Sequence record: NC_027356.1 | DNA from: Escherichia phage DT57C | Length of the DNA stretch: 64,000 bases | Direction: 5' to 3' (one strand) | Part shown: positions 1 to 64,000 of the stretch, piece by piece | How positions within the stretch are numbered: the first letter of the stretch is position 1 | Layout of the letters: each line of letters opens with the position of its first letter | Position numbers and translations under genes: made by a program | Notes under the pieces: generated by a model | The model's database searches: none | What the model was told of the DNA's origin: nothing | What the model saw: the letters and a program-made list of their open reading frames with translations, nothing else

Positions 1-70
1 GCTCACCGCCGGAGGCGAAAATACTTAGTCTGCTAACCGCCACCCCCCGTTACTATTACTCTGCTAACTA

Positions 71-98
71 TTTCACCTTGCAACCATTTTAATTGCAA
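71..98. other. 10-bp perfect inverted repeat (caccttgcaa / ttgcaaggtg) immediately 3' of dmp; possible RNA hairpin
   Basis: Perfect complementarity read directly; no clear U-tract so terminator role uncertain. Confidence 0.3.
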
Positions 99-123
99 GG
101 TGAAACAAATTCAACTGTAATTA

Positions 124-858
124 TTACGCTACTTTTAATTTCTCAATATATTGTTGTGGGCTGCAACTATATTCTGCGCGCTCCTCCTCGGTCATACCTT
201 CCCAACATAATTGCAAGCGGTCGGCTAGGAACTGATAATCATTATCATCTTCAAGAGATTCATCAATAAAGGTTTCGCCGATCAATGTGACGCCTATTGA
301 TAGAATATCGTTAACGGCTTGCGCGTCCAGCGTTTTAAATCCATATGCCGCCGCCGCTGATAATACGCCTTTATGATCATCAATCATCGTGAAATCAGCG
401 TTCGGATATAGCTGTTTGAATAGCTCAAAATAATGGCTTTTATATATAGCGTCTTTACTGTGGTATATTTCGCTAACCTTATCAGCCGTAAAATATTTGT
501 GAAGTGTATCGCGGGAAAATACGCGGATATTGCTATTCCCACGCCCTCGCAGACCTTGTTTGCGCAAATAATAATAATCCGACTTACTCATCAGGCGAGC
601 GGTGCAAATAATGTTTAACGTGTTGGCGTCATTCATGCATTGGCGCATATAGGTAACGAGCGGCAAAAGCGTATCCTGCATTATTAACTCATGTTTGCAC
701 GCTTCATTTTTATACTTATTTAAATCTAAATCGCCTTCAATATCAAAGCAAGGCGCTACACGGTGGGCGGAGTTAATGATCGTGCCGTCCAGATCCCAAA
801 TCATTACGCGGGAAATATGCGGGTAATTGCGGGAAATATTCTTTTTATCTTGATTCAT
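124..858 (-). CDS. dmp: 5'-deoxyribonucleotidase (HAD-superfamily phosphatase), T5 dmp-like
   Basis: 244-aa ORF; N-terminal HAD motif WDLDGTI; context upstream of A1-like gene as in T5 pre-early region. Confidence 0.75.
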   Translation of the reverse strand: MNQDKKNISRNYPHISRVMIWDLDGTIINSAHRVAPCFDIEGDLDLNKYKNEACKHELIMQDTLLPLVTYMRQCMNDANTLNIICTARLMSKSDYYYLRKQGLRGRGNSNIRVFSRDTLHKYFTADKVSEIYHSKDAIYKSHYFELFKQLYPNADFTMIDDHKGVLSAAAAYGFKTLDAQAVNDILSIGVTLIGETFIDESLEDDNDYQFLADRLQLCWEGMTEEERAEYSCSPQQYIEKLKVA

Positions 859-898
859 TTTGTTACGTTCTCCATTAAAGGGATTAAGTTAATTTAAT

Positions 899-921
899 CC
901 AGCCCATACAGTGGGCTGGAG
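899..921 (-). other. Perfect 8-bp stem hairpin (ccagccca tacag tgggctgg) between 133-aa ORF and dmp
   Basis: Inverted repeat read directly; could be attenuator or processing site; lacks strong U-tract. Confidence 0.35.
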
Positions 922-932
922 TATTTCAGTCA

Positions 933-1334
933 TTAAAATACCAGACCATAAGCCAAAGCATCAGCGATAACAGTAATATCCTCGCCAGATACACCGGAAC
1001 GAATACCGGCGCATGTAAATACCTTCGCGCTCATTAACTGATCATCAAGACAAGCGGGGCAAGGCGCGACAACTGCGAAAGCTAAACCAGCTTTTGCGGC
1101 GTCAATAATAGTCGTTTCTTGTTTCATCGTATCAATGTAAACGCCTTTCGCCTTGATGCGGCTAGATAGCTTGCCCGTGGTGTAGGCGAAAGTAGTGATC
1201 TGTAGCGCCTCATTAAATTCGATTAAGTCATCAACAACGTGCCCCGCCTCGACGTGATAGCGCTCACCGGTAGAATAAACTAGGACGATTGCAGACTGCG
1301 CGCGATCGAATGGGATACGGTTGTAAGTAGTCAT
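933..1334 (-). CDS. Pre-early hypothetical protein (possibly A2-like)
   Basis: 133-aa ORF directly downstream of A1-like gene on same strand; assignment to A2 by position/size only. Confidence 0.45.
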   Translation of the reverse strand: MTTYNRIPFDRAQSAIVLVYSTGERYHVEAGHVVDDLIEFNEALQITTFAYTTGKLSSRIKAKGVYIDTMKQETTIIDAAKAGLAFAVVAPCPACLDDQLMSAKVFTCAGIRSGVSGEDITVIADALAYGLVF

Positions 1335-1403
1335 GCGTATAACTCCAATTAATTTAATAAACTTTTATGGCGGCGGTATATTTCGCCCGCCCGCCTGATT
1401 TAT

Positions 1404-3068
1404 TTACGCGAAAAATTTGCCGTTTTTAAAGTCGATTAACGTGCGCTGCCCGTTTGCATATGTAATTACATGCGTTTGCGTCCAGCTTGATGCGCCGACG
1501 TTGTAGCCCATATCGAGGCTGCCCGATACGCCAGCAGTATATACGCCGCCGTAAATGCTGGCGGTATGGGTGTGCCCCGTGTTTAATTTGCCCAACTTTT
1601 TAAATTGCTTCGGATTGCCGCGGCTCCCGTTGATGCCGTTGTGACCGTGTACGCCGCACTCAATGCCTGCAATCTTGAATGATTGATCAGTCGTTAGGAA
1701 TATGGCGTTAAACTCACAGCCTGCAACCTTGCGCAGCGCATAATCCAGCACGTTGAAAGTATCGTCATTTTCTGCAATAGCTCCATAGATCGCGGCGTTG
1801 AGGCGGTGATATAGCTCTGCGTTTGCTGGATCGTCTTTAATGTTAGCGTTGCGATCATCCAGCCAACGGGATAACGCCAGATCGTGGTTTGACTCAACAA
1901 TGATTGTTTGCGAGAAATCGCGCTCCATTGATTCCAATACACGCCCCGTGTCGATAAGATCATCTAAAACCTTATCACGTCCGGCGGCGTACTGTTTTGC
2001 TAGGAATACGCCAGATGCGCGATTGTGGTGGTTGCGTGATGTAAAGTCATGCACATCATGCACGAACTGATATTTAGGTTTAAGAATATCAAGCAAACTA
2101 TTTTCGCCCGCCCATGACGCTTCAGCACACGCCTTATCTAATTTTTCAGCGTGCACGTCGCCATACTGTAAACCTAAAACATGCCCCGATGTTTCATAAC
2201 ATCCGGCGGGAGTGGCGCAAATATTCAAATCATAAAAAACGCCGGTTTCATCCATCGTCTCAAGCTGGCGAACAAAAAATGCCCCGTCCTCGTCAAACTC
2301 GACAATCAGCGCGCCAAAGTTATGTAACGCTTCGGCCTTTTGCCCTGCTTTCTGCTGAATGTAGTTTTTTAGCGTTGCCGCTCCCGTTGAGTACATACGG
2401 CGCACTACTTCACCTTTGAGCGCTGGAACGCTTTCTGCGGTGATTTTAGCTGCTCCAATTGCCAAACCTTCAAGATCAAGCGCTGTTGCAGTCTCAGCGA
2501 ATCCAGAAAGCGGGTAGTCTGCCGTTGGCAAAACATTAATCTCAGCCATGAAAGCAAAGCGGCGACTATTTAAAAACACGTTTTTATTACAGATATATTT
2601 ATCAAAAGCGGAATCATATTTGATCCCGTCCGCACCTTCTCCATTCTGGAATCCTTTTTTGTTATAAATGAACTTGCTAACCAGCAAATCAGCGCCGATA
2701 AATTGGGCGTAATGTTCAAGTGAGGCTAAAAAGTTTTTATGCGGGAACGTGTTGTTCTGGATTGATGTTATAATGAAGCGTTTGCCCTGCTTTACTTCCC
2801 ACTGTTCAACCGTGCTAGAAATAATTCCCGCCGCCTCTGGGCGCTCGTCGTTTTTAACGGCTTTTGATGCTTTCGCCTCTTTTGGTTTCGCTGGTTTGTT
2901 TGCTTCCAGCCAATCACAAATTGCGGTCGAATGTTTTGCCGTATCGTACACCGCTTTTGATATATCGTCGCAGACTTCCAATCTAGTAGCGCGCAGACGT
3001 TTACCGTAAAAATTAAAATCAGCGGCCAGCTTCAGGATAACGGTTTGTTTTTCTGCGGAAATAACCAT
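1404..3068 (-). CDS. A1: A1-like pre-early protein, calcineurin-like metallophosphoesterase
   Basis: 554-aa ORF; phosphoesterase-type motifs (GVHGHNG, NTGHTHTAS); size and position match T5 A1. Confidence 0.7.
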   Translation of the reverse strand: MVISAEKQTVILKLAADFNFYGKRLRATRLEVCDDISKAVYDTAKHSTAICDWLEANKPAKPKEAKASKAVKNDERPEAAGIISSTVEQWEVKQGKRFIITSIQNNTFPHKNFLASLEHYAQFIGADLLVSKFIYNKKGFQNGEGADGIKYDSAFDKYICNKNVFLNSRRFAFMAEINVLPTADYPLSGFAETATALDLEGLAIGAAKITAESVPALKGEVVRRMYSTGAATLKNYIQQKAGQKAEALHNFGALIVEFDEDGAFFVRQLETMDETGVFYDLNICATPAGCYETSGHVLGLQYGDVHAEKLDKACAEASWAGENSLLDILKPKYQFVHDVHDFTSRNHHNRASGVFLAKQYAAGRDKVLDDLIDTGRVLESMERDFSQTIIVESNHDLALSRWLDDRNANIKDDPANAELYHRLNAAIYGAIAENDDTFNVLDYALRKVAGCEFNAIFLTTDQSFKIAGIECGVHGHNGINGSRGNPKQFKKLGKLNTGHTHTASIYGGVYTAGVSGSLDMGYNVGASSWTQTHVITYANGQRTLIDFKNGKFFA

Positions 3069-3165
3069 AATATTAAAACTCCATTAAAGGGATTAAGAAC
3101 GTTTGTTATTGGCAAATATTGCCAAATATAACGCTGCTTATTAACAGCGTTATAATTTGCAATAC

Positions 3166-3411
3166 TTAACTGATCGGCATCAGGCTAGAACTAACACCAC
3201 AAACAACGGCGGTAATAAAACAAAATAAGCCTAAACGCTTTGCTAACTTTGATTTGCGTTTAAAGTAATATGAATCCAGATCATTCTGGAAATAAGCGAA
3301 CAATAATGAGGCCGCTACAATAAATAAACCTAGAATTAACGATTCAGTGGGATAAAAGATCATTTTAATAATTCCAGTTAAAGGGAAATTATAGTGGGGA
3401 ATATTCCCCAC
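3166..3411 (-). CDS. Small membrane protein (2 predicted TM helices)
   Basis: 81-aa ORF, hydrophobic segments; RBS GGAG 8 nt upstream of ATG. Confidence 0.5.
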   Translation of the reverse strand: MGNIPHYNFPLTGIIKMIFYPTESLILGLFIVAASLLFAYFQNDLDSYYFKRKSKLAKRLGLFCFITAVVCGVSSSLMPIS

Positions 3412-3420
3412 TAATTAAAT

Positions 3421-3837
3421 TTATTCACCTGCGGATTGTTTTACTTCATCTGCTACGCCTAGTAATTGCGCTACGGCGTCCAGCGTTTCTAATTTTGCGC
3501 TTTCCAGACTTGCCAGATCGTCGGCGTCTTTGATAATGCCGGAATCAATGGCATGTTTAGCAATAACGCGCACATAATGCGCCTTGCGGATTGAACTACC
3601 GCCGCCAACTTTGCGCGGTTTATCGCTTTTCTGATACGCTTTTGCGCTGGTCAATTTTGAGCGAACAGACACAGGGGAAGTAGCGCCCACTGTTTTGGCG
3701 ATCTCTTTCAGGCCGTCGCTGTTTGCGAACTCTAAACCGTTTTCATTGATTAATTGCTGATACATAGAAACGGCTTTTTGGGTATTTTCTTCATTCCATG
3801 CAAATTTTGCGGATTTTTCGGTTTTAACGTTAGTCAT
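3421..3837 (-). CDS. Hypothetical pre-early protein
   Basis: 138-aa ORF; conserved initiation region tggagtttataccATG shared with ORF 3938-4189. Confidence 0.55.
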   Translation of the reverse strand: MTNVKTEKSAKFAWNEENTQKAVSMYQQLINENGLEFANSDGLKEIAKTVGATSPVSVRSKLTSAKAYQKSDKPRKVGGGSSIRKAHYVRVIAKHAIDSGIIKDADDLASLESAKLETLDAVAQLLGVADEVKQSAGE

Positions 3838-3937
3838 GGTATAAACTCCAATTAATTTAATTTAAGGGATAAGATTAACATAATGTTAATCGTTATATTT
3901 CCCCAATAGTTCGGGGAAATATAAAGTTAACACTAAA

Positions 3938-4189
3938 CTATGCTACAGCTTCCAATTTTTCGTTACGTTGAACAACTTTTACAACGTCGCCAGATTTAAC
4001 GCGAACACTAAAAACGGTTTTTCCGTTGTTGCTACGTTCCGTTTCTGCATATACTGCATCAATTACATCGAACGGCATGAGCGCCGCGCCTTTGATGCGT
4101 TCGGCCTTTCCGGTTGCCTCGTCTGTTTTAGTAACGAAAGGGATGAAAACGGATTGACCAATTTTTGGCGCGGTGATAGCGTTTTTCAT
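3938..4189 (-). CDS. Hypothetical pre-early protein
   Basis: 83-aa ORF; same conserved RBS/start context as neighbour. Confidence 0.5.
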   Translation of the reverse strand: MKNAITAPKIGQSVFIPFVTKTDEATGKAERIKGAALMPFDVIDAVYAETERSNNGKTVFSVRVKSGDVVKVVQRNEKLEAVA

Positions 4190-4422
4190 GGTATAAACTC
4201 CAGTTATTTGATGGATTGTTCCGCATTACCTGCTAAAAAATAATAACAGGTAATAAGAAAAAATCCGCTCACCGTTAAAATCAATTTAAGGAACTCCACA
4301 CAGGCCGCTATATCCCGTTAGGGGGCGGGGCACATTATGGCAAGTACCGGCCGTCAAATTTTACCAAGTTATCGCTCTTGTTGAATCGGGTACATTTTAA
4401 AGCCTATCGGCTAGGGCGTCAA

Positions 4423-4593
4423 ATTATTTTTCGTTTTCTTTTAAATTAGAATTCTCCCAACTGAATTGCATCTCGCAAAATATTTTCCCATCTTTATGAT
4501 GGTAAGCGATCTCGCTCCCGTGGTTAGCACAGAAAGCGATCACTGCCTCAGCTTGTTCTACCGTGATATTGTTGGCCGTTTCTTTGATTTTCA
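4423..4593 (-). CDS. Small hypothetical protein (~56 aa), not in ORF track (below size cut-off)
   Basis: Read by eye: AAGGAGACGACGAT-ATG; translation MKIKETANNITVEQAEAVIAFCANHGSEIAYHHKDGKIFCEMQFSWENSNLKENEK; coordinates approximate. Confidence 0.3.
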
Positions 4594-5220
4594 TATCGTC
4601 GTCTCCTTATAAGGTTAATAAGTTTGCCGCCGATGGGCTTTAAAATGCACCTGATTTTTAAAGAGCGCGGCGGTAAACTTTCCGCCGTGTAGTTCGTCAT
4701 TGCCGCCCTACGAGATAAATAATAGGGAATACCCAAAAAAGGTGCAACCTTAATTTTGTAAAGAAATGTAAAGAAAGCAAATACCCGCACCGCGTCCGGC
4801 GATCGCCCAAGTTTAAAGGAAACAGGCGCGCGGATACCATAAAACCGAGCTGATTGGCAAGTAATTTTTTCATTTTTATTTGCCTTGCCCTACTTGACAA
4901 AACTTAAAAAGCTCGTGGTGACGATAAACGGGCTATCCCTTTATGATGGGATACCTGAAAAATTTACCGCGTTGTAGGACGTTTTAGGCCGCTTATCTTC
5001 GATTTAACAAATATTTAACAAAAGCAAAATTGAAAAATAGTTTGAGAAGGTATTGACTTTTTAAAATCAAGACTAAACGAGTTATTTTAAAAAATTAATT
5101 AATTGACTTTTATTTGTTGTTGTGTAGTAGAAAGATAGCAGACTAATAATTGCTAGAATGATAATCATGCTGGTGATTGTAACAGACTGAACTATTAGCA
5201 GACTACTGATCCCGGAAAAT

Positions 5221-5260
5221 CTCATTAGCCAACTAACTATCTCATTAGCCAACTAACTAT
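5221..5260. repeat. Direct repeat 2 x 20 bp (ctcattagccaactaactat)
   Basis: Identical tandem copies read directly. Confidence 0.8.
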
Positions 5261-5265
5261 TTCAT

Positions 5266-5450
5266 AAGTTATAATAACTATAAAAATAATCACCGTTAAA
5301 ATAATCACTATAAAAATAATCACCATTAAAATAATAACTATAGAAATAATCACCATTATAATAATCACCATTAAAATAATCACTATAAAAATAATCACCA
5401 TTAAAATAATCACTATAAAAATAATCACCATTATTATAATCACTATAAGA
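5266..5450. repeat. AT-rich tandem repeat block (units ~12/24 bp, aataatcac[ct]a[t]taaaa)
   Basis: ~8 reiterations visible; explains spurious I/V-rich ORF 5237-5443. Confidence 0.8.
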
Positions 5451-5486
5451 AACTATCGGCTTAAGTGAGAACCACTATCATTTAAG

Positions 5487-5568
5487 TTATCCACAACGTT
5501 ATCCACAGCACAAAATGATTTGACACGATAGGCGGCGATATAAAGATTTATCCACAGACTTATCCACA
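5487..5568 (+). promoter_or_regulatory. Cluster of four DnaA boxes (TTATCCACA) in direct orientation
   Basis: Exact 9-mers at 5487, 5499, 5548, 5560; followed by LexA-like half-site ctgtatatttatccag (5579-5594). Confidence 0.6.
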
Positions 5569-5872
5569 GGTTATCCTACTGTATATTTATCCAGGGTAAA
5601 AAGATAGTGTTTACAACTGCAATCAATTTTGAGCGGCCTAAAACGCTTTCTAACGAGCTGATCGCTGTAGGGTAATATTAAAGTAAAGCCTTTACCCGTC
5701 GGCCTAGAGGCTTCGCCGTGTTTTGCTCTTTACTGCACCGCTGCGCGGTTAGCATAAAACTAGGTGTTAGGCAAGAAAAATAAAAAGTAAAGTAAACGTT
5801 GCCCCTAGAAAGAAAATAATTTTACCGGTAACATCGAAAGCGGGTAATAATTAACCTAATGTAAAGTTTTGT

Positions 5873-5902
5873 AAGGCCCGCCATAATCAGCGGCCTTTTT
5901 TG
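5873..5902 (+). terminator. Rho-independent terminator-like hairpin with T6 tract
   Basis: aaggcccgcc...gcggcc stem followed by tttttt. Confidence 0.45.
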
Positions 5903-5965
5903 TTATACTGCCCTTACACCGTTTAAGGACGGTTAAAAATTTCCCGAAAAATTTGGAGGCTTAAA

Positions 5966-6145
5966 ATGGTTATTTTTCGATCTATTCTGGCGGGTATCTT
6001 GGGCGCTATTTTAACTCTATTTGCTACCGCTTACGGTATTCAAGATTCTTATTGCGGTTTAGTAAATACTAAACCTATGGTTATTATTGGCGCGGGTATC
6101 GCTGTTTTTTCTTATTTGCTGGGCTGCATGAATAAAGGAGAATAA
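5966..6145 (+). CDS. Small membrane protein (~59 aa), first gene of small plus-strand operon
   Basis: GGAGG RBS then ATG; hydrophobic translation MVIFRSILAGILGAILTLFATAYG...; not in ORF track (size). Confidence 0.35.
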   Translation: MVIFRSILAGILGAILTLFATAYGIQDSYCGLVNTKPMVIIGAGIAVFSYLLGCMNKGE

Positions 6146-6147
6146 AA

Positions 6148-6360
6148 ATGATCCGCAACGTTTCTCTTGCTCGTTCCAAAGGTTTTAAGCTGGTGGATGT
6201 AAACACGTTCGAGCGTCCTGGTTGTAAAATCGAATATATAGCGCGGAATAAAAACGCTTTCCGCGTTACAGAAAAGAGATTCGATAAACGCGGCAACGTG
6301 ATAGCTGAAACGGTTAAATATTTTGCCACCTTTTACGCGGCCTTTCGTGGGGTATTATGA
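6148..6360 (+). CDS. Hypothetical protein
   Basis: 70-aa ORF; AGGAG RBS; translationally coupled to neighbours. Confidence 0.45.
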   Translation: MIRNVSLARSKGFKLVDVNTFERPGCKIEYIARNKNAFRVTEKRFDKRGNVIAETVKYFATFYAAFRGVL

Positions 6361-6483
6361 AGAGCGTTGTTATTGTTATCCTTGCAATGGTTGGCGGTTT
6401 TACCACCACCTTGTTTAGAAATGATCCTCTTTTGCTAGGGATCTTTATGCTTTTATCTGGTTATCTGATCGGGAGGTTATAAA
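6358..6483 (+). CDS. Small membrane protein (~41 aa)
   Basis: ATG overlaps upstream stop (ATGA); hydrophobic; by-eye call. Confidence 0.25.
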
Positions 6484-6828
6484 ATGGTGATTTATGAAGG
6501 TGATCGCCTTGTTGCTGATTGCCGTCCGGCATTGTTAGCAAACTACTTAAACCAGCTTTCGCCAGTATATAAAGGCGTTATAAATATTTATGAAGGCGGG
6601 GCGCATTATAAGATTAATGCGGTCGTTGCCCGTGAACTAGCGTTTCAATTTTTAACCTTTTCATCTTGCAATATTCAGGTCATGGGTGAGGCGTTAATTG
6701 CAGAAAATGAAGATGATTTTATTAATATCTTTCGCAAGATATGCACCGAGCGCCTGATAATGAAAGGGGCATATATTCAATCCACTGCGGATAGTATTGA
6801 AACGGCTTTTCGAAAGGTGGCACAATGA
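6484..6828 (+). CDS. Hypothetical protein
   Basis: 114-aa ORF; GGAGG RBS 6 nt upstream. Confidence 0.5.
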   Translation: MVIYEGDRLVADCRPALLANYLNQLSPVYKGVINIYEGGAHYKINAVVARELAFQFLTFSSCNIQVMGEALIAENEDDFINIFRKICTERLIMKGAYIQSTADSIETAFRKVAQ

Positions 6829-6952
6829 AGCTATATATTTTCGCGGGTAATGTTGAGGCTGCAAATGATTCCGCTGGTGGCGATAGCGTTCGCCATTATT
6901 GGCAAAATTATATTTACTAGGCGTAATGATCACGGGGCACAACTATCAGGGA

Positions 6953-6979
6953 GTGCCCCTGATTCTCAAATGAGAATGA
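6953..6979 (+). terminator. Hairpin (ggggcac...gtgcccc) at end of small operon
   Basis: 7-bp GC stem read directly; weak U-tract. Confidence 0.3.
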
Positions 6980-7182
6980 TTCTCATTTGACCGCGCCCGC
7001 GATGGTTAGCACACTAATGATTAGGGTGTTACGTGTCGCCTTGTGTGATCGTTAGCGGGCTAACTAATTTTCAAGCCTCCTCCAGATTTGCCCTTGTTTT
7101 AGTATCCCCATCAAAATAAAACGCGTTAGAAAGCGATTCAGGGCGTTTTAGGCCTATATTAGAATTATCCACTGCGTAGGAA

Positions 7183-7202
7183 TACTGTATATTTATACAG
7201 TA
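7183..7202. promoter_or_regulatory. LexA (SOS) box-like palindrome TACTGTATATTTATACAGTA
   Basis: CTGT-N8-ACAG with AT-rich spacer, matches E. coli LexA consensus at nearly all positions. Confidence 0.5.
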
Positions 7203-7211
7203 GAATAACCT

Positions 7212-7292
7212 GGGGATAAGTCGGTGGATAACGCTTCAAAATGGCTAGAATTTTGTCAAGGCAAATCGTGCTGTTGATAAGTCTGTGGATAA
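7212..7292 (-). promoter_or_regulatory. DnaA-box cluster in inverse orientation (TGTGGATAA and variants)
   Basis: Perfect box at 7284-7292, 1-mismatch box at 7224-7232, partial ttatc-core boxes nearby. Confidence 0.5.
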
Positions 7293-7309
7293 CTTAAATA
7301 ACAGTGTTT

Positions 7310-7590
7310 CTCACTTCCGTTTTTAAATGCGAATCATTATCATTTGCATTCCACTTCTTAAATGAGAATCATTTCACTTCTTGAATAGTTCTCATTCCCT
7401 TTCTTAAATGAGAATCATTTCACTTCTTGAATAGTTCTCATTTCACTTCTTGAATAGTTCTCATTCCACTTCTTAAATGAGAATCATTCCACTTCTTAAA
7501 TGAGAATCATTCCACCTCTTAAATGAGAATGATTATCATTCGCATTCCACTTCTTAAATGCGAATGATAATCATTCTCATTCGCATTCCG
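7310..7590. repeat. Tandem array of ~22-bp repeats (cacttctt[a/g]aat[g]agaatcatt), ~10 units, flanked by palindromes
   Basis: Repeats read directly; iteron-like organisation next to DnaA boxes. Confidence 0.8.
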
Positions 7591-7594
7591 GCGA

Positions 7595-7612
7595 GCAGGG
7601 CAATTGCCCTGC
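7595..7612. repeat. Perfect 18-bp palindrome GCAGGGCAATTGCCCTGC
   Basis: Self-complementary sequence read directly. Confidence 0.8.
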
Positions 7613-7617
7613 GCTTA

Positions 7618-8361
7618 TGTGCAAATCCGACAATTGCTCCAAGGGTTACGCGAGGGCATGTATGTGCAAATCCGACCCATTTTTTGGTAGTGTGCAAATC
7701 CGACCCCAAAAATTTATAAATTCGTGAGAGTGACAAATCTGTCTCCCAAAAACTCCAGCAATCACGAACTGCGTTCGAATCCTGTGGGGTATGTGCAAAT
7801 CCGACACGGTTTTTCTAGGATTAAGATGTGCGAATCCGATGAAATTTTTGTGACTTCGATGAGAGGGTGTGTGATTGTATAGGTTTGAGGAGAAGATGAG
7901 AGAGCGAGAAAAATTTTGGGGCTAGAAGTGTATGGGCGCAGGATTGGTGCGGAGCACCTGATTTGCGGGGGTTTTGGGGGATAGTGGAGATAATTTGGGG
8001 AAATTTGAGATAGGTGCAGAAAAAGTAAAATTTTATTAGCTAAAGGGGGCAATATAGCTTGACAATTGAAAATTCTTGTGGCTCTAAAAACTCAGGCAAT
8101 CATGGGCCTTCGGCCCGAAATAATGCTGCTATTTTCAGGAGATTATATGTTCCTAAAAACTTAGGCGTTTGTGCAAATCCGACCATAAATTTCTAGAAAC
8201 ACAATGTGCAAATCCGACAGTAATTCCTGGAAATGTGTTTTCAAAAAATGTCTCCTAGAAATAACCGCCCTCCCTATAACCGCCCTCCCTATAACCGGCC
8301 TAGGTATGTAACGTTGGAGGGAAACTGCCCTAGAATATGTGCAAATCCGATTAATATTTTT
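7618..8361 (+). repeat. Dispersed array of 8 copies of 13-mer TGTGCAAATCCGA(C/T), most followed by N4-6 and a T-run; interleaved CCTAGAA motifs
   Basis: Copies at ~7618, 7663, 7692, 7792, 7827 (variant), 8169, 8206, 8347; a ninth inside CDS at ~10394. Confidence 0.75.
8261..8300. repeat. Direct repeat ataaccgccctccct x2 (+ partial third)
   Basis: Read directly. Confidence 0.7.
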
Positions 8362-8725
8362 GTGTGATCCCTAGAATTTGTGCTTATCAATTTCCTAGAA
8401 ACTTAGGAGTCTGCTAGAAAGTGTTGAGCCATCCTAGCAGATGAGCGGCAACCGGTGTATCATCTTGAACACAGATATTGCCTTTAAATTTTTATCAGTT
8501 ATTTAAAAGTAAATAGTCCCCCATTTCATGTGAGATTCCTCGTGGGGCGCGTGAGTATTACGGAAGACTTAGTAATTAGATCTATACTCGTGCTGTCGCA
8601 ACGTATAGACGTAATACTAAGTGTAATAATCATCGCCCCTAGAGTTCAAAACAAGAGTTGTTTTTAATCTATGAGATTATTATAACATGTTTGGGTATGA
8701 GAATGCAAGAACTTTTTGTTAACGT

Positions 8726-9082
8726 TTATACTTCCTCCTCGAGATTGGTATTAGGATCGTAAATTTTCTTGGCTCCTGTATTTAATAGGAATCGCTCTGC
8801 AAGTAGTGGGTGAATATCAAAGAACTCTGTGCATCCTTCGAATCCCTTTAAATTACAGCGGTATTTCTTAAAGTAGATATGAGCAGCGGCTTCTAGATCT
8901 CTAGGATTATGGGTTTCATAAATCCCATACACGTATAAATCGTCAAAACCACGATAAACTATATTATCTAAGTTTAGTGTTTGAATCCTATTATGTGGAT
9001 TCACACTGATACCGATCTTTGTTCTTTTAGGGATCTTCGTCAGATCCCTATTTGCAAGAATATATGCTTTATATAGTGACAT
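8726..9082 (-). CDS. Hypothetical protein; possible GIY-YIG/T5orf172-like motif (YKAYIL...KIGIS)
   Basis: 118-aa ORF; weak motif resemblance only. Confidence 0.45.
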   Translation of the reverse strand: MSLYKAYILANRDLTKIPKRTKIGISVNPHNRIQTLNLDNIVYRGFDDLYVYGIYETHNPRDLEAAAHIYFKKYRCNLKGFEGCTEFFDIHPLLAERFLLNTGAKKIYDPNTNLEEEV

Positions 9083-9809
9083 TCTTTCTAGCCTTTAGAT
9101 AGATTCCTTTAGATGCTAGATAGATATATGTAGCAAGGAATGAAGATGTAGATCCTGTTTCTTCAAGAGTAATAGATCCTTTTGCATAACGCTTAGTTCT
9201 AGGAGCCTGGTTAAGCACAAGTGCAGTGAGACTACCTAATCCTAGCGCATCCATTAAACGTTTGAAGGAGTCCTTTTCATCGTGGATAGCATATAGAATG
9301 TAATCTTCCGCTGTAGTTAGTTCTATATCGCGATGATGTGCCACTGCAATCCGTGCTACTACAGCTCCAATCGTTCTATAAATATCTTCAAACGTAATGC
9401 TAGTTTCAAAAGCTAATGCTGGAAGATGATCGAACTTACATTTCTTAGGCGGAATAAGAAGTTGTTCAGGATAAGCTTCTAGTGCCTGACGAACGTTTGC
9501 TTCTGGGTATGTTGGCAAAGGTTCATCTATAATAACATGTAAGAAATTAGCTCTGTGTCCTTTAGCAGTTGGATCTAAAGACTTCAATACTTTGTTCATA
9601 TCTACGTATGAATACGCTAGATCTGCTTGTGGGGCATTAATATCAAACTTAATCTTCTTACCCTCCCATTTAGCAGGGAACATCTCACAAACAAACATTA
9701 CTGCATGTTTAACCTCTGGCTCCAGCTCTGATAGACATTTGTGATCTGCTGTTACTGCTAGAGCGAGAATATTCTTAAATTTATTAGCTTCTTCAATCAT
9801 ATATCCCAT
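9069..9809 (-). CDS. Hypothetical protein
   Basis: 246-aa ORF, co-oriented, overlapping stop/start with neighbours. Confidence 0.55.
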   Translation of the reverse strand: MGYMIEEANKFKNILALAVTADHKCLSELEPEVKHAVMFVCEMFPAKWEGKKIKFDINAPQADLAYSYVDMNKVLKSLDPTAKGHRANFLHVIIDEPLPTYPEANVRQALEAYPEQLLIPPKKCKFDHLPALAFETSITFEDIYRTIGAVVARIAVAHHRDIELTTAEDYILYAIHDEKDSFKRLMDALGLGSLTALVLNQAPRTKRYAKGSITLEETGSTSSFLATYIYLASKGIYLKARKNVTI

Positions 9810-10138
9810 GCCTGCTGACTATTATCACTAACTTGTGTCTTTTTCTCTCTTCGTGGTTTAAAAGTTCCTGTAGTATTACTTTTACTAGGTTCTAATTTAT
9901 ACCACAGCATTCCTAGCTGGTTAACCATATGAGCAACATTTCTAGGGGTCAATGGCGGTAGGGATTCACAGTTTGATATCTCCCTTAATATATTAAATAG
10001 TTCTGCCTCTTTAGCTTTATTGTTTACTACCACCACGTACTCTAATGTTTCTACCTCAGAATCCTCATCCTTATAGTAGAGGCTAAGAGTAATTAAATTC
10101 TCCCCAGCAGGGGCTATTTTTGTTTTACCAAATATCAT
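9797..10138 (-). CDS. Hypothetical protein
   Basis: 113-aa ORF in operon context. Confidence 0.5.
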   Translation of the reverse strand: MIFGKTKIAPAGENLITLSLYYKDEDSEVETLEYVVVVNNKAKEAELFNILREISNCESLPPLTPRNVAHMVNQLGMLWYKLEPSKSNTTGTFKPRREKKTQVSDNSQQAWDI

Positions 10139-10734
10139 TAACTACCTCTCTTATCTTCGTTAAGAGCAGCTCCTAGTGCTTCCATAATTGCATCTTCTAT
10201 ACTTCCATGCTTACTAGGATTGCTTAAGTGAATAGTATATGAGTTCCTAGAAACTCCAGAGTCCACAGGTGCTGCGCTTTTCCTATCAGACTCAAAAGCT
10301 TCTTGGGTATGTTTCAACTGTACAGAAGGCCCATAGTCTTCCCCAACTCGATAGGACTGATTAGACGACAGCGTACCACCGCAGGGAACATTGTGCAAAT
10401 CCGATGGATTATTTAATAGTGCAATACCACCTCTTGGCCACGAGTCACTAACATGAGTACTAGGACGGTTAACCTCAGTCTTCACGAGTTTATAACCAGC
10501 ATCTATTAATGCATTAATAAGGTTATCAGCTGGAATGCGAGCCTTGCCAAAAATCTCACGAGCGTTGTTGAGCCTACCTTCAAAACCTTTACATGCTCTA
10601 ATATTAGTGTGTGCAAAGGTTAGCTTCATAGATTTGAATTGTACAGTAGCAGTTAAATCTTTAAAGCTATAATCCCACGTATTCAGTTCATGATCTGGTA
10701 CTACTTGAATAGATTGCTGTGCATATAAAGTCAT
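10138..10734 (-). CDS. Hypothetical protein
   Basis: 198-aa ORF; contains one copy of the 13-mer motif. Confidence 0.55.
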   Translation of the reverse strand: MTLYAQQSIQVVPDHELNTWDYSFKDLTATVQFKSMKLTFAHTNIRACKGFEGRLNNAREIFGKARIPADNLINALIDAGYKLVKTEVNRPSTHVSDSWPRGGIALLNNPSDLHNVPCGGTLSSNQSYRVGEDYGPSVQLKHTQEAFESDRKSAAPVDSGVSRNSYTIHLSNPSKHGSIEDAIMEALGAALNEDKRGS

Positions 10735-10919
10735 TATTTATTCTCCAGTTTGTCTAACAGCTTATGAGCTGCTAGATTATATTGTTTAAGCTCACGGTTA
10801 AGAATCTCATTCTCACTATTTAATTCTAAATTCTTAGTATTGAGGCGGCTGCACACAATTATCAAGCCTAGGATGGTTAAGAGTGAGCCACCTAGTAATA
10901 CAAGAAGTAATGTTCCCAT
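10734..10919 (-). CDS. Small membrane protein
   Basis: 61-aa ORF with N-terminal TM segment. Confidence 0.45.
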   Translation of the reverse strand: MGTLLLVLLGGSLLTILGLIIVCSRLNTKNLELNSENEILNRELKQYNLAAHKLLDKLENK

Positions 10920-11152
10920 TATTTGATTCCCATGTAACGTTTGAGATATACGATAAAGTCTTCCGCTTTATGTTCTAGGCTACCTTGAGCCACGAATAAC
11001 TTGAGAGCTTCACGCTGTTGTTTGAGATTAGTAACTTCGCTACGCAACTTCACGTTATCGTCAATAACCTGATTGGCTTCACGAGTCTTATGCACAGCAG
11101 TGCTAATAGCAAATACTAATGCAATTGCTAAGATAATTAATATATATTCCAT
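10919..11152 (-). CDS. Small membrane protein
   Basis: 77-aa ORF with N-terminal TM segment. Confidence 0.45.
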   Translation of the reverse strand: MEYILIILAIALVFAISTAVHKTREANQVIDDNVKLRSEVTNLKQQREALKLFVAQGSLEHKAEDFIVYLKRYMGIK

Positions 11153-11442
11153 TAGTTACTCCAAATTAACATCCAACTCTTATCAAGGTTAGATGCTCTA
11201 TTAATTAATTCGCCCATAGAAATGTTATTGTTGCCTATGGCTTCTTGTACAAACTCTTTACCGAAATCATCTACTAGGTATTCTGTATCATTTATAATAA
11301 TCTTGTAGAGAGCTGGGACTAAAGGATGTTGATGATTAAGAGGACTCTCGTTAACAATTATCTCATTCCTTCCCCACGTCGTCTTGAACATTTTGTGGGA
11401 GAGTAGAGCTAAGTGGTTTGACCATACAATATAGCTACTCAC
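11152..11442 (-). CDS. Hypothetical protein
   Basis: 96-aa ORF. Confidence 0.45.
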   Translation of the reverse strand: MSSYIVWSNHLALLSHKMFKTTWGRNEIIVNESPLNHQHPLVPALYKIIINDTEYLVDDFGKEFVQEAIGNNNISMGELINRASNLDKSWMLIWSN

Positions 11443-11983
11443 TACTTATCTCCATTCTTAACTTTGAGAACTTATTATACCAAACTATATGATTATCGTC
11501 AATTACAAATTTATGATAACATGCTGGTACGGTATAAGTTCCATAATCCGTGACACGCTGCACAACCTTGTGTGCACACAGTCGACATCCATGCCCTTCT
11601 AAATGAGATCTAGCAGTCTGCCAGTAATAACCATCGTGGTCTGGACAATAGATCTCAACTTGCTGTTGCATTGTTTTATAGTTTACACGCTCATACCCAA
11701 AGAAAGCCCCATGAGCTGCAATGGCTTTCTTGATAAATATAAGGTTTAGTGCTTCTTGTTGAAAGTCGGGGTGTAGCTGCTTAATCTTAGTTCTATTAAT
11801 AGACCCATCCGATTTGATGAACCTATTTATTGGAAAGTTATTAGCTTCCTCGATTAATAATTCATTTACTTTCTCTCTCATATTATATGCTCTCACAACT
11901 AAGGTGGAAACATTCGTAAGCATCCCCAGTAAACTCTTTACCCTGTAATAAACACTTAGCCTGGTCTTCTGGTACTCCAACAT
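11435..11983 (-). CDS. Hypothetical Cys/His-rich protein (possible Zn-binding); true start may be internal Met (~11881)
   Basis: 182-aa ORF; 5' end overlaps ORF 11883-12086 so an internal start is likely. Confidence 0.45.
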   Translation of the reverse strand: MLEYQKTRLSVYYRVKSLLGMLTNVSTLVVRAYNMREKVNELLIEEANNFPINRFIKSDGSINRTKIKQLHPDFQQEALNLIFIKKAIAAHGAFFGYERVNYKTMQQQVEIYCPDHDGYYWQTARSHLEGHGCRLCAHKVVQRVTDYGTYTVPACYHKFVIDDNHIVWYNKFSKLRMEISSE

Positions 11984-12086
11984 CTAATAATTGTTGTTTA
12001 CTTGGCTTTTCAGCAAATACCTTTACAAAATACTCACCATCCTGATTATATTCATTTATACCTCTAGTAAGGACATATACTTGCAT
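11883..12086 (-). CDS. Hypothetical protein
   Basis: 67-aa ORF. Confidence 0.4.
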   Translation of the reverse strand: MQVYVLTRGINEYNQDGEYFVKVFAEKPSKQQLLDVGVPEDQAKCLLQGKEFTGDAYECFHLSCESI

Positions 12087-12109
12087 TTGAAGTTCCTTGA
12101 AAACATAAA

Positions 12110-12135
12110 AGGCCAGAACAATTAAGTCCTGGCCT
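12110..12135 (-). terminator. Hairpin (aggccag...ctggcct) between ORFs
   Basis: 7-bp GC-rich stem; T-rich flank on minus strand. Confidence 0.4.
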
Positions 12136-12142
12136 CCTAAAA

Positions 12143-12580
12143 TTAATGAAGTTGTTTACCACTTCTTAACATAGTGGCCGTTTCCATAAGACCTAGCGTA
12201 GTATCACGCTTATTGATCTGTTTACCAAGTTCATCAGTACGTTTACTGATGTAAGCATTAATAGCCATATTCATAGCTGTAGCGAGATCTTCTTTGGTTA
12301 TCTCTTCATCATCTAAAGCTAGGTTAGCCAAAGAATCAAATGTGCTAGAGAGTCCTACAAGATCTGAGGTTTCTCCAGCCAAAATAGGATTAATATTATC
12401 TACTGTTACTTCTAGCATGGAGTTAACAATATCTTCACCGTCTATTAGACCAAATTCAATATTACTCTCCCACTCCTTCATCTGTTCCAGCAATGGATTT
12501 TTCTTTTCTGTCATGATAGAGGTTTCCTGTGTCAGTTGGTAAGAAGGATGATTGTGTCTTAGGAGGATGTTGCTTAGCAA
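12143..12580 (-). CDS. Hypothetical acidic protein (start probably internal)
   Basis: 145-aa ORF overlapping upstream ORF. Confidence 0.45.
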   Translation of the reverse strand: MLSNILLRHNHPSYQLTQETSIMTEKKNPLLEQMKEWESNIEFGLIDGEDIVNSMLEVTVDNINPILAGETSDLVGLSSTFDSLANLALDDEEITKEDLATAMNMAINAYISKRTDELGKQINKRDTTLGLMETATMLRSGKQLH

Positions 12581-12923
12581 TCCAGTTAAGAATCAGCACG
12601 CGACTAGGAACAATATCGGTATTATACCAAAAATCGTGAACCCATTGACGAGCATCTTCAAACTTACCAAATTTATACGCTTTCTTAAACAATTCAAATC
12701 CAAAACAATCTGGTGTAAAGTCTACTTCGCGATATTGAACTACTTTAGAGCCAGTTAGGTCTTGGATCGCTGCATTAATTTCTGTATGTGAGAATTTTGT
12801 TTCATGAAACTTATTAAAGAATCGGTAGTTGAAGCGTCCGTTCGTTTCGACAAATAACTGGATGAAGAGATCGTTAAATTGGTTATCAAACCAGTAATTC
12901 TGTAGTTGTTGTAGTGCTGTCAT
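12462..12923 (-). CDS. Hypothetical protein
   Basis: 153-aa ORF. Confidence 0.5.
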   Translation of the reverse strand: MTALQQLQNYWFDNQFNDLFIQLFVETNGRFNYRFFNKFHETKFSHTEINAAIQDLTGSKVVQYREVDFTPDCFGFELFKKAYKFGKFEDARQWVHDFWYNTDIVPSRVLILNWIAKQHPPKTQSSFLPTDTGNLYHDRKEKSIAGTDEGVGE

Positions 12924-13120
12924 TTACGAACCCCGTTAATTGCCACAATGATGCCTTCGTACATAAAAGGAAGTAACCCAGAAGTATAGAATATATTTTC
13001 CGTTATTCCTAGATGTCGAAAAAGTATATTAAATAATGCTGTTAGAAATACAATCTGAGGAAGTAATACAAAATACTCAGTTACAATCTTTGGTGCTTGA
13101 TAAACAAGACGTTTTATCAT
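12920..13120 (-). CDS. Small membrane protein
   Basis: 66-aa hydrophobic ORF. Confidence 0.4.
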   Translation of the reverse strand: MIKRLVYQAPKIVTEYFVLLPQIVFLTALFNILFRHLGITENIFYTSGLLPFMYEGIIVAINGVRK

Positions 13121-13219
13121 TGTTTTTAAGTCTCCTTATTACTTTGGCCTGCTCCACAATAATGAAAACTGCGAGCACTAATAGTGCTATTAGCCCCGCA
13201 GTAATTGGTACTAAATCAA

Positions 13220-13564
13220 TCATGGGAGACGCCATACGTAATTAGCTGTCTGTAGAACTTCGGAAACATCATCATGTTGCATCACTACAGACGTTGGAGA
13301 GTAACTATCCGCCAGTTCTGTACGAACCATCTCACGTTCTTCTCCAGTATCAATATTTTTAACAATCACTTTCATACTAAGAGGTGTTAATGCAGAAAGT
13401 GGTTTCCAAGAATCCTCAAGTTCAACCCCTACCTTTTTCTCGATTAACATGAGAACTTCTAGTGTATCATCTGGAATACTAATATTATTATTTACAAACT
13501 GTAACAGCTCATGCAAAGTATTTAACTCATTGAAATTAAGTTTCATCTTTAATAATATCCTCAA
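13220..13564 (-). CDS. Hypothetical protein
   Basis: 114-aa ORF. Confidence 0.5.
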   Translation of the reverse strand: MRILLKMKLNFNELNTLHELLQFVNNNISIPDDTLEVLMLIEKKVGVELEDSWKPLSALTPLSMKVIVKNIDTGEEREMVRTELADSYSPTSVVMQHDDVSEVLQTANYVWRLP

Positions 13565-13781
13565 TCATATCACAGGACTGTTGCAATTCGTCAGCAATGC
13601 GCTTAACATCGGTCTTCGTCACTTTACCAATTAACATCACCAGTAACATAGAAAGTATAATAAGTGGTACTGGGATAACAAATAATGCTACCTTAGCTAT
13701 ATTCTTTGGTGTCCAAGTGCGGTACTTAGTAACTAGAACTCCCACCACGACTAGATAAAATGCTAGAATAAACATTATCAT
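13536..13781 (-). CDS. Small membrane protein
   Basis: 81-aa ORF, two hydrophobic segments. Confidence 0.45.
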   Translation of the reverse strand: MIMFILAFYLVVVGVLVTKYRTWTPKNIAKVALFVIPVPLIILSMLLVMLIGKVTKTDVKRIADELQQSCDMIEDIIKDET

Positions 13782-14059
13782 TTTTTAATCTCCGTGATTA
13801 TCTGTGTACGCATTACTTTAGCAGGTAATTTATTATTCCCAACTATTGCTTCTATATTATTTAATTTTTCTTTAAGAATATCCGAGCGTCTTTGTGCTAT
13901 TTCAATATCTTGTTCTTGCTCTATTAACCGGTGGTGTAGTCCATCATTAGTAATAAGCATACTTTCCATGTTTTTCCGTGCGTTTACAATCCCAATAACT
14001 CCACCAATCGCTACTAGCGTAGTAAGGACCAGTAACCCAATAAGAATTTCAATCAACAT
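13778..14059 (-). CDS. Small membrane protein
   Basis: 93-aa ORF with N-terminal TM. Confidence 0.45.
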   Translation of the reverse strand: MLIEILIGLLVLTTLVAIGGVIGIVNARKNMESMLITNDGLHHRLIEQEQDIEIAQRRSDILKEKLNNIEAIVGNNKLPAKVMRTQIITEIKK

Positions 14060-14081
14060 TAATTATATACTCCCCTAGCCC

Positions 14082-14351
14082 TTATTTCTTACCTTTCAGT
14101 TGCTTAACTTCACGCTCAAAAGATGCTGCACGACGTTCGGCGGTTGCCTGATGCTCTTTAGCAAAACGTGCTTCTTGTTTTGCAAGGTTGAATGCCATAG
14201 CGTTCTTATTAAGAGAATCGTACATCTTTTTCATTGCTGGGATGGACATTTTCATCAGTTGCCCCTCAAATCCTTGCATATCGAGGAGAATTGCCAGAAC
14301 GTTAGCCATTTCATTTTTAGTCATGTTTTCCATTATAATTTCCTCTCTCAT
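14082..14351 (-). CDS. Hypothetical protein
   Basis: 89-aa ORF directly downstream of consensus early promoter. Confidence 0.55.
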   Translation of the reverse strand: MREEIIMENMTKNEMANVLAILLDMQGFEGQLMKMSIPAMKKMYDSLNKNAMAFNLAKQEARFAKEHQATAERRAASFEREVKQLKGKK

Positions 14352-14364
14352 TAATTTATGAACT

Positions 14365-14393
14365 TATTATACAGAATTTTGAGGTTTAAAGCA
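14365..14393 (-). promoter_or_regulatory. Sigma70-type early promoter (TTGCTT-17-TATAAT)
   Basis: -10 at 14365-14370 and -35 at 14388-14393 (plus-strand coords), AT-rich upstream, conserved downstream aaattaatgagagagg RBS region. Confidence 0.6.
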
Positions 14394-14411
14394 ACTGAAT
14401 TTTTTAATTAC

Positions 14412-14840
14412 TTACCAATCGTTAACGAAACCTGAGAACTCAGAAGTTAATACTTGTTCAAATTTCTCTGCAATTTCAGGATGATCTTTGCAGATCAGCT
14501 CAATACATGCTTCTGGAGTCATTCCTTCATCTTCAGGATCACCATAATACTTGTCCCAAAGATCATCAGGGATGATGTGCTCTGCCAAATCTTGGAAATA
14601 GACTGCCTGATAACGTGGGGCTTCTTCAGCAAAGAGTTCTTCGATCTCTTCATCTGCCTCACCTTTGTAATCTGCCATTAATAGGGCATCAGTTGCGTAA
14701 CACTCCCAAACCATCAAGCGTTCAGAAATAGGATTAGACTTATCCTGAACGTAAGACTGAAACAGGGTTCGGAAAGTTGCCTTAACTTGTTCAAATTTAT
14801 CTGCTGCTGCGAAAACTAGAGCTTTATCAACTTTGTTCAT
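14412..14840 (-). CDS. Hypothetical acidic protein
   Basis: 142-aa ORF. Confidence 0.55.
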   Translation of the reverse strand: MNKVDKALVFAAADKFEQVKATFRTLFQSYVQDKSNPISERLMVWECYATDALLMADYKGEADEEIEELFAEEAPRYQAVYFQDLAEHIIPDDLWDKYYGDPEDEGMTPEACIELICKDHPEIAEKFEQVLTSEFSGFVNDW

Positions 14841-14870
14841 TTTTATTCCTTCTCATCAATTTATAAAGTA

Positions 14871-14899
14871 ATTATACAGAAACTTAGGCATTTTAGCAA
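14871..14899 (-). promoter_or_regulatory. Sigma70-type early promoter (TTGCTA-17-TATAAT)
   Basis: -10 14871-14876, -35 14894-14899. Confidence 0.6.
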
Positions 14900-15007
14900 A
14901 TAAAACTTTTAATTAAAATGCCTAGTCCTGTACCAACAGCAATACAAATGATTATAAGTATTGCTACTGCTTGTATGATTCGTTTAATAATAACCTCAGC
15001 TATACAC

Positions 15008-15529
15008 TTAGACATTTAACATCCAGCTAGTTTTATCCTGAGAAGTATACTTACCACTCATGATGTCTTCCAGGCGTACTGGTGATTTTGCATACTCTAC
15101 ACAAACGTTAATATAACGAGGGTCTCCCATTAACTCAAAATGGGTATGCCCGTGTAAGTTCTTCTTGCCCCTTAGCTCTCCTGGATGTACTGGAGCGTGG
15201 GAAAGCCAAAAGTTTTTATACTTAACTAGGGATTGTACATTATCTACAATTCCCACTAAGTCTTTGAAAGATAACCCTTCTCGTTCTAAGTCGTGGTTCC
15301 CCAAAACTAATGTAGTTCTAACATTGCTAAAGAGTTTTTCGAACTTCTCCAAACCATTTCTAGATACAAATGCATCTCCTAAAATATAAAATACTGTACG
15401 CTTATCTTTCATGGATGTAATAGTATCCATGATAAATTCATCATGCTCTTCCATAGTAGAGAAGATTGGTCTGAATTTAGTAATATTTGCATGTCCTAAA
15501 TGGAGATCACTCCAAAAGCAGACTTTCAT
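15008..15529 (-). CDS. Calcineurin-like metallophosphoesterase
   Basis: 173-aa ORF; motifs DLHLGH, GDAF, GNHD, GHTH. Confidence 0.6.
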   Translation of the reverse strand: MKVCFWSDLHLGHANITKFRPIFSTMEEHDEFIMDTITSMKDKRTVFYILGDAFVSRNGLEKFEKLFSNVRTTLVLGNHDLEREGLSFKDLVGIVDNVQSLVKYKNFWLSHAPVHPGELRGKKNLHGHTHFELMGDPRYINVCVEYAKSPVRLEDIMSGKYTSQDKTSWMLNV

Positions 15530-16404
15530 TAAAGAATCCTCTGTATGCCACAGCTATCTTCTCGAAGCGTGGTAAATGTTGTGATTTTGCCAGTTTCATC
15601 ATTAACTTGCGCAACCGTCAACTGCCCGTTGAAGACACCGCCAGTATCTAGGTAAACACGATTCTGGTATAAAATAGGGTAAGGTACTCCAGTATGCCCA
15701 TGAAACACAAAGTCTACTCCATTAACTGGAGGTACTTCTACCATGTATTTTTCTTTAAATCCTGCATAACGCTGGAAGTACGGGTGTTCCTCACTATTTT
15801 TGGACAAATGGAAGCCTATTTCTTGTATTACATCTCGATCCCATAAGTATGGTTCAACATGGTATTCAGGATGGTCATGTGGGTCTTCCTTAGCTGCTTC
15901 TACTTGTGCAATAAGGCTATCCCATACTGGGGTTTCTACTTCGTTACCGCATTCTTTGTACGTAAAAGGTACACCACCATGAACAACACCATATTTCTTG
16001 CCACGATGCAGCACAGTCAGAAATACTGGAAGTTTTTCAGCCATGTCTTCGGCAATATTTTTAATGGTATCTGTATCTAGTTCATTCATAGCCCACATAC
16101 CACCGTTATACATCCAGTTAGTCCAATCTCCTCCAATCATAAACTGGTCGTGGTTTCCACGAACGCTACAGAAACGTGGATTATACAGGAATTTGGCTAA
16201 AACTTGCAGATTCTGTGTGCCTCGATCAATTAAATCTCCCACGCATACAACGCAATCTTTCTTGCCGTTATAGCCAGCTAATTGTAGTGCATCTTCTAGC
16301 AAATCGTTGCATCCATGAATATCACCAACAAAGAATAAGTTAACATCATCAGGTACTACTAGTGTTTTATGTACATTAAATTCTTTTTTCATAATTATTC
16401 CCAA
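15529..16404 (-). CDS. Serine/threonine protein phosphatase (PPP family)
   Basis: 291-aa ORF; GDIHG, GDLIDRG, GNHD motifs. Confidence 0.7.
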   Translation of the reverse strand: MGIIMKKEFNVHKTLVVPDDVNLFFVGDIHGCNDLLEDALQLAGYNGKKDCVVCVGDLIDRGTQNLQVLAKFLYNPRFCSVRGNHDQFMIGGDWTNWMYNGGMWAMNELDTDTIKNIAEDMAEKLPVFLTVLHRGKKYGVVHGGVPFTYKECGNEVETPVWDSLIAQVEAAKEDPHDHPEYHVEPYLWDRDVIQEIGFHLSKNSEEHPYFQRYAGFKEKYMVEVPPVNGVDFVFHGHTGVPYPILYQNRVYLDTGGVFNGQLTVAQVNDETGKITTFTTLREDSCGIQRIL

Positions 16405-16640
16405 ATAACATTTAAAATAGTTGTACCATAGTTATTAGATAGTTTGAGAGTATAACCCTCTTTATAAATGGCTTTCATAGCTTCATAACTAATTTCATCA
16501 CGGTTAAACTGCACATAAGAACCACCAATCTCCACAGAAGAAACTATTCTCTTTTTAACATACTTATATGGTTTCTTTCTACTCTTGAGAAGAGTAGCTC
16601 TATTAACCCTAGCTAAATGTTTTGCTTGTTCCGCTAACAT
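16395..16640 (-). CDS. Hypothetical protein
   Basis: 81-aa ORF downstream of early promoter. Confidence 0.5.
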   Translation of the reverse strand: MLAEQAKHLARVNRATLLKSRKKPYKYVKKRIVSSVEIGGSYVQFNRDEISYEAMKAIYKEGYTLKLSNNYGTTILNVIWE

Positions 16641-16667
16641 TTAATCCTCCTATCAATTTATATAAGT

Positions 16668-16696
16668 ATTATACCAAAATTTTTAGCTGAAAGCAA
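16668..16696 (-). promoter_or_regulatory. Sigma70-type early promoter
   Basis: -10 16668-16673, -35 16691-16696 (TTGCTT). Confidence 0.6.
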
Positions 16697-16705
16697 GTAA
16701 AATAA

Positions 16706-16731
16706 AAGCCTGATCCGCTAAGATCAGGCTT
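16706..16731 (-). terminator. Rho-independent terminator (aagcctgatc...gatcaggctt)
   Basis: 10-bp stem, T-rich tail on minus strand. Confidence 0.55.
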
Positions 16732-16737
16732 GATTTA

Positions 16738-17028
16738 TTAATCTTCTGGATTATCATCCAGGAAATTTTTAATGGCTTCGTGCATAGTTTCCTTACGAAG
16801 CTGACGTCCAATCAAAATATGATTAGCTTCTATTCGACCATTAGGTAAGCGATCTGCCAGAACTACTACAGGTACTTGGCGCACACCAAATTTCTGCATT
16901 AATTCTGCATTATCAGTCTCTTTATGGACTTCCAAATTATAGTCATTGACTACTTTATCAAATACTGGCTCAAACATTTTGCAAGGATTGCAAGTGGAAC
17001 CTTTTAATAGATATACTAATTTACTCAT
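16738..17028 (-). CDS. Thioredoxin/glutaredoxin-like redoxin
   Basis: 96-aa ORF; CNPC active-site motif. Confidence 0.55.
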   Translation of the reverse strand: MSKLVYLLKGSTCNPCKMFEPVFDKVVNDYNLEVHKETDNAELMQKFGVRQVPVVVLADRLPNGRIEANHILIGRQLRKETMHEAIKNFLDDNPED

Positions 17029-17452
17029 AGTTATTAATGGCCTCTAAGAAGTTTTTCATAGTTTTTACTGTTGCGGTGCTCAGATCAAGATTTACACCCA
17101 AACACTCGGTTAGTGCTTCCTGATAAGGAGCCTTTAATCTGCCTTCCGGGACTTCTACCTTTTTATATTCTTTATTTTTGACCTTTTTAATCATAGTCTC
17201 TAGTACAAGAAGTGGTAATTTAGCACCTTCAATATCAGTACCCAAAAGTTCAGTTAAAATTTTATTAAGATCAAGACGAGTTAACTTTTTGCCCTTAGAC
17301 ATAGATGCACCTACCTTTGTACCAATAGATTTTTCCGCTTTCTTTTCGAGCTTTTTGTACTCAGGAGAGTCATGATCACGGAGTGCAATGTTTAGCTCGT
17401 AATGTGGTATATGAAAATGTTCAGCCATTTGAGTGTAGAAACGATCAGACAT
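17021..17452 (-). CDS. Hypothetical protein
   Basis: 143-aa ORF. Confidence 0.5.
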   Translation of the reverse strand: MSDRFYTQMAEHFHIPHYELNIALRDHDSPEYKKLEKKAEKSIGTKVGASMSKGKKLTRLDLNKILTELLGTDIEGAKLPLLVLETMIKKVKNKEYKKVEVPEGRLKAPYQEALTECLGVNLDLSTATVKTMKNFLEAINNYE

Positions 17453-17485
17453 AATATATACCTCTCTTAACTAATTTATGTATAT

Positions 17486-17514
17486 ATTATATAATAACTA
17501 GGACTAAAAGTCAA
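17486..17514 (-). promoter_or_regulatory. Sigma70-type early promoter (TTGACT-17-TATAAT)
   Basis: -10 17486-17491, -35 17509-17514. Confidence 0.5.
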
Positions 17515-17527
17515 CTACTTTTTTATC

Positions 17528-17944
17528 TTAATCTACTGTATGTATACATCTTTTCCTAACTAGATACATAGTTATTGGGTAAATTGAGTACATAAGTATC
17601 GGGGAGAAAAGGGTGAAATATGCTGTAACTCCCCCAGCTAACATCAAAGGTATTAATGCTAGAGTAAGGGCCATAAGAATCATACCGAATGAAACAGCCA
17701 AAGCTATGGATATAGGATTCTCTAGTTCCACCCATAACCAACAATATTTCGAATCTCTGTGGCAATTGCATTTACAAACGCCGAATGAACCCATAATTAT
17801 ATACTCTAGTCCGTGAATAACCTTTATTAATAAGCTATTTCGGGTAGTTAATGCAATGATAGTAAAGACTACCATTAAAACGAATACTACTAGACTTATT
17901 TTCCAGATGCCTAGCAGCATCATAGTGAATATTTCTGCAAACAT
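17528..17944 (-). CDS. Integral membrane protein
   Basis: 138-aa ORF with several hydrophobic helices. Confidence 0.45.
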   Translation of the reverse strand: MFAEIFTMMLLGIWKISLVVFVLMVVFTIIALTTRNSLLIKVIHGLEYIIMGSFGVCKCNCHRDSKYCWLWVELENPISIALAVSFGMILMALTLALIPLMLAGGVTAYFTLFSPILMYSIYPITMYLVRKRCIHTVD

Positions 17945-18024
17945 GGCTTTCTCCTATCTTCAAGAAAAAATTATTAAAGCCCCCTTTGACTAAAGAGCGG
18001 GAATATTCCCGCCTAAGTTATTAA

Positions 18025-18438
18025 TTAAACTAGTTCGACATGACCGCCATCATAGGTACCACGTTTTATTTCGTCGTGATAGTCTCCTGAAGCATTCCAA
18101 TCAGCACCAAAACGAAGTTTAATGCCTAGTTCTTTACCAGCTTGTTCAAAAGCCTTTTTAATTGCCCAAAATGCTTCTAAGTCATTCCAATCAATTTTGC
18201 CATTAATATATGGAGCAAAATCGATAGCATCCCCGGTAATATGTTTGCTTTTACTAGGATCTTTTAGAAATGAAGTACCATTAGCAATGTTCTGGGCACT
18301 TTGTGCTACTGTACGAATACCTTGCACGATTGTGAAATCATATGGAGATAATTCTAAAGCCCTACGAGCTACTTTTTGTAGTTCAGGCTTAACGGTTGCT
18401 AATTGTTTTTCGCTATTTTTACCAAATTTAAAACTCAT
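18025..18438 (-). CDS. Endolysin, Zn-dependent L-alanyl-D-glutamate peptidase (EndoT5-like)
   Basis: 137-aa ORF; N-terminus MSFKFGKNSEKQL and size match T5 endolysin as recalled; overlaps upstream holin-like gene. Confidence 0.75.
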   Translation of the reverse strand: MSFKFGKNSEKQLATVKPELQKVARRALELSPYDFTIVQGIRTVAQSAQNIANGTSFLKDPSKSKHITGDAIDFAPYINGKIDWNDLEAFWAIKKAFEQAGKELGIKLRFGADWNASGDYHDEIKRGTYDGGHVELV

Positions 18439-19118
18439 ATTGACCTACCTAAAGATCTCTGTTGTGGGGAACAGAGCTTTGCTAAATATTCCTTGAACTG
18501 TTCAGAATCAGCTGTATCTACCGGATTATCTTTCCAAGCAATACCAATGTACCCAGCATAGATATTTTTTAGATTGAAGTATGGACAAGTGTATATGTAC
18601 TTAAAAGTAACGTTTTTAAACGCTGGTATATTTAACCCCATATATTTATTTACTCTTACCCTTAAATCCGATACGTAGTTAAAGCCCTCTAAATGACGTC
18701 TATATAATTCAGACGTTTTATTTACCGCTTTATCGGCCAAGTCAGCCCTATCTAATTGCGCATTACTTTCCCATGCAATAATATTGGAATAATCATTGAT
18801 AGCATCTGGTTTATACTTGACTACAAAAACAGCATCTGCACCCGTCTGAGAGAAGAGAACCATGCTCTTTTCCCTCGCCACATTAGGGAAGTTATCTATC
18901 CTCTGGGTTTGTAAATCTTGTAAAACTGCAGACGTGGAAAAAGTCTTTAAGAATGACATCACTTCACTGGTATGACTAACAAATAAGAAAATAATGACAG
19001 CAACTAAGATAGTTAGCAGACGTTTAAGAAGCGATGCTGGGTCTTTCGCTTCTTGGAGCAGTACTGTTAATAATTGTAAGAACTTTTCCAATTTGTAACC
19101 TCCTCTAACCATTACCAT
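18435..19118 (-). CDS. Putative holin / membrane protein upstream of endolysin
   Basis: 227-aa ORF with TM segment, position immediately 5' of endolysin. Confidence 0.5.
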   Translation of the reverse strand: MVMVRGGYKLEKFLQLLTVLLQEAKDPASLLKRLLTILVAVIIFLFVSHTSEVMSFLKTFSTSAVLQDLQTQRIDNFPNVAREKSMVLFSQTGADAVFVVKYKPDAINDYSNIIAWESNAQLDRADLADKAVNKTSELYRRHLEGFNYVSDLRVRVNKYMGLNIPAFKNVTFKYIYTCPYFNLKNIYAGYIGIAWKDNPVDTADSEQFKEYLAKLCSPQQRSLGRSI

Positions 19119-19248
19119 TATACTAATTTTGGAGGAAAATTACAATGTGTTTTTAAAGATTTTCTTTGGAGCACAAAATTATGTCGTTGTCAAGAAGAAT
19201 TTTAGATAAAAGAAAAGCCAGAGTCGTTAAACCCTGGCTTAAAATTAC

Positions 19249-19848
19249 TTACTCTTCGTTGTGCTCCTCGGATTGAGGTAACTGAGCTTTATTATATTGC
19301 TCAGATCGATATTTTGCCAAGATTTCAATACGCTTATGGATTTCCTCGCTATCTAGATAGATGTTTTTGTTGTCTTTTACCATCTCGTCGATTTCATCTA
19401 TTGAGAAGAACGGATAGTAGACATCTAGCATCATATCTTCTACGAACTTATTGTAAGATTCATAGGCTTTCTTGATTTCTTGACCTTTCTCACAGAACCC
19501 GCCAGAGAACGTGTGTCCCATTAGTGTAGCATGTGGATGTACTACCCATCCATGACAAGATAAGAAAATTGTGCAGTAAGCAGAAGCACTAGGACCAATC
19601 AGGTGTCCTATAACTGTTCCACGGCAATTAGCAATTAAGTTAGATAACTGTGCAGCGGTATCAACATAGCCACCAGGGCCATTAATCATCAGATTAATTT
19701 CGTCGTCCTCATTTGCCTGCATAAGTACCATTGATAAATCACGGTATTCATCCGGCGGACCTAGTTCTTCATCAAAGAAAAAGGTATACTCGTTAGATTG
19801 GCGAATGGAGTGAAACAGGTTAGTCTTTTCTTCTTTTTTATTAGTCAT
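19249..19848 (-). CDS. ClpP-like serine peptidase (S14 family)
   Basis: 199-aa ORF; GPSASA Ser-nucleophile-like motif and overall ClpP-like pattern. Confidence 0.45.
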   Translation of the reverse strand: MTNKKEEKTNLFHSIRQSNEYTFFFDEELGPPDEYRDLSMVLMQANEDDEINLMINGPGGYVDTAAQLSNLIANCRGTVIGHLIGPSASAYCTIFLSCHGWVVHPHATLMGHTFSGGFCEKGQEIKKAYESYNKFVEDMMLDVYYPFFSIDEIDEMVKDNKNIYLDSEEIHKRIEILAKYRSEQYNKAQLPQSEEHNEE

Positions 19849-19860
19849 AGCAATCCTTGA

Positions 19861-20613
19861 TTATCCAACTAGTGGTTCTAGCTCTAAGTCACAGAAGTTA
19901 TATACTTCTAGTTTAAGGTTATTGATACCATTGAATTTATTAACTAATTCGTGAGTAATATATTTTGCAGGAATACCACTTTCAGATGAATGATCTGATT
20001 TAATAGTGAACTTCTGCTCAGCGGGCACTATATTTACTAGTAAAGAATCCATATCTAAATGGTTCGTTTCTCTGAGTAACTCTCCTTCATTGGGGAATCT
20101 CACATCTGTTACTACGGCGACATCTGGGTCATCTTTAGCGATGGATTGCTCCAGAATTATAAGCCAAATGCGTTCATGTACCAGCTGCCTTCCTAGCTCT
20201 GTTCCTACGAGCTGTAACATTTTTCTTGGAGAAATAAATAAACTATAAAGTCCGTCTTCTTTATTCTCTGAGATAAGTTGTTGAGGATTAAGATATTTTT
20301 TCTCAAAAATCGGCCAAACGTACGAGAAGTCTTCAAACTTATCAATACCGTATTTAGACCATACATCTCTAGCTCGCTCCAATTGAGATTGTGTGATCGT
20401 AAACCATTGGTCAATCTCTTTTCCTCTGCGCTCTCCTAGAAACTCTGGAGTTACACCGAGGATTACGGATGCAAGTTCATAAACGGGCTTAGCAAAACTA
20501 TAACGACGGGGTAAACACGTTGGATACATATCATTACACCAGTCGATAATTAATTTTGCAACAGTGTCTTTTCCAGAACCAGCCCCGCCATGTAAACCTA
20601 CTAATACTGACAT
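19861..20613 (-). CDS. Deoxynucleoside monophosphate kinase
   Basis: 250-aa ORF; P-loop GGAGSGKDT at N-terminus. Confidence 0.6.
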   Translation of the reverse strand: MSVLVGLHGGAGSGKDTVAKLIIDWCNDMYPTCLPRRYSFAKPVYELASVILGVTPEFLGERRGKEIDQWFTITQSQLERARDVWSKYGIDKFEDFSYVWPIFEKKYLNPQQLISENKEDGLYSLFISPRKMLQLVGTELGRQLVHERIWLIILEQSIAKDDPDVAVVTDVRFPNEGELLRETNHLDMDSLLVNIVPAEQKFTIKSDHSSESGIPAKYITHELVNKFNGINNLKLEVYNFCDLELEPLVG

Positions 20614-20966
20614 TAATCTTTCCTATTGTTAATTGGTGGATAGTAAACTAAGCAACGTTTTTCTTGTAAATCTTGGCGGTAGAAGCAAACCATACTAGTT
20701 AATCGTGAGATATATGAATATTCTGCCTCCCGGCATTTTGCTAACATATTCCAATCTTTATAGGGTACAACAACTACTACGCCATCTTCGCCATTTGTAG
20801 CTAATTTCTTTTCGAATTTGAAATCAAAGCTACAAGGCTGAAGTCCTTTAGGCCAATCTACGTGAGCTGTTGGTAGCTCATGTGACGGCTCTGGTACTAC
20901 CGTTTCTGCACAGCCTGTGATTGTGATTGCGGCTGCGAGCAGTATTCCACGCTTCCAGAAAGACAT
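20613..20966 (-). CDS. Lipoprotein; candidate o-spanin
   Basis: 117-aa ORF; signal peptide with lipobox ITGC; 5' end overlaps preceding TM/coiled-coil ORF. Confidence 0.4.
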   Translation of the reverse strand: MSFWKRGILLAAAITITGCAETVVPEPSHELPTAHVDWPKGLQPCSFDFKFEKKLATNGEDGVVVVVPYKDWNMLAKCREAEYSYISRLTSMVCFYRQDLQEKRCLVYYPPINNRKD

Positions 20967-21340
20967 GCTAATCTCTCCTCAAATTCTTTACTCTGCTTTT
21001 TAGCAATTAATGTAACCAATCCAGGCTTTGCAGCGATAATATCTTGACGACTAAGTGCTTTATCAAGCTGACTAATTTTCTTGTCTAGATCTGCTTGCGA
21101 AACATTATTCATAGTGAAATACTGATTCATTCTAGTCTCACGAAGTTCACTCTCAGCCCTCACATTATTAAGGGAGGTTTCTAGAGTAGAGATCTTTTTA
21201 GTAGCTACTGCAAGATCACCTGATAGAGTCTCAACCTTATTAAGTAAGTGATAAGCACCGAATCCGATGCCTATCGCTAGACCTGCTCCCAGGATAAACC
21301 ATTTACCTTGCCATAGAGAACTAATAAAGTTTTTTATCAT
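20897..21340 (-). CDS. N-terminal TM + coiled-coil protein; candidate i-spanin
   Basis: 147-aa ORF; architecture and overlap with lipoprotein gene typical of spanin pairs. Confidence 0.4.
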   Translation of the reverse strand: MIKNFISSLWQGKWFILGAGLAIGIGFGAYHLLNKVETLSGDLAVATKKISTLETSLNNVRAESELRETRMNQYFTMNNVSQADLDKKISQLDKALSRQDIIAAKPGLVTLIAKKQSKEFEERLACLSGSVEYCSQPQSQSQAVQKR

Positions 21341-22017
21341 CTTTTCATATTCCTAAAAGAAGTAACAGTATCAAATCCATGTGCTGCTAGGCGGTCTTTA
21401 TCTGATACAGTAATCATATCAGGCTCACCAGTACCTAGTACTCCCCAAATATACTGTTCTATAACCTGATGTAAACGGTATAGGTTAGGTTCCACACTCT
21501 GCCACGGAATACCTGATAGGTGTAGACGCGGATTAGTTATAACCTTGAAGTATTTATTGTTATCTTTATCATTTGGAACTAATGAATCTAGAATCGCTAA
21601 CGGTACTCTTATCTCAGATAATGCTTCTTTAGCTTTCGGGGTAACTTCCTCTTGCCATGCTAGGATAGACTCTTTTGGCTTCTCCCTATTTATGTCTAGT
21701 AAAGAAAATCCTGCTGACCATCCATTCTCCTCCAGAATTTCTAATGCTTCATCCAGACTGAAGGTTTTTACTTGGGTATCCAGTACATCAATGTGGTATA
21801 ACCAGTAAATCTCTCCAGCTAGGAAGAAAGGCAAAATTTTAAAGTAGCCAATCTTTCCCTCAATACGAGCGACCATACGTTCCTGCATGATCATATAGTT
21901 GCCATCATCTGGGGCTTTTATTGTTAGCTCTTCAGTTTTACGCTCCCAAACACGATCTGAGTCAAATAAACTGTTCTGCAAATCATACACATCTGCAAAT
22001 TTAGAAATGATTCTCAT
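21337..22017 (-). CDS. Hypothetical protein
   Basis: 226-aa ORF directly downstream of early promoter. Confidence 0.55.
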   Translation of the reverse strand: MRIISKFADVYDLQNSLFDSDRVWERKTEELTIKAPDDGNYMIMQERMVARIEGKIGYFKILPFFLAGEIYWLYHIDVLDTQVKTFSLDEALEILEENGWSAGFSLLDINREKPKESILAWQEEVTPKAKEALSEIRVPLAILDSLVPNDKDNNKYFKVITNPRLHLSGIPWQSVEPNLYRLHQVIEQYIWGVLGTGEPDMITVSDKDRLAAHGFDTVTSFRNMKR

Positions 22018-22048
22018 ATTTAATCCTCTTGCCTCAATCTATGAATAT

Positions 22049-22077
22049 ATTATACAAAAGTTTGGGCATCTATGCAA
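22049..22077 (-). promoter_or_regulatory. Sigma70-type early promoter (TTGCAT-17-TATAAT)
   Basis: -10 22049-22054, -35 22072-22077. Confidence 0.55.
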
Positions 22078-22098
22078 CTAAAATTTTATCACAAAAAT

Positions 22099-22127
22099 AG
22101 CCCAGTCGCAAAAGTGCAAGCTGGGCT
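22099..22127 (-). terminator. Rho-independent terminator (agcccag...ctgggct)
   Basis: 7-bp stem, T-rich tail on minus strand. Confidence 0.5.
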
Positions 22128-22171
22128 TTGTCATTATTTGCTTTTGCTAGTAAGTTGACTTAGAGTCAATC

Positions 22172-22552
22172 TTATGTAATATTAGTTTCTCTAGCTTTGC
22201 GTAGTACCCCTGCATTTCTCCATAATTTGATATTAGCAACTGTTTCTTTATACGGAGCAATAGTAGAACCAATTGGGCCAGCAATTAATAACCCCAAGAA
22301 CCCTATAATACGTAGGTAGAATAAACATTCTTTGGCTGTCAGTTTCTCTATTGCCTTTTTCTGTTTTTCATCCTTAAATTCACGTTCCTGATCATCAATA
22401 CGAAGGTGTTTAATGAACCATTCAGCAGAATATTCATCTAAGTGTCTAAGTATGGCTACTGCATACCCAGCACCAATTAAAAACCAGGTGGTAATAAGAA
22501 TTAATACTATAGTCATATCATCTCCAGTTAGGGCTAGCAGCCACCTCACCAC
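22172..22552 (-). CDS. Membrane protein
   Basis: 126-aa ORF with TM helices. Confidence 0.5.
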   Translation of the reverse strand: MVRWLLALTGDDMTIVLILITTWFLIGAGYAVAILRHLDEYSAEWFIKHLRIDDQEREFKDEKQKKAIEKLTAKECLFYLRIIGFLGLLIAGPIGSTIAPYKETVANIKLWRNAGVLRKARETNIT

Positions 22553-22626
22553 TCACCGCACTAAGGGGCACGACTCCCTTATCCGTAACAGTTGCAGGTG
22601 ACGCAACTCGGTCCTACGCGAGTTCT

Positions 22627-22911
22627 TTACTTCCCAAAGTATTTAGCTTTGAGTTGTTTCATCTTGCGGGTTTTACGATAGAATCCGTAGAGAGCTACTG
22701 GCCCCAATAATGTGTCAATTATAATAAACATCGCTAGGGCGATCTTGTATCCCTTTTCCGCACCAAAGAAGATTAAGGTATCTGGGGAAGTTCGCCACAG
22801 ATGCTCTAATAATACAGCCTTGTTTTTCGAGAAGAACACATCGTCAACACAGCTGTAAATCGCAACGACTGCACCAATGACGAACCAAAGAGCAAATGGA
22901 GAGATAATCAT
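22627..22911 (-). CDS. Membrane protein
   Basis: 94-aa ORF with TM helices. Confidence 0.45.
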   Translation of the reverse strand: MIISPFALWFVIGAVVAIYSCVDDVFFSKNKAVLLEHLWRTSPDTLIFFGAEKGYKIALAMFIIIDTLLGPVALYGFYRKTRKMKQLKAKYFGK

Positions 22912-23064
22912 CTCAGATCCTTTTCATTAATTAGAATATCAGTAAACAGAGGGGCAAATTCTAAACTCATAGTAGGTCCAAATGTTTTCATAACTACAGA
23001 GTAATCATGCCATCTTTAATTTCTAGATCATATATCAGCAATTCTTTTAACCTTTCTTGTGTAA

Positions 23065-23472
23065 TCATTCTTCCACCTCAATATCACAATCGTAACGACA
23101 AGTAAAAGAACTAGAGCTATTAGTACGTTGAGTAGTTATCTCACCACGTTTGCTAACAGTAACAGCCGGAGTAGAGAAGTTTTTGTTAGTATATATCTCT
23201 ACTTTACCATTACGTTCTTTAACATCACGAACTTTACCATATTCGGTAATAATGCCGTTCTGTTGTATCCTAACACTACCGTTTTTCATAAAAACTTTGG
23301 TAGATGCTAGAGAACCGAAACTAACTGCGGAGATCATCAGTGCAATAATAAACTTATTCATCTTCATCCCCCCCACTACAATCACGACATACATCATAAT
23401 CGTTGAAGGAATGTTCGTGAGCTTCACACCACCAGGAGCAGGAATCACAGAGGAATATTTCTGTTTTCTCAA
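23065..23472 (-). CDS. Secreted/periplasmic protein (signal peptide after internal Met)
   Basis: 135-aa ORF; MNKFIIALMISAVSFGSLAST signal-like segment. Confidence 0.45.
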   Translation of the reverse strand: MRKQKYSSVIPAPGGVKLTNIPSTIMMYVVIVVGGMKMNKFIIALMISAVSFGSLASTKVFMKNGSVRIQQNGIITEYGKVRDVKERNGKVEIYTNKNFSTPAVTVSKRGEITTQRTNSSSSFTCRYDCDIEVEE

Positions 23473-23635
23473 GTGCTTGACCTAAAAGATCATCAGCTTC
23501 ATCAGCAGTAATCTTCAATCCACATACATCTGCCACACGTTCTTTGATTAAGCGACCTGCTTCATGGTAAGACATACAGGTTCCAACAACACTATGCTCG
23601 ACAACGTGAATAGCACAGTCTAGACGATTTTTCAT
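23354..23635 (-). CDS. Cys-rich acidic protein (putative Zn-binding)
   Basis: 93-aa ORF; CxxC-type Cys pairs; downstream of early promoter. Confidence 0.5.
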   Translation of the reverse strand: MKNRLDCAIHVVEHSVVGTCMSYHEAGRLIKERVADVCGLKITADEADDLLGQALEKTEIFLCDSCSWWCEAHEHSFNDYDVCRDCSGGDEDE

Positions 23636-23664
23636 TTCAAACCCCTCTCATCAATTTATATAAA

Positions 23665-23693
23665 TATTATAACAAGAAAAGAGAGGTTTAGCA
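23665..23693 (-). promoter_or_regulatory. Sigma70-type early promoter (TTGCTA-17-TATAAT)
   Basis: -10 23665-23670, -35 23688-23693. Confidence 0.6.
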
Positions 23694-23711
23694 AATGAAT
23701 TATTTCAGAAG

Positions 23712-24059
23712 TTAATCATATGCCCACCATAACCCACGCTTACGCATGTCATGATCGCGATTATAGTCGTAATTTTCTGGATCTTTCATCACGCGGTGGA
23801 GTTCTTGACGATTCCCTTGACGAACCATTTTATTAGAATGCCACTTAACATTCTTACTAACAGAATTCCAGTTATAACCATCCTTTTTCTCATTACGAAT
23901 GGTTGCTTCTTCCATTTCCTGTTCTACCACATCCCAGGATTTAGCATAAGTAACACGAATCCAGCAGCCACTTGCTTTGAGGAAAGTATATCCCTGGGTG
24001 TAATTAGCTTTAGACTTCCACCACTGATCACCAGATTGTTTGCGATAAGTACGGCTCAT
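23712..24059 (-). CDS. Hypothetical Trp-rich protein
   Basis: 115-aa ORF. Confidence 0.5.
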   Translation of the reverse strand: MSRTYRKQSGDQWWKSKANYTQGYTFLKASGCWIRVTYAKSWDVVEQEMEEATIRNEKKDGYNWNSVSKNVKWHSNKMVRQGNRQELHRVMKDPENYDYNRDHDMRKRGLWWAYD

Positions 24060-24138
24060 ATTACCTCCATTAAGTCTTTTGAATTAACCTAATGTGGATG
24101 AATTTTATTATACATAAATTATTTACCTGTATACAGAA

Positions 24139-24172
24139 AAACCCCAGACTACTTATTCAATAGCTGGGGTTT
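24139..24172 (-). terminator. Rho-independent terminator (aaaccccag...ctggggttt)
   Basis: GC stem with T-rich tail on minus strand. Confidence 0.5.
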
Positions 24173-24180
24173 GTTATTAA

Positions 24181-24495
24181 TCACAGATCGGGGTACTTAT
24201 CTTCTAAACAGTCCGAGCTAATATATTCTTCGAGTCCTACAAAGCCATCAAATTCATCATTTGAAATATCCGTAATCAGTGCTTCCATTTTCCTAATTTC
24301 CGAGGTTTTCATGCCTGCTTTACTATTCTTAAAGTATTTGCGAGGATTCCCGCACATCCAACAAGAACAGATGCAAGGAGTAGTAGCGATAATACCTAAC
24401 CGCGTAGGACTTTCTTCATGAGGGAAGACTGTCCAATACTTCTTGCGGTTGTTCTTTACACGTTGCCGGTGATGACGTCTTAATGCTCGATCCAC
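24181..24495 (-). CDS. Cys-rich basic protein
   Basis: 104-aa ORF. Confidence 0.45.
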   Translation of the reverse strand: MDRALRRHHRQRVKNNRKKYWTVFPHEESPTRLGIIATTPCICSCWMCGNPRKYFKNSKAGMKTSEIRKMEALITDISNDEFDGFVGLEEYISSDCLEDKYPDL

Positions 24496-24576
24496 ACATT
24501 TCTCCTAAAACTTGGGAGATAAATGGAGTTTGCTCGACTACCTTACGTAGTTCGTAGAAACCGTATCCAAGCCCCA

Positions 24577-25020
24577 TTACATCGCCTGAGTAAATGTACG
24601 ACTAATAACATCGTTCTGCTGTTCACGCGTCAGTGCGTTAAAACGTACAGCGTACCCTGAAACACGGATAGTTAATTGAGGGTATTTTTCAGGATGTTTC
24701 TGTGCATCCAAAAGCTGATCACGACTTAACACATTGACATTTAGGTGTTGACCCCCTTCAATTTGAGGGGCGACTTCCACCTTGACTTCACGAAAGGATT
24801 CAGAGTCAAAGTGAGGTGTGATACCTTCTAGATCTTCAACTAGAACTTTCTGCTTAAGTTCGCCATCTTTAGAGTACAGTTGAATAATCTGATTATTATG
24901 AACAATATTAATCACGCCAGATTTAAGATTTTGATATGCTTTCATTAGCTCTCCTGTTTGGTAGTTAGTATTGGATTTGAACCACTGTAGTCGCTCCGTA
25001 TGAAGGAGGTGCATAACCAC
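24577..25020 (-). CDS. Autonomous glycyl radical cofactor (GrcA/YfiD-like)
   Basis: 147-aa ORF; C-terminus [29 protein letters not shown] closely matches the glycyl-radical domain of E. coli GrcA/PflB as recalled. Confidence 0.8.
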
Positions 25021-25220
25021 TATGCCAACTAACTATTATGTTTTACTAGACTAAGTAAGTATTCTTTATACTCTTTAGACCAGCTAGCTTTTTTAAACTT
25101 TCCTGGACGCATAGTCTTAATTCCTAGATTTGGTACTCCGGGAGGGATTTAACCCTGATCTCTCGGTTATCCGCCGAGTGCTTTGGATCGCTAAGCTACC
25201 GAAGCATTAAAATATTTACA

Positions 25221-25511
25221 TCACACACTGTCTAAGTAAGAAGTATAATGGAATTTAGTTTCTCCAGTCTTATCTACTTCTACCTCAGTTCGTGGTACTT
25301 GACGAACCACACCATGAATCATCTTATAGCGAATGCCTTTAGCTGGTTCATGATCTTTTGGAAATACTTGTTTAACCGTTACTACTTTATATCCTTCACG
25401 CGGTGTTAACACTACTACTTGATCCCCCTCTTTGATTTTCCAAGAGGGTGGAAATTCATAGGTGTATCTTTGGCCACCAATTTGTAATACTACAGAAAGA
25501 TAACGTTTCAT
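25221..25511 (-). CDS. Hypothetical protein
   Basis: 96-aa ORF directly downstream of early promoter. Confidence 0.5.
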   Translation of the reverse strand: MKRYLSVVLQIGGQRYTYEFPPSWKIKEGDQVVVLTPREGYKVVTVKQVFPKDHEPAKGIRYKMIHGVVRQVPRTEVEVDKTGETKFHYTSYLDSV

Positions 25512-25541
25512 TTGGTTTCCCTCTCATTAATTTATATAAAT

Positions 25542-25570
25542 ATTATAGCAATAAATAAGAGAGAAAGCAA
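25542..25570 (-). promoter_or_regulatory. Sigma70-type early promoter
   Basis: -10 25542-25547, -35 25565-25570 (TTGCTT). Confidence 0.6.
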
Positions 25571-25585
25571 ATGAATTTTTAAATT

Positions 25586-25660
25586 TGGTGCGGGATACGA
25601 GAGTCGAACTCGTGTCTACTGGTTGGAAGCCAGTTATTCTAGCCGCTGAACTAATCACGC
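25586..25660 (-). tRNA. tRNA, probable tRNA-Gly (anticodon UCC)
   Basis: By-eye cloverleaf: T-arm ACGAG-TTCGACT-CTCGT, acceptor with 1 mismatch, 3' CCA encoded. Confidence 0.45.
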
Positions 25661-25671
25661 ATTAATTTGGC

Positions 25672-25749
25672 TGGCAGGGGATATTGGATTTGAACCAATG
25701 ATCTCGACTTCAAATGCCGTAGCTTTAGGCCAAGCTAAGCTAATCCCCA
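25672..25749 (-). tRNA. tRNA, probable tRNA-Gln (anticodon UUG)
   Basis: T-loop TTCAAAT, U8, U33; 1:72 U-U mismatch. Confidence 0.45.
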
Positions 25750-25755
25750 ATTGTT

Positions 25756-25831
25756 TGGCAGAAGGTAGTGGATTTGAACCACTGATCAGGATTTCAGAGA
25801 CCCCGGCCTTAACCGACTTGGCTCAGGTTCT
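25756..25831 (-). tRNA. tRNA-like, possibly tRNA-Gln (CUG); acceptor stem imperfect
   Basis: Good T-arm and anticodon arm (CU-CUG-AA), two C-C mismatches in acceptor; overlaps 3' end of ORF 25786-25995. Confidence 0.3.
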
Positions 25832-25995
25832 TCAAGGCGCTTACCTTCATGATCTACTCGAATGACTCCGCATCCTTCGCAAACCACAACTGCACCATAA
25901 CCTTCTTTGACTTCGGCTTCTGTAATTAGACCAGATAAGTCACCAGTATCTCTGCCCCACATATCAATGGAGCATTGTTTGCAGAAATCAGCCAT
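25786..25995 (-). CDS. Small Zn-ribbon protein (CxxC...CxxC)
   Basis: 69-aa ORF; two CxxC pairs; C-terminal codons overlap tRNA-like sequence. Confidence 0.4.
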   Translation of the reverse strand: MADFCKQCSIDMWGRDTGDLSGLITEAEVKEGYGAVVVCEGCGVIRVDHEGKRLEEPEPSRLRPGSLKS

Positions 25996-25997
25996 AA

Positions 25998-26225
25998 TTA
26001 ATCCTTATTACAAGTGGTAGAGAGGATGGTACGATCGGAGATCCAACCGCCAGTGTAAGCACCATTGACTTTATATTCAGTCAAAGTACCGTGACCACGA
26101 ATAGCGAAAACTGTTAGGGTTTTCGTGCCCCCATAACCATCTTTAACAGTTACGGTACAATCTAATGATGTGCCGATAGTGCAGCCAGCTAAAGTCAGAG
26201 CAGCAATCAATACTAAGTATTTCAT
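25998..26225 (-). CDS. Small lipoprotein
   Basis: 75-aa ORF; signal peptide with lipobox LAGC. Confidence 0.45.
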   Translation of the reverse strand: MKYLVLIAALTLAGCTIGTSLDCTVTVKDGYGGTKTLTVFAIRGHGTLTEYKVNGAYTGGWISDRTILSTTCNKD

Positions 26226-26248
26226 GTTGTTATCCTTGTTAAGTTAAT

Positions 26249-26323
26249 TGGTGCATCCTCAGGGAATCGAACCCCAATCGTAAAGTTCGTGGCTTTACAT
26301 TCTTTCCATTGAAATAAGGACGC
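26249..26323 (-). tRNA. tRNA, probable tRNA-Arg (anticodon ACG)
   Basis: Acceptor 7/7 (with G-U), T-loop TTCGATT, anticodon loop CC-ACG-AA, CCA encoded. Confidence 0.5.
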
Positions 26324-26329
26324 AATATT

Positions 26330-26406
26330 TGGGGTGGCTAGTGGAATTCGAATCCACATAGGCCTGATTCACAATCAGGATCATTAACCAATTATGATAT
26401 AGCCAC
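26330..26406 (-). tRNA. tRNA, probable tRNA-His (anticodon GUG)
   Basis: Perfect acceptor GTGGCTA/TAGCCAC, T-loop TTCGAAT, anticodon loop TT-GTG-AA. Confidence 0.55.
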
Positions 26407-26630
26407 AATTGAAAACTCGCAGGGTTAGCGAAACCATCCTCAATTAGCATGTTCTAGAATACTAATCAAGTTATCTACTATTGCACGCAGCTCAAGACGA
26501 GTACGAATTTTCAATTGTGGCGGCTCTCAGAAACTCTTCTACTCTAGTCTTAGCAGCTTACTCCCGAACGCATGTCGGGGAAGTCTTACCAAGAGCATCA
26601 AATAGCACCGTTACACTTTGAGCCATTATT

Positions 26631-26725
26631 TGGAGGTAGGTAAGGGGATCGAACCCTTACACCGTATCACTACGATCAACCGATTTCAAGTCGGAGTCCA
26701 GCGCCAGCCGTTGGATTGACTTACC
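26631..26725 (-). tRNA. Long tRNA, probable tRNA-Ser (anticodon UGA)
   Basis: T-arm AAGGG-TTCGATC-CCCTT, long variable region, anticodon loop CU-UGA-AA. Confidence 0.4.
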
Positions 26726-26737
26726 ATATAAGTTGTT

Positions 26738-26829
26738 TGGCGGAAGAGGAGAGATTTGAACTCTCAAGCCGTTTTACCAGTCAGCCACTTTCCAAGCGGT
26801 TTTCGTCGCCAATTCGATTTGCTCTTCCA
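26738..26829 (-). tRNA. Long tRNA, probable tRNA-Ser (anticodon GGA)
   Basis: Perfect acceptor GGAAGAG/CTCTTCC, T-arm GAGAG-TTCAAAT-CTCTC, long variable arm. Confidence 0.5.
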
Positions 26830-26940
26830 ATAATAAGATGATGCCTCTATCACGCCAGGCAGTTACGCCTCGCTGGGATTCGAACCCATTAAAACAGCTC
26901 AACCGAGATAGTAGGTTTAATTTACTCTGACCATCAAATT

Positions 26941-27017
26941 TGGTGCGTGACAAGGGATTCGAACCCTCAAAACCCGACTTCTAGGGACGGTATGTATGCC
27001 AATTCCATCAATCACGC
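26941..27017 (-). tRNA. tRNA (anticodon uncertain, possibly UAG)
   Basis: Acceptor GCGTGAT/GTCACGC, T-loop TTCGAAT, CCA encoded. Confidence 0.45.
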
Positions 27018-27022
27018 GTATT

Positions 27023-27096
27023 TGGTGGAGAAAGAGGGAGTTGAACCCTCGTCTTCTGCGTGCAAAGCAGATGTTCTACCATTAAACTATATCCCC
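27023..27096 (-). tRNA. tRNA, probable tRNA-Ala (anticodon UGC)
   Basis: Perfect anticodon stem TCTGC/GCAGA with loop TT-TGC-AC, T-loop TTCAACT. Confidence 0.5.
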
Positions 27097-27334
27097 AAAT
27101 TCTTTAGTTTACTAAGGCTATTAGCTCGGCGTAACTATAGCACCTTCGCTTCGAGCGGAAGGAACTACGTCATCTCGCAAACCCGATACACTATTCAGTT
27201 GCCGCTGAATCTAGTGGACTAATCTAGAACCTCTCCCGAGTCATAGGGATCGTGCTTTTTGGCAGCCAGTCCTAGGTCGAGCTAATACCTTAGTGAACTA
27301 TGATGAGGATTTCTCCCCATCAATTTATATAAAT

Positions 27335-27363
27335 ATTATAACAAGAAATTAAGCATTAAGCAA
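27335..27363 (-). promoter_or_regulatory. Sigma70-type early promoter driving an ORF-free stretch
   Basis: -10 27335-27340, -35 27358-27363; downstream minus-strand sequence has only a 12-codon ORF. Confidence 0.55.
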
Positions 27364-27383
27364 ATGAGTTTTTTCTTGAAATT

Positions 27384-27460
27384 GGTAGCGGGTTCCAGTA
27401 CTGCCCTGGACTTACTTAGCTTATGAGACTAAGAAGAACTCTATGCCTTCCACCCGCAAT
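27384..27460 (-). tRNA. tRNA-like, possibly CAU anticodon (Met/Ile2); non-canonical T-loop
   Basis: Anticodon loop CU-CAU-AA with stem TTAGT/GCTAA; T-loop GGCAGTA atypical. Confidence 0.35.
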
Positions 27461-27463
27461 TAT

Positions 27464-27540
27464 TTGGTCAGTGCGGCAGGACTCGAACCTGCGACCCGCA
27501 TCATCCGAGGGTCCCACGCTACCAACTGCGCTACACACTG
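27464..27540 (-). tRNA. tRNA (anticodon not resolved)
   Basis: Acceptor CAGTGTG/CGCACTG, T-arm GCAGG-TTCGAGT-CCTGC, D-loop AGTTGGTA, CCA encoded. Confidence 0.45.
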
Positions 27541-27548
27541 AAATTTTA

Positions 27549-27896
27549 TTAGTTTAACCGTAAAGTATTATCTACTTCACCATTAATTGTTCGGCATTCC
27601 TCTGGGATTGCTGGGGTGGCCTTGTATTCCCACCACTCAGCACCATCATATTCCCCACGTTCTAGCCAAGTTCCATCGGCAAACCATATATTACCATAAA
27701 GTAATTGTCCACCGTACCCAGAATCATATTCAAAGTCTAGGTTATTAAGAAAATCCTCAATATCTTCTTCTGTATAACCTAAAGGTAGTACCCAAACTTT
27801 TTTATCCCCATAATACCCGAATTCTATTTTAATACACTTAACTTCAGAATTAATATTTTTTAAGGCGAGTAACAGCTCTTCTTTAGCATTACGCAT
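27549..27896 (-). CDS. Hypothetical acidic protein
   Basis: 115-aa ORF. Confidence 0.5.
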   Translation of the reverse strand: MRNAKEELLLALKNINSEVKCIKIEFGYYGDKKVWVLPLGYTEEDIEDFLNNLDFEYDSGYGGQLLYGNIWFADGTWLERGEYDGAEWWEYKATPAIPEECRTINGEVDNTLRLN

Positions 27897-27921
27897 AGTA
27901 TATTCTCATACTGAGTTAATT

Positions 27922-27996
27922 TGGCGCGACCGATGGGATTTGAACCCACATTCCCCGTGACAGGGGAGTACCATTACCAAGCCAGCCCCTGTCGCA
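27922..27996 (-). tRNA. tRNA (anticodon not resolved)
   Basis: Acceptor GCGACAG/CGGTCGC (1 mismatch), T-arm GTGGG-TTCAAAT-CCCAT, CCA encoded. Confidence 0.45.
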
Positions 27997-28004
27997 TAAT
28001 TCAT

Positions 28005-28190
28005 TTACTCATATTTGAGTTTTTCAATAGCTGCATTAAGTTCTTTTAGAGCTTCACGACGTTCTACCTGACCTTGAAGTTCTTCAAGAAGTTCCGCTTT
28101 CAGAGTCTCAATAATTTTACCACGAACCTTGATATTATTAATCAGATTATCACGATCAGCTTCTAGTCGAGCAATTGCATGAGTTGTCAT
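28005..28190 (-). CDS. Small coiled-coil protein
   Basis: 61-aa ORF. Confidence 0.4.
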   Translation of the reverse strand: MTTHAIARLEADRDNLINNIKVRGKIIETLKAELLEELQGQVERREALKELNAAIEKLKYE

Positions 28191-28292
28191 ATCTATTTCC
28201 TCAGTTATTAATGAAAATGGTATCTGTGGCTGAATTCGATGTCAGCAATGATAGCTGGTTGGCTACCGGTTTACTTAACTCTACACAGAATT

Positions 28293-28372
28293 TGGCGGGC
28301 CGTGTAGGATTCGAACCACCAACCCCGAAGGGCACGGATTTACAGACCGCTGCAATAGCCATTCTGCCAACG
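28293..28372 (-). tRNA. tRNA-like element (possible tRNA-Tyr-like anticodon loop CU-GUA-AA); stems imperfect
   Basis: T-loop TTCGAAT and variable-arm hairpin CCC-TTCG-GGG present, but acceptor/T stems do not pair cleanly. Confidence 0.25.
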
Positions 28373-28448
28373 ATGTATATTTAAAAGTATTCAAATACTT
28401 GTTTAAACACTTTTAAATATGTTTCCAACTTAGATAACTATTATATCT

Positions 28449-28487
28449 AGTTTTAAGGCACTGAGCAAGTCAGATTTTGAAGAATTT
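28449..28487. other. 10-bp perfect inverted repeat (cactgagcaa...ttgctcagtg) in promoter-proximal leader
   Basis: Read directly; lies between promoter at 28572-28601 and the tRNA-like element. Confidence 0.6.
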
Positions 28488-28571
28488 GCTCAGTGCTATA
28501 TTAGTTAGTCGAACTTAGGAGTAACAATTAAAGAGAATGGGAGTTCGAAAACTTCATCAATTTATATAACT

Positions 28572-28601
28572 ATTATATCAGAAATTTAAAGCAAAAGGCA
28601 A
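28572..28601 (-). promoter_or_regulatory. Sigma70-type early promoter (TTGCCT-18-TATAAT)
   Basis: -10 28572-28577, -35 28596-28601. Confidence 0.45.
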
Positions 28602-28631
28602 GTACTTTTTTAAAAATTCTGTTTGGAGGAG

Positions 28632-28838
28632 CTAAACTCCAGATTCTTCAGCCAAGTCTAGACTAATAAGAGTTATAGCCATAATTGCCGCACCGTGTTC
28701 TTTTTCTCCGGTGTTTTTAGCAGAGTCTATAATACCCTTAATCTGTTCGTAATAACTTTTTACTTCTTGTTCAATGCCGGCCTCGGCTATCATGCCTTTA
28801 GTCATGAGTCGTTGCATGGTAATTTCACGGTTAGCCAT
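28632..28838 (-). CDS. Hypothetical protein
   Basis: 68-aa ORF. Confidence 0.45.
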   Translation of the reverse strand: MANREITMQRLMTKGMIAEAGIEQEVKSYYEQIKGIIDSAKNTGEKEHGAAIMAITLISLDLAEESGV

Positions 28839-29013
28839 GATGTTTCTCCAGTTTCATCTTTAATAGTTTACAAATGAAGTCAATATCTTCATCCGTGCCT
28901 AGATCTCTATCTTCAAGAGTTGCCTTGAAGTTTTTAGTCAACTCCATAAGGATGACTTCCCTAGAACGACGTGTTGGCGGAGGTGGATGTCTATACATCT
29001 TATTTCCTTAATT

Positions 29014-29088
29014 TGGTGGGTCGGAGGAGAATCTAACTCCTACTCGTTAGCTTATGAGGCCACCGCTTTAACTTTAAGCTACCGACCC
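29014..29088 (-). tRNA. tRNA, probable CAU anticodon (Met or Ile2)
   Basis: Perfect acceptor GGGTCGG/CCGACCC, T-arm AGGAG-TTAGATT-CTCCT, loop CU-CAU-AA. Confidence 0.5.
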
Positions 29089-29094
29089 TATGTT

Positions 29095-29183
29095 TGGCGG
29101 AAGAAGCGGGAATCGAACCCACAAGGCTATATTTCAAACCGACAGATTAGCAATCTGCTGCAATACCGTTATGCTATTCTTCC
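29095..29183 (-). tRNA. Long tRNA, probable tRNA-Ser (anticodon GCU)
   Basis: Perfect acceptor GGAAGAA/TTCTTCC, T-arm GTGGG-TTCGATT-CCCGC, loop TT-GCT-AA, long variable arm. Confidence 0.5.
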
Positions 29184-29204
29184 GAATTTATAAGATATAT
29201 TATA

Positions 29205-29741
29205 TTAGAAATTTAGCTTCATAGCAAGAAAATTTTTCAAGTTTTCGGTAGACATCTCATCCACATCTACAGGAGAAACAAACCCATCTAATTGTCTAGC
29301 AAATTTTTCACCGGCAGGATCATTATCCCCAACAGCTACCAATTTAAAAGGTAGTAATTTCAATTGCTTTAACAACGCTTTTCCGGGGGAAGAACCCAAC
29401 ATTGCTAGGGCAGGATAACCAGCATTATGTAATGCTACAGCCTTAAATACAGATTCAGCAATCAATACTACTTTTTCATCCCCATTGAGAGTTTCTAGCC
29501 CCCATACACACTGTGTGGTAGAATAAGTAAAATATCTAGCTTCAGAGGGGCACTTACCATGACCTTTTGGAGCAGAAGGATTATAAATCTGATAGCCTCT
29601 CAGCATCCCAGAGAAGTCGTACAATGGGACTGTTAGCCATCCCTCCGGGCTTAACCAGCAATGATATTTATCTGTATCAAACCCTCTGGATAAGAGATGT
29701 TCTGTTAGTTCATCAACAGTCATATTAGATTCCTCTCTCAA
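29205..29741 (-). CDS. Hypothetical protein with TOPRIM-like motifs
   Basis: 178-aa ORF; LIAESVFKA and VAVGDNDPAG resemble TOPRIM E / DxD motifs. Confidence 0.4.
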   Translation of the reverse strand: MREESNMTVDELTEHLLSRGFDTDKYHCWLSPEGWLTVPLYDFSGMLRGYQIYNPSAPKGHGKCPSEARYFTYSTTQCVWGLETLNGDEKVVLIAESVFKAVALHNAGYPALAMLGSSPGKALLKQLKLLPFKLVAVGDNDPAGEKFARQLDGFVSPVDVDEMSTENLKNFLAMKLNF

Positions 29742-29761
29742 ATTATAAATATATTATACAG

Positions 29762-29790
29762 AGAATTTAGCATTCAAGCAATTGAATTTT
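29762..29790 (-). promoter_or_regulatory. Sigma70-type early promoter
   Basis: -10 29762-29767, -35 29785-29790 (TTGCTT). Confidence 0.6.
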
Positions 29791-29867
29791 TAAACTTTTT
29801 AGTGGAAAATCTCAAGACATTTAATGGCAGCACGTTGTTGCTGTAATAAGAGTATATGGTTCTAAAG

Positions 29868-29910
29868 AACCAAACAATAAAGCCCTGCGCTCTCCAGGGA
29901 ACGCAGGGCT
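29868..29910 (-). terminator. Rho-independent terminator (agccctgcg...cgcagggct)
   Basis: 9-bp stem followed on minus strand by T-rich tract. Confidence 0.55.
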
Positions 29911-29934
29911 TACTTCAGAGATTACATGCGGGTG

Positions 29935-30882
29935 TTATTTGTTACGCATGTCCATGATCATCTGGCCATCGTAACCAGTTCCCACAACTGTTTGCGGTAC
30001 ACCACCTTGATACTTCTGAGCACGAATCATTTCAACTTCTAGTTGTTTCCAACGAATCATCTCAGGAGTAATGGTACGTTGCAGAGCGGCGTTAGCCTCA
30101 GCTTCTTTCTTAGCTGCGTACAGTTTAGCATCTGCATCACGTTCGTTTGCAATAGCTTGGTTGTTACGAGCTTCACGATCTGCTTCTGCTTGTTTAACCT
30201 TCTGCTGTGCTTCTTGTTCAACACGAGCCAACTCAGCTTTCGCAGCATTAACTTGTTCTTCACGAACTTTGGTATTCTGTACCTGTTCCATGATTACAGG
30301 CGGCAAAGTAATATCCTGAAGGAACACTTGCTTAACTGTGTAACCATAAGGGCGTGCATACTCTTCAACTTCCTGTTGAATTGCAGTTTGTAATTGAGCC
30401 TGAATTTTAGCATCAAACAAATCTTGTGCTTTAGGAACAGACTTGCCGAACTCACGAATAGTAGACAGTAATTTTTCAGTTACATATTTGTCTAACGCTT
30501 GATCCTGAGTACCTGCATTAATACGGTTAATCGGTGCCTTAGAACCATCAAATTGTAACATAACAGTCAGGTCAACAGTGGATTTAAACTTATCCTGACT
30601 AGGAACCTGAAGTTTATCTAATTTTACAGCAATATCTTTTGTACTAAAAGTATCGAAAGATGCAAAGGGGTTTACAAGATGGAAGCCAGGTAATACTGGG
30701 TTAGGATCTACTTTACCAAGAAATGTTTGGGTTTTAACCGTACCATCGGAAACAATAGTATATGAATTAAAAGCTAGGATTAAACCTGCTAAACCAACTA
30801 CAGCACCAATACCCCAACGTTTAATAGTGCGCATTACTTTTTGCTCAGAAGTCAGTTCTTTCATATTTTTAGTATTAAACAT
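29935..30882 (-). CDS. SPFH/band-7 family membrane protein (HflC/prohibitin-like)
   Basis: 315-aa ORF; N-terminal TM helix, long Ala/Glu/Gln-rich coiled-coil C-terminus typical of SPFH proteins. Confidence 0.55.
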   Translation of the reverse strand: MFNTKNMKELTSEQKVMRTIKRWGIGAVVGLAGLILAFNSYTIVSDGTVKTQTFLGKVDPNPVLPGFHLVNPFASFDTFSTKDIAVKLDKLQVPSQDKFKSTVDLTVMLQFDGSKAPINRINAGTQDQALDKYVTEKLLSTIREFGKSVPKAQDLFDAKIQAQLQTAIQQEVEEYARPYGYTVKQVFLQDITLPPVIMEQVQNTKVREEQVNAAKAELARVEQEAQQKVKQAEADREARNNQAIANERDADAKLYAAKKEAEANAALQRTITPEMIRWKQLEVEMIRAQKYQGGVPQTVVGTGYDGQMIMDMRNK

Positions 30883-30916
30883 GTATTTCCTTTGTTTTAG
30901 TTACAGTTAATAAAAT

Positions 30917-30991
30917 TGGCCGAGGTGACAGGATTCGAACCTGCATAAAGGAATTTAGAAGACTCCTGCCTCTCCCTTAGACTACACCCCG
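30917..30991 (-). tRNA. tRNA, probable tRNA-Arg (anticodon UCU)
   Basis: Acceptor CGGGGTG/CACCTCG, T-arm GCAGG-TTCGAAT-CCTGT, loop CU-UCU-AA. Confidence 0.5.
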
Positions 30992-31492
30992 TTTAAGTAT
31001 TTTTAAGAACTCTCGTAAAAACTCTTAAAAATACAGACGATACCGGGAGAGTCATAAGTCTCACTCATTAAGTATTTCAAGACAAAATACAGTAACGTCT
31101 ATTATTTTCCAGTTTAAGTCAAGGTGACTTAGTGGTTATGCCCTGCGGTATACTGAGGACTCGGTTAGGCTAGGGTCATGACTCCCCGCTTTTTGCTGCT
31201 ACTCAACAGGAATTATCGCGAATTACCTGTGCTATTGTGCACCATTAGTGGCATCTCTCATGCCAGCATTTCCCACTTTGTGGATAGTTTGAAAAACTAC
31301 TCCGATATGGAGGGAGAACTTCACTATCCTAGAATACCTTCTAAAGTTCTTCTTTAGCCTGGACATAGTTAAATCGTAATAAAACTATTCAGCAGACTGG
31401 TTGATTAGCCTGGAACCAACTACCGCGTGGTTTAGGCAGTGCGCAACTAACCTCGGAAGCTTTTACGTTAAAAGCACCAGTTATCCAGCTCT

Positions 31493-31562
31493 TACCGATC
31501 GTAGGATTCGAACCTACATCTTCCACCAGTTACGGCTTGATAATACCGTTTATACTAGATCG
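31493..31562 (-). tRNA. tRNA-like (anticodon not resolved; no encoded CCA)
   Basis: Perfect T-arm GTAGG-TTCGAAT-CCTAC and acceptor GCCGATC/GATCGGT. Confidence 0.35.
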
Positions 31563-31640
31563 GCAGTGTTACTACATAAGTGATTTCCACACCCCACCAT
31601 CAATAAATTAGGGAAGAATTACTCTCTAATTTATGAATAT

Positions 31641-31669
31641 ATTATACAGAATTTATAAGCATTTAGCAA
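31641..31669 (-). promoter_or_regulatory. Sigma70-type early promoter (TTGCTA-17-TATAAT)
   Basis: -10 31641-31646, -35 31664-31669; transcribes toward tRNA-like gene and ORF-free 31000-31490. Confidence 0.55.
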
Positions 31670-31677
31670 ATGAATTT

Positions 31678-32112
31678 TTAGAAAAATTCACTAGCAATCA
31701 GAGCGGCTGTTTTACCATCATAACGCCCTGGAAACTCTGCCTTAATAGTTTTCATTAAGAGAGCTTTGGTAATACCTGGGTTTAGCTTAACCAATTCTGC
31801 AAAATATTTACGAATTTCGGTTTCAGTCAGTTGACTTGGCTGATACTCTTGCAGCATGAAATAAAGCAGTTGCTCGTAGTCTACATCAGTAGGAACTTTC
31901 GTACCAACTTTAATAGCACGCTGCTTTGCAGTTTCTAGAGCTTTAATCTGGGCTTTCAGATAAGCTACGAACTCGGTTCGAGTAACAACGTCTTTATTAA
32001 TGCGTTGCAAGTCACCAATCATAGTCTGGAGATTGATTGCCCGCTCTTTGTCACCGTGGATACGTGCTAGACTAAGCAGTCCACGAAGGGTCATTAGAAT
32101 ATTTTCACCCAT
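31678..32112 (-). CDS. Hypothetical protein
   Basis: 144-aa ORF; start overlaps stop of upstream small ORF. Confidence 0.5.
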   Translation of the reverse strand: MGENILMTLRGLLSLARIHGDKERAINLQTMIGDLQRINKDVVTRTEFVAYLKAQIKALETAKQRAIKVGTKVPTDVDYEQLLYFMLQEYQPSQLTETEIRKYFAELVKLNPGITKALLMKTIKAEFPGRYDGKTAALIASEFF

Positions 32113-32282
32113 TATTTCATCCCCAATGCTTGGTTGAAAGATTGTTCTGTCATAACTGCTGAGACTTTGGCGAAATCAAACTTTTTAGGGTTCGTAGTGA
32201 TCTCAGCAACGTTGGAAGTTTTAACAGTTTTCGTAGTACGAATACCGCGAGTGTTAACACCAATAATTACAACTGATTTCAT
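32112..32282 (-). CDS. Small hypothetical protein (~56 aa), not in ORF track
   Basis: By-eye: GGAAGCGAAAT-ATG context; MKSVVIIGVNTRGIRTTKTVKTSNVAEITTNPKKFDFAKVSAVMTEQSFNQALGMK; downstream of promoter. Confidence 0.35.
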   Translation of the reverse strand: MKSVVIIGVNTRGIRTTKTVKTSNVAEITTNPKKFDFAKVSAVMTEQSFNQALGMK

Positions 32283-32313
32283 ATTTCGCTTCCTCTCATT
32301 AATTTATGAAAGT

Positions 32314-32342
32314 ATTATACAGAAGTTTAAGTATTTAAGCAA
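32314..32342 (-). promoter_or_regulatory. Sigma70-type early promoter
   Basis: -10 32314-32319, -35 32337-32342 (TTGCTT). Confidence 0.6.
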
Positions 32343-32350
32343 ATAAATTT

Positions 32351-32818
32351 TTAAGTTTTAGTGACAGCAGGCTTATAAAATGTATGTCCCTTAATCTTGG
32401 TTGTTTTCTTAAACTTCTTTGTCCAGTATGGTTTATCTTTACCACTATGGAAGTATAAGGCCCCATGTGTAGGATCTTGTGGTAAATCAACGTAGTATAT
32501 CACTCTAGCTAAATTCTTGGCGGTTTGCCAAGCCTCATCGGTTTTATCAACTTTTGGTCTCTTAGATACCCAAGAGAACTGGTTAGACTGATATACTACT
32601 TTACAGTAGGAATCTGGGAATTTACCGGAGTTTACACGGTTTTTAGTAACGTGTGCAATCGCCGTCATTCCCTTTATGCCCTCACCACGACTTTCGAAAT
32701 AGATATTTTTAGCAATGCAATCTATTTCTTTTGCATCGTGCGATGCTTGACTACTAAAGCTGAAGGTAAGGGCAGCTACTAAAAGCAAAGCTGCCTTCAT
32801 TCTTTTTACTCCTGCCAA
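32351..32818 (-). CDS. Cell wall hydrolase (SleB/CwlJ-like) with signal peptide
   Basis: 155-aa ORF; signal peptide, motif CIAKNIYFESRGEG. Confidence 0.55.
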   Translation of the reverse strand: MAGVKRMKAALLLVAALTFSFSSQASHDAKEIDCIAKNIYFESRGEGIKGMTAIAHVTKNRVNSGKFPDSYCKVVYQSNQFSWVSKRPKVDKTDEAWQTAKNLARVIYYVDLPQDPTHGALYFHSGKDKPYWTKKFKKTTKIKGHTFYKPAVTKT

Positions 32819-33123
32819 TCGTATTCAATACGATTGGGGTTTTCTTTGTATCCCAAGTCAAGCAAATCATTACGCATAGTTTGCTTAGCTACGGGATTCG
32901 AGGTTACTAGTACCACTTTCTTTGGTCTCTGCCCAAATTCTAAGAGTAAACGAAGAATTTGATAACCTTCCATACCATCTACAGCCAAATCGTTGTCGAA
33001 ATAAACAAAATGGCCAGTGGTATCAGTCTTATTCAGAAACTCAACAGCGGCTTCTGGGGTTCGAATGATAATGTCCATTCCGTGAAGATTACGCACATCA
33101 TCAATCAAAATATGAAAAGTCAT
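32806..33123 (-). CDS. Hypothetical protein
   Basis: 105-aa ORF downstream of promoter. Confidence 0.5.
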   Translation of the reverse strand: MTFHILIDDVRNLHGMDIIIRTPEAAVEFLNKTDTTGHFVYFDNDLAVDGMEGYQILRLLLEFGQRPKKVVLVTSNPVAKQTMRNDLLDLGYKENPNRIEYDWQE

Positions 33124-33153
33124 AATAGCCTCGTTTCATCAATTTAAAAATAT

Positions 33154-33182
33154 ATTATACAGAGAACTTAATAAATTAGCAA
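33154..33182 (-). promoter_or_regulatory. Sigma70-type early promoter (TTGCTA-17-TATAAT)
   Basis: -10 33154-33159, -35 33177-33182. Confidence 0.6.
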
Positions 33183-33565
33183 ATACATTTTTAAATTGTG
33201 AAACTAGTAAACCGATAAACAGCCTAGGGGCGCCACAGGCCATATCTTACGAGCCATGTACCTTTGATCTAGGGTTTGAATCATCAACGAATACTTTGCA
33301 TCTTTTAGCTTTAGAAGTTTAGAAGTTTGAGTTCTTTAAACTTTTCAGCTTTCATACTTAAATGTTGATCTTTGAAGTTGTGTCGGTAATATCAACGACT
33401 CTTTGTTTTTACGTGTCAGATTAAATGTCCGATGTAATAAACATAATCTCCAATAGATTATACTTTATAGTATGGTCAGCGGTCTTATTTAACCTCGTAT
33501 TTCAACCGCTGCTGCGAGGTAAGATGCTTGGGCTTTCGTCTACCGATTTACTAGCTTTTAAATTA

Positions 33566-34204
33566 TTACTCTACTTCAATGAAAGTAGAGGCGTTAGACT
33601 CGGACAGAACAAAGTCAACATTAGTTGCAAAGTCCTGATATTCCTCGTCATGTTGTTTAATCAGCTTCTCCAGTTCCAGCGGATCAATCAAGAATGGGGT
33701 ATTCTTGAGTTCCAACAGGTTGAGCTGCATTTTAACTTCATCTTCGGAAGTTTTCTTATCGCGGGTAGCCATGCTATCCTGCAAACGCTCATATTTAGCA
33801 TCAAACTGTGCTTTCTGCGTATTAAACTTAACCGTAGCGGCATGGAACTGCTTACGCATATTAGCCAGCAACTGAGCTTTAAGCTCCATAGAACGCTTAG
33901 CTTCAATTGCTTCTGCAACAGTCATTTTACGAGAGCCAATCTCAACGATTGTTTCCGCATTGCTCTTAATCAATGCTGCTTTGATACGATCACGCTGGGA
34001 CATCATATCCAGCAGAGACTGGAAATCTGTCTTAATACGATTAGACAGATCTTCTACTTCGATTGCAGCGCCAACTACAACCTTATTTTTATCCTTACCT
34101 TCACCAACAGCGATCAGAAGCTGTTGTTCAGTAGCTTTACGGATTTTAGCTTCCAGAGATTTGATGGTTGCCAGAGCACGAGTTTTAGAGATACGAGCGG
34201 GCAT
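33566..34204 (-). CDS. Hypothetical coiled-coil protein (host-optimal codon usage)
   Basis: 212-aa ORF; codons dominated by ctg/cgt/gct/ggt; plus-strand 265-aa ORF on opposite strand judged antisense artefact. Confidence 0.6.
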   Translation of the reverse strand: MPARISKTRALATIKSLEAKIRKATEQQLLIAVGEGKDKNKVVVGAAIEVEDLSNRIKTDFQSLLDMMSQRDRIKAALIKSNAETIVEIGSRKMTVAEAIEAKRSMELKAQLLANMRKQFHAATVKFNTQKAQFDAKYERLQDSMATRDKKTSEDEVKMQLNLLELKNTPFLIDPLELEKLIKQHDEEYQDFATNVDFVLSESNASTFIEVE

Positions 34205-34256
34205 TGTTTATTCCTTACATGAAGTTTAAGATTTGAATTTGTTTAAAGTTGGTCTA

Positions 34257-34439
34257 TTACAGACCCATTGCCAGTAAGGTACGCAGAACAGTATCTTTAC
34301 TGTTATCAATTTTAGGATTAACACGATTTAGCAGATCAAAGATTTTCTGGACACCTGATTGACGTTCAGCCATACGACGGATACCCAGATTACGAGTAGC
34401 TTTCTTACCATTTTTACGGACATTTTTAGATACTGGCAT
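34257..34439 (-). CDS. Small basic protein
   Basis: 60-aa ORF downstream of promoter. Confidence 0.45.
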   Translation of the reverse strand: MPVSKNVRKNGKKATRNLGIRRMAERQSGVQKIFDLLNRVNPKIDNSKDTVLRTLLAMGL

Positions 34440-34467
34440 ATTTGTTTTCCTTTTGTTGTTTTCTCAA

Positions 34468-34511
34468 ATTTATGAATATATTATACAGAATTTATGAATA
34501 TATTATACAGA
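34468..34511. repeat. Tandem duplication of 22-bp promoter -10 region (tttatgaatatattatacagaa x2)
   Basis: Identical tandem copies read directly. Confidence 0.8.
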
Positions 34512-34530
34512 ATTTTGGAGCCGGAAGCAA
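34502..34530 (-). promoter_or_regulatory. Sigma70-type early promoter
   Basis: -10 34502-34507 (second copy), -35 34525-34530 (TTGCTT). Confidence 0.55.
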
Positions 34531-34531
34531 A

Positions 34532-35233
34532 TCAAATTTTCATTTTTTCGATCATAGCTGCAACACAATAGCTCTCAACTAAGGCATCGAATGCTGGGTC
34601 GTGCTTAACCGGATATATCCCGTAACGAATGGTGTCCATCTTCTCCATCTTGGCTTTTGCCCAGCTAATACCTTCGGTCTCTAGAGCCTTATAACTGTAT
34701 CCAGCTTGCATCCAGAGATTACGAAGAGATCGAACATTACCCAAATTCCAGAATTTCCACGGAACTATTTCTTCATTGGTTCCAGCATGGAAAGTGTTTG
34801 CAGAGTAGATAGTCATATCAAACTCTGGGCCATTGCCGTAATATAAAGCATTTTCGCCTAGAGCCAACTCCATAATATTTTGGGTCATAGAGAAGGCAGC
34901 ATGGTTAGAGCCGAGCTTATTAGTACAGTGATGTTTACCATCTCGAAAAGCAATCAGCTTTGGATTATGCTCATTCATAGCTTCCATAATGTGGAGAGCA
35001 GACGGACTATTTTTAGCTTGATCCATCCAGAATGCTAGAGTAGATGCCGTAACTTTAGCTCCAGAATTAAGCTGGTCTTGCACATCCAAAGTAACAAACA
35101 CTAGATCAGGGTCTTTATCAATTCCATGCATAGCCACAAAAGCGAAGGAAGGCATTGCGATATGAGTAGTACCACAATCTCCTGGAGTTCCTAGAGATTC
35201 AATATCTAACATACCAAATGGTTTTACTTTCAT
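34532..35233 (-). CDS. Putative 3'-5' exonuclease (DEDDh/DnaQ-like)
   Basis: 233-aa ORF; MLDIESLG (Exo I-like), HDPAFD (Exo III-like H-x4-D). Confidence 0.4.
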   Translation of the reverse strand: MKVKPFGMLDIESLGTPGDCGTTHIAMPSFAFVAMHGIDKDPDLVFVTLDVQDQLNSGAKVTASTLAFWMDQAKNSPSALHIMEAMNEHNPKLIAFRDGKHHCTNKLGSNHAAFSMTQNIMELALGENALYYGNGPEFDMTIYSANTFHAGTNEEIVPWKFWNLGNVRSLRNLWMQAGYSYKALETEGISWAKAKMEKMDTIRYGIYPVKHDPAFDALVESYCVAAMIEKMKI

Positions 35234-35261
35234 AACTTATCCTTTATTGTGTAGAAAACTA

Positions 35262-35498
35262 TTAAAGAGCTGTCTCTTTAATAGACTCCCACTTCTTGGG
35301 GTCTTTAAAACCAGGAAGCATATCTTCACTAACATCCCAGTTTTCTTCCGTAGAAAAGTCTGGCCATTCATTCCAGTTACCTTCCAGCTCTTCATACCAG
35401 GTATCCATTACCTCGCGATTAGAAAGTCGTGTATAGTCTCTAGCGGACTTATGAGTGCTAGCACGGTTAAAATCATTCTTTGCTACAAAATTACGCAT
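35262..35498 (-). CDS. Hypothetical acidic protein
   Basis: 78-aa ORF. Confidence 0.45.
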   Translation of the reverse strand: MRNFVAKNDFNRASTHKSARDYTRLSNREVMDTWYEELEGNWNEWPDFSTEENWDVSEDMLPGFKDPKKWESIKETAL

Positions 35499-35514
35499 AG
35501 TTTCTCCAAAAATA

Positions 35515-35532
35515 TGAGGGGCTTTCGCCCCT
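35515..35532 (-). terminator. Rho-independent terminator (gaggggc tttc gcccctc)
   Basis: 7-bp GC stem, tetraloop, T-rich tail on minus strand. Confidence 0.55.
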
Positions 35533-35540
35533 CTTATCTA

Positions 35541-36056
35541 TTACTTCGCTTTACGTTTACGAGCTGGTTTAGCAGATTTACGAGCAGAATCACCCGTAAA
35601 TTTAATACCCACACCATAGCACAGAGCACGAACGTTATCTTTGCTATATTCTACGCCGAAGATATTTGGCTTAACAGAACCAAACTGGCCACGAGTATCA
35701 CGCAGTACATCTGCCGTTGGTTTACGCTTCTGGTTAACTGCTTTTTCGTAATCTTTCATGGCCATGCCATTACGAGGGAACAATTCAGCTCCAGCATTGA
35801 AACTCAGTGTTACTGGAACAGATTTGTGACCGTAACCCTGTACATAGGTTACGAGGCGGACTACAGAACGAGTAGCATTCTTAGCCTTCGGCTTTTGACG
35901 AATCGGAGCCGGACGATTCAGTGCCTGTGCAGCTTGAGCATCAGTAGGATGCTTGCGCAGGTGGCGTTCCAGACGAGCTTTGCGGTTAGCCTCAGTCTGT
36001 GGGAAAGTTTTAACTGCCGGAGCTGCTTGAGTTTTTGCGTTTTTCTGCTTAGCCAT
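35541..36056 (-). CDS. Basic hypothetical protein (host-optimal codon usage)
   Basis: 171-aa ORF; plus-strand 280-aa ORF opposite judged antisense artefact. Confidence 0.55.
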   Translation of the reverse strand: MAKQKNAKTQAAPAVKTFPQTEANRKARLERHLRKHPTDAQAAQALNRPAPIRQKPKAKNATRSVVRLVTYVQGYGHKSVPVTLSFNAGAELFPRNGMAMKDYEKAVNQKRKPTADVLRDTRGQFGSVKPNIFGVEYSKDNVRALCYGVGIKFTGDSARKSAKPARKRKAK

Positions 36057-36094
36057 TATTTGTTTTCCTTTTTGTTTATCAATTTATGAAGTAT

Positions 36095-36123
36095 ATTATA
36101 CGAGAATTTGAAGCGTTCAGCAA
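36095..36123 (-). promoter_or_regulatory. Sigma70-type early promoter (TTGCTG-17-TATAAT)
   Basis: -10 36095-36100, -35 36118-36123. Confidence 0.55.
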
Positions 36124-36139
36124 ATGAATTTTTTAAAAA

Positions 36140-36418
36140 TTATCTGCCAACCATCTTAGCTTGTTCGGCATCTGAGACATATTGATACGCTCCTTTATTA
36201 TACGCTGGAGCAGTACACATTTTCTTACGCTCAATCTCTTCTTGAGCTTTTCTTTCGCGTTCAGCTAATTCTTCATCCAGATAAACTAAACGTTGTTCTG
36301 GAGGAGGTGGAAGACGTGTTTCTGGCTCACCAATATTAGCCTTTCTTATTTGACGAGGTGATTGTGCACGTTTTCTCAACGGTTTAAATCCTAATGAATT
36401 TGAGTTATAAATTCGCAT
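36140..36418 (-). CDS. Hypothetical protein
   Basis: 92-aa ORF. Confidence 0.5.
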   Translation of the reverse strand: MRIYNSNSLGFKPLRKRAQSPRQIRKANIGEPETRLPPPPEQRLVYLDEELAERERKAQEEIERKKMCTAPAYNKGAYQYVSDAEQAKMVGR

Positions 36419-36445
36419 AAAGCCCTCCTCACTTTCAATACGAAT

Positions 36446-36474
36446 ATTATACTAAATTAGAGGGCTTTAAGCAA
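36446..36474 (-). promoter_or_regulatory. Sigma70-type early promoter enclosed by 8-bp inverted repeat (aagccctc...gagggctt)
   Basis: -10 36446-36451, -35 36469-36474. Confidence 0.55.
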
Positions 36475-36494
36475 CTGAATTTTTAAATTATTTA

Positions 36495-36971
36495 TTACAT
36501 CTCCGCAAGTTCTTGCTCAGTAATAACTGTATTACACAGTGCATCTACAGCTTCATTACCACTAATACCAGAATGTCCTTTAACCTTAATAAAGGTAGGA
36601 TTAGTATTGTGAAAGTTGATATACTGCTGTGTTAATTTAAATGCTTCCTGCCAAAGTTCTAGATTAAGAGGAACCTCACCATCTGCTTTCTTCCAGCCTT
36701 TCCTTTGCCAAGAAAACATCCAGCTTTCCATGCCATTTTTGCAATAAGCAGAGTCAGTATAGATAACAATTGGTCTATTATCCTTTTTAACGGACCAACG
36801 TAGAGCTTCTACAATAGCTGTGAGTTCCATCTCATTATTTGTAGTTTTAGGACTATAGCCAGATTTAGAGCCTAGACGATCGTCATTATCATCATAGACA
36901 ATAAAACCCCAAGCACCGGGACCTGGGTTGGACTTACAAGCACCATCTGTGTAAATGTGGAAAACCGACAT
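36495..36971 (-). CDS. rnh: Ribonuclease H (RNase HI)
   Basis: Motif DGACKSNPGPGAWG; start set at ATG 36971 (GGAG RBS) rather than upstream TTG of track ORF 36495-36983. Confidence 0.75.
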   Translation of the reverse strand: MSVFHIYTDGACKSNPGPGAWGFIVYDDNDDRLGSKSGYSPKTTNNEMELTAIVEALRWSVKKDNRPIVIYTDSAYCKNGMESWMFSWQRKGWKKADGEVPLNLELWQEAFKLTQQYINFHNTNPTFIKVKGHSGISGNEAVDALCNTVITEQELAEM

Positions 36972-37032
36972 TATTTGCTCCAATTAATAGTTACCCAATA
37001 GCCTTCACGCTAATTACGATCAAGTAAAATAT

Positions 37033-37062
37033 ATTATATTTGAAATTATACCTAATAAGCAA
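37033..37062 (-). promoter_or_regulatory. Sigma70-type promoter embedded in ~20-bp inverted repeat
   Basis: -35 TTGCTT (37057-37062), -10 TATAAT (37033-37038); flanking IR atattatatttgaaattatac / gtataatttcaaatataat. Confidence 0.45.
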
Positions 37063-37080
37063 GTATAATTTCAAATATAA

Positions 37081-37096
37081 TAGCCCCGAAGGGCTA
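37081..37096 (-). terminator. Rho-independent terminator (tagccc cgaa gggcta)
   Basis: Hairpin after thyA stop with T-rich tail on minus strand. Confidence 0.5.
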
Positions 37097-37102
37097 TTTA
37101 AG

Positions 37103-37942
37103 TTAAGAGGACATTTTAGCTTTAAGAGCTGGATGAGGATCGTACCCCTCTAAGTGGAATGACCAGGCTGCTGTATTATTTTCTAATAAGTCGTAAAGAT
37201 CTACAAATTCTGGCATTACTAGAGTTGGTAAAGAACGAGGTTTACGTTTTACCTGTTCTTCTACCTGTTCCATGTGGTCATTATAGATATGAGTATCACC
37301 GCCACTAAAGATAAGATAACGAGGTTTTAATCCTGTCAGTTTTGCTAATATATGCGTTAATAAAGCATAACTAGCGATATTGAAAGGTAAACCGAGGAAA
37401 CAATCCACAGAGCGTTGTGTCCATTTAAGATCTAAGTACCCATCATTACTTACATAGCACTGGAAGCCGTAGTGACAGGGTGGTAATGCCATTTTATCAA
37501 GTTCAGCTACGTTCCATGCAGAAACTAGATGTCTGCGGCCATGTGGATTATTCTTGAGTCCTTCAATAAGTTCTAGAATCTGATCTCGCCCACCAAAGTT
37601 ACGCCACTGTTTACCATATACTGGTCCTAGATTACCATTATCATATCCCATACTTATAGCTTGGTCTTCATAATTTGGAGTCCAGATGGTCCACTGTCCT
37701 TCGTCACGACCAAATGTGAATACACGTAGATCATGAAGATTTGTGGAACCAGACAAGAACCATAAAAGTTCTCCAACTACCGATTTCCAAGCTAGACGTT
37801 TAGTAGTTACAGCCGGGAACCCGTCACGTAGATCGAACTTAGCATAGGAATCAAAAATTGAAACTGTGCCTGTTCCTGTACGGTCATTACGGGGTTCACC
37901 TAGTAAAATTACATCTGTCAAAATTTTTAAGTATTGTTGCAT
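37103..37942 (-). CDS. thyA: Thymidylate synthase
   Basis: 279-aa ORF; active-site motif LPPCHYGFQCYV. Confidence 0.8.
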   Translation of the reverse strand: MQQYLKILTDVILLGEPRNDRTGTGTVSIFDSYAKFDLRDGFPAVTTKRLAWKSVVGELLWFLSGSTNLHDLRVFTFGRDEGQWTIWTPNYEDQAISMGYDNGNLGPVYGKQWRNFGGRDQILELIEGLKNNPHGRRHLVSAWNVAELDKMALPPCHYGFQCYVSNDGYLDLKWTQRSVDCFLGLPFNIASYALLTHILAKLTGLKPRYLIFSGGDTHIYNDHMEQVEEQVKRKPRSLPTLVMPEFVDLYDLLENNTAAWSFHLEGYDPHPALKAKMSS

Positions 37943-38475
37943 TAATAAGTAACCAATTCCTGTACAAATCGCAGGCTGTTATCACTGTTTGCGCCAGTTG
38001 CGTAAACTAATCGAGTAGATTCATAGTTGTAATCTAGAATCGTATTATCCAGATGTACATCTGCCTCTAGCTTCTGTTCGCTAAAGATTGTAGATACAAA
38101 AGCACTTTCTATATGCCCATGTTGGTACATCTCTAGAAGAAGATTAGCTCCGCCTAGAACTACTGTTTGCTGATCTTTTAAGAACGTGGGCAATGTATCC
38201 CCAATCTTAGAAATTGGGGTGTAAATATCATGTGTAATATCGTCTGGCAATGGACGATCAGCACGAATAAATAGGTCAGAAGTTCCAATCATACGTTCCC
38301 TAACGGCGTATGGAAGAGCTAAATAAGTACCAGCACCAATAATAATATTATTAGGATTTAGTACATCTAATTGTGAATAAAAAGCACCTAGTTCTTCTTT
38401 AAAAGAACCCCAGGGAAGCTTACCTCGGAGGCCGAACTCCCCATTCGGCCCAACTGCATACATTGCTGTAATCAC
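37942..38475 (-). CDS. frd: Dihydrofolate reductase
   Basis: 177-aa ORF; size, position next to thyA, DHFR-like N-terminus. Confidence 0.6.
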   Translation of the reverse strand: MITAMYAVGPNGEFGLRGKLPWGSFKEELGAFYSQLDVLNPNNIIIGAGTYLALPYAVRERMIGTSDLFIRADRPLPDDITHDIYTPISKIGDTLPTFLKDQQTVVLGGANLLLEMYQHGHIESAFVSTIFSEQKLEADVHLDNTILDYNYESTRLVYATGANSDNSLRFVQELVTY

Positions 38476-39617
38476 AGGAAATCTCCAAATTCATTGCCCA
38501 GATCTTTCAGAGTATCAGTAGAAGTCTCAGTTACCTGACCTACACGATAGGCTGCACCAATCTGGATTTCTTGTGGAGCAGGCTGTAGAGAAGTAGTATC
38601 CAACCAGTTCATGATCCACGGAATAGGGTTTTTAGTGATTACTGGTAAGTGACTAGGCCATTCTACGCCAATGTGCATAAACGCGTTGCGTCCTACAAAG
38701 TACAGGTACTCTTCTAACAGTTCTGCATTCAAACCAATCAGGCTACGACCGTTGAAAATGAAATGACCCCATTCAATTTCAGTTTTCAGAGTTTTCAGGA
38801 GCTGTGCTGGTGCTTTAGCCACTGCTTCATCTACCAGATCTTTGTCAAACTGCTGGAACATAATCTGGATGATTGTTTTAGACATCTGAGTATGTAAGGC
38901 TTCATCTTTAGCAATCAATTGCAGATTTTTAGCAATACCTTGCAGAATATCGTTCTCTGCTAACGCAAAGGTACATGCAAAGGATGCGTAAAACTGCATT
39001 GCTTCCAGACCGTAGATTGCAAAATAAGCATCTAACAGTTTAGCCTGAGTTTCACGCTTAACTTCAGGGAACTCAGTTTCTGGATACGTATTGTCACCAC
39101 GATGATCACGTACTGCGATGAAATACTGACCTAACTGGTACAGTTCATCAAACAGTTCAACAGAATCTGCGATACGTGCGAATGCTTCTTGGTTTTTGGT
39201 TACAGAATCAATAAATTCTGCTGGATCAGTCAGCACATTACGAATAATATTACTATATGCACGGCTATGCAGATCTTCGAAGTAGCTCCACTGCTTGAGC
39301 ATACCTTCCAATTCTGGACGGCTTACCAGCGGCATAATAGCTGCTTCAGGCGCTCGACTGATAAAGGAATCAGTTTGAGTCTGCCATGCTAAGTTCAGGA
39401 GTGTGATTTCCTGAATTTCACGTGGGAGATTGGGCCATTGTTTCTTATCGGCTTCTAAACTGATTTCTGTCTCAGTCCAAAATTGAGAGCGAGCTAATAA
39501 CGCCAGCCTTTCCAGCTCTGGATGGGCTACTCGTACATAATCTGCGATACCTAGAGAATCACCGAGAAATAGATCTTTATTGGTATGATCCCAGTTTAAG
39601 TTAAGTAAAGTTGTCAT
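38472..39617 (-). CDS. nrdB: Ribonucleotide reductase class Ia small subunit
   Basis: 381-aa ORF downstream of nrdA; ferritin-like pattern. Confidence 0.7.
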   Translation of the reverse strand: MTTLLNLNWDHTNKDLFLGDSLGIADYVRVAHPELERLALLARSQFWTETEISLEADKKQWPNLPREIQEITLLNLAWQTQTDSFISRAPEAAIMPLVSRPELEGMLKQWSYFEDLHSRAYSNIIRNVLTDPAEFIDSVTKNQEAFARIADSVELFDELYQLGQYFIAVRDHRGDNTYPETEFPEVKRETQAKLLDAYFAIYGLEAMQFYASFACTFALAENDILQGIAKNLQLIAKDEALHTQMSKTIIQIMFQQFDKDLVDEAVAKAPAQLLKTLKTEIEWGHFIFNGRSLIGLNAELLEEYLYFVGRNAFMHIGVEWPSHLPVITKNPIPWIMNWLDTTSLQPAPQEIQIGAAYRVGQVTETSTDTLKDLGNEFGDFL

Positions 39618-39625
39618 TAGTTCTC

Positions 39626-40141
39626 CTATTTATCTGTGTTTCTAAGTAGTGTTGGATCTTTGGTTATAGAGAGGATTAAAGAATCTCGATACTCTATCGC
39701 CTCTTCTAGAGTTGGAAGAGTTTTCACGTATTCTTTTCCGTTAATGGATTTTCTAACTTGAAATCCAGACCCTTTCTTCCGAATATTCTTAGTACCCAAT
39801 ATATTGTTTTTACTGGTTTTTCTATTTTGACTATTTAACTGCCAGTCTGCTTCTCTTAGATTAGTCCACTTATAGTTTAGTGGATCTCCATCTATATGGT
39901 CAACCATAACTTTGGGTAAGTTTCCTGTCATGTACAGAAAAGCAATATTTTGTGCAGGGTACTTCTTACCCTTGATTTGTATTACTAAGTCTTTTCGGTT
40001 AGGATCTACTGAGTGTGGTTTTAAACAACCAGCAGGTAGTCCTCTTACTTTATTGTGTACTTCTTGGTTATTTAACCAAGTAAATGTTCCTTCATCTGGA
40101 TTATACTCCAGAATCCTTTTTAATTCATCTTGTGTTATCAA
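39626..40141 (-). CDS. HNH homing endonuclease (AP2-like C-terminal domain), TTG start
   Basis: 171-aa ORF between nrdA and nrdB; HIDGDPLNY HNH-like motif; own promoter and AAGGAG RBS. Confidence 0.6.
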   Translation of the reverse strand: MITQDELKRILEYNPDEGTFTWLNNQEVHNKVRGLPAGCLKPHSVDPNRKDLVIQIKGKKYPAQNIAFLYMTGNLPKVMVDHIDGDPLNYKWTNLREADWQLNSQNRKTSKNNILGTKNIRKKGSGFQVRKSINGKEYVKTLPTLEEAIEYRDSLILSITKDPTLLRNTDK

Positions 40142-40167
40142 AACTAATCTCCTTAACTAATAGAGAT

Positions 40168-40196
40168 ATTATAGCAAATCAGATAGCGATTAGCAA
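40168..40196 (-). promoter_or_regulatory. Consensus sigma70 promoter for HNH endonuclease gene (TTGCTA-17-TATAAT)
   Basis: -10 40168-40173, -35 40191-40196. Confidence 0.6.
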
Positions 40197-40213
40197 GTAA
40201 AATTTCAAAGAAA

Positions 40214-40243
40214 AAGGAGACCCGAAGATCTCCTTGTTTTTAT
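40214..40243. terminator. Hairpin terminator (aaggaga cccgaag tctcctt) with T-runs on both sides
   Basis: 7-bp stem; candidate bidirectional terminator after nrdA. Confidence 0.5.
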
Positions 40244-42573
40244 TAAATAGTACAACCGCCTGATGCACAACCGGCTGCTTCTTCACCAGCCCCACCACCA
40301 TTTGCAGTGTTGAAGTTAGCATAATACCAAGTTTTCCACCCGTATTTAACAGCAGTCATGAAATCACGAACTACTACTGGGCCAGGAATAATTTCATTCT
40401 CAAACTTGGTGTAGTCATAGTACATATTCGTACTGATAGACTGACTGAAGAATTTCTGCATAGTTGCTACCCATTTGATCCATTCAATACGATCCACATC
40501 GTAAGCCAGTTTATAGCTCATGAGAGTATCCCAATCAGTTGCACCTGGAGCGATTGCAATTACTTTATTCACTGCACTACCCTTAATAGATACAATCTTA
40601 CGGGGTGGTTCAATAGAGTTAGTAACCCCTAACAGAACGGAAGAACTTTCTCCTGGCATCTGAGCAGTCAGAACAGAGTTACGCATACCGTATTTCAGAA
40701 TATCTGCACGCAGAGATTCCCAATCCATTTCTAGACCTACTGATACCAGCTCATCAACAGTTTTCTTGTACGTGTCGATTACCAGAGTTCCTTTGGATGG
40801 TTTAGTACGATTAAACCATTCACATGCACCTTGCTCTTTGGCTAGACGTACAGAGGCTTTATGCAGGAAGTAAGACAGTTTTTCAGCTTCACGATGAATC
40901 CAGTTACGTGCTTCAACGCCTTCATAAGCCAAACCTTCCGCCGCCATTGCACCTGCTGCGTTCATCAGACCAATACCAACGTTACGACGTTTCTTAGCTG
41001 TATATTCCATAGTTGGGAACGGATAATCCTGAATTTCAATAATTGTATCAACGAATTTCAGGAGGATGTAGCAAGTTTTTTCCCACTCAGCCAGAGATTC
41101 CATGCGTCCAAGTACAACACCACCTAAGTTACACAGAGATACTTCACCAATATCCTCCGGCTTCATTTGATCAAGTTGTTCTTTTGTTTTATACAGCTCT
41201 GTAATGTGGTGGAATGGGCGTGTAGGCTGATTAATTTCAAGGCATAAATTACTCATACGGATTGGATCAAGGAAGTTACCGTGACGATTAGATTCCCCGA
41301 TGTGGTGCGCATACATACGTCCTGTTTCCATTCTGATACGTAGCCAAGTATCTAGGATTTCTTTTGCAGAGACTTTAGGAGCTGCTGGAACTGTTTTTCC
41401 TTCATGGTCGATCTTTGTAAGAGATGCCACACGTTTCTCCGCTGCCACATAGATTTCTTCAAATTTAGCCTCGTCATCACTATAAAACGCTTCATGAACT
41501 TCTGGAGCATAGAAGTATGACATTAGCGTAATATCTTCATTTTTCAGATAACGTTTTAACAAAAGATTATTAAAGTTCAGAGAATAATCCATCTTATCGA
41601 TTTTATTCTCGTCTGTAGCACGTTGCTGCTTAACCTGCATCAATTGGATGATTTCAGGGTCAAAGTAAGGATAGGATACAGTAGCAGAACCACCACGAGT
41701 TTGCTGAGTATTAGCCTTTACTGATCGGTCAATGTGTCGATAATATGGCAGTTTTCCGGAATGCGGGAATGCCCCGTTTCGCACCGGATCAGCAATTGAT
41801 CGGCTTTCAAGATGATACCCGATTCCCGCTCTGGCTGCAACCATTTTGAAGACGATGTGTTCGGCTGTGTCGATTGAATCCAATGTGTCAGTGGAATCAA
41901 CGAGGCAACAACTAGCAAATCCACGGTCACTAGAGCGCAAGCCAACCAATGGCGGCGTAGGAACGTTGATCTTGTGGAGCGACATTGCATTGTAGAGATC
42001 GATTGCATCTAGAATTGTCCAATTAGGTTGAGATAACATCGCCATTGCCATACCCATATAGGCAAATTGCGGGGTTTCGTAAATTTCGCCAGTTGCGATA
42101 TTACGACGGGAATACTTATCAAAGAATTGTTTCAGTCCTCCACTAGTGAAAAGACGGTCGCGATCATGGTCGATAACCTGATTCAGAGCTTCAAATTGCT
42201 CATCGGTAATCCATGCACTCATGTCTTCCCATGCACCTACACTAACCATATGATCGTGGAAGAAGCGTAGGGAAGGTGGTTCGAAGGAATCATAAAGACG
42301 TTTACGCATCTGCGCAAGACGTAATTCCTTTGCGGGCACGTCGTATGCTGGGTTATCTTTGATAAGACTTTCAGCAGCTTTAATTAACGCATCCATCAGA
42401 GTATCGGAATCTACAACCCCTTTAGGTAGAGTTTTTTGAGCAGCCATAGTAATGGCTGACCAACTTACATCAACTGTTTTGCAACCATACTCTGCCCAAC
42501 CATTGAGTTTTTCAGGAGCAAAGTCTTCTACAGTACCGTCACGTTTAATTACTTTTTCAATGCGATGGCTCAT
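40243..42573 (-). CDS. nrdA: Ribonucleotide reductase class Ia large subunit
   Basis: Motifs incl. SNLCLEINQPTRP; start moved to ATG at 42573 (MSHRIEK..., AAGGAAA RBS) from track ORF 40243-42678. Confidence 0.8.
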   Translation of the reverse strand: MSHRIEKVIKRDGTVEDFAPEKLNGWAEYGCKTVDVSWSAITMAAQKTLPKGVVDSDTLMDALIKAAESLIKDNPAYDVPAKELRLAQMRKRLYDSFEPPSLRFFHDHMVSVGAWEDMSAWITDEQFEALNQVIDHDRDRLFTSGGLKQFFDKYSRRNIATGEIYETPQFAYMGMAMAMLSQPNWTILDAIDLYNAMSLHKINVPTPPLVGLRSSDRGFASCCLVDSTDTLDSIDTAEHIVFKMVAARAGIGYHLESRSIADPVRNGAFPHSGKLPYYRHIDRSVKANTQQTRGGSATVSYPYFDPEIIQLMQVKQQRATDENKIDKMDYSLNFNNLLLKRYLKNEDITLMSYFYAPEVHEAFYSDDEAKFEEIYVAAEKRVASLTKIDHEGKTVPAAPKVSAKEILDTWLRIRMETGRMYAHHIGESNRHGNFLDPIRMSNLCLEINQPTRPFHHITELYKTKEQLDQMKPEDIGEVSLCNLGGVVLGRMESLAEWEKTCYILLKFVDTIIEIQDYPFPTMEYTAKKRRNVGIGLMNAAGAMAAEGLAYEGVEARNWIHREAEKLSYFLHKASVRLAKEQGACEWFNRTKPSKGTLVIDTYKKTVDELVSVGLEMDWESLRADILKYGMRNSVLTAQMPGESSSVLLGVTNSIEPPRKIVSIKGSAVNKVIAIAPGATDWDTLMSYKLAYDVDRIEWIKWVATMQKFFSQSISTNMYYDYTKFENEIIPGPVVVRDFMTAVKYGWKTWYYANFNTANGGGAGEEAAGCASGGCTI

Positions 42574-42611
42574 TTGGTTTTCCTTTTTATGGTTATCAGA
42601 ATTTAGGAAAT

Positions 42612-42640
42612 AGTTTACTTTATTCTCAGTCATTTGGCAA
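42612..42640 (-). promoter_or_regulatory. Putative promoter for nrdA (TTGCCA-17-TAAACT)
   Basis: By-eye match; weaker -10. Confidence 0.35.
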
Positions 42641-42660
42641 ATAAAATTTTCTGATAGAAA

Positions 42661-42689
42661 AGGCCTGGGTATTTTCATACCCAGGCCTT
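42661..42689 (-). terminator. Rho-independent terminator (aggcctgggta...tacccaggcct)
   Basis: 11-bp perfect stem, T-rich tail on minus strand. Confidence 0.6.
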
Positions 42690-42717
42690 CTGTGTTGTCA
42701 GTCTAGTTTTTGGCCAC

Positions 42718-42915
42718 TTAAGTTCTCAGCAGAATATCTATTGAGGTACTTAGTTCATTATAATTGAAGGGCCGATTTGGATTTGAGGTTACAATTTTCC
42801 ACGCTAGGGTAGTCTTAGGACTATCTTCCCCTTCCTTACGTGTAATCATATTAGCAGCACTCAATGAGGTATGATGAATTTTAGTTTTTCGGCGTAGATG
42901 TACAACGTTTCCCAT
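42718..42915 (-). CDS. Hypothetical protein (start at internal Met of track ORF 42718-42984)
   Basis: ATG overlaps phoH stop; ~65 aa. Confidence 0.35.
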   Translation of the reverse strand: MGNVVHLRRKTKIHHTSLSAANMITRKEGEDSPKTTLAWKIVTSNPNRPFNYNELSTSIDILLRT

Positions 42916-42916
42916 A

Positions 42917-43678
42917 CTACACCTTCCCCATGTCTTTAAAAATATCGTAGAATGCTTTAGACTCAGCAGAACGAACGTTATCAATCAATTCGATCATTGA
43001 GAATGGGGCATTTTCATACTTCTCATAAACTTCCATAAGAAGTGCTAGACCTGAGTCACCTTTAATGTCTTTTTGGGCTATATCTCCACAGATAATTAAA
43101 CGGCAGTCTTGTCCTACACGAGTTAGGAGACAAACCATTGCCTCAACGGAAATATTCTGAGCTTCATCGACAATTACATAGGAGTTGTTGAAAGTTCTGC
43201 CACGAGCATGTTCTATAGCCAAAAATTTAATTTTCTGACGTTCGACATATCCCTTATAGGCGTGATCACCGATGGCCCATTTCATACCATCAGCTATTGG
43301 CTCCAACCAAGGCTCTAGCTTTTCTGCTAGATCACCAGGAAGCATACCAAGAGACTTACCTAGAGGTTCATTAGGACGGACGAGAATCACTTGCTCAATA
43401 TCTGAGTGAATGTCTACGAGTTCCTGAGCTGCAAGAACGGACGGAATAAAGGTTTTGCCAGTACCTGGCTCACCGATACCCACAGTCACTGTGTTGTTCT
43501 TGATCATATTGATATATGATTTTTGCTCGCGGTTTTTACCTACTAGGGATTTAGCAACTGGGTTGACGTAATCATTAGAAAAATCAGCCTGAATTACGTT
43601 ACTCTCATATTTGTTGCCACGCTTTCTTGAACCATTGCGGTTCTCTCTTTTTTGACGTGCTTTTCCCATAAATAACAC
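42917..43678 (-). CDS. phoH: PhoH-like ATPase
   Basis: 253-aa ORF; Walker A GEPGTGKTF. Confidence 0.75.
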   Translation of the reverse strand: MLFMGKARQKRENRNGSRKRGNKYESNVIQADFSNDYVNPVAKSLVGKNREQKSYINMIKNNTVTVGIGEPGTGKTFIPSVLAAQELVDIHSDIEQVILVRPNEPLGKSLGMLPGDLAEKLEPWLEPIADGMKWAIGDHAYKGYVERQKIKFLAIEHARGRTFNNSYVIVDEAQNISVEAMVCLLTRVGQDCRLIICGDIAQKDIKGDSGLALLMEVYEKYENAPFSMIELIDNVRSAESKAFYDIFKDMGKV

Positions 43679-43744
43679 TCCTATAGTGTACTTTGCTTCT
43701 AACAGAGGATCAACAAAAGATCTTGTTTATCAACTTACAAATAT

Positions 43745-43773
43745 ATTATACCAGTATATACAGTAAAAAGCAA
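43745..43773 (-). promoter_or_regulatory. Sigma70 promoter for phoH operon (TTGCTT-17-TATAAT)
   Basis: -10 43745-43750, -35 43768-43773. Confidence 0.55.
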
Positions 43774-43818
43774 CTACAATTTTAAATAAGCCTATGATAT
43801 TGCATTTAAATAAAAAAT

Positions 43819-43847
43819 TTGCTTGCTTATAAAGGTAAAAGTATGAT
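43819..43847 (+). promoter_or_regulatory. Sigma70 promoter (TTGCTT-17-TATGAT), rightward
   Basis: Read directly in divergent intergenic region. Confidence 0.45.
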
Positions 43848-43910
43848 ACTAGATAATCATTTATTTATACGCGAAATATTACAGTATTAGATGGCGAAAG
43901 AAAAATTTAA

Positions 43911-43939
43911 TTGACATAGTGGGTAATATTTAGTATAAT
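43911..43939 (+). promoter_or_regulatory. Consensus sigma70 promoter (TTGACA-17-TATAAT), rightward, upstream of nrdD
   Basis: Perfect -35 and -10 hexamers with 17-bp spacer. Confidence 0.65.
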
Positions 43940-44073
43940 AAGTGTAAAAATTCTGAGGAGAAAACTAATCCACAGTAACTACTGTAAAGAGTAGAACTGT
44001 CAGTACAGAAGTTTTAACGGGGGTATAGAGGTCCTCGGTACTGTAGCTACAAAATTTATAGAGGAAATAATTA

Positions 44074-45900
44074 ATGACAGAGAATGAATTAATTGAGAAT
44101 TGCAAAGGTCTGCTCACTCTAACTGCGGATAAAGACTTACAACATAATAATGCTAATAAGCCTAGTGAGATGTTCCATACTCAAAGAGACTTATTGGCCG
44201 GAGAAATCAACAAGTATCTAGTATCGCAGGAATTACCCAAACATCTATTAGACGCCCATAATCTAGGTAAGATACACATTCATGATATGGATTACAGAGC
44301 GCAGGGGTACACTAACTGTTGCTTAGTAGACCTTGGTGGCATGCTGAAGAATGGTACTAAAATTGGTAATGCAAATATTGAAACTCCTAAATCCATAACT
44401 ACTGCGTGTGCAATCACTGCTCAGATTATTGCCCAAGTATCTGGTGCTCAGTATGGTGGCACTTCTATTGATCGTATCGATGAGGTTCTAGCACCATATG
44501 TCAGAAAGTCTTACAATAAACACCTGGGTCGTGGTCTACGTTGGCTCAAGGATGAAAGAAAAGCTGCTGTGTACGCTACTGAGCTTACTGAAAAAGAGTG
44601 TTATGATGCATTCCAAGCCCTAGAGTATGAAACTAATTCATTATTTAACTCTAACGGACAGACTCCTTTTGTTACGCTTGGCTTTGGGCTAGGACAGGGG
44701 TGGGAGGAAAGGATGATTCAGAAAGCCATCCTCCAAAACCGTATTAAAGGTTTAGGTGCTGCTGAGTCAACCCCTATCTTCCCTAAACTAGTATTCTCAG
44801 TTAAAGAAGGATTAAATAAAAATCCAGGCGATCCTAACTACGATATAAAACAGCTAGCACTTGAGTGTTCTGCTACCCGTATGTACCCGGACTATTTAAG
44901 TTACGAGAAAGTTGTAGCTGTTACTGGTGATTTTAAAGCCCCTATGGGTTGTCGTAGTTTTTTATCTGCCATCCCCTCTGGAGAAACCGCAGGGCGTAAT
45001 AATTTAGGTGTTGTGTCTATCAATCTACCTATGGTTGCTGCTGAGGCAGATGGAGTTTTTGAAGATTTCTGGGATATTCTAGACAAATATGTGGATGAGG
45101 CTTTTGAAGCGCATGACTTCTTCTTAAACAGACTGAAGAAAGTTAAGGCTAAACAAGCCCCTATTCTTTATATGCACGGTGGTTTTGGTGTGCGTTTAGA
45201 TGGGGAAGAGTATGTATGGCCTATTTTTGAAGGTAGATCTTCTGTATCTCTTGGGTACATTGGGGTCTATGAGATGTGCCAAATAATGTTTAGTCTACCA
45301 CAAACTCATAGGGACTGTATTGAATTTACAGAGGAAGTTCTCACTCACCTAAAAAATCGTTGCGAAGTTAAAGCTAATGAGACTAATCTTGGGTTTAGCT
45401 TGTATGCTACTCCTAGTGAGTCTCTATGTAATCGCTTTAATAAACTACTGGAACGTAGATTCCCAGAGTATTCTTGGTTAACAGATAAAGGCTATCTTAC
45501 TAATAGTCACCATTTGGACGTAAGAGAGAAGGTAGCTCCAGATACTAAATTTGAGTATGAAGCTCATTTCACCAAAATAGCTAATGGTGGTAATATATCA
45601 TTTGTGGAACTACCACAAATGAAAAAGTTCCATAAAGCTCTTGAATACGTAGTAGATAAGGGACTAGAATGTAGCCATTATATTGGTGTTAATATACCGA
45701 TTGATGAGTGCTTCAACTGTGGGTATATGGGTGAATCTGTTGCCTCTGAACGTGGGTTTGTATGTCCGAGTTGTGGATCTGAAGAAATAGAGGTTACACG
45801 TAGGGTTTGCGGGTACCTGGGGTCCCCGGGCAGTAGGCCTTTCAATTCTGGGAAACAAAAAGAAGTGCTTGGTAGAGTAAAACACTTAAATCTTAAGTAA
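44074..45900 (+). CDS. nrdD: Anaerobic ribonucleoside-triphosphate reductase
   Basis: 608-aa ORF; C-terminal Zn-ribbon CxxC...CxxC and glycyl-radical motif RVCGYLGS. Confidence 0.8.
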   Translation: MTENELIENCKGLLTLTADKDLQHNNANKPSEMFHTQRDLLAGEINKYLVSQELPKHLLDAHNLGKIHIHDMDYRAQGYTNCCLVDLGGMLKNGTKIGNANIETPKSITTACAITAQIIAQVSGAQYGGTSIDRIDEVLAPYVRKSYNKHLGRGLRWLKDERKAAVYATELTEKECYDAFQALEYETNSLFNSNGQTPFVTLGFGLGQGWEERMIQKAILQNRIKGLGAAESTPIFPKLVFSVKEGLNKNPGDPNYDIKQLALECSATRMYPDYLSYEKVVAVTGDFKAPMGCRSFLSAIPSGETAGRNNLGVVSINLPMVAAEADGVFEDFWDILDKYVDEAFEAHDFFLNRLKKVKAKQAPILYMHGGFGVRLDGEEYVWPIFEGRSSVSLGYIGVYEMCQIMFSLPQTHRDCIEFTEEVLTHLKNRCEVKANETNLGFSLYATPSESLCNRFNKLLERRFPEYSWLTDKGYLTNSHHLDVREKVAPDTKFEYEAHFTKIANGGNISFVELPQMKKFHKALEYVVDKGLECSHYIGVNIPIDECFNCGYMGESVASERGFVCPSCGSEEIEVTRRVCGYLGSPGSRPFNSGKQKEVLGRVKHLNLK

Positions 45901-45909
45901 GCTAATCAG

Positions 45910-45940
45910 CCAGGTTGCTAGTCGACCTGGCTTTTATTTT
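45910..45940 (+). terminator. Rho-independent terminator after nrdD
   Basis: ccaggt...acctgg hairpin followed by cttttatttt. Confidence 0.5.
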
Positions 45941-45942
45941 AT

Positions 45943-45971
45943 TTGCTTTCAGCCAAAAATTTATATATAAT
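45943..45971 (+). promoter_or_regulatory. Sigma70-type promoter (TTGCTT-17-TATAAT)
   Basis: Followed by aaatttgagaggag RBS region and ATG at 46000. Confidence 0.6.
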
Positions 45972-45999
45972 AGATTTGTAAATTTGAGAGGAGAAAGCT

Positions 46000-46212
46000 A
46001 TGAGGATTCATAAGGTAGATAAAGATCGTATCTATTTTGTTATGGACTCCGGAGCATATGGATCTATTCTAAGAGAAGATGTTACTAAATTTTGCTTAGT
46101 AAATACTTGGATGGATAAGGAGAAGATTGACCCTAGATCAGGCATATGCTTATCGGAACCAGCTCTTTTAATTGCAAATGCAGAAATTGAATTGTTTGAG
46201 GACATAGAATGA
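46000..46212 (+). CDS. Hypothetical protein
   Basis: 70-aa ORF with GAGGAG RBS. Confidence 0.5.
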   Translation: MRIHKVDKDRIYFVMDSGAYGSILREDVTKFCLVNTWMDKEKIDPRSGICLSEPALLIANAEIELFEDIE

Positions 46213-46439
46213 AAAACGTAAAACACCTTAAATATCGTTTAATCTATAACGGACGTATGGAAACTGAAGAGCTAGCTCAATTAGCTATTAACTCTAATGA
46301 GGTTATGGTGCGTGCGCTAGCAATTGAAAAGTTGCGGGCTTCTTATGAAAGTCATATTATGGAACTAGAGGAGAAACTTTATGGACTTCTCGAAGCCGAA
46401 GCTAGAAGCAATCCAGAGGACAGGCCTACTAAGCAATAG
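46209..46439 (+). CDS. Hypothetical protein
   Basis: 76-aa ORF, ATGA overlap with upstream gene. Confidence 0.5.
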   Translation: MKNVKHLKYRLIYNGRMETEELAQLAINSNEVMVRALAIEKLRASYESHIMELEEKLYGLLEAEARSNPEDRPTKQ

Positions 46440-46492
46440 AAGGTATGTATATGGGGAGTAATTTTACCTCAAAACATTATCGAAGGATTTAA

Positions 46493-46765
46493 GTGAGGGA
46501 TTGTACAGTGTTTTTGACTGGTAATACCAGTCAAGATATGATTATTGTGGTTGGTTGCTCTAACCAAGTAATTAACTTCTACTGGGAATTATTCCCTGTT
46601 CTTAACCGTACTGCTGCGAAACTTATGGTAGTTAACTACTATGATGTATCAGTATCCAACGGTAGAACTGGAATAAATCTTCAAGATTTAAGAGCTGTTA
46701 GCTATATGCTAGAATTTAGTCCAGATCTTGAAATGTGTAAAGCCCTACAACAATTTAAGGTGTAA
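46493..46765 (+). CDS. Hypothetical protein (start codon uncertain, GTG or internal ATG)
   Basis: 90-aa ORF. Confidence 0.4.
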   Translation: MRDCTVFLTGNTSQDMIIVVGCSNQVINFYWELFPVLNRTAAKLMVVNYYDVSVSNGRTGINLQDLRAVSYMLEFSPDLEMCKALQQFKV

Positions 46766-46767
46766 AT

Positions 46768-47196
46768 ATGTTTAATAATGTATTCTCTAAAGAAGCTAAC
46801 CCAATATTGGTTAATTTTTGGCGTACTCTTCCAGACAACCTGTACAATGAGGCTATTAATGCTCTGAAAATATGGTGTGAGAATAATGAAATCTCCTTTG
46901 CTTTTAAGGGTGAGATTGAAGAAGCTCCCTGTATTGGTTTAATTGTGCAGGTAGAGGATGATCTGGAAGAGATTGTCGGATGGAAAGAGTTGGATGAAAT
47001 GGGATTGGTTTTTGCATTAAACTATAAGCTGTTTATGCCTAATAAACACCGTATTGTTGTTAATTATAAAACCAGTGAATCTCCGGGCTTTCAAGTTAAT
47101 GAACATTACGGTTGGTCTTACTCACCGGAAGAAGTAAATGATGGTATCCAAAGACTTCGTCGTTTTGGTTATCAAATTCCGGGTTTAACCGCCTAA
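46768..47196 (+). CDS. Hypothetical protein, paralog of 47206-47598
   Basis: 142-aa ORF; shared blocks (C[IV]G..., W.EL..MGL[IV].ALN..LF.P) with neighbour. Confidence 0.55.
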   Translation: MFNNVFSKEANPILVNFWRTLPDNLYNEAINALKIWCENNEISFAFKGEIEEAPCIGLIVQVEDDLEEIVGWKELDEMGLVFALNYKLFMPNKHRIVVNYKTSESPGFQVNEHYGWSYSPEEVNDGIQRLRRFGYQIPGLTA

Positions 47197-47205
47197 GGGG
47201 GCACA

Positions 47206-47598
47206 ATGGAACAAGTATATTGGCGTCAGATTGATCCTAGTTTGGTGAAGCGTGCGGAGAAGCTGCTACAACGTTGGTTGGGGGTAAGACAAGCCTCCTT
47301 CACTTTTCCGGAGCAGCAAATAGACGATCCCTGTGTTGGTGTTTTCCTATCAGGCTACGCTAGGGAAGTGGAATTGGATTGGAATGAATTGTCTGCTATG
47401 GGTTTAATTGTTGCACTAAATTTCTCTTTGTTCCATCCACGTGGCTTGGCCATAAGTCGTGTGCCTGATGACGGTTGTTCGCCCCATCTTTTACAGGTGG
47501 AAGATGATATTTGGGAGTACCCTCCAGATATTCTCAAAGAAGCTAAAGAACAATTAAATCGTGTTGGGATTTATGTTCTAGGCCTGAATGATGAATGA
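47206..47598 (+). CDS. Hypothetical protein, paralog of 46768-47196
   Basis: 130-aa ORF. Confidence 0.55.
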   Translation: MEQVYWRQIDPSLVKRAEKLLQRWLGVRQASFTFPEQQIDDPCVGVFLSGYAREVELDWNELSAMGLIVALNFSLFHPRGLAISRVPDDGCSPHLLQVEDDIWEYPPDILKEAKEQLNRVGIYVLGLNDE

Positions 47599-47619
47599 TT
47601 TTTATTAGCTGAACTCTAA

Positions 47620-47648
47620 TTACCGAGTCATTTTGGCTCGGTTTTCTC
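47620..47648 (+). terminator. Terminator-like hairpin (ccgag...ctcgg) with T-run
   Basis: Read directly after 47598 stop. Confidence 0.4.
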
Positions 47649-47689
47649 TATGTTCAAAGACACTGGTAGCAGCCCCTGGAAAAATTTAC

Positions 47690-47718
47690 TTGCTTGATGC
47701 TCAAAATCTTGATATAAT
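47690..47718 (+). promoter_or_regulatory. Sigma70-type promoter (TTGCTT-17-TATAAT) followed by ~600 nt without ORF
   Basis: Exact hexamers with 17-bp spacer; no start codon/ORF until ~48315. Confidence 0.55.
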
Positions 47719-48314
47719 ATTTATATTGAATTGAGAGACATTAGTAAAAATTGATTTTGCTAATTTTTCTTAGTGAAGCTGACAAGGGATTTACGGCGAG
47801 AGGAATCGATGACCCGTAAATAGCTGCATAAGGTACGTTGCTAGAGCTTTACGAAAAAGTTTTTTCTTGTTTACAATCCGCGATACGGAACAGTTAGGCT
47901 GCCCCATTAAGGGTTGTTTTAACTGTTACGTGTTAGTTTTTAAACAAATAGTTAATAGAATACTTAGCGATCTACACCCCGTAGGAACCCTGGTAAGGCC
48001 TCGAAGCAACCTAGTGTGAGGTGGTTGTGAAGTGAGACGGGAAGAGTGAAAAACTCTGAGAAGTGATGACGTAAGGTATACTGCATCTAGTATGAGCTAG
48101 TACATGAAGCATTAGGTGAGCAAATCTGGCTTAGCGGCCATCCTCAAGGATTTGTGCGGTATAGTGAAGCGGCAGTGTAGCGTGAAAGTGGAAGTTGCCA
48201 CCCCACTTCAGTATTTGCGATTAATTTGTTGAGAAATTGACAGTAACAGTTGTTCTATTCTTTCTGAATAGTCCTAAAGAAAACTTATTTCATTTCCAAC
48301 ACAGGAGTATTGTT

Positions 48315-51104
48315 GTGTTTTCAATCCTACAAGGTCATGCAGGATTTCATCGCGATTTAGCCACAGGCAATTGGCGAGAAGTTAAAGCAGAAGATTATCT
48401 TTTTGCTAAAAGATTTTCCTCAAAGCATCCTGAAGGTAAACCAGCTTCAATGCCCTTCAAGTTTGATGTAATTGATGAAGTTGATCCTCAAACCCTAGTA
48501 GAAATGCTCCCTCTTATGAGACGTTTAACGTCTGATCCTCATATCGTTGCGGTACGAGGTCGATGTCTTGCACCTAAAAATAATGTGCGGCGTAAGAAGG
48601 GCAACTTTAATGTATCTAATCCTAGTAGTATTATTGCTATGGACGTGGATGGTATTGTAGATACAGGTGGTTGTAACAAGTTTGATCTTGTTGGCATGGC
48701 TCGTCATATTATTAGGATGTTAAATAGTATTAGTGAGGATATGTTTCCTCTTGATGCAGGGTTTATTGCTCATGCATCGTCTTCGGCTGGGCTAAAACCA
48801 GGTATCCGAATGCACTTAATACTAGAATCTAATGTTAAAGTAACTCAGGGTCAAATCAAGTTCTTATTTACATCTATCAACGAAAGTAGTAGACAAAAGT
48901 ATGGCTTTGATATTGCCGACTTAGCTTATTACTCTTCCGTACAGCTCCATTACTTTGCAGATCCTTTATTTACCGATGGTATAGTTGATCCGTTTAAAGC
49001 GGAGGGTGCTTCACGTCTGGTATTTGTTAAAGGCTCAAAAGTAAATTTACCTAATAATCTAGTTGACTATGAAACAACTAGAGGGGAGTTTAAAGAGGAA
49101 TTCTATTCTTTACTCGACCAAATTAAAGGTAAAAAAGCTGCTTCTGATAAAGTAGAGGAAACTATCAGTGAGCTAGAAGAGGCTGATGATGGGGTATACT
49201 TACGTATTATTCCAAAGCTATATCACCGAGCGTTAGAGGATGGGGTAGATTTTGGTTGGCTAGAAAAAGAAATCCGCCCAGCTTTATCAGAATATATTGC
49301 AACTAAAGATAATAGCCGTAATATTCAAGACTACTTTAACAACGGTCGAAAACAGGCTCTGAAAGCATTTGTTAATAATTCTAAACGTGATATACCCGAT
49401 GTTTTAAAAGGTATTCCGCTTAAAAAGCTAGAAACTAATTCACTAGAGACCGACAACTTCTTGAAATTAAATACTGTACCACCAGAAGGCTATATGACTT
49501 TTGTAAAAGCAAGTCTAGGTACAGGTAAAACCACGGCTGTTGTGCGTTGGTTAGATTCAGGAGTTATTAAAGGTAATTTCTTAGCAATTACCAACACTAG
49601 AGCACTGGTATCTTCAAATGCTAAGAAATTTAGTGCAGGACAATACGATAAGTCTGTAGATATGCTTAATTTTAAGCGTGGTGCTATTGACCGTATGTCC
49701 ACAACCATTCACTCTTTGCATAAGTTTAAGAGTTTTATTGGTCAAATTGATGCAATCTTTATAGACGAATGTGATGCAGTAATGAATGACCTATTATTCG
49801 CCCCCGTTGTTAAACAACGTCGTGAGTGTATTCAGGTTCTTCGTGATATTCTTGCAACTGCAAAAATCATTATACTATCCGATGGTGACATTAGTTCTGA
49901 GACGATTGAAGCATATGGTTCTTTGATTGAGTTCGATAAACCAGTTGCATTCTATAATCACCACCGTAAAATGCTGTCAAAAGCTCATGCTTATGAGTTC
50001 CCTGATGAGTCCAGTATTTGGGTTGCACTTCAGACCTCTCTAGAGATGGGTGAGAAATCTATTCTAGTATCTGATTGTGGCCCAGATGAGCTGAATGAGA
50101 AGGGTATGGCACTACGTCGTAATACTGGTGCATTAGTTAAAGAAATCCATTCAAACTCCACTTCAGATGTGGATATTCGACGTATTCTGGATTATACAAC
50201 TAATGAGCTAATTGATCAACAAATTGATTGCTTATTATGTAGTCCATCCGTAACGAGTGGAGTTGACTTTAACTATTTTGATAACGTATTTGTTATTACT
50301 AGAACCAGTAATCAGGCGCCAAACATGCGTTTCCAAGCAATCAGGCGCGACCGTGGTGCTCAGAATATCTATTATTTTATTGATAAATCCACTAGTGGAT
50401 TCTCTGCAGGTTCTGAACAATATAATATTGATGAAGGTTGGCTGGAGTTAGCGCAGCAATTATATGCACGTCGCAGGGAGCTGGAATCTAGAAACTATAC
50501 TAGTACTTTACGTTATTACTTGCTTGATCAAGGTGCAACTATTGATATTTTCAGTGAAAGCTGGGGAACTATTGAAGGTGCTGGTAAAGAATACACAGAA
50601 GAGCGAATCAAAGCTATTCTGCACTCAACTCCTGATTATTGTGCTCCACGTCATGCGGATGCGTATGAGGCTAAACTACTTATTGTTCGCTATTATCATC
50701 TTGAGTCTATTAAAGATGTAACAGTTGAGCATGTTGAACAATATATCAAAGATAAGCCGAATGATCGAGCTGCATTCTTCCATAAGATGCACGAGATGTT
50801 CTGGGAAGATATTAAGAAGTGTTCAAATGTGACCATTAAACCATTCATAGAAGCTCTGAAAGGTAAGAAGAAAGATTTCTTCCTTAAAACGGGTCAGAGT
50901 GCTAACCCAAAATATGCTAGAATGTATCTTGGTATGATGGGTATTGGTAAAGATATGAACACGGAGAATATCGTAGACTGGTACAGAACCTATTGTAAAA
51001 TCGAGTGTATGCCAATTCCTTTCAAATTTATGACAGAGGAAGAGAAGGCTATGGCAGAAGAAGCAATGTCAGAGCTAGGTGCTAGAAATGACAGTGAAGA
51101 ATAA
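48315..51104 (+). CDS. Large P-loop ATPase / helicase-like protein (possible replication initiator)
   Basis: Track ORF 48237-51104; start proposed at GTG 48315 (AGGAG RBS 7 nt upstream); Walker A GTGKTT, Walker B-like IFIDECD. Confidence 0.5.
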   Translation: MFSILQGHAGFHRDLATGNWREVKAEDYLFAKRFSSKHPEGKPASMPFKFDVIDEVDPQTLVEMLPLMRRLTSDPHIVAVRGRCLAPKNNVRRKKGNFNVSNPSSIIAMDVDGIVDTGGCNKFDLVGMARHIIRMLNSISEDMFPLDAGFIAHASSSAGLKPGIRMHLILESNVKVTQGQIKFLFTSINESSRQKYGFDIADLAYYSSVQLHYFADPLFTDGIVDPFKAEGASRLVFVKGSKVNLPNNLVDYETTRGEFKEEFYSLLDQIKGKKAASDKVEETISELEEADDGVYLRIIPKLYHRALEDGVDFGWLEKEIRPALSEYIATKDNSRNIQDYFNNGRKQALKAFVNNSKRDIPDVLKGIPLKKLETNSLETDNFLKLNTVPPEGYMTFVKASLGTGKTTAVVRWLDSGVIKGNFLAITNTRALVSSNAKKFSAGQYDKSVDMLNFKRGAIDRMSTTIHSLHKFKSFIGQIDAIFIDECDAVMNDLLFAPVVKQRRECIQVLRDILATAKIIILSDGDISSETIEAYGSLIEFDKPVAFYNHHRKMLSKAHAYEFPDESSIWVALQTSLEMGEKSILVSDCGPDELNEKGMALRRNTGALVKEIHSNSTSDVDIRRILDYTTNELIDQQIDCLLCSPSVTSGVDFNYFDNVFVITRTSNQAPNMRFQAIRRDRGAQNIYYFIDKSTSGFSAGSEQYNIDEGWLELAQQLYARRRELESRNYTSTLRYYLLDQGATIDIFSESWGTIEGAGKEYTEERIKAILHSTPDYCAPRHADAYEAKLLIVRYYHLESIKDVTVEHVEQYIKDKPNDRAAFFHKMHEMFWEDIKKCSNVTIKPFIEALKGKKKDFFLKTGQSANPKYARMYLGMMGIGKDMNTENIVDWYRTYCKIECMPIPFKFMTEEEKAMAEEAMSELGARNDSEE

Positions 51105-51330
51105 AAAATGGGAAACAAGGAAGTTTCCAGTAAAAGAACGTAAAGTTCCTGTTTACGATACTTCGGAAAAGCTATGTAGGGTGGTACCACCTAGATTAGC
51201 TGGCATCCCTAACATATCCGAGTGGTTACTTAAACAACGGAGGACTAGCGTATCCCTTCGCATAGGGTTTGAGTTAGATAAAGTATATGCTGAACTTTCT
51301 TCTTTGCTCAAAGAATCATAAAAAATTTAT

Positions 51331-51359
51331 TTGCTTTCAGGAAAATTTTTCTGTATAAT
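51331..51359 (+). promoter_or_regulatory. Strong early promoter resembling T5 PN25 as recalled (TTGCTT-17-TATAAT with A-rich upstream element)
   Basis: Sequence tcataaaaaatttatttgctttcaggaaaatttttctgtataatagattcataaatttgagagaggag read directly; identity to PN25 is from memory, not a search. Confidence 0.65.
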
Positions 51360-51390
51360 AGATTCATAAATTTGAGAGAGGAGTTTAAAT

Positions 51391-52095
51391 ATGGCTGGTT
51401 CTCGCAGAAAGAAACATATCCATGAAATCCCGGATGAAGTCTTTAAAAAGGTTATAGAGCATCTGGAGAACGGTGGTACTAAGAAAGCAGCATGTGAAAT
51501 GCTCGGCGTATCATCCAATCCGACTATGGAAAGGATGATAGAAGAGTGGCAAGATCGCCAAATTCAAGTTGCCGAGATGAAGAAAAAGAAACGTGGCACA
51601 CTCATTGAAGGCATCGAGTTAGCTAACGTTATTGAACAGTATTTATCTGGTGATTCTTTTGAAGAGATTGCCGATCGTAATTACCGCTCTGTAGCAATGG
51701 TTAAATCTGTTCTGGAACGATATGGTGCTCTACTTCGTTTAAACGATATTGTAGACCCGTTGAATCCACCAATTATTCCTGATGATGCTGTAGCAGAAGA
51801 ATTTGAAGTAGGTGAGCTAGTTTGGGTTCCTGGATACCAGTGTATCGGTGAAATCAAAAAAGCAATGGATAATCCTGTTGGTTGTTACCGTGTATGGCTT
51901 CTATCAGAAGGCAAACAACAGAACGTTCATTATATGAATTACGAGCTGGCTTCTGTTAAACATCTGGAAAAGCTAGGGGTTGACGTAAAATCTCTGGGGT
52001 ATAAATGGTCCCGGGAAGAAGTTATCACACTGATTAACGAAGCTGTTAAGGCTGCCTTGAAACTTGATAAAGAAAAAGGAAAACGCCGTGAGTAA
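51391..52095 (+). CDS. Hypothetical early protein
   Basis: 234-aa ORF immediately downstream of PN25-like promoter with GAGAGGAG RBS. Confidence 0.6.
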   Translation: MAGSRRKKHIHEIPDEVFKKVIEHLENGGTKKAACEMLGVSSNPTMERMIEEWQDRQIQVAEMKKKKRGTLIEGIELANVIEQYLSGDSFEEIADRNYRSVAMVKSVLERYGALLRLNDIVDPLNPPIIPDDAVAEEFEVGELVWVPGYQCIGEIKKAMDNPVGCYRVWLLSEGKQQNVHYMNYELASVKHLEKLGVDVKSLGYKWSREEVITLINEAVKAALKLDKEKGKRRE

Positions 52096-52339
52096 ACTAA
52101 CTGATTTGCTTAAAGATGGGGAAGTAAAAACACTATATCGTAGAAGCTGGGATAACGATAATAACGGCTTAGTGTTACTAACTTTAGATGCTGACTCGGA
52201 TGTAGTTACTCAACATACTTGGGTAGCCGGTAACTATCCATATAGTGAGATTGTTTCATTAACAGTATGCGAAGCTGTTGCAGACGATTGGGAGATTGCC
52301 AGCATTGATGATATGCTCGCTGTTGGCCTGGTGGAGTAA
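52088..52339 (+). CDS. Hypothetical protein (GTG start overlapping upstream stop)
   Basis: Track ORF 52064-52339; AAGGA RBS 7 nt upstream of GTG. Confidence 0.4.
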   Translation: MSKLTDLLKDGEVKTLYRRSWDNDNNGLVLLTLDADSDVVTQHTWVAGNYPYSEIVSLTVCEAVADDWEIASIDDMLAVGLVE

Positions 52340-52356
52340 CTACTTAAAAATTTCAG

Positions 52357-52385
52357 TTGCTTAATCCTACAATTCTTGATATAAT
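52357..52385 (+). promoter_or_regulatory. Sigma70-type promoter (TTGCTT-17-TATAAT)
   Basis: Read directly. Confidence 0.6.
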
Positions 52386-52442
52386 ATTCTCATAGTTTGA
52401 AAGAACTATTCTGTTTAATTCTTAATTAAGGAAATATAAAAT

Positions 52443-52853
52443 ATGACTACTCCAACTCAGTGGACTGATGAACTGTTCGAAAAAATGTCTTCCGAATACG
52501 TTGCTCGTATGGAGCAATTCCCAGAGGATGAACGTCCGAGTGTTAGCATGGAAATTGTTAGTGAAATTGCCCAGGAAAATGGTGTAACTCCGAACGGTTT
52601 TCGTATGAAGCTGACTAAAGCAGGTTTGTATATTAAGAAAGCTGCTGGCTCTGCTTCTAAATCTAGTGCATCTACTGGAGAAAAAGCTTCCGGTGGTTCT
52701 CGTACCTCCAAAGCCCAGGCTCATGCCGACCTTCGTTCAGCGTTCTCTGATGCTGGCTTAGCACCAGATTTTCTGGATGATGCAATTATCGACAAACTGA
52801 CCGGTAAAGCGGCTGCTCATCTGGCAGAAGCAATCCGAGCTATCACTAAGTAA
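52443..52853 (+). CDS. Hypothetical protein (host-optimal codon usage)
   Basis: 136-aa ORF; antisense track ORFs 52422-52724 and 52457-52711 rejected. Confidence 0.6.
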   Translation: MTTPTQWTDELFEKMSSEYVARMEQFPEDERPSVSMEIVSEIAQENGVTPNGFRMKLTKAGLYIKKAAGSASKSSASTGEKASGGSRTSKAQAHADLRSAFSDAGLAPDFLDDAIIDKLTGKAAAHLAEAIRAITK

Positions 52854-52867
52854 TAGGGAGATTATAC

Positions 52868-53155
52868 ATGAATAAACAAGAAATTATCTCCGCATGTGAA
52901 GCCCATAATGAGTTCTACCTTCATTATGAGAAACTACGCCAAAAGGGTACTACATACCTTCAGGGTACTATGGATTTTTCTGATAAGTACCTAAGTAAAC
53001 GTTTTGCTCAGGAGCGTATCCGTCAACCAAAAGATGACGAAATTCTAGTGTTTAGTCGCACTAATGACAGCTTCCGATTTATTCCTGTTGCGAAAGTTCG
53101 TCGCATTACGAGCCTTCAGTCAGAGTTAGATCGTGCTTCTCCAGTAGGCCGATAA
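52868..53155 (+). CDS. Hypothetical protein
   Basis: 95-aa ORF with GGGAG RBS. Confidence 0.5.
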   Translation: MNKQEIISACEAHNEFYLHYEKLRQKGTTYLQGTMDFSDKYLSKRFAQERIRQPKDDEILVFSRTNDSFRFIPVAKVRRITSLQSELDRASPVGR

Positions 53156-53164
53156 GAAACCAAT

Positions 53165-53188
53165 TAGCCCCTATATGGGGCTTTTTGT
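53165..53188 (+). terminator. Rho-independent terminator (agcccc tatat ggggct ttttt)
   Basis: Read directly. Confidence 0.6.
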
Positions 53189-53205
53189 GTATTTGAGAAA
53201 CGTAA

Positions 53206-53514
53206 ATGAGCGATCAGGTAAACCAAAACTATGAAGGACACGTTGATGATCAGTCAATCCTTCTATGGGAAAAAGAAGGGGAACAAGTAAGATTGACAGT
53301 ATCTGAATTTCGTGGGAATCTATACATGGGAATTAGGTATTGGCTCCAGGATATTACTGGAGAATGGTTTCCAACGAAATCCGGCTTCTCTTTTCCGTAC
53401 ACTCTAGAAACTACTTCGCAGCTATTCTATGCTTTTACGCAAATCCTTAGTGAATCTGAGGTTTTACATGAAGTACAGAAACGAGCTGAAGAACTCAAAG
53501 CCAAGAATGCCTAG
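53206..53514 (+). CDS. Hypothetical protein
   Basis: 102-aa ORF. Confidence 0.5.
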   Translation: MSDQVNQNYEGHVDDQSILLWEKEGEQVRLTVSEFRGNLYMGIRYWLQDITGEWFPTKSGFSFPYTLETTSQLFYAFTQILSESEVLHEVQKRAEELKAKNA

Positions 53515-53528
53515 TTCTTGGCTTTTTC
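53500..53528 (+). terminator. Rho-independent terminator (gccaagaa...ttcttggc ttttt)
   Basis: 8-bp stem plus T-run, overlaps 3' end of CDS. Confidence 0.55.
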
Positions 53529-53541
53529 TTTATAAATGTAT

Positions 53542-53570
53542 TTGCTTTCAACTCAGTTTTGATATATAAT
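53542..53570 (+). promoter_or_regulatory. Sigma70-type promoter (TTGCTT-17-TATAAT)
   Basis: Read directly. Confidence 0.6.
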
Positions 53571-53599
53571 ATTTATATAAATTAATGAGAGGATCAATC

Positions 53600-53800
53600 A
53601 TGGCAATGACAGTAACACTTCCCAAGATTCAAGCAAAACTTAATCTGCTTTCCACAGCACGCATTAATTATCAAGATAACATAGGCACAGTAAATCAAAA
53701 GGCGTACAAAGATGCGTTTCTGAAAGAATCTGCTGATTTGATGGATATGGTTACACAATATAATAAAGAACTCAAGATGGAAATCGCCGATGATGAATAA
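53600..53800 (+). CDS. Small hypothetical protein (start at ATG 53600)
   Basis: Track ORF 53585-53800; GAGAGGA RBS favours internal ATG. Confidence 0.45.
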   Translation: MAMTVTLPKIQAKLNLLSTARINYQDNIGTVNQKAYKDAFLKESADLMDMVTQYNKELKMEIADDE

Positions 53801-54764
53801 TGTAAAAGGCTTTATTAAGCGTTGTCAAGAAGCATATTATCAAGGCATGTCTTTAATCTCTGATGAAGAATATGATCGCCTAGTAAAACGCTTCCCGTTA
53901 GAGGAAGAGATCGGGCCTAAGGGTGATATTCCACATCTGTACCGTATGTATTCTTTACAGAAAGTTTATTATAATCGTGGAGATAAACCCCCATTTAACC
54001 CATTAGGTCAAGTAGAAACTGATAAGTTAGATGGTTGTGCAATTTCCTTATTATATATTAATGGCGAATTTGTTCAAGCATTAACTCGTGGTAACGGTAT
54101 TCTAGGTAATGATGTCACAAGCAACGTAAGATTGCTGAACATCCCTAAAAAGATTTCTCAAAAAGTACCTACTCAAATCACTGGTGAAGTTCTAATTACA
54201 AAAGAAGTAGAAAATAAACGTAACTTTGCCTCTGGTGCTATTAACCTCAAAGATAGTGATGATTTCGTACAGCGTATCGGGGAAGGTGGTTTAATCTTCG
54301 TTGCATACGGTATCCAGTGTTCTGCTGAATCTGTAGGTATTACAGAAGCGTATTTAAAAGATATGCTTTGGCTAGAGAATGAGAACTTCTTAACAGTTGT
54401 TAATGTACGTTCCTTCTTTAAATGGATTCCAACGGACGGTAAAGTTGTTCGTATTAATGATAACAACAAATTCTTCCGTGAAGGCTGGACTAATAAATTT
54501 CCTCGCGGTGCATTTGCTATTAAAGAGGATGAAGAAGGTGAGACTACAACTCTTACTAAAGTTGAATGGAATGTAGGGGCTTCTGGTAAAGTAACTCCAG
54601 TCGGTTATTTTGAACCAGTAATTATTGATGATGCTACAATTGTTAAAGCGACTCTTAATAACGTTGATTATATTAACTCTCTCGATCTAGAGATCGGTTG
54701 CCAGATTCGAGTGATTCGTGCTGGTGGTGTAATCCCGTGCATAGTAGAGCGAGTTTACGATTAA
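53790..54764 (+). CDS. lig: NAD-dependent DNA ligase, N-terminal (adenylation/OB) part
   Basis: 324-aa ORF; adenylation motif KLDG (ETDKLDGCAISL). Confidence 0.7.
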   Translation: MMNNVKGFIKRCQEAYYQGMSLISDEEYDRLVKRFPLEEEIGPKGDIPHLYRMYSLQKVYYNRGDKPPFNPLGQVETDKLDGCAISLLYINGEFVQALTRGNGILGNDVTSNVRLLNIPKKISQKVPTQITGEVLITKEVENKRNFASGAINLKDSDDFVQRIGEGGLIFVAYGIQCSAESVGITEAYLKDMLWLENENFLTVVNVRSFFKWIPTDGKVVRINDNNKFFREGWTNKFPRGAFAIKEDEEGETTTLTKVEWNVGASGKVTPVGYFEPVIIDDATIVKATLNNVDYINSLDLEIGCQIRVIRAGGVIPCIVERVYD

Positions 54765-54907
54765 TACATAACCCTTTGCTACCCCTCTACCATATCGGAA
54801 TTATAAAGTGGTTATTGACATTTTCGCCGCTTAGGTATATACTATTATCATTCAGTTGAGGGATAGAAAGTTATGGCGAGGGTAAGCAAAGTTAGTTAAA
54901 ATTGTAG

Positions 54908-54936
54908 TTGCTAAATGCTTAAATACTTGCTATAAT
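54908..54936 (+). promoter_or_regulatory. Sigma70-type promoter (TTGCTA-17-TATAAT) between the two ligase ORFs
   Basis: Read directly. Confidence 0.55.
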
Positions 54937-54966
54937 ATTTATATAAATTGATAAGGAAGAAATTTG

Positions 54967-55746
54967 ATGAAAATCGAAATTCCAACACAATGTCCCTCTT
55001 GTGGTTCTAAGCTAGATCTTGTCAACGGACAATTATTCTGTCGTAATAAGTCCAACTGTCCAGCGCAATCAAGTAAGTTAATTGAGAACTTCTGTTCAAA
55101 AATGAAGTTAAAGGGCTTTGGCCCGAAAACTATTGAGAAGCTGGAGCTGACGAAGATTTCAGAACTATTTTACCTAACCGAAGAAGATTTGGTTAGAGCC
55201 GTGGGTAGCAAGGTTGCCGCTAAGTTAATTAGCGAATTAAATACTAAAGTTCGCGGAGACATTGACTTTGGTTCAGTTCTCGGTTCTTTAGGAATCCCTC
55301 TAATTGGAGAGGTTGCAGCAAAGAAATTATCCCAAAATTGCACTAGCTTCCACGATGTGAAGGCTGACGGCAAGGCTGGAGAAAACTATAAAGCCTGGCT
55401 AAATTCCCCACAAGGCAAGGATGTTATCGAATTACCGTGGAAATTCTCAAATGGTATTAAAGGTGCTAAAGCTGACATCATCATTACAGATGAATTAGTT
55501 GCCCCGCCAAATGGAATCACGGTGTGTATTACCGGATCTTTGCAAGATTTTGCAAATCGAACGGATGCAACAAACTATCTAGAAGGTCTAGGGTATACTG
55601 TTAAAAAATCAGTTACCAAAGACGTTAAATACCTCATCTGTGAGGATGAATCTAAGCGTTCTTCCTCATCTTATAAGAAAGCCGAAACGAATGGGATAGA
55701 AATCCTGTCGATTAAAGAACTATTGGAGAAAAATAATAATGTCTAA
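54967..55746 (+). CDS. lig: NAD-dependent DNA ligase, C-terminal (Zn-finger/HhH/BRCT) part
   Basis: Cys4 Zn finger CPSCGSKL...CRNKSNC; ATG 54967 with AGGAAG RBS. Confidence 0.65.
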   Translation: MKIEIPTQCPSCGSKLDLVNGQLFCRNKSNCPAQSSKLIENFCSKMKLKGFGPKTIEKLELTKISELFYLTEEDLVRAVGSKVAAKLISELNTKVRGDIDFGSVLGSLGIPLIGEVAAKKLSQNCTSFHDVKADGKAGENYKAWLNSPQGKDVIELPWKFSNGIKGAKADIIITDELVAPPNGITVCITGSLQDFANRTDATNYLEGLGYTVKKSVTKDVKYLICEDESKRSSSSYKKAETNGIEILSIKELLEKNNNV

Positions 55747-56506
55747 ACTGAACTGGAACGTAGAAGGTGTAACCGAGTCTCTGAAAGCAAAAGCCACTGC
55801 TCTGGGTGTTGCTGTAATCTCTCAAGAACAAGTAGCTGCTATCGCTGCTGAACTGGCTGCTGAAACTGGCAAAGACGTTACCGCTCGCTCTGTTGGCTCT
55901 AAGCTGCGTAAAGAAGGTTTCGAAGTACAGAAAGCTAACGAAGTACAGAAATCCCCGTGGACTCCTGAGCAGGAAGCTGAACTGGTTGATTTCCTGAACT
56001 CTCATGCTGGTCAGTATACTTATGCTGAAATCGCTGCTGCTGTAGCTGGTGGTCAGTTCGGTGCTAAACAGGTACAGGGTAAGATCCTGAGTCTGGAAAT
56101 GACCGCCTCTGTTAAACCAACTGAAAAAGCTGCTGCTGTTCGTTCCTTCACTCCGGATGAAGAAACTGATTTTGTTAATCAGGTTGTTGCTGGTGCTACT
56201 ATTGAAGCTATCGCTGCCCACTTCGGTCGCAATATTAAGCAGATCCGTGGTAAAGCTCTGAGTCTGCTTCGTGAAGGTCGTATCGCCGCTATGCCGGTAC
56301 AGGAAACTTCAAGTGCTAAAACTCGTGAAGATCTGCTAGAAGGTCTGGATCTGGCTAACATGACTGTTGCTGAGATCGCTGAGAAAACTGGTAAGTCTGA
56401 GCGCGGTGTTAAATCTATGCTGTCTCGTCGTGGTCTGGTTGCTAAGGACTATGATGGTGCCGCTAAGCGTGCTAAACTGGATGCAAAAGCTGCGGCTGCT
56501 GAATAA
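55739..56506 (+). CDS. Abundant early protein with host-optimal codons (possibly D5-like DNA-binding protein)
   Basis: 255-aa ORF; Ala-rich; codon usage ctg/gct/ggt/cgt; strong terminator downstream. Confidence 0.4.
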   Translation: MSKLNWNVEGVTESLKAKATALGVAVISQEQVAAIAAELAAETGKDVTARSVGSKLRKEGFEVQKANEVQKSPWTPEQEAELVDFLNSHAGQYTYAEIAAAVAGGQFGAKQVQGKILSLEMTASVKPTEKAAAVRSFTPDEETDFVNQVVAGATIEAIAAHFGRNIKQIRGKALSLLREGRIAAMPVQETSSAKTREDLLEGLDLANMTVAEIAEKTGKSERGVKSMLSRRGLVAKDYDGAAKRAKLDAKAAAAE

Positions 56507-56523
56507 TCTGGTAAATTAAACCT

Positions 56524-56557
56524 AAGGGGAGGGGGCTATGCTCCTTCCCCTTTTTGC
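56524..56557 (+). terminator. Strong rho-independent terminator (aaggggagg...cctccttcccc ttttt)
   Basis: GC-rich stem plus T5. Confidence 0.6.
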
Positions 56558-56588
56558 ATTTAGAAGGCACGAAAGCGTGCAAAGGAGA

Positions 56589-58061
56589 ATGACCTTGTTT
56601 AACGTGCAAGCTGTAGTGTTGAAGATGCTTCTAGCTTCCGAACAGAAGCAAATAGCATTGGAAACATTCTCAAAACTGCATAAAGATCATTTTAATGACG
56701 CTTTCTCCTCAATTTACCAAGCCGTCCAGAATTATTATAAAAAGTATAACACAATGCCGTCCATTGACGCACTGATGCTTGAGGCTAATAGGAACGCCCG
56801 CCTTTCTCAAGCTCTAGTCGTTTTAGCTAACACTCAAATTCCAGAAGTTAGCATGGAACAGGCACTTGAAGTCCTAGAGGCCGAGTATACACAGGATTTA
56901 TTCCTGAAGCTTCTAGAAACAGACGTGCTTCAAGATTTAACAATGCTGGATCAGGGAGAAATTCTTAACCGAGTTGCCTCCCTTCACTTAAAATTAGAAG
57001 AGAAAGTAACGAATACTGGAAAAGTATTCAACGCAGATAACATGCGTATTTTCCAGAGAGAAGAAGATACCAAACTGAACTTAATCGCTCTTGGTATTTG
57101 TAATGAGTTCGACGCTCAAATTGGTTTAGCTCGCACAGAAACGTTACTGCTTGGTGGTTGGCGTGGTACTGGTAAATCCATTATCTGTTCAAACATACAG
57201 GTTCAGCAATATTTGAATGGAGATATTGCTCCATACTTCTCAATTGAGATGAAAGAACATGAAGTATTTAGACGTAATCTAGCTATGTTAGCTGGTGTAT
57301 CAGCACTAGCAATGCGTAATAATACTCTAGAAGGTGCAGCTCTGTTGAGATTAGCCAGAACTAGAGCTAGGATGTTTAACGGTGGTGAAGAGCTTTTCGA
57401 TAACTTCGTTAAACAGTATACAATGGCTAAGATGTGTGATTTCTACGATATGGAAAGTAAGCTAATAGAAGGGTATGAGCTACATACTCCTATGATTATT
57501 GTTTATGATCCTGAGCTGTCTATTACAACAGTTGACGTAGAATTAAATAAATTAGTTGCTAGATATGGGGATAAAGTTACAGTAGCTTTACTAGACTATA
57601 TTAACCAAACCCGACTTCCAGACTCTAAAACCATTGATATGTATGACTGGAAAGAACAGATGGTTGTTAGCTCGTCTTTCAAATCTATCTGCCAGAAACA
57701 TAACGTGGCTGGTGTAGCTCCTTACCAGATCGATCAAGATGGTAGAACACGTATGTCGAAGGGGATTCTTGATTCCGCAGACATGGCTGCTAATCTTAAT
57801 GCTGCAAAAGCTGATAATGGTCAAGGTGCTATTATGTTTGACTTCGTTAAGACTCGGTCTTCTGATAGCGTGAAGTTTATGCCTAAAATGAACTGGGAAA
57901 CCCTGCGGATGGATAACACTACCAACCTAGCAATGGAAGATATATCTCAAATGGAAGCTGAGTTCGTTATCCCTATTGAGAAGGATAAGCCGGCTCAATC
58001 TAAACGTGCTAAGAAAGACAAAGCTGAAAATTCAACAGGTGAACAGGCCAGCGATATATGA
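56589..58061 (+). CDS. Replicative helicase-like ATPase (DnaB/RecA-fold)
   Basis: Track ORF 56538-58061 begins inside the terminator; start moved to ATG 56589 (AAGGAG RBS); Walker A GGWRGTGKS. Confidence 0.5.
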   Translation: MTLFNVQAVVLKMLLASEQKQIALETFSKLHKDHFNDAFSSIYQAVQNYYKKYNTMPSIDALMLEANRNARLSQALVVLANTQIPEVSMEQALEVLEAEYTQDLFLKLLETDVLQDLTMLDQGEILNRVASLHLKLEEKVTNTGKVFNADNMRIFQREEDTKLNLIALGICNEFDAQIGLARTETLLLGGWRGTGKSIICSNIQVQQYLNGDIAPYFSIEMKEHEVFRRNLAMLAGVSALAMRNNTLEGAALLRLARTRARMFNGGEELFDNFVKQYTMAKMCDFYDMESKLIEGYELHTPMIIVYDPELSITTVDVELNKLVARYGDKVTVALLDYINQTRLPDSKTIDMYDWKEQMVVSSSFKSICQKHNVAGVAPYQIDQDGRTRMSKGILDSADMAANLNAAKADNGQGAIMFDFVKTRSSDSVKFMPKMNWETLRMDNTTNLAMEDISQMEAEFVIPIEKDKPAQSKRAKKDKAENSTGEQASDI

Positions 58062-58948
58062 GTAGAATAACAGAACTACTTGATCTGAAAGGCATTGAGT
58101 ATAAAGACACAGGTGGGGACATCCTCATCTGTTGTCTCAACCCAGATCATGACGATAAACACCCAAGTTTGCGTATTGACCCTGAAACAGGTATTATGCA
58201 CTGCTTGAGTTGTGGCTTCGGTAAAGGTATACCGAGCATTTACCATTATTTTAATGAGACTCAGTACCGACAGTCCCCAAGACTATCCCAAGTACGTAAA
58301 AAGATTTCAGAGATTAGAAATGGATCTACAAATCTTGCAATCCCAGAATCTGCTTTTCTTTTTGAAGGTGATTTCCGGGGTATCAGTTCTAAGACCTTAA
58401 AGAAATATTTTGCTTTCCAACACCAAGAGGACTGGGAGGGCAGAATTGTATTCCCAATCACAGATGCTGTTGGACGCAATATCCTATTTTTGGGTCGTTC
58501 TATAAACAGTTCTGCCCCTCCTAAATACTTAGTAAAACCAAAACAAGTTTCACCACCAATTTTCCCTGTACGATATAATACTCCAGTTCTTATTCTAGTT
58601 GAAGGCATCTTTGATATGCTGAAGCTAGAGGATAATGGTATAGACTATGCTTCCTGCTGCTTTGGTACACATCAGTTTACTTCTGATAACATTGCAGATA
58701 AGTTCAGTCCTTATATTATTGCCGGCGTAAAAGTTGTTGTTATCTTACTAGATAATGATGCTTCTGGTAATAAAGCTGCACAAGCACTGGCCAAGCTAAT
58801 TCGTACAAAAACACGTTTAACACCTGTAGTTGCTAACTTTCTTCTGCCTGAAGGTAAAGACCCTGGTGACTTAAATAAAGAAGAAGTCGATACGTTAGCA
58901 AAACGTATTGAAATTTTAGTTGCTGAATCACTTAAAGATTTGGTATAA
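58058..58948 (+). CDS. DNA primase (Zn-ribbon + TOPRIM)
   Basis: 296-aa ORF; CCLNPDHDDKHPSL...CLSCGF Zn-ribbon; TOPRIM-like VEGIFD and LDNDASG. Confidence 0.65.
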   Translation: MSRITELLDLKGIEYKDTGGDILICCLNPDHDDKHPSLRIDPETGIMHCLSCGFGKGIPSIYHYFNETQYRQSPRLSQVRKKISEIRNGSTNLAIPESAFLFEGDFRGISSKTLKKYFAFQHQEDWEGRIVFPITDAVGRNILFLGRSINSSAPPKYLVKPKQVSPPIFPVRYNTPVLILVEGIFDMLKLEDNGIDYASCCFGTHQFTSDNIADKFSPYIIAGVKVVVILLDNDASGNKAAQALAKLIRTKTRLTPVVANFLLPEGKDPGDLNKEEVDTLAKRIEILVAESLKDLV

Positions 58949-59010
58949 TATATTGGTAAGTTAGAGAAGAAACACTGAAGTTATACTTACTTACCAAGAG
59001 GAGATTAAAT

Positions 59011-61578
59011 TTGAAAATCGCAGTAGTTGATAAAGCTCTAAACAACACTCGTTACGATAAACATTTCCAGCTATACGGCGAGGAAGTTGATGTATTCCAT
59101 ATGTGTAACGAGAAGTTGTCCGGTCGTTTGCTCAAAAAGCATATTACTATCGGGACCCCGGAAAACCCATTTGACCCGAATGATTATGATTTTGTTATAC
59201 TGGTAGGTGCCGAACCTTTCCTGTACTTTGCGGGTAAGAAAGGTATTGGTGATTATACTGGTAAACGTGTAGAGTATAATGGATATGCTAACTGGATTGC
59301 TAGTATCAGCCCAGCCCAGCTACACTTTAAACCTGAAATGAAACCAGTTTTTGATGCAACAGTAGAGAATATCCACGATATTATCAATGGTCGTGAGAAG
59401 ATTGCAAAAGCTGGTGATTACCGTCCTATTACTGACCCTGACAAGGCAGAAGAATATATCAAGATGGTGTATAATATGGTTATCGGACCTGTCGCATTCG
59501 ACTCCGAAACCTCAGCACTATACTGTCGAGATGGTTATCTGCTTGGTGTTTCTATGTCTCACCAAGAGTATCAGGGTGTATATATCGATTCTGATTGTCT
59601 CACAGAAGTTGCAGTATATTATCTCCAGAAAATTCTGGATAGTGAAAACCATACTATTGTTTTTCACAACTTGAAGTTTGATATGCACTTTTATAAGTAC
59701 CATCTGGGACTTACTTTTGATAAAGCACATAAAGAACACAGGCTCCATGATACCATGTTGCAGCATTATGTTCTAGATGAACGTCGTGGTACTCATGGCT
59801 TGAAATCTCTAGCAATGAAGTATACCGATATGGGTGACTATGACTTCGAACTAGATAAGTTCAAAGATGATTACTGCAAAGCACATAAAATCAAGAAAGA
59901 AGATTTCACCTATGATTTGATTCCATTTGATATTATGTGGCCTTACGCTGCAAAGGATACAGATGCTACCCTACGTTTACACAACTTCTTTTTACCAAAA
60001 ATTGAGAAGAATGAAAAACTTTGCAGTCTGTATTACGATGTTCTAATGCCTGGTTGTGTATTCCTACAGCGTGTCGAAGATCGTGGCGCACCTATCTCTA
60101 TTGATCGTTTGAAAGAAGCTCAGTATCAATTGACTCATAATTTGAATAAAGCCCGTGAGAAACTGTACACTTATCCAGAAGTTAAACAGCTAGAACAAGA
60201 TCAGAATGAAGCATTTAACCCGAACTCTGTTAAACAACTTCGTGTTCTTCTATTCGATTATGTTGGTTTGACTCCAACTGGTAAGTTAACGGATACTGGT
60301 GCAGATTCTACAAACGCAGAAGCTCTGAATGAACTGGCAACCCAGCATCCGATTGCTAAAACTCTTCTAGAGATTCGTAAGCTGACTAAGCTGATCTCTA
60401 CTTATGTTGAGAAGATTCTACTGAGTATTGATGCAGATGGTTGCATTCGTACTGGTTTCCATGAACATATGACTACTTCTGGTCGTCTGAGTTCTTCTGG
60501 TAAACTGAACCTGCAACAGTTACCACGTGATGAATCTATCATTAAGGGTTGTGTAGTTGCACCACCTGGATACCGTGTAATCGCATGGGACTTAACAACT
60601 GCGGAAGTTTATTATGCTGCTGTTCTATCTGGTGATAGAAATATGCAACAAGTATTTATTAATATGAGAAATGAACCTGATAAATACCCTGACTTCCACT
60701 CTAACATCGCTCACATGGTATTTAAATTGCAATGTGAACCTCGTGATGTTAAAAAGTTATTCCCAGCTCTGCGTCAAGCAGCTAAGGCAATTACCTTTGG
60801 TATTTTGTACGGTTCTGGCCCGGCTAAAGTAGCACATTCTGTTAACGAAGCATTGCTAGAACAAGCAGCCAAAACTGGGGAACCATTTGTTGAATGTACT
60901 GTTGCAGATGCTAAAGAGTACATTGAGACTTACTTTGGTCAATTCCCACAGCTTAAGCGTTGGATTGATAAGTGCCACGATCAGATCAAGAATCATGGAT
61001 TTATCTATAGTCACTTTGGTCGTAAACGTCGTCTGCATAATATCCACTCCGAAGACCGTGGTGTTCAGGGTGAAGAAATCCGTTCTGGATTTAACGCAAT
61101 CATTCAGTCTGCTTCTTCTGATAGTCTCCTTTTAGGTGCTGTAGATGCAGATAATGAGATCATTTCTCTTGGCCTAGAACAAGAGATGAAGATTGTTATG
61201 CTGGTTCATGACTCCGTAGTTGCTATTGTTCGTGAAGACTTGATTGATCAATACAATGAAATCCTGATTCGTAATATTCAGAAAGACCGTGGTATCAGTA
61301 TTCCTGGCTGTCCGATTGGTATTGATTCAGATTCTGAAGCTGGAGGTTCTCGTGACTATTCTTGTGGTAAGATGAAGAAACAGCACCCATCAATCGCTTG
61401 TATTGATGATGACGAATATACTCGTTACGTTAAAGAAATGCTTCTTGATTCTGAATTCGAGTATAAGAAATTAGCTGCAATGGATAAAGAGCATCCAGAC
61501 CACAGCAAGTACAAGGATGATAAGTTTATTGCTGTATGTAAAGATCTGGATAACGTGAAAAGGGTTCTCGGTGCTTAA
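59011..61578 (+). CDS. DNA polymerase, family A, with 3'-5' exonuclease domain (T5-type, TTG start)
   Basis: 855-aa ORF; Pol A motifs (RLSSSGKLNLQQLPR, KAITFGILYG, VHDSVV); size matches T5 DNA polymerase as recalled. Confidence 0.85.
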   Translation: MKIAVVDKALNNTRYDKHFQLYGEEVDVFHMCNEKLSGRLLKKHITIGTPENPFDPNDYDFVILVGAEPFLYFAGKKGIGDYTGKRVEYNGYANWIASISPAQLHFKPEMKPVFDATVENIHDIINGREKIAKAGDYRPITDPDKAEEYIKMVYNMVIGPVAFDSETSALYCRDGYLLGVSMSHQEYQGVYIDSDCLTEVAVYYLQKILDSENHTIVFHNLKFDMHFYKYHLGLTFDKAHKEHRLHDTMLQHYVLDERRGTHGLKSLAMKYTDMGDYDFELDKFKDDYCKAHKIKKEDFTYDLIPFDIMWPYAAKDTDATLRLHNFFLPKIEKNEKLCSLYYDVLMPGCVFLQRVEDRGAPISIDRLKEAQYQLTHNLNKAREKLYTYPEVKQLEQDQNEAFNPNSVKQLRVLLFDYVGLTPTGKLTDTGADSTNAEALNELATQHPIAKTLLEIRKLTKLISTYVEKILLSIDADGCIRTGFHEHMTTSGRLSSSGKLNLQQLPRDESIIKGCVVAPPGYRVIAWDLTTAEVYYAAVLSGDRNMQQVFINMRNEPDKYPDFHSNIAHMVFKLQCEPRDVKKLFPALRQAAKAITFGILYGSGPAKVAHSVNEALLEQAAKTGEPFVECTVADAKEYIETYFGQFPQLKRWIDKCHDQIKNHGFIYSHFGRKRRLHNIHSEDRGVQGEEIRSGFNAIIQSASSDSLLLGAVDADNEIISLGLEQEMKIVMLVHDSVVAIVREDLIDQYNEILIRNIQKDRGISIPGCPIGIDSDSEAGGSRDYSCGKMKKQHPSIACIDDDEYTRYVKEMLLDSEFEYKKLAAMDKEHPDHSKYKDDKFIAVCKDLDNVKRVLGA

Positions 61579-62068
61579 TTTCAAATTGCCCGTCTATGCG
61601 TTACGGGCGTTTGTATCAATTGAGCAAGAAGGTGATTATTCCGTAATTACAACAAGATATAATAAATATGTGCTAGATAACAGGAAGTTGCCTGGCACGT
61701 TTTCTCAACGTAGGCTTATTCTATTTGAGAAACGGAAAGAATTACCATATAAGCTCTATCCTATTAGAGGTAGAATATCAATGTTGTCTCAATTAGTTGG
61801 GTCAAAGCGTAACCAATTTGTAGATTCTGATGGAAATCTTATTAATTGGAAGAAAACTACGTTCTATGATGTTGTCACCTCTAAAGTTTTGCATTCAGCT
61901 AGAATTTACAATGGAAAATACCAATGCTATGTGGCTAAAGTCCCTTATCCATTTGTATTATCCTATGTTCCAGCTTATATAAGCTATATTCTGGTAAATA
62001 ATAGCCCTGTTATTTATCAAGTCCATCAAGAGGAGCCTGAAATTCCTAGACTTAGAATAAAATTATGA
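61571..62068 (+). CDS. Hypothetical protein
   Basis: 165-aa ORF overlapping pol stop. Confidence 0.45.
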   Translation: MLNFKLPVYALRAFVSIEQEGDYSVITTRYNKYVLDNRKLPGTFSQRRLILFEKRKELPYKLYPIRGRISMLSQLVGSKRNQFVDSDGNLINWKKTTFYDVVTSKVLHSARIYNGKYQCYVAKVPYPFVLSYVPAYISYILVNNSPVIYQVHQEEPEIPRLRIKL

Positions 62069-63417
62069 AGGTTGTTATATCTAATAAAGCCTATTTCAAG
62101 CCCGATGATGAACTTTGGGATTATTGTAGTAAGCAAACCACTTACCACATAGAGACAATGACTAGTAAATACCCTATTATGTATAAGAATAGTGGTGTTG
62201 TTGCCAAAGAGATTAAGTGGATTCCTATTACACGTCTGGATTTACTAGATGCTAAAGGAATAAAATACGAATTAGTTGATAAACGCACGTTAGCTCCGGT
62301 AGATATACCAAAACCGTCGTTTAAACTGCGTGAAGAAGATCAGCTTCCAATATATGAAGAATGCGATGATACCTGCATTATTAATGGTAAGCCTGGGTTT
62401 GGTAAAACTATCCTAGCCCTTGCACTTGCGTATAAATTTGGCCAGAAAACTTTGGTAATCTGTACGAATACATCCATTCGTGAAATGTGGGCAGCAGAAG
62501 TTCGTAAATGGTTTGGGTTTGAACCGGGCATCATAGGTTCTGGGAAATACAATATCGATCCACCAATTGTAGTCAGTAATATTCAAACAGTGAATAAACA
62601 TGCGAATAATCTTTCTAAAGTATTCGGTACTGTTATAGTTGATGAAGTTCACCATTGTGTGGCTACAACTTTCACTAACTTCCTAGAAATATCATGTGCT
62701 CGCTATAAAATTGGACTATCTGGTACGTTAAAACGTAAGGATGGCTTGCAAGTTATGTTCAAAGATTTCTTTGGATATAAAATATTTAGCCCGCCGGTTA
62801 ATAATACTGTTGCACCTACAATCCATAGGTACTCCGTACCAGTTGAATTGTCTGGAAACCAAAACGTACCGTGGGCATTACGTGCTAACGATGTGTATAA
62901 CCACCCTGAATATCGAGGAGCTATTATAAACCTAGCACATTTATATGTGAATATGGGACATAAAGTACTCATTGTAAGTGATAGAACAGAGTTAATCCAA
63001 ACAGTACTAGAAGCTCTTACGCAGCGGGGTGTCACAACATATGAAATTATAGGGGCAACCCACTTAGATGACCGATTAAAAATTCAGGAAGATATAGCAA
63101 AAGGTGGGCCTTGTGTACTTGCAGCAGCTCAAAGTATCTTCTCTGAGGGTATTTCCCTTAATGAGCTATCTTGTTTAATAATGGGAAGCCTCATTAATAA
63201 TGAATCTCTCATTGAACAGCTTGCAGGCCGTGTTCAACGTATTGTCGAGGGTAAACTCGACCCTATTGTTGTAGATCTAATTATGAAGGGTGGCACTGGG
63301 CTAAGACAGGCTTCTGGACGTATGGCAGTATATCGTAACAACGGGTGGAAAACTATTACTATGACTCCAGAGAAAGCAGTTCAATTAGCTAAAATTGCAT
63401 TTGGCAACAGCTCATAA
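62065..63417 (+). CDS. SF2 DNA helicase (DEAH-type)
   Basis: 450-aa ORF; Walker A GKPGFGKT, Walker B VDEVHH. Confidence 0.65.
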   Translation: MKVVISNKAYFKPDDELWDYCSKQTTYHIETMTSKYPIMYKNSGVVAKEIKWIPITRLDLLDAKGIKYELVDKRTLAPVDIPKPSFKLREEDQLPIYEECDDTCIINGKPGFGKTILALALAYKFGQKTLVICTNTSIREMWAAEVRKWFGFEPGIIGSGKYNIDPPIVVSNIQTVNKHANNLSKVFGTVIVDEVHHCVATTFTNFLEISCARYKIGLSGTLKRKDGLQVMFKDFFGYKIFSPPVNNTVAPTIHRYSVPVELSGNQNVPWALRANDVYNHPEYRGAIINLAHLYVNMGHKVLIVSDRTELIQTVLEALTQRGVTTYEIIGATHLDDRLKIQEDIAKGGPCVLAAAQSIFSEGISLNELSCLIMGSLINNESLIEQLAGRVQRIVEGKLDPIVVDLIMKGGTGLRQASGRMAVYRNNGWKTITMTPEKAVQLAKIAFGNSS

Positions 63418-63429
63418 ATGATGTATAAT
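63401..63429 (+). promoter_or_regulatory. Sigma70-type promoter (TTGGCA-17-TATAAT)
   Basis: Read directly; followed by small hairpin tttcgga...tccgaa. Confidence 0.45.
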
Positions 63430-63500
63430 ATATACATAAATTTGAGAGAGAAAGTTTCGGATTGATAAGAAAGTCCGAAGCAGAAAAATAAAAATTTTAG

Positions 63501-63530
63501 TTGCTAAATTCTCTCGAAATCTAGTATAAT
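63501..63530 (+). promoter_or_regulatory. Sigma70-type promoter (TTGCTA-18-TATAAT)
   Basis: Read directly. Confidence 0.5.
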
Positions 63531-63637
63531 ATATACATAAATTCGAGGAGAAAACAAAAATTAAATTCTTCGATTATGAAAGGCTATATTTACTAGCTAG
63601 AGGAAATTCCGACCTAATTATTAAGCTATTCAAAAGA

Positions 63638-63922
63638 ATGCTTACAGAGCCTGATGCTCACCAATTATTGGTCGGTTCCTCATTCATTTTGAATGAATCA
63701 ACAATAGTTGATAATCCAAATAAATTGTCTAATAGACAACTGGCAGAATATCTAGGAATTTTAAGTCTACGAAATTATGCCGAATACAAGTTTACAAACG
63801 ATCCTAGTTTGGACATACAATATGTTCCAGTATGGATACCACGTTTAGTAATCGACACTAACCCACTAATCGCAATTAACAAATCGAAATTAATCTTTAA
63901 AGAGGAAATAAAATATGGCTAA
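63638..63922 (+). CDS. Hypothetical protein (weak start context)
   Basis: 94-aa ORF; no clear RBS. Confidence 0.3.
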   Translation: MLTEPDAHQLLVGSSFILNESTIVDNPNKLSNRQLAEYLGILSLRNYAEYKFTNDPSLDIQYVPVWIPRLVIDTNPLIAINKSKLIFKEEIKYG

Positions 63923-64000
63923 GTCTTGGGGCGAAACTACTGGCGGTTCTAACGATAAAATCGAATTCCTGAAGTTCAACAACGGTATCACTCGTGTTCG
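63916..64000 (+). CDS. Hypothetical protein, 5' partial (continues beyond window)
   Basis: AGAGGAAA RBS then ATG; MAKSWGETTGGSNDKIEFLKFNNGITRV... Confidence 0.45.

Follow-up and report, generated by a model that had tools for sequence, protein, structure and literature searches.

Inverted DnaA-box arms with adjoining LexA-type sites in the first-step-transfer DNA of the T5-like phage DT57C

In the 64,000-nt stretch of Escherichia phage DT57C analyzed here (NC_027356.1; the window), two modules of repeats, DnaA boxes and LexA-like sites face each other across a small operon, which raises the question of what this layout is for. The initial annotation had proposed either an iteron-plus-DnaA-box origin or a host-controlled checkpoint of DNA injection; our analysis supports the identification as an injection stop and speaks against the origin. 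Every element that it listed was found, with coordinates that agree with those given there exactly or to within a few bases, and all are far beyond chance expectation. The window is 99.9% identical to the corresponding DNA of Escherichia phage DT571/2 (KM979355), with the same coordinates, and belongs to a T5-like phage. Both modules (5463-7587) are located in the left terminal repeat (8081 bp in DT57C), i.e., in the first-step-transfer DNA, together with dmp, A1, and A2 (124-3837, minus strand). We consider the modules to be conserved non-coding elements of the first-step DNA of the T5 family, with arms that are candidate host-protein arrays, and we assign this reading a probability of about 0.5.

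The core of the layout is a 132-nt inverted repeat (5463-5596 and 7183-7316), the arms of which are 77% complementary and 1590 nt apart (blastn E = 3e-24). Each arm comprises a LexA-type palindrome at its inner end, two DnaA-type boxes separated by 3 bp, a spacer of ~52 bp, and two further boxes. The four boxes of the left arm (plus strand) are all perfect copies of TTATCCACA (5487-5495, 5499-5507, 5548-5556, and 5560-5568), and its spacer has a conserved TTGACA/GTCAA core. The right arm (minus strand) contains three boxes with one mismatch each (7211-7219, 7223-7231, and 7272-7280) and a perfect one (7284-7292). Perfect TTATCCACA occurs five times in the window, always within the two modules. 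Measured from the LexA-type 20-mer, the boxes lie at +28, +40, +89, and +101 in both arms; the same four offsets were observed in most of the 26 arms from 13 phages, and arms with a missing box keep the remaining offsets.

The left arm is the homolog of T5 Repeat Region 2 (IRC-spacer-IRD; 77% identity over 135 nt). The right arm is the homolog of T5 IRD'-spacer-IRC'; over 160 nt it is 95% identical to a T5 segment that lies within the annotated "injection stop signal (iss)." Together with the adjoining repeats, the right arm corresponds to the core of that signal. The arms are named IRC/IRD and IRD'/IRC' in the T5 annotation (Wang 2005, AY587007; Heusterspreute 1987 as cited), and Davison (bioRxiv 2020) compared 25 T5-like phages, DT57C among them, and counted eight DnaA boxes. 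The same two sources show the layout of repeats and DnaA boxes at the T5 stop that the initial annotation had mentioned. They also account for the mirror arrangement around a coding cargo that it could not place: the arrangement is real, annotated in T5, and discussed at length by Davison (2020). The mirror modules are thus the previously described inverted repeats of the T5 family and, as stated, add nothing new. What goes beyond the descriptions found is the LexA reading of "palindrome D," the inversion of the cargo as a block and, as a weak lead, the Fur-like right repeats. The presence of a near-perfect LexA-type site beside the DnaA boxes of each arm, throughout the family, may be new. 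In the literature searched, we found no link of LexA, SOS, or Fur to T5; an earlier mention in Davison 2015 (PMC4743489), Heusterspreute 1987, or Wang 2005 is possible.

The left site, TACTGTATATTTATCCAGGG (5577-5596), had been described as half-like; the site is present, but it is a full CTG-N10-CAG 20-mer. The right site, TACTGTATATTTATACAGTA (7183-7202), is a near-consensus operator that differs from the LexA consensus TACTGTATATATATACAGTA in one central base. These two are the only matches to the LexA-type pattern in the 64-kb window, where 0.25 were expected. With a heterology index trained on a set of E. coli LexA operators, values of 1.04 for the right site and 4.08 for the left one were obtained, compared with a training median of 5.4 and an average of 9.5 for the best site in randomized 64-kb windows; both sites score within the range of the genuine operators in that set. 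The index of the right-arm site is ≤1.5 in 13/13 phages, and its variants are restricted to a change from ACAG to CCAG and to flips of the center, both of which also occur in genuine E. coli operators. The operator is the best-conserved element: its spacing to the DnaA boxes is the same in the 13 phages, and phages of Escherichia, Salmonella, Klebsiella, Pectobacterium, Erwinia, Proteus, Vibrio, and Aeromonas all retain its pattern. The LexA box was rightly flagged, and the case for it is stronger than it was originally put.

A classical LexA-regulated promoter was rejected, since a sigma-70 scan was at background level (12 sites versus 13.5 expected), with no convincing promoter overlapping either LexA-type box, and since, by alignment to T5, the promoters likely to drive the cargo are separated from a box by at least 200 nt. 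As read from the sequence and the alignment, neither spacer has a -10 element at the proper distance from its conserved TTGACA. The degradation of host DNA by A1 makes release of the DNA by LexA cleavage an attractive idea. However, the T5-like phage ESCO40 was propagated on DH5alpha, which is recA1, and RecA-driven cleavage of LexA is therefore unlikely to be a required release step.

The architecture of the arms proved to be conserved across the family in the comparison with T5 and its relatives that the initial annotation had suggested (13 phages, plus distant relatives at the level of motifs). The distant set consisted of five Demerecviridae with A1 proteins 31 to 65% identical; the four most distant of them (Proteus, two Vibrio, and Aeromonas phages) are absent among the blastn matches listed for the arm. 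These five genomes contain 10 LexA-type sites (about 0.07 expected) and 18 perfect TTATCCACA boxes (about 0.95 expected), and the two motifs co-occur within 120 nt in 8 cases, as against 0 in 300 shuffles. The LexA-type site recurs beside perfect DnaA boxes in the Proteus, Vibrio, Aeromonas, and Erwinia relatives, with the exact host cores (CTGTAT..ATACAG and TTATCCACA) kept while the surrounding sequence diverges. This pattern is easier to reconcile with host proteins that stay constant than with a phage protein that co-evolves. In IMG/VR, the composite motif was found only on contigs of 96 to 123 kb, the same size as T5-like genomes.

The mirror symmetry claimed for the modules holds for the arms with their LexA-type and DnaA sites; the notion that the flanking arrays are mirror images as well was rejected because their repeat units, a 15-nt AT-rich one on the left and a 23-nt one on the right, are unrelated. 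Outside the left arm, TRF detected 2.3 copies of a 20-nt direct repeat (ATCTCATTAGCCAACTAACT; 5219-5265) and 11.5 copies of the AT-rich 15-nt repeat (ATAATCACCATTAAA; 5271-5443); an open reading frame labeled "repeat completion protein" (5237-5431, minus strand) is simply the translation of the latter array. This array is lineage specific and restricted to the left side: 4 of the 13 phages have it (the window phage, Gostya9, chee24, and Spc35), and it is missing from T5, NBEco002, FFH1, Stitch, Sw2, KookSpook, Eos, Sugarland, and DU_PP_V.

On the right, 23-nt and 35-nt repeats and palindromes (7321-7587) correspond to T5 DRC/DRE and palE-I. TRF resolved them into 8.2 copies of period 23 (7347-7534) and 2.1 copies of 35 nt (7508-7582), so that the iteron-like array reported initially exists, with a period of 23 rather than 22. 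The unit reads ...CTTAAATG(A/C)GAAT(C/G)ATT..., and its single strand folds into a row of hairpins (-63 kcal/mol for 7300-7625 folded as single-stranded DNA; z = -11.5); the region also holds 25-nt perfect inverted arms. The AATG(A/C)GAAT palindromes beside the arm are kept even in Aeromonas, Proteus, and Vibrio D124 phages. A perfect 12-1-12 palindrome, TCAAATGAGAATGATTCTCATTTGA (6966-6990), follows the operon at the position of the T5 "palC / putative terminator" and shares the motif AATGAGAAT with the right-hand repeats. Beyond these repeats, the palindrome CAGGGCAATTGCCCTG followed by GCGC/TT (7590-7615) is the homolog of the major single-strand interruption of T5 (7.9% nick), with the nick site at 7614/7615 according to a by-eye alignment with T5 L001 5937/5938. 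Repeats of TGTGCAAATCCGA(C) (7615-8360, plus strand) are the counterpart of T5 "direct repeat D"; they extend across the end of the terminal repeat, lie in the same non-coding block but outside the modules, and are kept in all relatives examined. A search of Rfam for structured RNA gave sub-threshold chance matches only.

Some copies of the right array match the Fur-box core. There are two 16/19 matches to Fur GATAATGATAATCATTATC, and five sites with ≤2 mismatches to the 7-1-7 motif TGATAATnATTATCA in 12.8 kb versus 0.23 expected, these copies being repeats of one unit, with patchy conservation. Fur boxes were not retained as a third conserved host site: they are enriched in enterobacterial phages, but the general unit is the AATG(A/C)GAAT palindrome, and the Vibrio phages gave no Fur-like matches. 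The resemblance of the right 23-nt repeats to Fur boxes is a weak lead.

The DNA between the arms is a variable operon of pre-early host-takeover genes (5966-6920, plus strand). Its leader (5632-5965, plus strand) contains, by blastn, a remnant of the DNA upstream of T5 gene 011 that a deletion fused to the T5 terminator/T5P5 promoter region, and it includes an extended -10 (TGTTATACT) near 5899-5908. The plus-strand genes encode a hydrophobic T5.013-like protein of 59 amino acids (5966-6145), a T5.014 homolog of 70 (6148-6360), a hydrophobic protein of 41 (6357-6482), a T5.015 homolog of 114 (6484-6828), and ORF017, of 31 (6825-6920). The tight packing noted initially is evident; the description as mostly membrane proteins does not hold, as 184 of the ~315 codons belong to the non-hydrophobic T5.014 and T5.015 homologs. 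The proteins match only PHROGs of unknown or host-takeover function, and expression of cargo gene 011, 013, or 015 by itself is toxic. A published T5 mutant with a deletion from hegG to 017 is viable and forms small plaques. According to the T5 annotation, this interval includes the left arm and the cargo; both are therefore dispensable in T5, and a two-arm complex is not essential.

In Sugarland, IME260, Eos, and DU_PP_V, the cargo is inverted as a block that is collinear from end to end (tblastx and tblastn), and the flanking A2 and T5.007 are unchanged in orientation. No invertase or recombinase was found among the cargo or neighboring genes. Homologous recombination between the arms would produce the cargo in both orientations and would thereby explain the mirror layout without both copies working in the stop.

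For the checkpoint itself, the identification stands on the match of the right arm to the T5 iss, and the candidate mechanism is that proposed by Davison (2020), with membrane-bound DnaA at both arms as the injection stop. The same source reports that transfer into FhuA proteoliposomes runs to completion, which implies a cell factor, and that the T5 shear point (~9618) is just to the right of the right arm (9332-9462). We envisage that the arms are arrays of candidate sites for host DnaA and, as newly suggested here, LexA, which could load on the naked entering DNA with no need for phage protein synthesis. The right-arm complex would assemble just within the inner membrane, directly upstream of the transfer pause, and most likely would tether or stall the DNA until it is released by phage A1/A2. 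The dimeric DNA-binding protein A2 has candidate sites in the adjoining AATG(A/C)GAAT palindromes. The left arm would be an auxiliary, dispensable paralog, which DnaA oligomers may connect to the right arm. Against a host-protein stop, it is not obvious how a protein on DNA already inside the cell halts further entry, and the left arm lies 1.6 to 4.6 kb from the stop point; against the DnaA reading, 3/4 boxes of the right arm depart from the consensus for DnaA in its stringent form.

Several other explanations need to be weighed. The stop could be due to DNA structure alone, with hairpins or cruciforms jamming the tail or the envelope channel and the DnaA and LexA matches being incidental. The strong single-strand fold and the 25-nt inverted arms agree with this, as does the TT/AA flip at the center of the LexA-type palindrome among close relatives, a change typical of hairpin-prone palindromes, and "secondary structures" still figure among the options named in recent papers. 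Yet the DNA travels as a duplex, the completed transfer into proteoliposomes (Davison 2020) points to a cell factor, and a purely structural element would not need the exact host cores that distant relatives keep amid diverged sequence; we regard this explanation as unlikely. The motifs might instead be read by phage proteins (an A2 dimer, or A1/A2) for the restart of the second step or for cutting first-step DNA, along the lines of Davison's idea of A1 as a "restriction enzyme." A2 is a dimeric DNA-binding protein that is required for second-step transfer and binds membrane-associated A1; palindromes suit dimeric binders, and those of the AATG(A/C)GAAT type reach as far as the Aeromonas, Proteus, and Vibrio D124 phages. 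But no phage protein synthesis is needed for the pause, which means that A2 cannot be required for stopping, and A2 is only 34 to 51% identical in the five distant phages, in which the LexA and DnaA cores are at the host consensus. This account suits the 23-nt repeats better than the arms, and we consider it quite unlikely.

Alternatively, the arms could be transcriptional boundaries or regulatory elements at which DnaA and LexA, as roadblocks or repressors, insulate the toxic cargo from the A2-A1-dmp operon and the non-coding stop region, with a mirror symmetry that works for either cargo orientation. LexA is a repressor, complexes at DnaA boxes can act as orientation-dependent blocks to RNA polymerase (asnC/dnaA), and the arms bracket the cargo, three genes of which are toxic alone, with the LexA-type boxes innermost in both orientations. 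The distance of these boxes from the mapped or likely cargo promoters and the lack of a convincing overlapping promoter count against it, as do the terminator-like palindromes that already follow the operon and the dependence of pre-early shut-off on A1, not on known host repressors; in addition, Davison (2020) mentions some T5-like phages that retain the right arm only. We judge a boundary function to be improbable. A replication origin, of the iteron type or oriC-like with DnaA boxes and an AT-rich unwinding element, is suggested by the four perfect boxes located 40 nt from the 15-nt x 11.5 array on the left and by the 23-nt direct repeats on the right. The AT-rich array, however, is absent from most relatives (4/13 have it), no Rep-like gene is present beside the repeats, and the T5 interval holding the left module is deletable. 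T5 origins map elsewhere, near the genome center, and the genes for replication do not enter until the second step, as stated by Davison (2020). We thus consider an origin highly improbable.

Returning to the arms as host-protein arrays, their LexA-type sites raise the tentative proposal, to which we give a low likelihood, that host LexA might be an unrecognized partner of DnaA at the T5-family stop signal. The stop would then be a composite landing pad for abundant host DNA-binding proteins, in which a LexA operator abuts an array of DnaA boxes and Fur-like sites possibly follow. Within seconds, these proteins would seize the DNA as it enters and would retain it until A1/A2 act, with the pad duplicated in mirror image upstream. 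If true, this would put a pause that has lacked an explanation for decades on a concrete molecular footing that can be tested; papers from 2023 to 2026 still call the T5 stop at about 8% and its restart unknown. LexA is easily removed genetically (lexA(Def) sulA), so the host-factor model can be tested without touching the essential dnaA, and since the left arm is expendable in T5, the right arm is the target for experiments.

Comparison with known systems shows both shared and distinct features. The LexA-type sites share their palindrome with gammaproteobacterial LexA operators (CTGT-N8-ACAG, AT-rich center). Known SOS boxes adjoin promoters, whereas the sites here have no recognizable promoter, are paired with DnaA boxes, and occur in a strictly lytic phage, for which SOS control of lysogeny is irrelevant. 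As in E. coli oriC, datA, and DARS, 9-mers of the same orientation, with helical-repeat-like spacing, combine consensus and weaker boxes, and the halves of oriC hold arrays that face each other, as the two arms do. Unlike in those clusters, a distance of 1.6 to 4.6 kb separates the arrays, which are thus not adjacent, a conserved unwinding element is lacking, and the candidate DnaA sites are carried by a virulent phage with its own replication proteins. Iteron plasmid origins likewise have direct repeats of ~22 to 23 nt beside DnaA boxes, but they possess a cognate Rep gene, which is lacking here, and the repeats here are largely palindromic hairpin units.

In the plastid flip-flop and in the phage Mu G and P1 C segments, as in this locus, a gene block between inverted repeats (~130 bp here) occurs in either orientation, and the genes outside it do not change theirs; here, the two orientations are those of different relatives. 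In contrast to the Mu G and P1 C segments, there is no invertase gene, and the orientations differ between genera; with arms that are ~77% identical, flipping is probably rare and homologous, not programmed. The closest counterpart is the T5 iss/Repeat Region 2, with homologous arms in the same position of the terminal repeat, eight DnaA-type boxes in pairs 3 bp apart around a ~52-bp spacer, and the same downstream elements (DRC/DRE palindromes, nick site, and DRD repeats). The T5 cargo is longer, with 3178 nt between the boxes versus 1586 in the window phage, which lost genes 011 and 012; T5 is without the long AT-rich left tandem array and has lost one left box, whereas the window phage has four perfect ones.

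The region from 5000 to 7800 is 99.9% identical to that of Escherichia phage DT571/2 (KM979355; Tequintavirus, Demerecviridae), with unchanged coordinates. It contains a 132-nt inverted repeat, detected with a repeat finder, whose arms (5463-5594 and 7185-7316, 77% complementary) enclose a block of genes, referred to here as the cargo. Arms and cargo lie within the left terminal repeat, that is, in the first-step-transfer (FST) DNA. To their left are dmp (124-858), A1 (1404-3068) and A2 (3421-3837), all on the minus strand, and to their right is a long non-coding block. The right arm shares 95% identity with T5 bases within the segment annotated as 'injection stop signal (iss)' (9140-10149 in T5 record AY543070), and the left arm has its match in the part of T5 with inverted repeats C and D. 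Of the two interpretations offered by the initial annotation, an injection checkpoint thus agrees with the T5 iss identity, whereas an iteron-plus-DnaA-box replication origin was rejected: a Rep gene is missing, the AT-rich array is not conserved, and the T5 origins have been mapped elsewhere. Several short GenBank entries under the names 'Listeria phage' or 'Campylobacter phage' (OR847365, OR848616 and others) share 92-94% identity with the T5-like region and are probably contaminant or mislabelled contigs.

All repeats, DnaA boxes and LexA-type sites listed in the initial annotation were recovered with Tandem Repeats Finder, the repeat finder and motif scans, which confirms its observation. 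The 64-kb window contains five perfect TTATCCACA DnaA boxes, all inside the two modules: four in the left module (5487, 5499, 5548 and 5560, plus strand) and one in the right (7284, minus strand), where copies with one mismatch occur at 7211, 7223 and 7272. The LexA-type pattern occurs in the window only at 5577 and 7183 (0.25 expected). On a heterology index trained on 24 E. coli operators, the right site scored 1.04 and the left site 4.08 (training median, 5.4); the best score per randomised window averaged 9.5, with a minimum of 3.6 (n = 100 windows). Given its score, the left site, described as 'half-like', is more than was claimed, namely, a complete operator-like CTG-N10-CAG sequence. 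In both palindromes (5577-5596 and 7183-7202), the two central bases flip between TT and AA, between close relatives as well as between arms, a pattern that either hairpin-mediated template switching or gene conversion from one inverted arm to the other would be expected to produce.

Both arms were aligned from 13 phages (26 arms), namely, DT571/2, Gostya9, T5, chee24, Spc35, NBEco002, FFH1, Stitch, Sw2, KookSpook, Eos, Klebsiella phage Sugarland and Pectobacterium phage DU_PP_V. The alignment to T5 and relatives proposed in the initial annotation revealed that the arms are conserved in all of them, with the near-invariant string CTGTATAwwTATACAGTAG-GATAAC-CTGTGGATAAGTCTGTGGATAA, but that the operon block varies in length and is inverted in some. 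Most of the 26 arms carry DnaA-type boxes at +28, +40, +89 and +101 relative to the first base of the LexA-type 20-mer, and arms short of a box keep the offsets of the others unchanged. The heterology index of the right-arm LexA-type site is at most 1.5 in 13/13 phages; the left-arm site is weaker (3.7-7.2) in Tequintavirus and Epseptimavirus and approaches the consensus in Eos, Sugarland and DU_PP_V. In IMG/VR, the composite LexA/DnaA motif was found only in contigs of 96-123 kb, which is the size of T5-like genomes.

More distant relatives were reached by tblastn with A1, namely, phages of Erwinia (65% identity), Proteus (41%), Vibrio (34% and 31%) and Aeromonas (33%); the Proteus, both Vibrio and the Aeromonas phages were absent among the blastn matches listed for the arm. 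In all five, LexA-type palindromes (e.g., CACTGTATATTTATACAGTG and TACTGTATATCCATACAGCG) adjoin perfect TTATCCACA boxes, and these site pairs border a gene block upstream of A2. The five loci contain 10 LexA-type sites (~0.07 expected) and 18 perfect TTATCCACA boxes (~0.95 expected), with eight co-occurrences within 120 nt as compared with none in 300 shuffles. The cores stay at the host consensus while their surroundings have diverged, which argues that these candidate sites are recognised by constant host proteins rather than by a co-evolving phage protein.

Within the cargo, the open reading frames (ORFs) at 6148-6360 (70 aa) and 6484-6828 (114 aa) are homologs of T5.014 and T5.015 (93% and 89% identity, respectively), and the products of 5966-6145 and 6357-6482 are small and hydrophobic. 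T5.015 was reported to be a nuclease that requires Ung, the uracil-DNA glycosylase of the host (PMC8201957). The locus tag T5.015 of Mahata 2021 corresponds to the 114-aa protein in AY543070; in RefSeq and PHROG (phrog_4227), it is the 70-aa protein (T5.014 in AY543070, ORF015 in AY587007) that is called 'endonuclease nicking abasic sites generated by host Ung', so that one of these assignments is probably shifted by a gene. T5 genes 011 and 012 are missing from DT571/2 by a deletion (window 5800-5970 versus 2627-3664 of T5) that brings the 011 terminator/T5P5 promoter next to sequence lying directly upstream of the 011 promoter; for its translation start, the first cargo ORF (5966) uses the ribosome-binding site and initiation codon of what is gene 012 in T5.

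The two LexA-type boxes lie between 1586 nt (DT571/2) and 4620 nt (DU_PP_V) apart. By tblastx, the T5 cargo is collinear end to end with those of Sugarland, Eos and DU_PP_V, every match being inverted, and collinear in unchanged orientation with those of Stitch and chee24. In accordance, the T5 map reads left arm, 011 to 017 (plus strand), right arm, and that of DU_PP_V left arm, 017, 015, 011 (minus strand), right arm. The cargo of IME260 has the Sugarland-type orientation and that of Erwinia KEY the T5-type. Since A2 and T5.007, outside the arms, keep a constant orientation whichever way the cargo (window 5596-7183) lies, the simplest reading is that the arms recombined with each other at least once, flipping the cargo by homologous recombination.

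The arrays flanking the arms are mutually unrelated, so that the mirror symmetry proposed initially applies to the arms and not to the arrays. Tandem Repeats Finder identified units of 20 nt (2.3 copies, 5219-5265) and 15 nt (11.5 copies, 5271-5443) on the left, and of 23 nt (8.2 copies, 7347-7534; the array had been noted, but with a period of 22) and 35 nt (2.1 copies, 7508-7582) on the right. Among the 13 phages, the left AT-rich 15-mer array is present only in DT571/2, Gostya9, chee24 and, as a 31-mer, Spc35. The GenBank coding sequence 'repeat completion protein' (5237-5431, minus strand; MIIIMVIIFIVIIL...) is the translated 15-nt repeat and almost certainly does not represent a gene. Nearly all relatives have the right-hand 23/35-nt units, followed by the nick-site palindrome and then by TGTGCAAATCCGA repeats. 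The 7.9% nick of T5, its major single-strand interruption (GCGC|TT after palindrome CAGGGCAATTGCCCTG), has its homolog at 7614/7615, 3 bases past the right edge of the region initially delimited. At least six copies of TGTGCAAATCCGA(C), the counterpart of T5 direct repeat D, occur at 7615-8360, spanning the expected terminal-repeat end (~8081); every relative examined has kept them, Sugarland, Eos and DU_PP_V included, and our guess is a role in terminase or end recognition.

Many right-hand units carry AATGAGAATCATT or AATGATAATCATT, which is the E. coli Fur-box core (AATGAKAATCATT). With at most one mismatch, the window contains 13 core matches (0.3 expected), 10 of them at 6975-7575. Two extend to 16/19 matches to the Fur 19-mer (7525-7543 and 7560-7578). 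A perfect 7-1-7 motif (TGATAATCATTATCA) lies at 233-247 inside dmp, near the first-entering genome end. Fur 7-1-7-like sites are enriched in enterobacterial phages with patchy conservation, and none were found in the two Vibrio phages. Because these repeat copies cannot be counted as independent, and because what is generally conserved in them is an AATG(A/C)GAAT palindrome, Fur recognition of these candidate sites is only a lead; the palindromes are plausible candidate sites for the dimeric DNA-binding protein A2.

Sequence comparison establishes the T5 iss identity, the content and geometry of the motifs, their family-wide conservation and the cargo inversion. As to mechanism, we infer that host DnaA and LexA would load onto the right arm during its entry and help retain the DNA at the inner membrane pending the action of A1/A2. 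The left arm is presumably an auxiliary paralog. The T5 shear point (~9618) is just right of the right arm (Davison, 10.1101/866236). A T5 mutant with a hegG-to-017 deletion is viable with small plaques (2026 preprint); according to the T5 annotation, this interval includes the left arm and the whole cargo. The degenerate DnaA boxes of the right arm are a weak point of this proposed mechanism.

That DNA structure alone causes the stop appears unlikely: palindromes are present, and 7300-7625 as a single strand folds into hairpins in a row (z = -11.5), but the LexA/DnaA cores are conserved at the motif level and a cell factor is needed; transfer into FhuA proteoliposomes goes to completion (10.1101/866236). 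We give equally little credence to the arms being transcription-boundary elements for the cargo, which would suit their symmetry about a flip-prone block, since their sites are distant from promoters. Binding of the motifs by phage proteins is the least probable of these alternatives; it suits the 23-nt repeats and fits the arms less well.

Taken together, the modules are the already known T5 iss architecture rediscovered. The AY587007 annotation of T5 lists inverted repeats C/C' and D/D', direct repeats B, C and D, palindromes C to J and the 7.9% nick. Davison ('Phage T5 two-step injection', 10.1101/866236) compared 25 T5-like phages, including DT57C, whose LTR is 'almost identical' to that of DT571/2, and described 131-bp units (IRC-spacer-IRD and IRD'-spacer-IRC') with eight paired DnaA boxes, 3 bp separating the two members of a pair, and a spacer that is always 52 bp long. 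In that proposal, restated as such in later papers, the DNA is stopped by membrane-bound DnaA with both arms participating. LexA is mentioned neither there nor in these later papers, although earlier mention in Heusterspreute 1987, Wang 2005 or Davison 2015 is possible; a literature search linking LexA, SOS or Fur with T5 returned nothing relevant. Relative to this published architecture, the putative family-wide LexA-type operator and the inversion of the cargo block may be new, and the finding would gain interest if LexA proves active in the pause.

Follow-up and report, generated by a model that had tools for sequence, protein, structure and literature searches.

A probable pre-early operon of five small, translationally linked genes in the terminal repeat of a T5-like phage

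Near the left end of a 64,000-nt stretch of phage DNA (the window, i.e., the whole stretch that was analysed), a run of very short open reading frames (ORFs) is read in the direction opposite to the annotated genes around it, which raises the question of whether these ORFs are genes, whether they are expressed together, and what kind of proteins they encode. A preliminary description had taken them for an operon of very small membrane proteins inside a repeat region. Positions 5400–7400 of the window are 99.8% identical, at identical coordinates, to Escherichia phage DT571/2 (KM979355/NC_047749; megablast), a T5-like member of Tequintavirus, and the window covers the left genome end. The segment 5966–6920 lies within the left terminal repeat, that is, in the first-step-transfer (FST) or “pre-early” DNA, and the record has the whole five-gene operon a second time in its right terminal repeat, so that its placement in a repeat region was right and the genome carries a pre-early operon of this kind in two copies. 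We conclude that 5966–6920 is very probably a rightward pre-early operon of a T5-like phage that consists of five translationally linked small genes. The block itself is already known, as it is described in the T5 literature and the DT571/2 GenBank record annotates three of its five genes; its variability, its opposite orientation, and the flanking DnaA-box inverted repeats are also in print, as is a large deletion in the sister phage DT57C (Davison, bioRxiv 10.1101/866236). The operon is real and largely ordinary, and what can be added concerns two genes that lack annotation, one misplaced enzyme name, and the mosaic architecture of the block.

The five ORFs are the following:

5966–6145, plus strand: 013 homolog, 59 aa
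6148–6360, plus strand: 014 homolog, 70 aa
6357–6482, plus strand: p41, 41 aa, without annotation in the DT571/2 record
6484–6828, plus strand: 015 homolog, 114 aa
6825–6920, plus strand: p31, 31 aa, without annotation in the DT571/2 record

Where four to five consecutive plus-strand ORFs of 31–114 aa had been proposed, five were found, spanning exactly 5966–6920. Their junctions are, in order, a 2-nt gap, an ATGA overlap, a 1-nt gap, and a second ATGA overlap, so the overlapping stop and start codons noted earlier apply to two junctions and the other two are gaps of 1–2 nt. Each ORF has a Shine-Dalgarno (SD) site, in agreement with the good ribosome-binding sites (RBSs) attributed to them: the SD/anti-SD duplex energies are, in gene order, −9.3, −8.7, −5.4, −11.0, and −7.2 kcal/mol, and just 5.9% of the ATGs in the window reach −6 kcal/mol or lower. 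ATG-started plus-strand ORFs that are 30 aa or longer make up 98.7% of the region, whereas in 2000 mononucleotide shuffles such ORFs covered 25% on average and never more than 75%. Every annotated flanking gene lies on the minus strand, whereas the five ORFs are plus-strand, which confirms the opposite orientation and reproduces the arrangement known from T5, where the block is read opposite to dmp-A1-A2. The conservation and dN/dS comparison that had been suggested as a check was carried out with pooled Nei-Gojobori estimates from 3–25 unique sequences (013, 014, 015, and p41) and from 12 unique sequences, including four Epseptimavirus loci, for p31. All five frames are under purifying selection relative to the alternative frames, with in-frame dN/dS values of 0.04–0.25 against 0.6–3.8 in the other frames (1.3–3.8 for the alternative frames of 013, 014, and 015).

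Around these genes, the following signals and repeats were located:

5463–5594, no strand: left inverted-repeat arm (“IRC-spacer-IRD” of T5, Repeat Region 2), 132 nt, outside the transcript
5873–5897, plus strand: stem of an intrinsic-terminator-like hairpin, with a T-run at 5896–5901 that overlaps the 3′ arm (by folding)
5901–5909, plus strand: extended −10 promoter-like element TGTTATACT (by sequence and conservation)
5918–5933, plus strand: small hairpin in the 5′-UTR, just 3′ of the predicted start (by folding)
6928–6964, plus strand: strong hairpin, putative terminator or 3′ stabiliser, 8 nt past the last stop codon (by folding)
7185–7316, no strand: right inverted-repeat arm (“IRD'-spacer-IRC'” of T5, part of the injection-stop region; by repeat search)

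The terminator and extended −10-like element that were said to precede the operon are both present in that order and conserved in relatives. The arms of the upstream hairpin (−10.5 kcal/mol, z −2.0; the T6 run starts within the 3′ arm) carry compensatory changes in about 20 relatives, and the hairpin with its T-run (5873–5901) is homologous to the annotated terminator at T5 7534–7559, after gene 011. The element TGTTATACT that follows has the hexamer TATACT in the studied phage, corresponds to TGnTATAAT in about 20 relatives, and gives a predicted transcription start near 5916; a predicted pre-early promoter is annotated at the matching place in BF23. At the upstream junction, the terminator that follows 011 in T5 is joined to the 012 promoter region. 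A simple promoter/terminator scan returned nothing beyond shuffle expectation and missed both the bulged terminator and the extended −10. The TATACT hexamer in place of TATAAT and the loss of the 011 promoter −10 count as points against the operon reading, through their bearing on promoter strength; the remnant of the 011 promoter (5799–5827) retains its −35, the −10 having been removed by a deletion. The small hairpin at 5918–5933 is non-significant on its own (z 0.25), and some relatives have a different sequence, CACCAAAACGGTGG, in this position that is also hairpin-forming. At the other end, the hairpin at 6928–6964 is strong (−22 kcal/mol, z −3.4; 0 of 200 shuffles were equally stable) and its motif is kept 3′ of the operon in relatives, but since it has no U-run, termination there is not assured.

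Both inverted-repeat arms are homologous to those of T5 (the left arm to T5 6098–6228, the right arm to T5 9411–9542), so the operon is enclosed by T5-type arms, which show 77% complementarity to each other in the repeat search. Two pairs of perfect DnaA boxes (TTATCCACA at 5487, 5499, 5548, and 5560) and a degenerate LexA-like box are found in the left arm, while the right arm, which bears DnaA boxes as well, has a perfect LexA-box-like palindrome (7183–7202) at its left edge; the 64-kb window has five perfect DnaA boxes in all, each of them within one of the two arms. The structure and conservation of the arms and their proposed role in the injection stop have been described (Davison, bioRxiv 10.1101/866236).

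[quoted passage not shown] For bas33_0173, the homolog of p41, the figure is 1.6, with its neighbours at 340–600 (PMC13250531). We regard this low value as a read-assignment artefact, which we infer from a 126-nt gene that abuts both neighbours, 2×150-nt reads, and the use of CLC, and we count it all the same as evidence against the operon reading. Tight same-strand coupling, a promoter-like element, conserved frames, and the transcribed block in Bas33 together support the interpretation of the five ORFs as an operon.

The claim that this is an operon of very small membrane proteins fared less evenly. Hydropathy places the 013 homolog and the 41-aa ORF in this class, these two being the sole ORFs with a hydrophobic stretch of membrane-spanning length, as expected of small (<60 aa) membrane proteins, and it does not place the 70-aa, 114-aa, and 31-aa ORFs there: the maximum 15-residue hydropathy of 014, 015, and p31 is at most 1.12, which falls short of a membrane span. 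Searches of Pfam and NCBIfam returned no family match for any of the five proteins. The DT571/2 record names the three larger ones as homologs of T5.013 (membrane), T5.014, and T5.015, to which they are 98%, 93%, and 89% identical over their full length (tblastn). The 013 homolog (phrog_5607, match 1e-30; dN/dS 0.04) has hydrophobic stretches at residues 1–25 and 37–55 and a GRAVY of 1.12, from which a membrane hairpin is predicted that would insert into the membrane. For T5.013, two transmembrane (TM) segments are predicted and expression was toxic and lytic (bioRxiv 10.64898/2026.04.02.716235); no toxicity was seen for 013 by Mahata et al. The 014 homolog is basic (net +9), soluble by hydropathy, and has a dN/dS of 0.06; its wider homologs form just 8 clusters, all of them T5-like, and sequence searches of the PDB with 014 and 015 gave no match.

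The 114-aa 015 homolog occupies the matching genomic slot and aligns with T5.015 over residues 1–114 at the 89% identity given above; it matches phrog_4379 with an E value of 1.8e-62 over 114/114 positions, and its dN/dS is 0.06. T5.015, a growth inhibitor, binds the Ung of the host and nicks Ung-made abasic sites (Mahata et al. 2021, PMC8201957), and it is toxic on expression. By this homology, the 114-aa protein is predicted to be an Ung-dependent AP-site endonuclease (nickase), a function carried over from T5.015, on which the biochemistry was done. Database labels disagree, since RefSeq (NC_005859 and NC_047749) and phrog_4227 put the Ung-dependent endonuclease label on the 70-aa 014 family. 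Three pieces of evidence point to the 114-aa 015 as its proper bearer and to an off-by-one error in RefSeq and PHROGs: the gene list in the original paper, which skips 001, 004, 006, and 010 (dmp, A1, A2, and hegG) and therefore follows the AY543070 numbering (PMC8201957); the numbering of Annor et al., identical to the AY543070 scheme (bioRxiv 10.64898/2026.04.02.716235); and the UniRef name of AAS77062.1 (114 aa), “DNA-(apurinic or apyrimidinic site) endonuclease”. The wrong nickase label on the neighbouring protein is now spreading to many genomes.

Neither micro-ORF is annotated in the DT571/2 record, but both behave as genes. The p41 product has hydrophobic stretches at residues 1–20 and 23–41 and a GRAVY of 1.38, and is predicted to be a two-helix hairpin that would sit in the membrane. 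It is present at full length in 158 phage records with 44–100% identity (tblastn), matches phrog_19184 (4.9e-23), a family without assigned function, and has a dN/dS of 0.25 in frame against 0.62 and 1.07 in the other frames. The motif GGF..K.DP.LLG..GYLxGRL is retained at 46% identity and is also kept in the Epseptimavirus version, which starts with TTG in a TTGA overlap, and both BF23 and Bas33 have an annotated 41-aa CDS for the homolog. Wider p41 homologs form just 17 clusters, all T5-like. The EPS7 homolog is frameshifted, from which it follows that p41 can be lost.

The last gene of the operon in the studied phage, p31, encodes a hydrophilic protein that is covered for at least 80% in 155 records and recognisable over its full 31 aa down to 61% identity (tblastn), with a match to phrog_22819 (3.2e-23), again a family without assigned function. 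A pattern scan of IMG/VR for the p31 module gave no copies beyond the genomes already found. Part of p31 overlaps a competing fifth ORF (6850/6865–6990) that is TM-like and corresponds to the annotated N-terminus of T5.016. This candidate was rejected: its dN/dS is above 1, most of its variation falls on codon position 2, its ATG is missing in Citrobacter phage YZU-L1, its 6850 start has a weak SD, and its tail crosses the terminator hairpin. Variable columns at codon positions 1, 2, and 3 number 12/9/20 in the p31 frame and 9/19/12 in the competing frame, and dN/dS is 0.20 in the p31 frame versus 1.37 in the +1 frame, or 0.15 versus 2.35 in the overlapping part. It is on the codon-position pattern, the dN/dS values, the loss of the alternative ATG, and the tail that crosses the hairpin that we identify p31 as the gene, the same frame that the preliminary description had chosen. 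The annotated N-terminal extension of T5.016 is probably wrong, with the p31 region of T5 covered by that extension. Both p41 and p31 are thus real micro-genes absent from the phage annotation, p31 being absent from the T5 annotation too.

In T5, the corresponding block is T5.011–T5.017 (AY543070), located between Repeat Regions 2 and 3 of the left repeat, and the two phages have in common the location between DnaA-box inverted repeats, the orientation opposite to dmp-A1-A2, the order 013-014-015, and the upstream terminator-promoter junction. DT571/2 differs from T5 in lacking 011, 012, the body of 016, and all of 017. One deletion removed T5 6439–7474, i.e., gene 011 together with its promoter −10; the deletion of 012 joined two start-codon regions, so that 013 is now served by the strong GGAGG RBS that had belonged to 012. 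The 41-aa cassette (6362–6471), on the other hand, was gained or kept in DT571/2 and is absent from T5, and p41 is in this sense a variable cassette. BF23 (BF23_00013–00017, with the p31 homolog annotated) and Bas33 (bas33_0175–0171) share the backbone and, unlike DT571/2, keep 011, 012, and 017 and have extra slot-B genes (m53, 016). Across 28 architectures, in which the order of the T5.013-014-015 orthologs is conserved, the backbone reads 013-014-(slot A)-015-(slot B)-p31-017. Slot A holds 0–2 small hydrophobic ORFs (p41, m40, m35), and slot B holds hydrophobic ORFs (m52, m53, m45) or small soluble ORFs, which brings the slot micro-protein families to at least six. No paralogy was found among the hydrophobic families 013, p41, m52, and m40 (hhalign probabilities <1%). 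At the end of every cassette stand a GGGAG-type SD, a stop, and an ATG, and these shared ends would provide short homologies for exchange. A tentative reading, which we consider possible and rather doubtful, is that the junctions flanking 015 are hot spots at which unrelated 31–53-aa membrane micro-proteins are swapped, diversifying membrane-targeted effectors rather than housekeeping takeover genes. If this is true, p41 would be one such membrane effector, e.g., against membrane-associated host defences or competing phages, and p31 an overlooked conserved micro-protein, and the variable slots would be a place to seek early-acting membrane-directed phage effectors.

Other explanations of the block divide over the hydrophobic genes, the micro-ORFs, and the repeats. 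That it is a dedicated membrane-protein operon, such as a holin-like, superinfection-exclusion, or anti-defence module, is suggested by the two-helix hydrophobic character of two of the five products, the lytic effect of the T5 ortholog of 013, and the unrelated 31–53-aa hydrophobic ORFs that relatives carry in matching slots. We nevertheless hold it to be unlikely, because three of the five products are soluble, including the two largest, and one of these is the DNA nickase; the 013 match to the Pfam family Phage_holin_10 is below the gathering threshold (13.3 bits versus a cut-off of 27, E 0.088), and p41 has no match to it. Moreover, T5 tolerates the loss of the entire hegG-017 block, with smaller plaques as the sole effect. 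The lysis genes of T5 are late genes located elsewhere in the genome, which also speaks against a holin-like module here. A different view of the soluble products, in which 014 partners the toxic nickase 015 or modulates it in an immunity-like manner and the pair resembles a toxin-immunity module, strikes us as improbable.

The opposite simplification would leave 013, 014, and 015 as the sole genes and treat the ORFs at 6357–6482 and 6825–6920 as non-coding open spacers, in keeping with the lack of annotation in the DT571/2 record, the near-zero counts of the Bas33 p41 homolog, the EPS7 frameshift, the absence of p41 from T5, and the modest third-position excess (binomial p = 0.04 for p41 and 0.03 for p31). 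We think it has little chance of being correct, as spacers would not be expected to remain full-length, with start and stop intact, across about 155 genomes at identities as low as 44% (p41) and 61% (p31), to show in-frame dN/dS values of 0.25 and 0.20 against 0.6–1.4 in other frames, or to conserve a protein-level motif between genera while the DNA diverges; each ORF also has an SD site, an ATGA overlap, and a PHROG family. The 132-nt inverted repeats and the highly mosaic content between relatives might finally recall a mobile or invertible cassette, but this we consider extremely improbable: the block contains no recombinase or transposase, its orientation relative to the flanks is constant in every locus examined, 49 records are collinear across both arms, and no inverted or transposed block was seen among these loci. 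The arms are conserved DnaA-box arrays with fixed spacing that are implicated in the injection stop, and the mosaicism is internal, at gene junctions, and not at the arms.

With the block read as a pre-early operon, a course of expression can be proposed. The operon lies in the roughly 8% of the DNA that is injected first, and the sigma-70 RNA polymerase of the host may start at the extended −10 at 5901–5909, just past the 011 terminator, to make one short mRNA that would end near the hairpin at 6928–6964. Ribosomes would then translate the five genes one after another, by way of strong SD sites and of ATGA or 1–2-nt junctions. The 013 homolog would be a two-helix inner-membrane protein, the 014 homolog a small basic soluble protein with a putative accessory role, p41 a predicted 41-aa two-helix membrane micro-protein in a variable slot, and p31 a 31-aa soluble micro-protein, each of the last two with a role that is likewise putative. 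The 015 homolog would bind Ung and nick abasic sites, leading to host DNA damage and the arrest of replication and division. Together, the five products may constitute an accessory module for host takeover, one that the phage can do without in the laboratory. The DT571/2 version has been trimmed by the deletion of 011, 012, 016, and 017, with 013 fused onto the 012 RBS.

The T7 class I genes and the T4 immediate-early clusters consist of many tiny, packed genes that are individually dispensable, often toxic, and mosaic between phages, and they are transcribed by the host RNA polymerase in the first minutes of infection. The block described here resembles them in its tiny, tightly packed, dispensable, and often toxic genes and in its mosaic content. 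What sets the T5-like block apart from the T7 and T4 clusters is that two-step injection and the DnaA-box inverted repeats mark its limits and that each terminal repeat contains a copy of it.

The function commonly attached to the second gene of the small-ORF operon appears to belong to its neighbour. Both RefSeq and PHROGs tag the 70-aa T5.014 family as an "endonuclease nicking abasic sites generated by host Ung", whereas Ung-dependent nicking is a property of the 114-aa T5.015 according to PMC8201957, and the AY543070 numbering and UniRef likewise give this function to T5.015. The latter family (window 6484-6828) corresponds to phrog_4379, where it is labelled "unknown function". T5.014 seems to carry the Ung-endonuclease tag through an off-by-one error, and the tag has spread to many phage genomes. 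The gene concerned is:

Window 6148-6360, plus strand (T5 NC_005859 8086-8298): T5.014 family, PHROG 4227, apparently mislabelled.

The ORF of p31, the 31-aa product at the downstream end of the operon, is present without annotation in T5 (AY543070, 8641-8736), and the annotated start of T5.016 (8681-8938) at position 8681, giving MIPLVAI..., sits in the +1 frame of p31. This +1 frame has a dN/dS > 1, and the real start of 016 is probably the ATG approximately 7 nt past the p31 stop codon (MITLICVK...). The annotated "repeat completion protein" (window 5237-5431, minus strand) consists of twelve 15-nt tandem repeats (ATAATCACYATWAAA) translated into MIIIMVIIFIVII... and is very probably not a gene.

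In EPS7 (NC_010583, 1207-1335), the homolog of p41, the 41-aa hydrophobic product, is split by a 1-nt frameshift: it reads MKTLFSILLGAAGGFIATYLK* and then, in the +1 frame, SDPALLGVYSICFGYLLGRL, and the record carries no annotation over it. The break either makes this homolog a pseudogene or stems from an old sequencing error. In the relative Bas33, the 126-nt p41 homolog bas33_0173 has an expression value of 1.6 against 340-600 for its abutting neighbours (PMC13250531 Dataset S1), probably because no 2x150-nt fragment can be mapped uniquely to so short a gene. Very short operon-internal genes may be systematically zeroed in such expression tables.

Comparison of 013, the first gene of the operon (window 5966-6145), with its relatives revealed two allelic forms:

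Long form of 013: 59-60 aa, with the loop GIQDSYCGLVNTKPM; this phage, T5 and others, ~59 records in all.
Short form of 013: 49-51 aa; ~305 records.

In this phage gene 012 has been lost through a join inside the two start-codon regions, which have ...AAATGGTT in common (window 5955-5971; T5 7613-7629 and 7892-7908), so that 013 now stands behind the stronger GGAGG RBS of 012. A separate deletion of 1036 bp took out gene 011 together with the -10 element of the 011 promoter.

At its edge, the right inverted-repeat arm flanking the operon bears a perfect palindrome resembling a LexA box, TACTGTATA(W)(W)TATACAGTA; the left arm often has one at its edge as well:

Window 7183-7202: right-arm edge.
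Window 5577-5596: left-arm edge.
T5 (AY543070) 6213 and 9409, and other loci: further sites.

Only 0.08 matches are expected in the window, and the palindrome is kept in both Tequintavirus and Epseptimavirus. It goes unmentioned in the Davison preprint (bioRxiv 10.1101/866236), and our literature search found no paper tying T5 to LexA boxes. Fur-box-like palindromes of the AATGAGAATCATT type, with a 23-nt period, occur at window 6964-6987 and 7300-7590. The one at 7560-7578 (GCGAATGATAATCATTCTC) matches the Fur consensus at 16 of 19 positions, and the equivalent places in relatives do so at 15-17 of 19. Taken with the DnaA boxes, these candidate Fur-like and LexA-like sites make the injection-stop region look like an array of sites for host DNA-binding proteins.

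Follow-up and report, generated by a model that had tools for sequence, protein, structure and literature searches.

A LexA-operator-like palindrome joined to DnaA boxes in the injection-stop region of T5-like phages

Phage T5 halts after injecting 8% of its genome, and both the mechanism of the halt and the host reader of the stop signal have been open questions for more than 50 years, the signal still being treated as mechanistically unresolved in recent papers. The window analysed here (the whole 64-kb stretch of DNA from a T5-like phage) carries a palindrome that an earlier note, made from the sequence alone, took for a near-consensus LexA (SOS) box. The locus raises the question of what such a site does in the genome of an obligately lytic phage. 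SOS boxes are otherwise known mostly from temperate phages, plasmids, integrons and colicin operons; if the reading is true, a strictly virulent phage family retains them. The only recent model of the stop invokes DnaA boxes, and LexA would be a second, specific and easily manipulated host-protein candidate, making it a testable candidate factor for the early steps of infection.

Sequence and score of the two boxes

Two sites are concerned:
7183–7202: LexA-operator-like palindrome, TACTGTATATTTATACAGTA, within the injection-stop region, on the inner (left) border of the IRD' arm in Repeat Region 3
5577–5596: second site of the LexA-operator type, TACTGTATATTTATCCAGGG, on the inner (right) border of the IRD arm in Repeat Region 2

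Gammaproteobacterial LexA recognises CTGT-N8-ACAG, and sites closer to the consensus are bound with higher affinity. The palindrome at 7183–7202 agrees with the canonical LexA consensus, TACTGTATATATATACAGTA, at 19 of 20 bases, the sole mismatch being central, and its core at 7185–7200, CTGTATATTTATACAG, consists of inverted CTGT-N8-ACAG half-sites around an A/T-rich spacer, as in LexA operators. Exact CTGT-N8-ACAG occurs four times in the window against 0.8 expected, and only the copy at 7185 has a spacer made entirely of A and T. The earlier note had also pointed to a second, degenerate copy at 5579–5594. This site, CTGTATATTTATCCAG, is real and carries the common variant half-site CCAG, but its degeneracy does not describe the element: the CTGG/CCAG half-site is a derived variant in this phage, and the 24 other aligned relatives have a perfect CTGT-N8-ACAG there.

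Both sites were scored, as that note had advised, with a symmetrised LexA weight matrix built on 25 E. coli operators; the matrix is approximate, and so are all scores given here. On this approximate matrix the 7183 site reaches 25.6 bits, above all 25 training operators (13.0–23.8) and near the consensus score of 27.0, and the 5577 site reaches 21.8 bits, inside the range of the training operators; the third-ranking site of the window has just 14.7 bits. The best score from 100 first-order Markov simulations of the window was 12.9 on average and 22.3 at most, and in simulations with the local non-coding composition it was always 19.5 or lower. The annotation and the remaining genome sequence were taken from phage DT571/2 (KM979355.1; Tequintavirus, Demerecviridae), which matches positions 5300–7700 at 99.9% with the same coordinates. 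Between 64001 and 108418 of that genome, only the two right-terminal-repeat copies score at least 13 bits; the LexA-grade sites of the 108-kb phage genome are these boxes alone, two per terminal repeat. Chance does not account for the boxes; the simulations never reached 25.6 bits, and LexA-grade sites are absent outside the terminal-repeat copies. On sequence, the near-consensus box of the earlier note is thereby borne out.

Setting in the injection-stop inverted repeat

The box was said to be non-coding, and positions 6829–8725 indeed hold no annotated coding sequence. The terminal repeat is 7719 bp long, and the box lies about 520 bp from its end, in the large non-coding stretch where the left terminal repeat has its right end. 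What had been overlooked is the setting: the site forms the inner edge of the injection-stop inverted repeat and directly abuts paired DnaA boxes. The arms are named here as in T5, after bioRxiv 10.1101/866236, in a nomenclature that reportedly goes back to Wang in 2005. The surrounding features are:
5463–5594: left arm of a 132-nt inverted repeat (IRC-spacer-IRD), between two divergent pre-early transcription units
7185–7316: right arm of that repeat (IRD'-spacer-IRC'), a candidate for the core of the injection stop signal
5487–5495 with 5499–5507 and 5548–5556 with 5560–5568, plus strand: two consensus DnaA-box pairs of the left arm
7211–7219 with 7223–7231 and 7272–7280 with 7284–7292, minus strand: two DnaA or near-DnaA pairs of the right arm
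5966–6828, plus strand: rightward pre-early genes, homologues of T5.013-015, bracketed by the two box-bearing arms
124–3837, minus strand: dmp, A1 and A2, from the record annotation
7124–7145, mirrored at 5634–5655: flank motif CGTTAGAAAGCGATTCAGGGCG, an inverted-repeat match
7347–7547: 23-nt tandem repeats (T5 'DRD' type), directly right of the inverted-repeat arm

The arms are 77% complementary, with the boxes at their inner ends, and each contains four DnaA or DnaA-like boxes. The gap between the LexA-like 20-mer and the nearest DnaA pair is 8 nt in both arms (the pair ends at 5568 on the left and starts at 7211 on the right). The 7183 copy faces the 3' end of the rightward pre-early operon, not the start of a gene.

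In T5 the corresponding boxes are CACTGTATAAATATACAGGG at 6211–6230 and TACTGTATAAATATACAGTA at 9409–9428, the latter inside a misc_feature (9140–10144) annotated 'injection stop signal'; on sequence comparison, the non-coding stretch that holds the 7183 copy is homologous to this annotated signal. IRC-spacer-IRD and IRD'-spacer-IRC', the T5 Repeat Regions 2 and 3, have been proposed as the likely injection stop signal, the eight DnaA boxes of the repeat arms being conserved in 25 T5-like phages and the palindromes being treated as possible restriction-type cleavage sites (Davison, bioRxiv 10.1101/866236). The same paper places the start of IRD' at 9332 and the shear point of first-step-transfer DNA at about 9618 (AY587007 coordinates), and from its estimate the T5 shear point falls some 270 bp beyond the box on its right. 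The physical element is the same: IRD' begins with the 20 nt of the box, and IRD ends with those of its partner. The palindromes, the inverted repeat, the DnaA boxes and their conservation have already been described; the difference is that the discussion in bioRxiv 10.1101/866236 concerns DnaA, IHF and FIS, with no occurrence of LexA or SOS. The literature searched holds no genetic demonstration that the stop region arrests transfer in cis, even for T5.

The DNA around the arms is rich in further repeats. Just right of the box, near the presumed transfer stop, positions 7347–7587 correspond to the T5 DRD/pal cluster and contain at least six 23-nt tandem repeats (CATTYCACTTCTTRAATRRKWMTCA type) and, after these, a perfect inverted repeat of 25 nt (7522–7546 with 7557–7581); the AATGAGAATGATTCTCATT palindrome of this cluster recurs at 6969–6987. 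Exact 16-nt direct repeats, TATGTGCAAATCCGAC, lie at 7616–7631 and 7661–7676, with a partial third copy, GTGTGCAAATC, at about 7691; they lie no more than about 100 bp from the boundary of the terminal repeat (7719) and could relate to the formation of the repeat end or to the major nick. On the left, 15-nt tandem repeats, AATAATCACYATWAA, occupy 5300–5479 with a start-to-start spacing of 15 and correspond to T5 'Repeat Region 1'. They are spanned by a coding sequence annotated as 'repeat completion protein' (5237–5431, minus strand), which looks like an open reading frame made by the repeats rather than a gene. The 'spacer' of both arms contains a TTGACA (5520–5525; 7252–7257, minus strand) that is invariant in all T5-like relatives aligned; it has no acceptable -10 element at 16–18 nt and may not be a promoter element. 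A search of positions 4000–9000 against Rfam found no family, giving chance hits only (E of 0.24 or more, well below the gathering scores).

Conservation across the phage family

A lack of conservation among relatives had been named as evidence against the LexA reading. The opposite is decisively the case: the box is kept across the Demerecviridae down to A1 identities of 31–34%, occurring in T5 and in Erwinia, Klebsiella, Proteus, Aeromonas and Vibrio relatives as well as in several metagenomic contigs. Both boxes are retained in about 28 distinct T5-like contigs. Among 29 sequences of Repeat Region 3, each from a different T5-like contig (T5 included; A2 66–100% identical), the CTGT half-site is present in 29 of 29, the other half-site being ACAG in 27 and CCAG in 2; in the 25 sequences of Repeat Region 2 the box is CCCTGTATATTTATACAGTA in most. 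In the alignments of both regions the outer flank differs between T5-like subgroups, and the box and the DnaA boxes are unchanged.

Further away, Erwinia phage KEY (A1 65% identical) has two perfect boxes, and the box is kept in Proteus phage 1 (Novosibvirus; 41%), Aeromonas phage AhSzw-1 (Shenzhenvirus; 33%) and Vibrio phages D124 and Dax (31–34%). In such distant relatives the non-coding DNA can no longer be aligned, yet the box persists, and this is the decisive evidence for its conservation. Their sites, scored through alignments, mostly have 19–25.6 bits on the approximate matrix. They occur in two contexts. In one, the usual one, the box follows two tandem DnaA boxes by 8–11 nt, in a large non-coding region beside early genes; in the other it heads the A2-A1 operon and stands behind the conserved motif TTAGAATCGC...GCGTTTTAG. 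Across the 112 fetched loci (about 1.8 Mb), CTGTAT-N4-ATACAG is confined to non-coding DNA upstream of A1/A2. By these comparisons, a consensus-grade LexA-like operator is joined to DnaA boxes in all the lineages of the family that were examined.

In Vibrio and Proteus relatives, TTAGAATCGC...GCGTTTTAG sequences related to the flank motif lie directly upstream of the box. An imperfect palindromic motif, TTAGAA(A/T)(G/C)GC...GCGTTTTAG, at 7124–7151 and 5630–5655 of the window, accompanies the LexA-like box from T5-like to Vibrio and Proteus phages. This flank motif may be a second protein-binding site, a candidate target of a phage protein such as A2. In Vibrio T5-like phages, near-consensus sigma-54 elements (TTGGCACGCTTATTGCT, TTGGCATGGTTATTGCT and TTGGCACGAAAATTGCC) lie 12–13 nt after the box that heads the A2-A1 operon (locus L045, 12962–12978 and 12344–12360; locus L047, 4411–4427), and the corresponding position in Proteus-type relatives is taken by TTGACA. 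It would be unusual for the pre-early region of a phage to carry sigma-54 promoters; the 64-kb window contains no sigma-54 promoter elements.

Within the box, variation is distributed unevenly. In 24 distinct boxes from about six lineages, CTG(T) and (A)CAG are fixed, and the dinucleotides on either flank and the four bases of the centre are free (TT, AA, CC, GT, AATT); the per-position information of the 24 phage boxes correlates with that of the E. coli operators at r = 0.81. The CCAG half-sites and the ATCC centre found in relatives are variants known from chromosomal LexA operators too. Among close relatives the centre flips between ATTT and AAAT, the two copies of one phage being sometimes the same and sometimes opposite, and the flip looks neutral. 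In the Aeromonas and Vibrio D124 phages, the two copies share an identical unusual core (GGAT or ATCC) in direct orientation while their flanks are inverted (locus L115, 3393 and 4923; locus L045, 9167 and 12264), which hints at gene conversion between copies.

All hosts of these phages are gammaproteobacteria with one LexA motif, and conservation cannot show whether the box tracks the LexA specificity of the host. Rhizobium phage RHph_Y48 was considered as a host-switch test, the alphaproteobacterial LexA motif being different, and was set aside: it is an Autographivirus whose A1 lies in a replication module, outside any first-step-transfer context. Some database records with T5-type A1 look mislabelled or chimeric, among them a 4.6-kb fragment named 'Listeria phage LM 4-14-1' (A1 92% identical) and a record of 261 kb, roughly double the usual genome size, under the name 'Klebsiella phage vB_Kpn_AM_K6'.

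Candidate binding proteins and known LexA systems

From the motif, its score, its position and its family-wide conservation with DnaA boxes, we infer occupancy by LexA and all the functional consequences set out below. The reading that we prefer, with a probability of roughly 0.55, is that the boxes are genuine, selectively maintained operators for host LexA that take part in an architectural LexA and DnaA complex on first-step-transfer DNA.

The possibility that the palindrome is an element of DNA structure with no dedicated protein, acting through hairpin or cruciform extrusion or through recombination between the repeat arms, would account for a nearly perfect palindrome where a long inverted repeat has its edge, for folding better than that of shuffled sequence (z = -3.0) and for an asymmetric centre that reads TT in some relatives and AA in others. 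At -4.9 kcal/mol the single-strand hairpin is weak, and changes in one arm (CTGTGT, TTTGTACAG, ATCCAG, CTGTATATAATTACAG and CTGTATAAATAAACAG) are uncompensated in the other, for which reasons the hairpin or cruciform reading was rejected and a structural role of any such kind appears highly improbable. Because CTGT and ACAG are fixed, the arm changes uncompensated and the hairpin weak, the pattern of constraint fits a protein-contact site, probably one with the specificity of LexA, rather than a stem. A conserved phage protein could equally account for a conserved palindrome, and the obvious candidate is A2, with the likeness to LexA operators due to coincidence, mimicry or competition. A2 is annotated as a DNA-binding protein required for second-step transfer and is encoded by every box-carrying phage; T5-like and Vibrio A2 proteins are 41–44% identical, so that a conserved specificity is possible. 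An arbitrary phage operator is unlikely to match the LexA consensus at 19 of 20 positions, and would not be expected to vary where LexA operators carry little information. The neighbouring conserved elements, the DnaA boxes, are also motifs of a host protein. Pfam searches found no domain in A2 or A1, and thus no recognisable DNA-binding domain in A2, and we know of no reported sequence specificity of A2. We regard a dimeric phage protein as the dedicated ligand as rather improbable.

If LexA is the ligand, its effect might be that of a classical SOS operator: LexA bound at the box would repress a nearby sigma-70 promoter, and LexA cleavage would induce a pre-early transcript, coupling early infection to host DNA damage, much as the earlier note supposed. 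Promoter-like sequences are present near several boxes. On the minus strand of the window a weak match (7191..7164) has its -35 element, TATACA, inside the box and its -10 element, GATAAT, 16 nt away; a like geometry, TATACA-18-TAGAAT, is found at the Proteus phage box; TTGACA or TTGACT follows by 3–4 nt the box heading the A2-A1 operon in Proteus-type and some Vibrio-type relatives; and T5 has a perfect TATAAT about 20 nt to the right of its Repeat Region 2 box. Against this, promoter-like matches in 4200–8800 number 13, compared with 14.3 expected from shuffled sequence, the would-be promoter flank varies between subgroups in which the box and the DnaA boxes are constant, and the top predicted promoters of Proteus phage 1 and Vibrio phage Dax lie 220–270 nt downstream of the box. 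SOS control of the phage locus, as originally stated, is left unsupported, the box having no convincing overlapping promoter and the experimentally mapped T5 pre-early promoters lying elsewhere. We think an architectural role likelier than repression of a particular SOS-inducible promoter, because the promoter evidence is weak, the best predicted promoters are distant and the 7183 copy stands at the 3' end of an operon; control of the classical kind is accordingly possible but unlikely.

In the LexA and DnaA complex that we favour, pre-existing LexA dimers would occupy both boxes when first-step-transfer DNA enters the cell, and DnaA would occupy the adjacent DnaA boxes, so that host proteins would form a complex on the DNA that enters last. 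The complex would most likely be architectural: as a roadblock, for instance, or a bridged loop between the arms, it could help to hold or insulate the DNA where injection stops, and it might be relieved by the phage A1 and A2 proteins or by loss of LexA. A roadblock must explain how entry is halted by a protein on DNA already inside the cell. A bolder version, which we consider improbable, would make LexA with DnaA the pre-existing cellular factor that executes or gates the two-step injection of T5-type phages: LexA bound to the operators would help to lock the DNA at the stop, and removal of LexA, through A1/A2 action or through RecA-stimulated cleavage after A1-triggered breakdown of host DNA, would license second-step transfer. 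We know of no report that T5 depends on recA or lexA, and a genome-wide E. coli screen for phage resistance makes no mention of lexA or dnaA.

What is new here is the LexA reading of the box together with its setting: the phage family is virulent, the box lies in the DNA that is injected first, and it is fused to DnaA boxes. No link between LexA or SOS boxes and T5-like phages was found in the searchable open-access literature, an earlier mention in older T5 papers being possible, and a literature search found no SOS boxes in virulent or lytic phages generally.

Compared with E. coli SOS boxes of the recA, sulA, umuDC and dinD type, the phage box is the same 20-bp palindrome with an A/T-rich spacer, and it scores at or above the strongest operators used in the approximate matrix. 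It differs from them in that it is not on a demonstrated promoter, belongs to an obligately lytic phage, is duplicated in the arms of an inverted repeat and is fused to DnaA-box pairs. A host precedent for interplay between the two proteins exists at the E. coli uvrB promoters, where LexA and DnaA boxes are adjacent or overlapping in one regulatory region and the proteins co-repress or compete for binding (PMC6015884). That region serves a host repair gene with mapped promoters, whereas the phage boxes lie in injection-stop-linked non-coding DNA, with a fixed gap of 8–11 nt and no mapped promoter.

With LexA-controlled temperate phages and mobile elements, the T5-like phages would share the use of host LexA through SOS boxes in their own DNA. 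CTXphi, coliphage 186 (tum) and the colicin operons are elements of this kind. Another is the temperate phage GIL01, with its gp7 (PMC4551915). In these systems LexA times induction, or the activity of a promoter, in a resident element, whereas the T5-like phages are virulent and carry their boxes in the first DNA to be injected.

Follow-up and report, generated by a model that had tools for sequence, protein, structure and literature searches.

A repeated 13-mer at the inner end of the terminal repeat of a T5-like phage is the local version of T5 direct repeat D and a candidate site for a phage-encoded DNA-binding protein

Repeated sites for the small terminase subunit lie beside the packaging cut in phages lambda (cosB, R1–R3) and SPP1 (pacL/pacR), and asymmetric sites are read by single Myb/SANT-type domains in RAP1 at telomeric repeats and Reb1 at Ter sites. 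That the last DNA packaged is the first to be ejected is established for lambda and T7 and extrapolated to T5. In phage T5, the stop of DNA entry after 8% of the genome and its restart have been a question since the 1960s, and papers from 2020 to 2026 call the mechanism unknown; those of 2026 describe the stop signal by sequence features alone and regard the second transfer step as poorly understood. In the T5 record AY587007, nine sites at 9672–10409 carry the labels "direct repeat D copy 1" to "copy 9"; they lie within "Repeat Region 3" of Davison (bioRxiv 10.1101/866236), who counts nine DRD copies and assigns no role to the repeats. The same record places palindrome J at 9650–9666, overlapping "major single-stranded nick 1, 7.9%", while a second T5 record, AY692264, labels 9140–10144, which covers the first copies, "injection stop signal".

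The window (the whole stretch analyzed, 64,000 nucleotides of Escherichia phage DT57C, NC_027356.1) contains an array that a first-pass annotation had described as eight copies of a 13-mer. This array is confirmed as a real feature. A pattern scan of the window finds TGTGCAAATCCGA exactly seven times (7618, 7663, 7691, 7792, 8170, 8205, and 8338) and once, at 7827, with a single mismatch (TGTGCGAATCCGA); all eight copies are on the plus strand and together they span 7618–8350. When up to two mismatches are tolerated, the window yields 10 matches, whereas 100 shuffles yield 1.45 on average and never more than 5. A genome-wide count, which the earlier annotation had proposed, shows that the motif is not evenly spread: across all 108,418 bp of the genome, copies that deviate from it at no more than one position are confined to four places (the array, the counterpart of the array in the right terminal repeat, 10392, and the pair 67378/67393), all on the plus strand. 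The features of the region are as follows, with motif copies taken from the pattern scan.

7157–7300, no strand assigned: DnaA boxes with a TGTATATTTATACA palindrome (left context)
About 7300–7590, no strand assigned: 23-bp tandem repeats, between the DnaA boxes and the array
7595–7612, no strand assigned: perfect 18-bp palindrome GCAGGGCAATTGCCCTGC, read from the sequence, at the position of T5 palindrome J
7608–7615, minus strand: match to the nick consensus R/GCGCRGG, CCTGCGCT on the plus strand, 3 nt before copy 1
7618–7630, plus strand: motif copy 1, TGTGCAAATCCGA, at the position of T5 direct repeat D copy 1
7663–7675, plus strand: motif copy 2
7691–7703, plus strand: motif copy 3
7792–7804, plus strand: motif copy 4, opening a two-copy module at 7786–7839 (repeat family D6)
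7827–7839, plus strand: motif copy 5, TGTGCGAATCCGA, one mismatch; the last within the terminal repeat by comparison of the record ends
7840–8058, plus strand: motif-free G-rich spacer with TTTGGGG-type runs, GC skew +0.6 to +0.68
8059–8085, plus strand: TTGACA (8059–8064), about 20 nt, then TGTGGCTC(T), the right end of the terminal repeat by identity of the record ends
8086–8102, plus strand: 17-mer AAAAACTCAGGCAATCA, starting at the first base past the repeat end; second copy at 7748–7764 (repeat family D10)
8170–8182, plus strand: motif copy 6, the first beyond the terminal repeat, opening a second two-copy module at 8164–8217
8193–8419, plus strand: six CTAGAA, at 8193, 8255, 8330, 8371, 8395, and 8414 (motif scan)
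8205–8217, plus strand: motif copy 7
8261–8305, plus strand: three tandem 15-nt units ATAACCGCCCTCCCT, two exact and the third 73% identical (repeat family D7)
8338–8350, plus strand: motif copy 8
10392–10404, plus strand: outlying exact copy, antisense in CDS 10138–10734

The stretch had been called gene-free, and the deposited record indeed has no annotated CDS from 6828 to 8726, where open reading frames are short (at most 96 aa); the array region is flanked by rightward pre-early genes and leftward early genes. The spacing between copies is irregular, as had been stated, and ranges from 28 to 343 nt. The two halves of the array, 7748–7839 and 8086–8217, resemble one duplicated module in which the 17-mer AAAAACTC(C/A)(A/G)GCAATCA precedes two 13-mers spaced 35 nt from each other, and their 54-nt two-copy units are 74% identical. 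The earlier statement that the copies are usually followed after 4–6 nt by TTTTT holds for four of the eight and fails for the other four. Among 201 distinct copies from relatives, a T-rich bias is seen at 6–10 nt past the motif (63–74% T; TTTT in 50%, TTTTT in 33%), and the base immediately 3′ of the motif is C or T in every copy. The 3′ half, TCCGAY, is as invariant in enterobacterial phages as the DnaA-like half, and the conserved unit is 13–14 nt long.

The elements reported around the array are also present: the perfect palindrome at its left edge, the direct repeat placed at 8261–8300 (two exact 15-nt units plus the degenerate third), and the interleaved CCTAGAA-like motifs, which take the form of a CTAGAA cluster at 8193–8414 on the plus strand. 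Six CTAGAA lie on that strand within 222 bp just past the terminal repeat, against 80 genome-wide, and the window has 20 CCTAGAA where 9.2 would be expected. The cluster looks like a second oriented motif; CTAG-containing motifs accompany the 13-mers also in phages KEY, AhSzw-1, and D124. A hairpin, GGGCCTTCGGCCC, at 8104–8116, 19 nt past the repeat end, is invariant in 14 T5-like phages and has a similar counterpart in KEY and in Logan contig L184; it carries no T-run on either strand.

Region 7000–8700 is 99.9% identical, at equal coordinates, to Escherichia phage DT571/2 (KM979355.1, genus Tequintavirus); hundreds of T5-like phages of Escherichia and Salmonella align with it at 84–90% identity. 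Applied to T5, the 13-mer pattern recovers exactly the nine annotated direct repeat D sites, seven of them exact and two with A6G. The unit, TGTGCAAATCCGA(C), 13–15 nt, is the same in both phages, on the same strand and at similar spacing, and in both the array starts right after palindrome J and the 7.9% nick and runs across the right end of the left terminal repeat into unique DNA. The order of neighbors is shared as well (DnaA-box inverted repeats, tandem direct repeats, palindromes, array), the left context at 7157–7590 and the array together being the counterpart of T5 Repeat Region 3. By sequence comparison, the eight 13-mers are the local version of T5 direct repeat D, already catalogued and annotated in T5 since 2005. 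The two differ in copy number, T5 having nine copies against eight here, where the counterpart of T5 copy 4 is absent, and in the length of the terminal repeat, 8085 bp here versus 10139–10219 bp in T5. A full-text literature search for the motif sequence found no paper. New here are a comparison across the phage family, the two-part layout on either side of the repeat end, the adjoining nick site, the conserved internal copies, and a testable candidate reader.

A Fur-box-like 7-1-7 motif, TGATAATNATTATCA, occurs with at most two mismatches five times in the 64-kb window (233–247, 6971–6985, 7328–7342, 7524–7538, and 7565–7579), all within the terminal repeat, whereas shuffles give 0.98 on average and 4 at most. 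The site at 233 is a perfect match, the 23-bp tandem repeats at 7300–7590 are built upon the motif, and Aeromonas phage AhSzw-1 has GAATGCGAATTATTATCATTCGCATTC at the equivalent place. Such sites could titrate the host iron regulator; a search of the Fur-box literature for T5 found nothing relevant. In Vibrio phage IW18 (positions 483–498 of the examined piece), TGGCACGATTCTTGCT is a perfect sigma-54 promoter consensus adjoining the terminal-repeat DnaA boxes. The pattern TGGCAC-N5-TTGC is not enriched in the window, where the IW18 site has no counterpart.

In an alignment of 14 distinct T5-like phages that differ overall by about 20%, the motif columns are close to 100% conserved, and the non-coding block 7068–8260 is more conserved than the flanking genes. 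Neither of the outcomes that the first-pass annotation had named as refuting its reading, even frequency across the genome and free variation among close relatives, is seen. The motif is unchanged in My1, IME260, KEY, and L184 although the spacers cannot be aligned. Forms and layouts in the distant lineages are these.

Pectobacterium phage My1: (A/T)GTGCAAATCCGA; 6 copies, a gap of about 600 bp, then at least 3
Klebsiella phage IME260: TGTGCAAATCCGA; 5 copies, gap, 6
Erwinia phage KEY: GTGCRAATCCGA; 5 copies, gap, 3
Logan contig L184: GTGCAAATCCGA; 4 copies, gap, 3
Vibrio phage IW18: GTGCAAATTCTA / ..TCCGAC; 5 copies, boundary, 2
Vibrio phages D124 and D254: TGTGCGAAACCTA, TGTGCGAATTCAA; partly in 13-bp tandem
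Aeromonas phages AhSzw-1 and TS3: AAGTAGAAATTCGAC, AGTACTTATCCGAC; copies, a G-rich gap, more copies

All copies share one orientation in every lineage that has the array, and spacing is irregular, down to 13 bp. No recognizable array was found in Proteus phage 1, where 15–18-bp tandem repeats run directly into the G-rich spacer. Given this strict orientation, the near-invariance, and a related motif kept where spacers are unalignable, the most likely reading of the 13-mers is a set of independent, identically oriented sites to which one sequence-specific DNA-binding protein of the phage would bind. An array for a single protein was also the earlier proposal; orientation, near-invariance, and retention in distant genera fit it, with the binding protein itself still putative.

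Other explanations of a repeated short unit fare less well. CRISPR arrays have repeats of 23–50 nt, regular spacing, and unique spacers of similar length, whereas the unit here is 13 nt and the spacings are irregular, so the earlier exclusion of a CRISPR array stands. An Rfam search at a permissive E-value gave only sub-threshold chance matches, all outside the 13-mers; the sole CRISPR-type match among them lay in the 23-bp tandem repeats rather than in the array. A set of promoters had likewise been dismissed, and no promoter-like site falls within 7600–8360: a search for sigma-70 promoters and intrinsic terminators gave four promoter-like sites versus 6.0 expected, and no terminator-like site. 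A likeness to the tRNA T-arm (TTCGAATCC at 7773–7783; AATCCGA in the motif) was rejected by eye, since the copies have no preceding complementary stem, and resemblances to CRP, IHF, and sigma-54 sites were rejected in the same way.

The similarity to DnaA boxes is closer. The 13-mers share with the boxes of oriC a TGTGNAWAA-like 5′ half, clustering, and the orientation of the adjacent true boxes, and they might be weak DnaA boxes, or other conserved host-protein sites, that extend the cluster on the left. The reverse complement of the first nine nucleotides of the motif, ATTTGCACA, matches the DnaA consensus TTWTNCACA at eight of nine positions, one D124 copy (TGTGCAAAA) matches at all nine, and canonical boxes lie 330–400 bp leftward in the same orientation. 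However, the mismatch falls at position 1, which is fixed, the conserved unit is longer (13–14 nt), and no TGTG core, which DnaA requires, is present in the Aeromonas form AAGTAGAAATTCGAC, in a phage whose true boxes stay TTATCCACA. The same holds throughout: nearby DnaA boxes stay TTATCCACA in every lineage, while the 13-mer drifts from lineage to lineage. A drifting motif beside a non-drifting host-protein site argues for a phage-encoded, co-evolving reader rather than a conserved host protein, and we regard the host-protein explanation as very improbable. The T5 origins were mapped near the genome center, according to work cited by Davison.

The array is placed precisely with respect to the terminal repeat. 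The ends of the record are identical (1–8085 = 100334–108418), so that five copies belong to the terminal repeat and three to unique DNA, with the boundary inside the 343-bp gap between them. The boundary lies within the array wherever both repeat copies have been sequenced, namely in DT571/2, T5, two other Tequintavirus contigs, My1, IME260, and IW18. The copies are split around it 5/3 in DT571/2, 6/at least 3 in My1, and 5/2 in IW18, where one copy begins 2 nt beyond the boundary; the T5 repeat end, 10139, falls between copies 6 and 7. In all cases, the inner copies are about 100–500 bp from the physical right end. For IME260 (NC_041899.1), the boundary was taken after shifting the annotated end of the record by about 20 nt: the last 20 nt of the record, gcttagagggttggggggtg, mismatch the left-repeat sequence after ...CCTGTGGCTC (10255–10277), which places the annotated repeat end, 10277, some 20 nt beyond the real point of divergence.

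The boundary itself has a recognizable context, consisting of G-runs, TTGACA, about 20 nt, and CTGTGGCTC|TAAAAAC. T5, My1, and IME260 have it at the repeat end, as does IW18 less strictly, and it recurs in KEY, D124, D254, and L184, whose repeat ends are unsequenced; the G-rich spacer is likewise placed in IME260, IW18, AhSzw-1, KEY, and D254. The G-run/TTGACA element is a candidate terminase cut signal. The left repeat boundary (…ACATGGAGGTGT|GCTCACC) looks unlike the right-end context.

An array that straddles the repeat end in every lineage with both repeat copies sequenced invites comparison with lambda cosB and the SPP1 pac sites, which are also short repeated sites within a few hundred base pairs of a cut, on both sides of it in SPP1. 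The 13-mers could accordingly be sites for the small terminase subunit that position the cut or nick at the right terminus and start packaging, and they might recruit the nickase. If the last DNA packaged is the first ejected in T5, the capsid would take up the right end first. The T5 small terminase gene is treated as sciB in deposited records, and sciB is one of two genes to which nicking has been attributed (PMC3517423); the major nick is 3 nt from copy 1. Several observations run against this assignment. The N-terminal helix-turn-helix stretch of the subunit, a putative DNA-contacting surface, differs strongly among T5-like phages, IME260, and My1 (SEIAFRDIMNRSEV, EEPKFREIMRKPEV, and KEVDCRLMLQKPEI), which share an identical 13-mer; the separate conserved G-run/TTGACA element at the cut may be what the terminase actually recognizes; and the left repeat boundary has no motif copies nearby. 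In D124 and D254, all copies are apparently on one side of the predicted boundary, and one paper has the T5 left end packaged first, opposite to the direction assumed above. Unlike cosB and pac, the array shows no fixed spacing phase and has extra conserved copies far from the termini, with a putative reading helix of the subunit that is not conserved along with the motif and binding that is putative. Taken together, we consider a terminase function unlikely, though it is the main rival of the reading preferred below.

In Aeromonas phage AhSzw-1, a frame homologous to the small terminase gene (MG676225.1; about 900–1390 of the examined piece, minus strand) contains six in-frame TAG codons and no frameshift, and the annotation near it is fragmented. 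The TAG codons could reflect sequencing error or TAG read-through/recoding.

Two sets of copies lie far from the repeat end. Around the copy at 10392, 20 nt (10385–10404; GGAACATTGTGCAWATCCGA, GGAACATTGTGCAAATCCGA) contain a single variable position (A/T) in 16 relatives, in which the flanking gene sequence varies and carries indels. The near-copy pair AATGTGCAAATCCTACAGGTGCAAATCCGACA in the D13/sbcC gene (67376–67407, outside the window, at 62% of the genome) is embedded in some 48 nt that do not vary among four phages, among them one with only 82% identity over the region. These extra copies look like constrained sites, and they are of no help in choosing a reader. The pair is about 370 bp from the nick-consensus site at 67010.

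At the other end of the array, copy 1 adjoins the major nick. The T5 major-nick consensus is R/GCGCRGG (PMC3517423), and the match at 7608–7615 ends within 3 nt of the motif; a GCGC tract adjoins the first copy also in KEY, IME260, IW18, and AhSzw-1. A general link between motif and nick was rejected, as the other consensus nick sites, 29884 and 67010, have no adjacent copy. The PhageTerm repeat end of Salmonella phage Seafire (MK050846.2, about 9585–9600) falls at the major nick beside copy 1, and so does the annotated left-repeat end in the Paris-Orsay T5 record AY692264 (1249–1250 of the examined piece). Both annotated ends differ from the point at which the repeat copies cease being identical. 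Most likely, the nick was mistaken for the terminus in these two records, and nicks may mislead terminus callers in T5-like phages.

In T5, copy 1 (9672, 7.9% of the genome) begins shortly after the point, estimated at about 9618, where first-step transfer ends. This position raises the question of whether the array belongs to the physical stop signal, stalling entry after about 8%, either as bare DNA or bound by a protein that is packaged with the DNA or is a host envelope factor. The "injection stop signal" of AY692264 takes in the first copies, the 7.9% position agrees with the length of first-step DNA measured by shearing, and the whole non-coding block, which Davison argues to be the stop signal, is more conserved than its flanking genes. 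Yet the stop candidates of Davison and others (DnaA boxes, IRD′/IRC′, and DRE) lie to the left of the array, and the three copies past the repeat end, the 10392 copy, and the D13 copies would have no role in a stop; nor is a mechanism known by which a 13-mer stalls a DNA channel. We hold a direct part in the stop to be quite improbable. Of the roles suggested by the first-pass annotation, injection stop and packaging thus draw support from location (the AY692264 feature and the repeat end inside the array), and nothing supports a partition-like site.

Returning to a dedicated phage-encoded reader, the pre-early protein A2 is the candidate we put forward, tentatively and at somewhat short of an even chance, with the sites serving second-step transfer. 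A2 is essential for this step, and the literature calls it a DNA-binding protein with no known target. It is predicted to carry a three-helix (helix-turn-helix) domain of the Myb/SANT or GcrA type, and the array resembles the sites of such domains in being non-palindromic, oriented, and repeated. The placement of T5 copy 1 close to the first-step limit counts in its favor, as does the divergence of the terminase helix-turn-helix stretch among phages with an identical motif. The eight compared lineages whose motif has a TGTGC core retain a putative recognition helix, S-V/I-R-S-K-L, except for L184, which has G for S; in two Aeromonas phages, whose motif differs in its 5′ half, the helix reads VRQKL. 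A rule by which A2 residue 60 covaries with the 5′ half of the motif is undermined by L184, where VRGKL goes with an unchanged motif, so this residue is no simple determinant. The covariation argument is weak and comes down to one independent change, in Aeromonas. Attempts to widen the sample of phages with both A2 and an array, using a four-sequence alignment and single-protein scans, returned close relatives only, and an alignment of seven A2 proteins was too divergent to serve as a search query.

Other points also count against A2. Proteus phage 1 has an A2 homolog but no recognizable array, and an array flanking the terminase cut site is predicted by the terminase explanation and not by this one. 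If DNA entry truly stops to the left of the array, the sites would be in the channel or tail, where cytoplasmic A2 could not reach them. What probability the named candidates leave goes to another phage protein, or to no function. Protein binding, A2 as the protein, and a use of that binding in second-step transfer are all three inferred here.

The array marks the inner end of the terminal repeat, from 3 nt past the major nick to beyond the boundary with unique DNA. Under the A2 hypothesis, A2 synthesized from the DNA transferred first would load onto the sites where the DNA enters, by itself or together with A1, and its loading would help to release the remaining genome or pull it into the cell. 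In its fullest form, which we consider possible but on the doubtful side, the array would be a cis-acting restart site for T5 DNA entry, where A2 loads at the boundary between the first and second steps and drives or releases transfer, with site and reader co-evolving across the Demerecviridae and a possible coupling to processing of the terminal repeat. The sharply defined, mutable 13-nt unit offers a concrete target for testing whether A2 or the small terminase subunit binds, and a reverse-genetics system for T5 has become available. Whichever protein may read it, the array sits where the stop and restart of DNA entry and the formation of the roughly 10-kb terminal repeat meet.
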